A stretch of 12,894 nucleotides of DNA from Chthoniobacteraceae bacterium (lineage in GTDB: Bacteria; Verrucomicrobiota; Verrucomicrobiia; Chthoniobacterales; Chthoniobacteraceae), in assembly GCA_031409655.1 (NCBI GenBank), contig JANNXQ010000076.1, positions 1 through 12,894 of the forward strand, read 5' to 3'. The notes under the pieces are model-generated. The model was not told the origin of the DNA. It worked only from the letters and a program-made list of their open reading frames with translations, and did no database searches. Made by a program: the position numbers and the translations under genes. This document shows positions 1-12,894 of the stretch, piece by piece; positions within the stretch are counted from its first letter, which is position 1; each line of letters starts with the position of its first letter.

Positions 1-195
1 CAGCAGAGCCTGCTGTCGTCGCAGCCACACCTAGCAGGCGTTGGTGTGGCCACGTCACGGTCAATTAAGCCGCGAGAGCGAGATCTTCGTAATCGTTCGC
101 GTTTATTTTTTTGCCCGGAGATTTTACGTGGCCAACCAGGCATCCACGACATGCCGCCTGTGTCTCGAGTCAAAAGTCGAAACCAGTACGCCCCC
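1..195 (-). ncRNA. ssrA: tmRNA (transfer-messenger RNA), 5' portion; 3' end lies beyond the left window edge
   Basis: Minus strand from 195 reads GGGGGCGTACTGGTTTCGAC, a typical tmRNA 5' tRNA-like end. PK1 stems are CGTGG(148-144)/CCACG(131-127) and TGCCTGG(142-136)/CCGGGCA(118-112). An A-rich ATAAAC precedes a tag frame at 100-65 encoding ANDYEDLALAA-stop. A second H-type pseudoknot has GCCACACC(50-43)/GGTGTGGC(31-24) and GCCTGCT(39-33)/AGCAGGC(14-8). Confidence 0.95.
65..100 (-). other. tmRNA proteolysis tag reading frame ANDYEDLALAA
   Basis: GCG AAC GAT TAC GAA GAT CTC GCT CTC GCG GCT TAA. The C-terminal LAA matches the known ClpXP-recognised ssrA tag ending. Confidence 0.92.
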
Positions 196-211
196 TTTTT
201 AGGAGAATTAG

Positions 212-239
212 AGACTAGACCGCCTGCCGTCGATTGCAA
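212..239 (-). promoter_or_regulatory. putative sigma70-type promoter of ssrA
   Basis: TTGCAA (239-234), 16-nt spacer, TAGTCT (217-212), ending 16 nt upstream of the mature tmRNA 5' end. Only a partial consensus match. Confidence 0.45.
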
Positions 240-273
240 CAGGCAATCCCCAACGCTTAAAAAATGGAGAGCC

Positions 274-3200
274 TCACGGGGTGGGCGGCGCCGTGTCGAG
301 AGGCTGGAACAGGCGCGTCGCGGGGACGATTTCCCGGGGCTGGCTATCGCTCTCCCATTTTAGGTCCACCCAGCCATCTCGCCTGACGTTCTGGAACTCG
401 AGTCGTAGATTGTAAAATTCACCCCCGCGCAGAACGATCGGCACGCCAGAGATTTCGGAATCGATCTGAAAAACGTGATTCCACCGATCGACGACAAGTT
501 CATCATTCACCCAGAGCCGCACGCCTTCATCAGTCACCAGGAAAAAATTGTACTCTTCGCTATACATCGGGCGGATCCGGCCACTCCACCGGACTGAGTA
601 CGGTTGCGCGGGTAATCCTGGTGTTGGCGCGGTCTCGTCCGACCAATAGAAGGCGATCCGGTCGTCATTCCGCGTCATTGCAAGAGCCTCAAAGTTTTCC
701 CCCGAATAGTATTCACCCAAAAGGCCACGCTCAGGTCCCTTGGTCGATGAAAAGGCAAGACCCGATCCTGGCACTTGCGAGCTGGGACGCACCGGCACGT
801 GACGTTGTCCCCGCAAGGAGCCTGATCCAGGAACTGCTTTTGAAACGGGCGCAGCCGCTCCGCCCGAACCACTGCTCTCAGTCACGACCAACTTCGCGGC
901 AGTAAAATTCGGCGTCATTGCTGGTGCAGTCGGCGCGGTCGTAGTCAGCCGCTCTCGGGGAATGATTTGGCGGAATTGCGTGCCGCTTTGCCATTCGAGC
1001 CGGGCTACGGCACCCCACTCATTGTCATAGTACTCCATGCGAATATCGACGGGAACTCCGGCGGTCAACGCGATCACAGCCTGATAAGGAGTCGTCCCCT
1101 GATCCTGCCACTGGTCGATGAGCAGTTGGTTATTCACCCAGAGGCGAACGCCATCGTCTGTCGATGTGGTGAAGGTGTAGGTTTCGCTGTAGAGCGCGTT
1201 CACTTTGCCCGTCCAGCGGATTGAAAAAAGATCACCCGGGACGAGCGGGTCCGGCGATCCGAACCACTGAAAATTGATAGCTTCGTCGATCCGCGTCAAG
1301 GTCGCGGTCTCGAAGTTCTTTCCCGCAAAATACTCACCTTTGAGGCCTGAGAGTGTCGCACCGGGCAATGGTGTGTAGGTGACGCTGAGGGTGTTCCCGG
1401 CGACATTCCGCTCCGAGACCGCATCACTGCAAGCATTGGCAGGAAGATTGACCGTGACCTCACCATTCGCAGCAGGATTTACGGTCAGCGCATACGCGCC
1501 TCCGCTCCCAGTCAGGAGCGCAGGCACTCCATTTGCGACGACGAAATCGGAGACGGTGAGGCCGGTGACGCTCTCACCGAAGCTGACCGCAACCGTGAAA
1601 GGCCCTGAAACCGAGGCACTCGGGGTAGTCAAAACGGGGACAGGCCGGCCCGAACCGGCAGACAACTGATCCCGAGGGACGATCTGACGGGCCTGGCTGG
1701 CGCTCTGCCATTCCAAGCGGGCAACTGCACCCCAAGCATTCTCGAAATACTCAAGACGGACATCGACCGGCACGCCGGCAACCAACGCGGTCGTTCCCTG
1801 GTGCGCGGTGGTTCCCTGATCGACCCACTTATCGACGATGAGTTGATCATTCACCCACAGACGGACGCCGTCGTCGGTGGTGGTAATGAAGGAGTACGTT
1901 TCACTGTGCAGCGGGATGACCTTCCCGGTCCAACGCACCGAAAACAAATCTCGGGGCAGAGCTGGCGCCGGACCTTCGAATGGCCAGGAGAAATTAATGA
2001 TGCCATCGACGCGAGTAAGTACATGGCGTTCGAAGCTACGGCCACTGTAATAGTCGCCCGAAAGACCATTGACCACTGCTCCTGCCAGAGGTGTGTAAAT
2101 GGCACTGAGGGTATTCGAAGCGACGTTCCCTTGATTGTCGGAATCCACACACCCGCCCGCAGCGAGATTGATGCTCAGCGGACCGGGTGCAATCGGAGTA
2201 ACGGTGAGGATGTAGGAAGCACCAGTCCCGGTGAGGGAATTCGCCGAGCCATTCGCGAGCACAAAATCCGAGGCTGAGAGGCCCGTCACGGGCTCGCCGA
2301 AAGTAACGGCTAGGGGGAAAGCTCCAGAGACGGCGGCACTCGCCGTCGTGAGCACCGGCACCGGCCGGACATTTCCGGCTGAGAGACGCGATGCCGGAAT
2401 GACCTGACGCGCTTGCGCCCCACTTTGCCATTCCAGTTTCACCGCAGCGCCCCACTCGGACTCGTAATACTCGAGCCGGATGTCCGCGGGAATCCCCGCG
2501 GTGAGAGCGATCGTGCCCTGCCGCTCGGTGACGCCTTGATTGGTCCAGTTATCAATCAGGAGCTGTCCATTGACCCAAAGTCGGACGCCGTCGTCCGCCG
2601 AGGTGAAAAAAGTATGGGCTCCTGTCGTCTGCGGGAGAACCTGACCAGTCCAGCGGATCGAGAAATGGTCCTGTGGGAAACCAGGCGCCAACGCCTCAAA
2701 AGGCCAACTGAAAGCGATCGTTGCGTCCACTCTCGTGAAAGCAAATGTCTCGAAGTCTTCACCCTCATAGTAGTCGCCGCTCAACCCATTCACAACCGCT
2801 AGCGAAGGTGTGTATGCTACACTGAAGGTATTGGAAACCGCATTGCCGTTTCCGGAAACGTCGTTGCAGCGGTTGAGTGGGAGATTAATCGTGACAATCC
2901 CGCCGACGATCGGCGTCGCCGAGACACTGTAGATGGCACCGCTCCCCGCGACGGCAGTCACGCTGCCATTTGTAATCACGAAATCCGCTGCCGTGAGGCC
3001 AGTCACGTCTTCACTAAACGTTGCCGTAACGCTAAACGGGCCGGACACTCCCGTTCCTGGCCCGGTGAGAGTGACCGTAGGCGCGATGCTATCAATCGGA
3101 GCCGACGCGATCGCGTCATCAATTTGCCGGACATAAGCCGCAAGATTCACAAGATCGCCCGCGGATAACGAAACGCCGGTGTGCGCGGCGATGGCGTCGC

Positions 3201-6200
3201 TGACCGTGACCGCAGAGCCATCGTGCAGGTAGGGAGCAGAATTCCAGAGACCGCGGAGCGTGGGAGTATCGAGACCGGTGAGCGCTGCCCCTAAGCGCTG
3301 GCCACTCGACGGTTTAAGCGTGCCGACACTCCGGAATACTCCGAGCGCGCTCTCGGTGAAGCGCGCGCCGGTATGGCAGCTAGCGCAGTTTGCCTGACGA
3401 AACACCTGCTCCCCGGCCAAAGCTTCTGAGGTCAGCGAGCCATCCCCATTTCGCTCGGGGCTGTTACCGGATTGCGTCAGCGAAGCAACATAGGCAGCGA
3501 GCGCATCGAGATCGCCGCTGACGCCCGCCTTGGCGACCCCGAGTGGTTGATCACGGGTACCGGTATGAAAGTCGGTGTTGGCCATCAGACCCAAGCCGCC
3601 GGCGAAGTTGCGAATCTGTCCTTCGAAATCCTGCACCTCGTCGAAATTTCCCGTCCAATGCAATGGCCCCTGCGTCGTGCCGCCATGTCCGCGGAGAACT
3701 ATGGTATTACGCAACCCCTCGCCAAATTGAGTGAAATCCCAAACGCGACCGTCTTGGCCACCGTCATTGTGGCAGGCAGCACAGGAGACGTATTCCTGCA
3801 GCGCCAAGCGTTCATCGCGAGCGTCGTAGAAAAATTGCTTCCCCTTGAGCACTGCGGGGCTGAGCAGATCGTCGGTTACGCAAACTAGCGTCGCGGCAAT
3901 CGGAGGCACTACTTCAACTCCGTCGATGATTGGGCCGATAGCATGTACCGTGATCGTGCGGTCCATGAAGTTCTGGACATAAAGCGTGCGACTGTCGGGT
4001 GAGAGTGCGAGACCTTGCGGCGCTCGGCCCGCATCAAAACGAAAGAGTTCATTGCCGGACCAGGTGTCGGTAACGGAGACGGTGCGGCTGCCTTCCAGCA
4101 CGGTGAAAAGATAAATGCCACGAGAGTCGAACGCCGAGGCGTTGGCAATGCCAGCGTTGTCAAAATCAATGCGATCCGCCAGAGCGTCGGTGACCGGAAT
4201 GCCTGCGCCGAGCGGGAGACGCGAGACGACACTGCGCACGGCCAGGTCATGAGTGAGAGTCTGCCCGTTCCGAAGAGTACCACGCTTGATGTTGTCCTGT
4301 TTCGATGGCACCCAGGCATGCAGGCCATCCGGCGATATGGCAACGCCACCCACGTAGTTTGGAATCCCACGAGCGGACACGGAAGTATCCGGCTCCTCGC
4401 TGTGCTGAAGGATTACAGTGCGTTCGATCGCGCTGAGCAGTGGATTCACTACGACGATCTCACCACCGTGCTTTACGCCCGATACTTCCGTCTGCGGACT
4501 TGCCGTGCCTTCTCCGGGAAGCGGCGGAGTGATGAAGCGTGAGACGAAAACGCGCGTACTATCCGCATTTACCGAGACGTGCCGAATATTGGGACCGAGT
4601 GGAATCGCGGCGGTTTGTGCGCCATTGGTGGGGTTCAGCCGGAGTAATTGTCCACCCTCCTCACACGCAATCCACGCATCGGTTCCGTCCGGGTCAAACG
4701 CGAGGCCGAACGGTCGCGAAGCTCGCGGCAGACTGACAGTGGCAGCGACCGCGAAGGTGGTTGGGTTGATGATACTAAGCGTGGAAGCCCCAGCATTCAC
4801 GACCCAGACGCGACCATCAGGGGCAACCGCCAGGGAGCGCGGTGCGGTGCCGACATTCACTTCCGCGAGGCGCGCACGAGTCACGACATCGAAGACAGAA
4901 ACGCTGTTGTTATCCCCATTCACGCACCAGATGCGGTCGTTGCCAGAAACGCGATCTTCAAACACGATACTGCTGGAGCGAGTCGGATTCAGGGCAGTGA
5001 GCGGCGCATGAATCGCCTGATAGAAGCTTGTGGTAATCTCCGCACCGGTGCCATCGCGAACCGTCAGGGTGACCTGATAACGTCCCGGTCCAAGATAAGT
5101 GTGCGAGGCAGTGGACGCGCTCGAGAAGCCCGTCTCCGGAGTGCTATCTCCGAAGTTCCATCGGAACTCAGGACTCAACCCTCCGAGGGCTTGCCCGGCG
5201 AAGATCACATTCGTGCCTGAAACGACCGGGGCACCAGTAAGCGGACTGACCGCCAGGGGGTTGTTCACGGTCCATGTGAAGACCGCACTAGCAGGAACGG
5301 AGAAGCCATCATTCACCGTCACCGTGGTGTTGTAACTGCCCACTGTCGCCGGCGTTCCAAGAATCAGTCCAGTGGTCGGACTGATGACCATTCCGGGGGG
5401 AAGGCCGCTCGCGCTATAAGTGAGGATGTCTCCGTTGACATCGGTGGCGAGGATTTGCAGGCTCGCAGGGACCCCGATCACCGAAGTGCGGGCTCCCGAG
5501 TTAGTGACAACGGGTGGCGCTGGGAGGGCGTTGGCGTTCACATTCAAGTTCCAGGCTTCGATGTCGTGGTTGTTCGCAAGACCCCCGGTGGCGGCTGAAA
5601 AGCCGAACCACGCGACTCCGTTCGTGAGCGCCGCGAGGTTAAGGGCGGGCACCGTCATCACGGCCGTCGTCGGGCGAGTGGTGGCGAGTCCTTGAACGAG
5701 GTAGACCCGCAAGACATCGGCAGGGCCATCGTACTCTACCCAAACTGTGTGACTCAGTGCATTCTCGAGATCGAATGCCGGCGTGTGGGTTCCGAGATGA
5801 CTCGTCGCGTCACCATTGGCGGTGACGCCCAGATGATTGCCATTTAAGTCATTGGACCCCTGATATGAGTCGATCTCGACCACCAGGCTTTTCGCGATTC
5901 CTCCGTAACCTAATCCCCCCGCCGCTTCTCCGATCGCGTTAGCCCCCACTCCCTGGACGACGAACGCCATTCCGTCAGCCCCATCCGCGGTGCCGTGTTG
6001 GCGAAAGACGAAGCGCGAGATGAAAGACGTATTTGATCCCACCGAAACTGGAGCCGTCAGGAAGGCGCTGCCGACACGGGAGTTCAGGTTTGGGGTAAGC
6101 CTGAGGACATTGCTCGTAACTGAGGCGACGTTGTTCAGCGTAAAGCCGGCGCTGTTTGGGAAGGTGCTAAAATTCTGCACCAGCGTCGGGGGCGAAACCG

Positions 6201-8043
6201 TCCAAAGGAAGTCTTGAAACGACGAACTCGCCCCACCCGTCACGGTCGCTCGGACATTATAGATGCCGAGGGTCGTTGGTGTTCCGCTGACCAGGCCAGT
6301 CTCAGCCACCAAGGCGATTCCTGGCGGCAAACCAGTCGCGCTGTAAGTGCGCGTGACGCCGGTTGGTCCACTCGAGATCAGTTGCAGTAAGGCGGGCGCA
6401 TTGAAGACGCCCGACTGATTGCCCGGATTGGCCATGGAGACTGAGCCTGTGGCATCGACTTGCACGATGGCTGCCGTCGAGTAAGCGCCCGAGGGCAGGA
6501 TTCCGAAGAGCATCCAGTAGCCGGGTGTCATCACGTTGAGATTGGCGTGTGCGGTGATCGAATAATTACCCGGTATCGTCTCGGTGAATGGGAGCACGAG
6601 CCTCCGGAGGTCCGTATTCATCGAGTGGGTAATCGCGGACATCTTGATGAAAGCGAAGTTGGTGATGCCTGGCGTGGCGCTCACGGAAAAGACCGAGCCG
6701 ACGCCGACCTGGGTGGGCACCGTATTGAGCACAGGACGCGTCGCTGGCGAGCCATCGGGATTGAAGAGTTGCGGGGGCGTGTAGAGTTGCGCGTCCTGGT
6801 GATCCGCCGAGTTTCCACTCAAGCCGCCCCCACCGGAGAGCACGCGTCCGTCGGGCATCAGCAGGGCTAAGGAGTGATAGTTCCGCGGCACCGCCATACT
6901 GGATGCGGTGCGCCACAGGCCCGTCGTCGGGTTCCAGATTTCTGCGGCAAAGATAGAGCCAGCGTCCGAGAACTTGATGCCCGAGGTATTCCCGCCGATC
7001 ACCATCACTTCACCGTTCGGCAGGACCACGGAGTTGGCGAATTGTCGGGCGTTGGCCATCGGTGCCGTGGAGGCCAGGGTGGGCGGATTGGTGTTGAGAT
7101 TCACCGTGTATGCGTCCACCGCACTATTACCGGTCGTTCCATCGGCGATGTTATTCAGGGTGTTGATGCCGCCACCGGCCACGACTATTCGACCCTGCTC
7201 ATACATGGCCCAGGCACCTTCTTTCGGATAGTGGCCCCCAGGCACGTTCGTCCCCGAGTTCGCCATGCTCCCAGAGCCGGCCCAAGTGATCCAGCGATTG
7301 ATGTCGGTGGGTCCAAAATGAAACAGCCGTCCGTCGGAATTGACCACAACGAAGGGATGCCACCGGGTGATGTAACCCGCCTCGAGCAACACGTTACCCC
7401 AAGGAATGCCGGTGAGAACGTTCCAACCGGTCGTTTGATTCCAACGTTCAGCCGTGCCGCCGCCCGTTCCATTCCCAGTAACGGTCCACACCTGGCCATC
7501 GGGCAAGGCGACGCTCGTGTTGTACCACCGTCCGCCATTCATATCCTGAACTCGCGTCCATTGATTGGTCCGCCAGTCAAAGGTGCTCGCGCGGACGACT
7601 TCGTTGCGGCCCCCATTCACGAGGACGCGACCATCGGGCAGCATCACGATGCCGCCGCAGAACATGTCGTGGGTGGGATGATTGTATTCGACGAATTGCC
7701 CCGTCGCGGGATCCCACGTGGCCGCGTAGGTGAACTCTACTCCCGTCGGAAACGTGGTTCGGCGATTTGACGCAAACGTCAGCAGGCGGCCATCGGGTAA
7801 CTGCGCCGCGGAGACTGGGATGTGCGGGGCCCATGGAATCACCGGTCCCCAGACGCCCTTCGTTGCATTATCCGCCGGCCCCTCGAGGCCCGTCGGCCCC
7901 TTCACGGCAGGCGCGAGTCTCTGGGCTTCGGCTGCGAAGGTATCGTCATCCGCGTGATTGAGCGCATCGGCGCGAGCGGCCAACGGCGCTCCGAGGAGCG
8001 CGAGCGCGAACACTGCGGTGATCCGGGTAAAGAAGATTTTCAC
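274..8043 (-). CDS. 2589-aa secreted multidomain protein: galactose oxidase-like (AA5) copper radical oxidase + DUF1929, putative Ig, L-type lectin, putative Ig, PKD, YVTN beta-propeller, di-heme cytochrome c peroxidase-like domain, (Ig-like-PA14)x3, linker, PA14
   Basis: GTG start overlaps the upstream stop. Sec signal MKIFFTRITAVFALALLGAPLAARA. Oxidase motifs HDMFC (C129), RWY (Y174), RNYHS (Y389/H390), THS (H473). YSAxGLPPG Ig repeats; lectin GADGMAFV/VEIDSY/GFSAATGG; PKD WNFGD; heme motifs CAACH (3769-3783) and CASCH (3373-3387) followed by TPTLRG..PYLHDGS; four D(D/E)GVRLWVN PA14 motifs. Confidence 0.95.
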   Translation of the reverse strand: MKIFFTRITAVFALALLGAPLAARADALNHADDDTFAAEAQRLAPAVKGPTGLEGPADNATKGVWGPVIPWAPHIPVSAAQLPDGRLLTFASNRRTTFPTGVEFTYAATWDPATGQFVEYNHPTHDMFCGGIVMLPDGRVLVNGGRNEVVRASTFDWRTNQWTRVQDMNGGRWYNTSVALPDGQVWTVTGNGTGGGTAERWNQTTGWNVLTGIPWGNVLLEAGYITRWHPFVVVNSDGRLFHFGPTDINRWITWAGSGSMANSGTNVPGGHYPKEGAWAMYEQGRIVVAGGGINTLNNIADGTTGNSAVDAYTVNLNTNPPTLASTAPMANARQFANSVVLPNGEVMVIGGNTSGIKFSDAGSIFAAEIWNPTTGLWRTASSMAVPRNYHSLALLMPDGRVLSGGGGLSGNSADHQDAQLYTPPQLFNPDGSPATRPVLNTVPTQVGVGSVFSVSATPGITNFAFIKMSAITHSMNTDLRRLVLPFTETIPGNYSITAHANLNVMTPGYWMLFGILPSGAYSTAAIVQVDATGSVSMANPGNQSGVFNAPALLQLISSGPTGVTRTYSATGLPPGIALVAETGLVSGTPTTLGIYNVRATVTGGASSSFQDFLWTVSPPTLVQNFSTFPNSAGFTLNNVASVTSNVLRLTPNLNSRVGSAFLTAPVSVGSNTSFISRFVFRQHGTADGADGMAFVVQGVGANAIGEAAGGLGYGGIAKSLVVEIDSYQGSNDLNGNHLGVTANGDATSHLGTHTPAFDLENALSHTVWVEYDGPADVLRVYLVQGLATTRPTTAVMTVPALNLAALTNGVAWFGFSAATGGLANNHDIEAWNLNVNANALPAPPVVTNSGARTSVIGVPASLQILATDVNGDILTYSASGLPPGMVISPTTGLILGTPATVGSYNTTVTVNDGFSVPASAVFTWTVNNPLAVSPLTGAPVVSGTNVIFAGQALGGLSPEFRWNFGDSTPETGFSSASTASHTYLGPGRYQVTLTVRDGTGAEITTSFYQAIHAPLTALNPTRSSSIVFEDRVSGNDRIWCVNGDNNSVSVFDVVTRARLAEVNVGTAPRSLAVAPDGRVWVVNAGASTLSIINPTTFAVAATVSLPRASRPFGLAFDPDGTDAWIACEEGGQLLRLNPTNGAQTAAIPLGPNIRHVSVNADSTRVFVSRFITPPLPGEGTASPQTEVSGVKHGGEIVVVNPLLSAIERTVILQHSEEPDTSVSARGIPNYVGGVAISPDGLHAWVPSKQDNIKRGTLRNGQTLTHDLAVRSVVSRLPLGAGIPVTDALADRIDFDNAGIANASAFDSRGIYLFTVLEGSRTVSVTDTWSGNELFRFDAGRAPQGLALSPDSRTLYVQNFMDRTITVHAIGPIIDGVEVVPPIAATLVCVTDDLLSPAVLKGKQFFYDARDERLALQEYVSCAACHNDGGQDGRVWDFTQFGEGLRNTIVLRGHGGTTQGPLHWTGNFDEVQDFEGQIRNFAGGLGLMANTDFHTGTRDQPLGVAKAGVSGDLDALAAYVASLTQSGNSPERNGDGSLTSEALAGEQVFRQANCASCHTGARFTESALGVFRSVGTLKPSSGQRLGAALTGLDTPTLRGLWNSAPYLHDGSAVTVSDAIAAHTGVSLSAGDLVNLAAYVRQIDDAIASAPIDSIAPTVTLTGPGTGVSGPFSVTATFSEDVTGLTAADFVITNGSVTAVAGSGAIYSVSATPIVGGIVTINLPLNRCNDVSGNGNAVSNTFSVAYTPSLAVVNGLSGDYYEGEDFETFAFTRVDATIAFSWPFEALAPGFPQDHFSIRWTGQVLPQTTGAHTFFTSADDGVRLWVNGQLLIDNWTNQGVTERQGTIALTAGIPADIRLEYYESEWGAAVKLEWQSGAQARQVIPASRLSAGNVRPVPVLTTASAAVSGAFPLAVTFGEPVTGLSASDFVLANGSANSLTGTGASYILTVTPIAPGPLSINLAAGGCVDSDNQGNVASNTLSAIYTPLAGAVVNGLSGDYYSGRSFERHVLTRVDGIINFSWPFEGPAPALPRDLFSVRWTGKVIPLHSETYSFITTTDDGVRLWVNDQLIVDKWVDQGTTAHQGTTALVAGVPVDVRLEYFENAWGAVARLEWQSASQARQIVPRDQLSAGSGRPVPVLTTPSASVSGPFTVAVSFGESVTGLTVSDFVVANGVPALLTGSGGAYALTVNPAANGEVTVNLPANACSDAVSERNVAGNTLSVTYTPLPGATLSGLKGEYFAGKNFETATLTRIDEAINFQWFGSPDPLVPGDLFSIRWTGKVNALYSETYTFTTSTDDGVRLWVNNQLLIDQWQDQGTTPYQAVIALTAGVPVDIRMEYYDNEWGAVARLEWQSGTQFRQIIPRERLTTTAPTAPAMTPNFTAAKLVVTESSGSGGAAAPVSKAVPGSGSLRGQRHVPVRPSSQVPGSGLAFSSTKGPERGLLGEYYSGENFEALAMTRNDDRIAFYWSDETAPTPGLPAQPYSVRWSGRIRPMYSEEYNFFLVTDEGVRLWVNDELVVDRWNHVFQIDSEISGVPIVLRGGEFYNLRLEFQNVRRDGWVDLKWESDSQPREIVPATRLFQPLDTAPPTP
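940..3090 (-). repeat. three tandem ~240-aa Ig-like + PA14 units; approximate bounds
   Basis: The Gly codon of the PA14 start motif (GLSGDYY, GLSGDYY, GLKGEYF) falls at 2787, 2067 and 1347, exactly 720 nt apart. Each Ig unit has FxExVTGLxxxDFVxxNG. Confidence 0.85.
3110..4980 (-). other. YVTN beta-propeller + di-heme CcP/MauG-superfamily module within the giant CDS; approximate bounds
   Basis: Propeller repeats such as VGTAPRSLAVAPDGRVWVVN and AGRAPQGLALSPDSRTLYVQN, then two CxxCH motifs, LHWTGNFDEVQDFE and PYLHDGS. Confidence 0.85.
6450..7870 (-). other. copper radical oxidase module (Kelch propeller + DUF1929/early-set domain) within the giant CDS; approximate bounds
   Basis: Repeated LPDGRVLxxGG Kelch blades. 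Residues equivalent to galactose oxidase C228, Y272, Y495, H496 and H581 are all present in matching local motifs. Confidence 0.9.
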
Positions 8044-9878
8044 TGGTGGGTAAGTGCGGGCGTTTCGGCGGGATCAGAGGGGAGCGGCTGTCCGATGAAG
8101 GTCTCGTCCGTGAGGGTCCGCAGGAAGGCCACGAGCGCGGCCTTTTCCTCGGCGGTAAGGCCGAGTCCGGCCACCGGATGTTTCGCGAGATTGGGGTCCA
8201 GGGTCAGCGAGCGCTGCACGCCGTGATCGTAGTGCTCGATGACTTCCTCCAAGGTCGAAAAACGTCCGTCGTGCATGTAAGGGCCAGTCACGGCCACATT
8301 CCGAAGCGAGGGAACTTTGAAAAGATTCCGATCAATCTGGAGGTTAGTAACTTCCATGCGACCTAAGTCGTCCTCGCGCGGGATGAGTCCGTTGTTCGCG
8401 AATTGATTGTTCGTGAAAAGATTCCCGCCGTGGCAGTGGAAGCAATCCGCACCGCGCAATCCCATGCGCGGGTCGTGTTCGGTGATGAAAAGCTGCAAGC
8501 CGAGTTGTTCCTGCTCGGTCAGCGTCTCCACCCGGCGCGCGGCGCGGTCGAACTTCGAGTCTTGCGAGACGAGCGTGAGAACGAACTGTTCAAGCGCCAG
8601 CCCGATCCGCGCCGGTGTGATATTCTCCGCATCCCCTGCCCGGCCAAAGGCCGCGGCAAATAGCGCGGGATACGCCAAGTCGGCCGCCAGTTTGCCGACA
8701 ACGCGATCGAGCGTCTCATTCATCTCGAGTGGATCCTCGATGGGCACGAGGGCCTGCGCACGCAACGACGGCGACCGCCCATCCCAGAAAAATTCCTTCC
8801 CCCACGCCAGATTGAAGAGCGGCATCGCATGGCGACGACCCTTCTGTCCCTCCGCACCGAGGCTGATCCGCCGGACATCGGAGAAGGCCGCCGTGCGATC
8901 GTGGCACGAAGCGCAGGATTGGCTGTTATTGATCGAAAGCCGCGGATCGTGAAAGAGACGGCGGCCCAGTTCCACACCCTCCACGGTCAGCACGTTATCG
9001 GCGGGAAGCTTTACCTTGGGCAAACGCTGGGAGATCTCCAGGTGGTAAGGGGTCGTCGCCGTGCCTCTGACTTCCGGCGCCGCGCTCAGCGGGAGTTCTT
9101 GAAAGGTGTCCGTCTTCACCGCCCGCAACGAAAACGCGCCGGAAAGATTTGTCTTCAGGCGGGGCGCCAAGGGATCGCCGGGACGCGAGTGGGTGGAGTT
9201 GCCGTCCTTTTTGAAATCGATCCCCGCCAGGAGCTTCGCGGCATCCAGTGCGATCTGGAAAGTGAGCGGTCCGCCGCCCGTGAAACGCACGGGCAGTTCG
9301 ATCATCGTCGCGAACTCGTCATTCCCGAGATGATAGGAAAAGCCCGCCGTGCCGGATGGCGAATCCAGCCAACGCCCTTCGATGGCGAGAAAGATGTAGC
9401 CGTCCGCCCAGTTCCAATGCATCCCGCAGACTTCCGGATGGAGCGGATCATCTGGCGAACGCAAGTTGGGATCGGAGTGATTGGTCTCCTTATCCACCCC
9501 GACGCGGAAGCGGATCGCGCGGAACTCTTCTGCCGGCAAGCCGTCCGCGACGGCCGAGAGGCGCCCCTTTCCCGCACTCAGAAATGCCTGCCAGTCCCGG
9601 GCTTCCAACCACGACCCATCCACGCGCTGCAGCGCCAAACCAGAGACGAGCAGGTCGAGCCGGGAAATGGCGATCGCGCCATTCTTCGGGACTTGGATCT
9701 TCTCGTTCAAAGCGAGACGCGCTCCGCCGGCCGAAGGCTCCACCTGCAGGCGCATGACCTCAGCCGCAGAAGCCAGAGTGACCATGGCAAGAAATGGAAA
9801 CGAAAACCTACCGACGGCACTGAATACCCGTCTCACGGCCCACAAGAAGGTGCCAGCGACGGAGGGAAGTGAGTTCAT
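8040..9878 (-). CDS. MbnP-family copper-binding domain fused to MbnH-like di-heme cytochrome c peroxidase (MauG/CcP superfamily), secreted
   Basis: N-terminal domain has the MbnP signature GV..NHSDP....PL....MHWNWADGYIF (WxW at 9408-9416) and YHLG. C-terminal domain has VELGRRLFHDPRLS, CASCH (8901-8915), FWDGR, CFHCH (8430-8444) and FKVPSLRNVAVTGPYMHDGRFSTLEEVIEHY. ATG 9878 has GAGG 9 nt upstream; the hydrophobic leader ends LASAA. Confidence 0.9.
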   Translation of the reverse strand: MNSLPSVAGTFLWAVRRVFSAVGRFSFPFLAMVTLASAAEVMRLQVEPSAGGARLALNEKIQVPKNGAIAISRLDLLVSGLALQRVDGSWLEARDWQAFLSAGKGRLSAVADGLPAEEFRAIRFRVGVDKETNHSDPNLRSPDDPLHPEVCGMHWNWADGYIFLAIEGRWLDSPSGTAGFSYHLGNDEFATMIELPVRFTGGGPLTFQIALDAAKLLAGIDFKKDGNSTHSRPGDPLAPRLKTNLSGAFSLRAVKTDTFQELPLSAAPEVRGTATTPYHLEISQRLPKVKLPADNVLTVEGVELGRRLFHDPRLSINNSQSCASCHDRTAAFSDVRRISLGAEGQKGRRHAMPLFNLAWGKEFFWDGRSPSLRAQALVPIEDPLEMNETLDRVVGKLAADLAYPALFAAAFGRAGDAENITPARIGLALEQFVLTLVSQDSKFDRAARRVETLTEQEQLGLQLFITEHDPRMGLRGADCFHCHGGNLFTNNQFANNGLIPREDDLGRMEVTNLQIDRNLFKVPSLRNVAVTGPYMHDGRFSTLEEVIEHYDHGVQRSLTLDPNLAKHPVAGLGLTAEEKAALVAFLRTLTDETFIGQPLPSDPAETPALTHQ

Positions 9879-10126
9879 TTTTTTGCGCCTCAAAAACGGG
9901 GTTAATTCAAAACGAGGCGCGATTTGGTAATCGCAAAAAGCGCCGTAAAGGTCAATTGAAAAATATGGAAATTATATGTTTATCCTGTGAGAGCAGACTG
10001 GCGTCCGCAAGTCGAGGGATGTCAGCGCCGCGGGAGGAGAGGGAAGACGGGTGGACGATAGGATTCAGCATACACATCTATAAACGATCCCTCGCGTCAG
10101 TAGTTGCCTCGGGATAAACTTTGCTG
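9879..10126. promoter_or_regulatory. divergent promoter region between the copper/oxidase operon and the lipoprotein/isomerase genes
   Basis: AT-rich patch at about 9950-9986; minus-strand TATAAT at 9976-9971; perfect palindrome GCGATT-TGGT-AATCGC at 9919-9934. Exact promoters cannot be resolved. Confidence 0.4.
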
Positions 10127-10282
10127 ATGCGCCACTTCCTCCTCCTCCTCCTGGTCAGTGTAGGATTCGGTTTCTCCGCCTGCCACTCGGCGCCCAAGTC
10201 CTCCGCGCGCATCTACGAAGGCGATGGCCCTTCGATCACTTTCGGGGAATCTCACGCCGGCGGCCCCCTGGATACCCGCTAA
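10127..10282 (+). CDS. small putative lipoprotein, 51 aa (MRHFLLLLLVSVGFGFSACHSAPKSSARIYEGDGPSITFGESHAGGPLDTR)
   Basis: Read by hand; shorter than any ORF in the provided track. Basic N-terminus, hydrophobic core, lipobox-like FSA-C19 and mostly G/C-ending codons. Fits the gap before ATG 10347. Confidence 0.75.
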   Translation: MRHFLLLLLVSVGFGFSACHSAPKSSARIYEGDGPSITFGESHAGGPLDTR

Positions 10283-10346
10283 GGAGACCCTGGGGAATGC
10301 GGTTGACCGGCGGGTGGCTCCCTTTTTGAATCCGCTCGCCGCATCC

Positions 10347-11438
10347 ATGGAAAACTCCCCCTCCCTCCTCCCCCGCCGTTCCTTCCTGCAAACGATCGCC
10401 GCCGCTGGTGCCGCGTCGCTCGCGGGCTCCGTCTTTGCCGCCGACGCGGTGAAAAAGATCAAGATCGGCATCGATAATTTCGCGGTGCGCGCGATGGGCT
10501 GGAAAGCGCCCCAGTTGCTGGACTTCGCGGCCTCTCTGAAGTGTGACACCCTCCTGATCTCCGACCTCGCGGCCTTGGAAACTCTGGACGAGGGCTACCT
10601 CCGTGAAGTGCGAGCCAAGGCCGACTCGCTCAGACTCGAAGTCTATCTTGGCTCCTGGAGCATCTGCCCCACCTCGGTGCGGTTCAAAAAGGATTGGGGC
10701 ACGGCCGAAGAGCATGTGCGCCTCGGTCTGCGCTGCGCAAAGACGCTGGGCTCGCCCGTTTTCCGCGTGATCCTCGGCGCCTCCGATGATCGGAAAAGCG
10801 AGGGCGGCATCCGCGCCCGAATCGCGGATACGGTGAAAGTGCTCAAGGCCTGCCGGCAGGACGCCCTCGACGCGGGGGTGAAGATCGCGGTCGAGAATCA
10901 CTCCGGCGACCTGCACTCGTGGGAGCTCGTGGATCTCATCGAAGCCGCCGGTCCGGATTTTGTCGGCGCCAACATCGACTCCGGCAACGCTGCCTGGACG
11001 CTCGAAGATCCACACGACGTCCTCGAGAATCTCGGCAAATACACGATCTGCTCCAGCCTGCGCGACGCCATGATCTGGGAGACGCCGGAGGGCGCGACGA
11101 TCCAATGGACGGCCGCCGGCGAAGGCCTCATCGACTGGCCGCGCTACCTCGCCCGCTGGCGGGCGCTCTGCCCGGCGACGCCGATCATCATCGAAACGAT
11201 CTCCGGCTTTGCCCGCAACTTTCCCTACAAGACCGACGACTTCTGGAAGCACTACGACAAGCGCCCCGCGGCGCTCGCAAACTTTGAAGCGCTGGCCAAG
11301 AAGGGCCACGCCATCGAGACCTTCAAACCCCCCGCGGGAGATGGAAAGAAGGCTGCCGAGCAGGAGTATCAGAAAGGCGAGATCACGCGCTCGATCCAAT
11401 TCCTCCGCGGGAAGCTCGGGCTCGGCGTCAGGGCTTAA
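10347..11438 (+). CDS. Tat-exported sugar phosphate isomerase/epimerase family protein (xylose isomerase-like/AP-endonuclease-2 TIM barrel)
   Basis: Twin-arginine leader PRRSFLQTIAAAGAASLAGSVFA directly after Met at 10347. Family motifs include AVENH, NIDSGN, GEGLIDW and IIIET. Confidence 0.88.
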   Translation: MENSPSLLPRRSFLQTIAAAGAASLAGSVFAADAVKKIKIGIDNFAVRAMGWKAPQLLDFAASLKCDTLLISDLAALETLDEGYLREVRAKADSLRLEVYLGSWSICPTSVRFKKDWGTAEEHVRLGLRCAKTLGSPVFRVILGASDDRKSEGGIRARIADTVKVLKACRQDALDAGVKIAVENHSGDLHSWELVDLIEAAGPDFVGANIDSGNAAWTLEDPHDVLENLGKYTICSSLRDAMIWETPEGATIQWTAAGEGLIDWPRYLARWRALCPATPIIIETISGFARNFPYKTDDFWKHYDKRPAALANFEALAKKGHAIETFKPPAGDGKKAAEQEYQKGEITRSIQFLRGKLGLGVRA

Positions 11439-11451
11439 GGAACGACAGAAA

Positions 11452-11492
11452 GCGGTAGCCTCCGCGTGGTTGCGATGCGGATGGCTAGCCGC
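11452..11492. terminator. imperfect GC-rich hairpin between convergent genes (possible terminator or single REP)
   Basis: GCGGTAGCCTCCGCGT (11452-11467) pairs with ATGCGGATGGCTAGCCGC (11475-11492) with two single-base bulges and one G-T pair. The minus strand continues TTTCTGTCGTT, a weak U-tract. Confidence 0.4.
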
Positions 11493-12610
11493 CGACTCCG
11501 AGTTCCTTCCCCATCGCACTCTCGCCCGTGAGTTCCTCGATCTCCTTCGCCAGTTCCTCCGCCTGCGTTTGCAGCGTCACCATCTCCTTCTCGATCGCTT
11601 CGACATGCCGGCGCGCCGTCTCGTCGAAAAACGCCGGGGTCTGCGTCGTCAGCCGGTGCAGTTCGTAATCGGGACTCTCCTTGAGCGCATTGTGCGCCTC
11701 CAGCACGCGGATCATTTCCAGCTCGATGCGCTCCCACAGCCGGCGCAGTTGCGCGATCTCGCGCTCCTCGCCGAAGTCGAGCACCGTCAAGCCTTGCCGC
11801 AGGATAAAACCGTCCGGGTCTTCCGCGATGTTCCGCAACGTGGCGAGGTCGCCGTGGTCATTCGCGTGATTACTGGCCGCGGTCAGCTTTTCGAAAGTCT
11901 CGTGCTTTTCCGGCGCGCCCGCCCGGTGGATGGCGTCGCTCCGCGCGCCATGCCAACCCCGCACGCGAAGCGCGACTCAAAAAATGATGGGCCTGCGGCG
12001 TTCTGGGCATGGCGCGACGGAGCGCCGCCATCCACCGCGCAAACAGGCACCTTTTCATCGCCTGCGCCTGCGCCTCTTCGATCGTGAAGCCCGCTTCCAG
12101 TTCCGCCAGCCGCGCCCGCGCCGCGTCCACCGGCACCCGCAGTCGCTGCAACTCCGGGTTCACGTAAAGCACCAGGTCCGTGCTCGCGATGGCCGCGGCA
12201 GCCGGGGCCCGCGCACACTCCCAGGCGACGAATAGCGAGGGTTCCGCCGCTTCCTCCAGACTCCGCAAATACCAGCGCCCCATCCTCGCGTTGCGGGCGT
12301 TGGCGGATTGCGCCAGCCACTCCACCCAGCGGCGCAATTCGGTATCGGTGCGCGCCTCCGCGATGGACCTTCCCTTGTGCTGCCCGAAGGCGATACGCGA
12401 CGGATACCATTCCTCGGCGGCATAGGCCGCAAGCTGCTCCCACGTCGCCAGCCCGCGCTGCTCCGCGATCGGGCGCAGCACCGTCGCGAAAAGATCGGCC
12501 ACCGTGCCGACATCGCCCAGCGCCGTGTGCGCGCCGCGTTCCGGCAGGCGGTAATACTGGCGCAGGGTTTGCCGCTTGCAGTTCCCGGCGGGCACCGGAT
12601 CGAGGAGCTG
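11485..12610 (-). pseudogene. degraded DEDDh 3'-5' exonuclease (DnaQ/ExoX-like) + coiled-coil/DnaJ-like gene; 5'-truncated and internally disrupted
   Basis: ExoIII motif GAHTALGD (H..D at 12529-12512) and an FGQHKGR motif are present. ExoI/II are absent and an in-frame TGA (12617-12619) lies just upstream of QLLDPVPAGNCK. The frame breaks at the 11924-12037 inverted repeat and resumes in another frame as PEKHETFEKLTAASNHANDHGDL, resembling J-domain helix III with no HPD. Confidence 0.7.
11924..12037. repeat. REP-doublet (REPIN/MITE-like) inverted-repeat element, 114 bp
   Basis: Left arm 11924-11954 and right arm 12006-12037 are reverse complements with one mismatch and one 1-nt indel. Each arm is GTGG followed by an ATGGCG...CGCCAT hairpin. 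An inner pair AACCCCGCA (11955-11963)/TGCGGCGTT (11994-12002) matches 8/9. Confidence 0.75.
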
Positions 12611-12642
12611 CGAAGATCAGCTTCTCCCGCGGAATGGGGCGT

Positions 12643-12894
12643 TCACGGTTCCTCAGCTTGGAAAGGAGAGGGCGTTTCGGCGGGGACTCCCCACATGTGA
12701 AGATCAATCGGCACAATCCCGTGAGGCGTCTTGACGAAGTTATCCTCCCTCGCATCCCCGATCCAGTATTCCACCTCGTTGTTGGGATCCTTCCTCTTCC
12801 AAAGCCAGCAGCTTCGCTTCACCGGTTCAAAACCCTCCCGCAGCAAAAATTCCTCCACTTCGCCCAGCGTGGGCGGTTCCCCCTCGACGAAACG
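12643..12894 (-). CDS. C-terminal fragment of a putative polyvalent-protein-type Ser/Thr/Tyr kinase domain (Kinase-PolyVal-like); 5' end outside window
   Basis: The frame is open to the window edge: RFVEGEPPTLGEVEEFLLREGF...WIGDAREDNFVKTPHGIVPIDL. It has a catalytic-loop-like DxxxxN and a downstream ID motif, as recalled for that family. Confidence 0.6.
   Translation of the reverse strand, partial: RFVEGEPPTLGEVEEFLLREGFEPVKRSCWLWKRKDPNNEVEYWIGDAREDNFVKTPHGIVPIDLHMWGVPAETPSPFQAEEP

Follow-up and report, generated by a model that had tools for sequence, protein, structure and literature searches.

Locus organisation and gene junction

The window (the whole 12,894-nt stretch of DNA analysed here) was found to carry an MbnP-MbnH fusion gene followed on the same strand by the gene of a giant copper radical oxidase (Table 1). 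Plus-strand bases 8040-8043 were read directly as tcac, which is GTGA on the minus strand, so the oxidase start overlaps the fusion stop by 4 nt. Both open reading frames and the overlap claimed in the original prediction were thereby recovered, and the closest homologue (P0123) begins with a Met where the oxidase start is assigned here. Related junctions (35 distinct among the matches listed) comprised 4-nt ATGA overlaps (18/35), 1-nt overlaps (2/35), starts within -8 to +40 nt (14/35) and one locus with none of these (1/35); this tight spacing exceeds chance. Scanning of the sequence revealed no terminator-like site near the junction, and promoter and terminator counts were not above those of shuffles.

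Window proteins were compared with Pfam (six proteins) and NCBIfam (five proteins). No methanobactin or copper-uptake family was matched, as had been predicted, and mbnABC and transport genes, which adjoin mbnPH in a methanobactin operon, were absent from the proteins scanned. Integration of the pair at a tmRNA was considered, since a partial tmRNA gene adjoins it, but no tmRNA was found at the loci of relatives (0/5), where some contigs end early. The GC content of the pair was slightly low (0.602 versus 0.634), and 4% of 583 genome blocks were equally low.

Table 1. Features of the fusion/oxidase locus (coordinates of the window; residues numbered within each protein)
Feature	Position	Strand	Details
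MbnP-MbnH fusion gene	8040..9878	minus	612 aa from ATG; hydrophobic N-terminus resembling a signal peptide
MbnP domain, aa 42-255	9114..9755	minus	M153-H154-W155-N-W157 motif, conserved H183 and H230; Pfam PF20243
MbnH/MauG-type di-haem domain, aa 280-592	8103..9041	minus	CxxCH at 322 and 479, W365, Q375, P379, E385, Y550
GTGA stop/start overlap of fusion and oxidase genes	8040..8043	minus	Sequence and junction survey
Giant copper-radical-oxidase gene	274..8043	minus	2,589 aa from GTG
Conserved HxxxD segment (H30, D34)	7909..7968	minus	Directly after apparent signal peptide; candidate copper relay or pro-peptide
Galactose-oxidase-type (AA5-like) catalytic module, aa 62-530	6454..7860	minus	C129, Y174, Y389, H390, H473
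Legume-lectin domain, aa 624-838	5530..6174	minus	Flanked by He_PIG Ig-like domains; Pfam
YVTN-type beta-propeller, aa ~1020-1380	3904..4986	minus	Fold Z 35.5 to 1L0Q, 34.5 to hydrazine synthase beta
Internal di-haem domain, aa ~1395-1640	3124..3861	minus	CxxCH at 1421 and 1553, W1463, acidic NFDE..D.E motif, H1621
Big_12 and PA14 repeats (3 and 4 stretches)	304..3093	minus	Pfam

The MbnP-MbnH fusion protein

The fusion protein was matched by Pfam MbnP (E = 2.5e-28) and CCP_MauG (E = 4.6e-54), contains the motif MHWNW and two CxxCH sites, and was modelled with a pLDDT of 78 and a pTM of 0.74. Its MbnP domain scored 99.7 bits against PF20243 (cut-off 27) and was superposed by fold search on 7L6G with Z 18.3 (rmsd 3.1, 208 aligned). 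With this domain by itself as query, sequence search missed 7L6G, which was reached only by profiles (E = 1.7 and 0.32) and by the fold search; the motif aligns to MAWNW of 7L6G in a weak profile alignment (E = 0.32). By fold and WxW motif the domain belongs to the MbnP family. Scores stayed below the NCBIfam cut-offs for MbnP (TIGR04052; 44.1 versus 140 bits) and, on the fused protein, for MbnH (TIGR04039; 245 versus 362.85 bits).

W155 was present in 154 of 155 rows of the conservation alignment. A Met lying two positions ahead of the modified Trp is presumably a copper ligand of MbnP; the corresponding position, as placed by the weak alignment to 7L6G (E = 0.32), is Met153 in this fusion and Leu in 150/155 rows. 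The copper site of MbnP is described as His, Met, water and Kyn174 (PMC11951088). With Leu in place of this presumed ligand in 150/155 rows, the copper site in the fusions probably differs from the known one.

The best solved match of the di-haem domain was MbnH (6E1C, E = 6e-49), and Y550 was aligned with Tyr294 of MauG. C322, C325, H326, C479, C482, H483, W365, Q375, E385 and Y550 were present in 155/155 rows and P379 in 153/155. W365, Q375, P379 and E385 are taken here to correspond to the inter-haem Trp and the distal Gln, Pro and Glu of MauG. As judged by sequence, the MbnH domain retains the MauG-type residues.

The giant oxidase

Pfam and NCBIfam comparison of the giant protein returned Kelch/glyoxal-oxidase, GO-like E-set, two He_PIG, legume-lectin, PKD, YVTN propeller, di-haem and Big_12/PA14 domains. 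The best solved matches of the catalytic module were galactose oxidases (9G8H, E = 2.9e-89). Assignment to AA5 is given by the Cys-Tyr pair and the Tyr, His and His ligands, all aligned to galactose oxidase motifs, together with the Kelch propeller and E-set; C129, Y174, Y389, H390 and H473 were each kept in 119/119 homologues. Domain and residue comparison thus bore out the predicted inventory of one MbnP WxW domain, one intact copper-radical-oxidase site and two di-haem domains across both genes. No Trp of the giant aligns with that of the GGSWSGG stretch of 9G8H, which is presumably the stacking Trp290 of galactose oxidase, and none occurs in the ten commonest variants of this stretch in homologues.

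In aligned oxidase N-termini, H30 was present in 78/79 and D34 in 76/79. The HxxxD motif was found in 108/118 close homologues, in 20/20 giants unlinked to a fusion and in 0/27 members of a more distant oxidase lineage, several N-termini of which are too short to hold it. The Big_12/PA14 tail is replaced by other modules in most homologues. The label "glycan-targeted" is putative, being drawn from domain names.

The propeller is followed by an internal di-haem domain that has no MauG-type Tyr and whose best di-haem match was hydrazine synthase gamma (E = 8.4e-13). The giant scored 66 bits against the hydrazine synthase beta-gamma family cut-off of 1250 bits, and no alpha subunit is present in the window. 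Because propellers took up the matches of the fold searches run with the propeller/di-haem model, these searches say little about the haem part. H1621, present in 119/119 and 116/120 homologues in two comparisons, sits 17 residues past the Pro of PYLH, as does Tyr294 in MauG; hhalign places H1621 differently. Haem ligation in hydrazine synthase is reported as bis-His (PMC12607021). The second haem of the internal domain may likewise be bis-His rather than His/Tyr or His/Met. The fused propeller/di-haem module also accompanies the oxidase in homologues labelled Steroidobacter agaridevorans and Burkholderiales, and it stands by itself in fragments labelled Chloroflexota and Blastocatellia; no relative of the module was found among 17 candidate stretches of viral contigs.

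Conservation and co-inheritance of the pair

Locus sets consisted of the best matches ranked by similarity to the query, in which kin are not independent. Top-tier fusions were those above a gap in score, a cut chosen after the lists were inspected. The oxidase lay directly downstream of 36 of the 173 fusion loci listed (35 distinct) and within 5 kb in two more; at least 600 nt of downstream sequence was available at 158 of the 173. All 36 oxidase-linked rows, query included, fell in one 54-row clade of a 155-row tree (FastTree support 0.99), and the MbnP domain with W155, H183 and H230 was kept in 52/53 rows of that clade. Most remaining fusion loci were beside a YHYH cluster or unrelated genes. 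MbnP-MbnH fusions are common in the phylum (at least 120 proteins, all listed with both domains).

Seen from the oxidase, the predicted adjacency of MbnP-CcP fusions and AA5 genes is kept across relatives, with an MbnH domain directly upstream at 32 of the 42 oxidase loci listed (12/12 in the genome's own family, 20/30 in a second family). Among the matches listed for the own family, the 12 fusions of relatives that scored highest were exactly the 12 beside an oxidase. An evenly drawn sample of the class gave an MbnH domain directly upstream in 7/7 giants, five of which are also among the genomes of the second family.

Across 145 genomes of the second family, 72 held both the oxidase and a top-tier fusion and 61 held neither. 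The oxidase alone was found in nine, five of them with an adjacent MbnH domain, and the fusion alone in three, which are 72-88% complete. Although 28 of the 75 top-tier fusions were unlinked, 25 of the 28 were in genomes holding the oxidase elsewhere. Likewise, each unlinked clade member examined had an oxidase elsewhere in its genome (7/7; five of these genomes repeat the second-family survey). The fusion was not found in two oxidase-bearing genomes, G695 (82% complete) and G699 (93% complete). For 20 unlinked giants, no MbnP match and no recognisable copper gene was seen within ~3 kb, neighbours being judged by eye.

The genome of the window has a second fusion that lies behind YHYH genes and falls outside the oxidase clade; many other genomes also keep a second fusion. 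Elsewhere the window's genome holds four SCO genes, and it also has a second AA5 gene that is distant (30% identical) and has no MbnH domain within 1.5 kb. A homologue on a Comamonadaceae plasmid is followed by a gene for a small CxxCH protein and then a SCO gene (n = 1), and no MbnP or MbnH is annotated within 12 kb of it. One of 155 matching plasmid records covers at least 80% of the query, so evidence outside the phylum amounts to n = 1. An evenly drawn sample of 400 genomes of the phylum gave three non-self matches.

Interpretation of the pair

Because the oxidase and this MbnP-MbnH lineage are co-inherited across relatives, the fusion may well supply the oxidase with copper, and a probability of roughly 45% was assigned to the fusion being the dedicated copper supplier of the giant. 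Within the fusion, oxidation of the MbnP residue Trp155 by the MauG-type haem domain would yield kynurenine and with it a His-rich site, which would bind copper outside the cytoplasm and pass it to the apo-oxidase, for which the N-terminal HxxxD segment is a candidate relay or docking point. Once loaded, the oxidase would form its Tyr174-Cys129 cofactor by itself and then oxidise some alcohol or sugar hydroxyl on a lectin-held surface, yielding H2O2. The giant's own propeller/di-haem module could take this peroxide, consuming it or re-oxidising resting oxidase; the loop of the original prediction, with oxidase-derived H2O2 driving kynurenine formation, is hypothetical. Domain content, catalytic residues, junction and co-inheritance were observed, while kynurenine formation, copper binding and transfer, the substrate and the part played by the internal haems are inferred. 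The scheme as a whole, in which a kynurenine-copper metallochaperone builds its own cofactor in cis and delivers copper to the N-terminal His segment and the hydrazine-synthase-like di-haem unit recycles peroxide and sustains the radical, is proposed tentatively.

Published analogues are consistent with copper supply. Maturation of Streptomyces GlxA under copper limitation is reported to require Sco and a haem peroxidase (PMC4736821), and deletion of mbnP or mbnH is reported to leave copper-bound methanobactin in the medium, which its authors interpret as MbnP and MbnH helping to release copper or take it up (PMC13729199). Weighing against copper supply are the Leu at the presumed Met-ligand position of most fusions, the 20 unlinked giants near which no MbnP match or recognisable copper gene was seen, the two oxidase-bearing genomes in which no fusion was found, and the four SCO genes and second AA5 gene of the window's genome. 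Complex prediction for oxidase residues 26-530 with the MbnP domain, the MbnH domain being left out, scored 0.00 against a mark of 0.32. The original prediction had made the fusion a copper chaperone or maturase dedicated to the adjacent oxidase. The chaperone part is favoured circumstantially, by the published analogues (GlxA and the mtoX clusters of PMC5739008) and by the SCO gene beside one homologue outside Verrucomicrobiota. The pairing is upheld, a distinct fusion clade tracking the oxidase even when unlinked, but fusions are common in this phylum and most have other neighbours.

The co-inheritance fits equally well with redox activation, the main rival to copper supply, in which the haem domain with H2O2 re-oxidises resting Cu(II)-tyrosinate oxidase to the radical and MbnP is secondary. 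Fungal copper radical oxidases are reported to be activated by dedicated neighbouring haem peroxidases of their own clade (PMC9770985), and here the high-valent residue set of the MbnH domain is almost invariant. The missing Trp at the 9G8H GGSWSGG position would point the same way, since substitution of Trp290 in galactose oxidase is reported to make oxidation to the radical harder (PMC11611005). This reading was nevertheless considered doubtful: the giant has a conserved di-haem module of its own, the MbnP domain with W155, H183 and H230 is retained in nearly all rows of the clade, and the sole readable locus outside Verrucomicrobiota has SCO, a copper chaperone. A role in installing a covalent cofactor, with the haem domain acting on the oxidase or its propeller much as MauG acts on methylamine dehydrogenase, would likewise suit the conserved MauG-type residues and the mauG-like genes beside the copper enzyme MtoX, for which a TTQ cofactor is proposed (PMC5739008). 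The haem domain already has its natural Trp substrate in the same chain, however, and a review describes the Tyr-Cys cross-link of galactose oxidase as arising spontaneously in the presence of copper; a cross-link maturase is therefore unlikely, the maturase part of the prediction was not sustained, and we regard cofactor installation in general as highly improbable.

The fusion might instead buffer or scavenge envelope copper for many clients, with the oxidase link an old operon kept for co-regulation. Fusions are indeed common and mostly found beside other genes, and over a third of the top-tier fusions of the second family are unlinked. General homeostasis is nonetheless unlikely, as unlinked clade members persist almost only where the oxidase persists, the top-scoring fusions listed for the own family coincide with those beside the oxidase, and many genomes have a second fusion besides. 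The causal direction could also be reversed, with oxidase-derived H2O2 at a glycan or humic surface driving kynurenine formation or oxidative copper release and the pair acting in copper acquisition. MbnH is reported to react with H2O2 (PMC11951088), and a part in freeing copper from methanobactin or taking it up has been ascribed to MbnPH (PMC13729199). Against this, about two thirds of fusions have no nearby oxidase and keep the same motifs, which means that they mature without one; the oxidase requires copper before making peroxide, and no uptake family was matched in the window. Reversal was accordingly rated improbable.

If the tentative scheme as a whole holds, the giant would be a copper radical oxidase that activates itself and the first cuproenzyme client for the MbnP site. 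PMC11951088 describes what kynurenine-containing copper proteins do biologically as an open question; a fusion clade tied to one assayable cuproenzyme brings it within reach of direct experiment, and the YHYH-linked paralogue of the same genome can serve as an internal control. These biocatalysts need added peroxidase, a need that the internal module would naturally meet if it reactivates the radical. No description of an oxidase-linked MbnP-MbnH fusion was found in the literature searched; Kenney 2019, Manesis 2021 and Manesis 2023 may list fusions or oxidase neighbours.

Comparison with known systems

MbnP and MbnH of Methylosinus trichosporium OB3b (7L6G, 6E1C; TIGR04052, TIGR04039) share with the fusion the MbnP fold, WxW and a MauG-type di-haem partner. 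Here, in contrast, the two are fused in one chain that falls below both NCBIfam cut-offs, the presumed Met ligand is usually Leu while H154, H183 and H230 are conserved, and the gene is linked to a cuproenzyme, with no methanobactin genes in the window. Hydrazine synthase beta/gamma (5C2V) has a propeller followed by a CcP-fold di-haem domain, as does the giant, which is far below the family cut-off, is accompanied by no alpha subunit in the window and has the module embedded in a copper oxidase.

Three systems pair a copper oxidase with helper proteins. GlxA of Streptomyces lividans, with Sco and DtpA, is a bacterial copper radical oxidase described as needing a copper chaperone and a haem peroxidase (PMC4736821), but these helpers (Sco, a DyP peroxidase) are unrelated to MbnPH; GlxA has ~645 aa without lectin, propeller or di-haem modules, and the giant matches NF052501 at 154 versus 800 bits. 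The mtoX-SCO1/senC-mauG clusters combine a copper oxidase with a copper-binding protein and a MauG-like enzyme, sometimes fused (PMC5739008); as described there, the oxidase is SBP56, SCO takes the place of MbnP, and MauG is proposed to make TTQ in the oxidase itself. The alcohol oxidase and tandem peroxidase of Colletotrichum and Magnaporthe likewise join an AA5 oxidase to a dedicated neighbouring haem enzyme of its own clade (PMC9770985), whereas in that account the partner is a fungal class II peroxidase, the genes are head-to-head and no copper-binding domain is included.

Gene pair and domain content

The original prediction of two ORFs with a GTGA overlap, and of their domain make-up, was borne out by ORF reading and domain search. 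Named relatives were nearly all Verrucomicrobiota, and on that basis the host is assigned to this phylum as well. Galactose oxidase motifs aligned with C129, Y174, Y389, H390 and H473 of the giant copper radical oxidase, giving a complete oxidase site, and each of these residues was kept in 119/119 homologues. A legume-lectin domain was listed in 120/120 giant homologues, and the PA14 tail was swapped for other modules in most.

A conserved HxxxD just past the giant's apparent signal peptide was present in 108/118 close homologues and 20/20 unlinked giants, occurred in 0/27 of a ~30%-identical oxidase lineage (several members with very short N-termini), and was absent within 60 codons of the propeller in 5/53 loci. 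The giant's internal di-haem domain lacked the MauG-type Tyr and carried a conserved His at the same spacing, which hhalign placed elsewhere. Its best di-haem match was hydrazine synthase gamma, whose second haem is described as bis-His (PMC12607021).

ARAGORN gave no call for the tmRNA at the window edge, and no tmRNA was seen at the pair in five relatives' loci.

Features in the window, elsewhere in the same genome (contigs C78 to C264) and at the outside locus L222
Sequence	Positions	Strand	Feature
Window	1-195	-	Incomplete tmRNA gene matching Rfam RF00023 at 75.8 bits, beginning 79 nt past the oxidase stop
Window	274-8043	-	Copper radical oxidase (giant), 2,589 aa
Window	8040-9878	-	MbnP-MbnH fusion, 612 aa
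Window	10224-11438	+	Gene for a xylose-isomerase-like TIM barrel with a Tat-like signal, oriented divergently to the fusion
Window	11485-12595	-	Pair of overlapping ORFs in different frames, 159 and 241 aa long, which may be a single frameshifted gene; upstream ORF weakly matches DEDD exonuclease families
C78	68604-73868	-	Large protein without oxidase motifs; its propeller/di-haem module is related (37% identical) and has no His at the H1621 position of the giant
C83	1-1546		Second fusion, outside the oxidase clade
C111	375-3872		Two tandem YHYH genes, ahead of the second fusion
C264	5702-9322	-	Second, distant AA5-type gene (LFCSG, GRWY, RLYHS, VTHS), different domain layout
L222 (Comamonadaceae plasmid CP099607)	11797-18104		Lipoprotein-like oxidase/propeller/di-haem giant, then a 170-aa CxxCH protein and a SCO gene

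The end of C111, behind the YHYH genes, is probably the 5' end of the second fusion, split over the two contigs, as 61/63 bases match. No MbnH domain was found within 1.5 kb of the second AA5-type gene. Evidence from outside the phylum came from one readable locus (L222), whose giant sits inside an aromatic-degradation region.

Linkage seen from the fusion

Fusion loci (n = 173; at least 600 nt downstream available in 158) comprised the best 80 from genomes, the best 80 from metagenomes and 13 from an order sample. In these best-match sets, the two best-80 sets being enriched for the query's lineage, an oxidase gene lay directly downstream in 36/173 loci, of which 35 were distinct; in a further 2 it was no more than 5 kb away. 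Record titles of oxidase-linked loci included Verrucomicrobiaceae, Luteolibacter, Haloferula, Limisphaerales and Opitutaceae. The commonest neighbours in the same sets were YHYH-cluster genes (78/173 loci; 58 with one immediately upstream, 7 with one immediately downstream and 11 with one nearby), an assignment based on one tested member, a YHYH protein; two oxidase-linked loci also carried one. In a tree of 155 fusion rows (query and its own paralogue included, partial and duplicate sequences left out), all 36 oxidase-linked rows fell in a single 54-row clade (support 0.99), the rest of which was unlinked (13) or too short for judging (5).

Structural comparison with 7L6G over 208 residues (Z 18.3, rmsd 3.1) showed the fusion's MbnP domain to have the MbnP fold, the closest relative of its haem domain was MbnH (6E1C), and MauG Tyr294 aligned with Y550. 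The MHWNW motif aligned weakly with MAWNW of 7L6G. The motif Met position was Leu in 150/155 rows while W155, H183 and H230 (154/155 each) and H154 (140/155) were largely conserved, suggesting that a putative copper site, if present, is probably His-based in both clades.

Linkage seen from the oxidase and co-inheritance

The pairing is conserved. An MbnH domain was directly upstream in 12/12 oxidase loci of the genome's own family and in 20 of the 30 best loci of a second family; the same held for 7/7 giants found when 380 genomes were sampled evenly across the class. Oxidase distribution was patchy (13/151 genomes of the own family, 81/145 of the second). When coordinates were cross-matched for the second family, 72 genomes had both the oxidase and a top-tier fusion, 9 had the oxidase only, 3 the fusion only and 61 neither, the top tier being set at a score gap after inspection, with 22 weaker matches left out. 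Adjacency to an oxidase was seen for 47/75 top-tier fusions. The remaining 28 were unlinked, and 25 of them were in genomes with an oxidase elsewhere. Five oxidase-only genomes had an adjacent MbnH domain; in two others, either fragments or a weaker fusion lay at another site, and in the last two (G695, G699) no fusion was found. In the three fusion-only genomes (72-88% complete) no oxidase was found at E 1e-10. Persistence of both genes together after their separation argues for functional dependence, although related genomes do not count as independent cases.

No MbnP match was found near the twenty unlinked giants, whose neighbours were mostly housekeeping genes. By eye, from neighbour N-termini, these second-family giants (L223-L242) occupied two recurring sites: most lay next to a topoisomerase-like gene, and the other site was flanked by leuB-like and pnp-like genes. 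Two giants were present in some second-family genomes.

Proposed roles in copper supply and redox activation

The fusion had been proposed as a chaperone or maturase of the oxidase. The galactose oxidase cross-link forms spontaneously with copper, within seconds if the metal is Cu(I) and over hours if it is Cu(II) (PMC11611005), and the fusion would therefore act more plausibly as a copper donor or redox activator than as a cross-linking enzyme. Copper supply to the oxidase is tentatively favoured (probability about 0.45), because the MbnP domain is kept, SCO stands in the helper's place at the outside locus, and copper is reported to stay on methanobactin in mbnP and mbnH deletions (PMC13729199). 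Redox activation of the oxidase by the fusion is the main rival, with a lower probability. It has a published fungal precedent (PMC9770985), but the giant has a haem module of its own; redox activation and copper supply need not be mutually exclusive. The H2O2 loop originally proposed cannot be general, since most fusions had no oxidase nearby.

Comparison with known systems

Among the papers listed by literature searches, none dealt with an MbnP-MbnH fusion next to a copper radical oxidase, although primary MbnPH neighbourhood analyses or supplements may mention cases, and none with the oxidase/propeller/di-haem architecture. The underlying logic, in which a copper carrier and a haem oxidant accompany a cuproenzyme, is already described for GlxA/Sco/DtpA (PMC4736821) and mtoX/SCO/mauG (PMC5739008).
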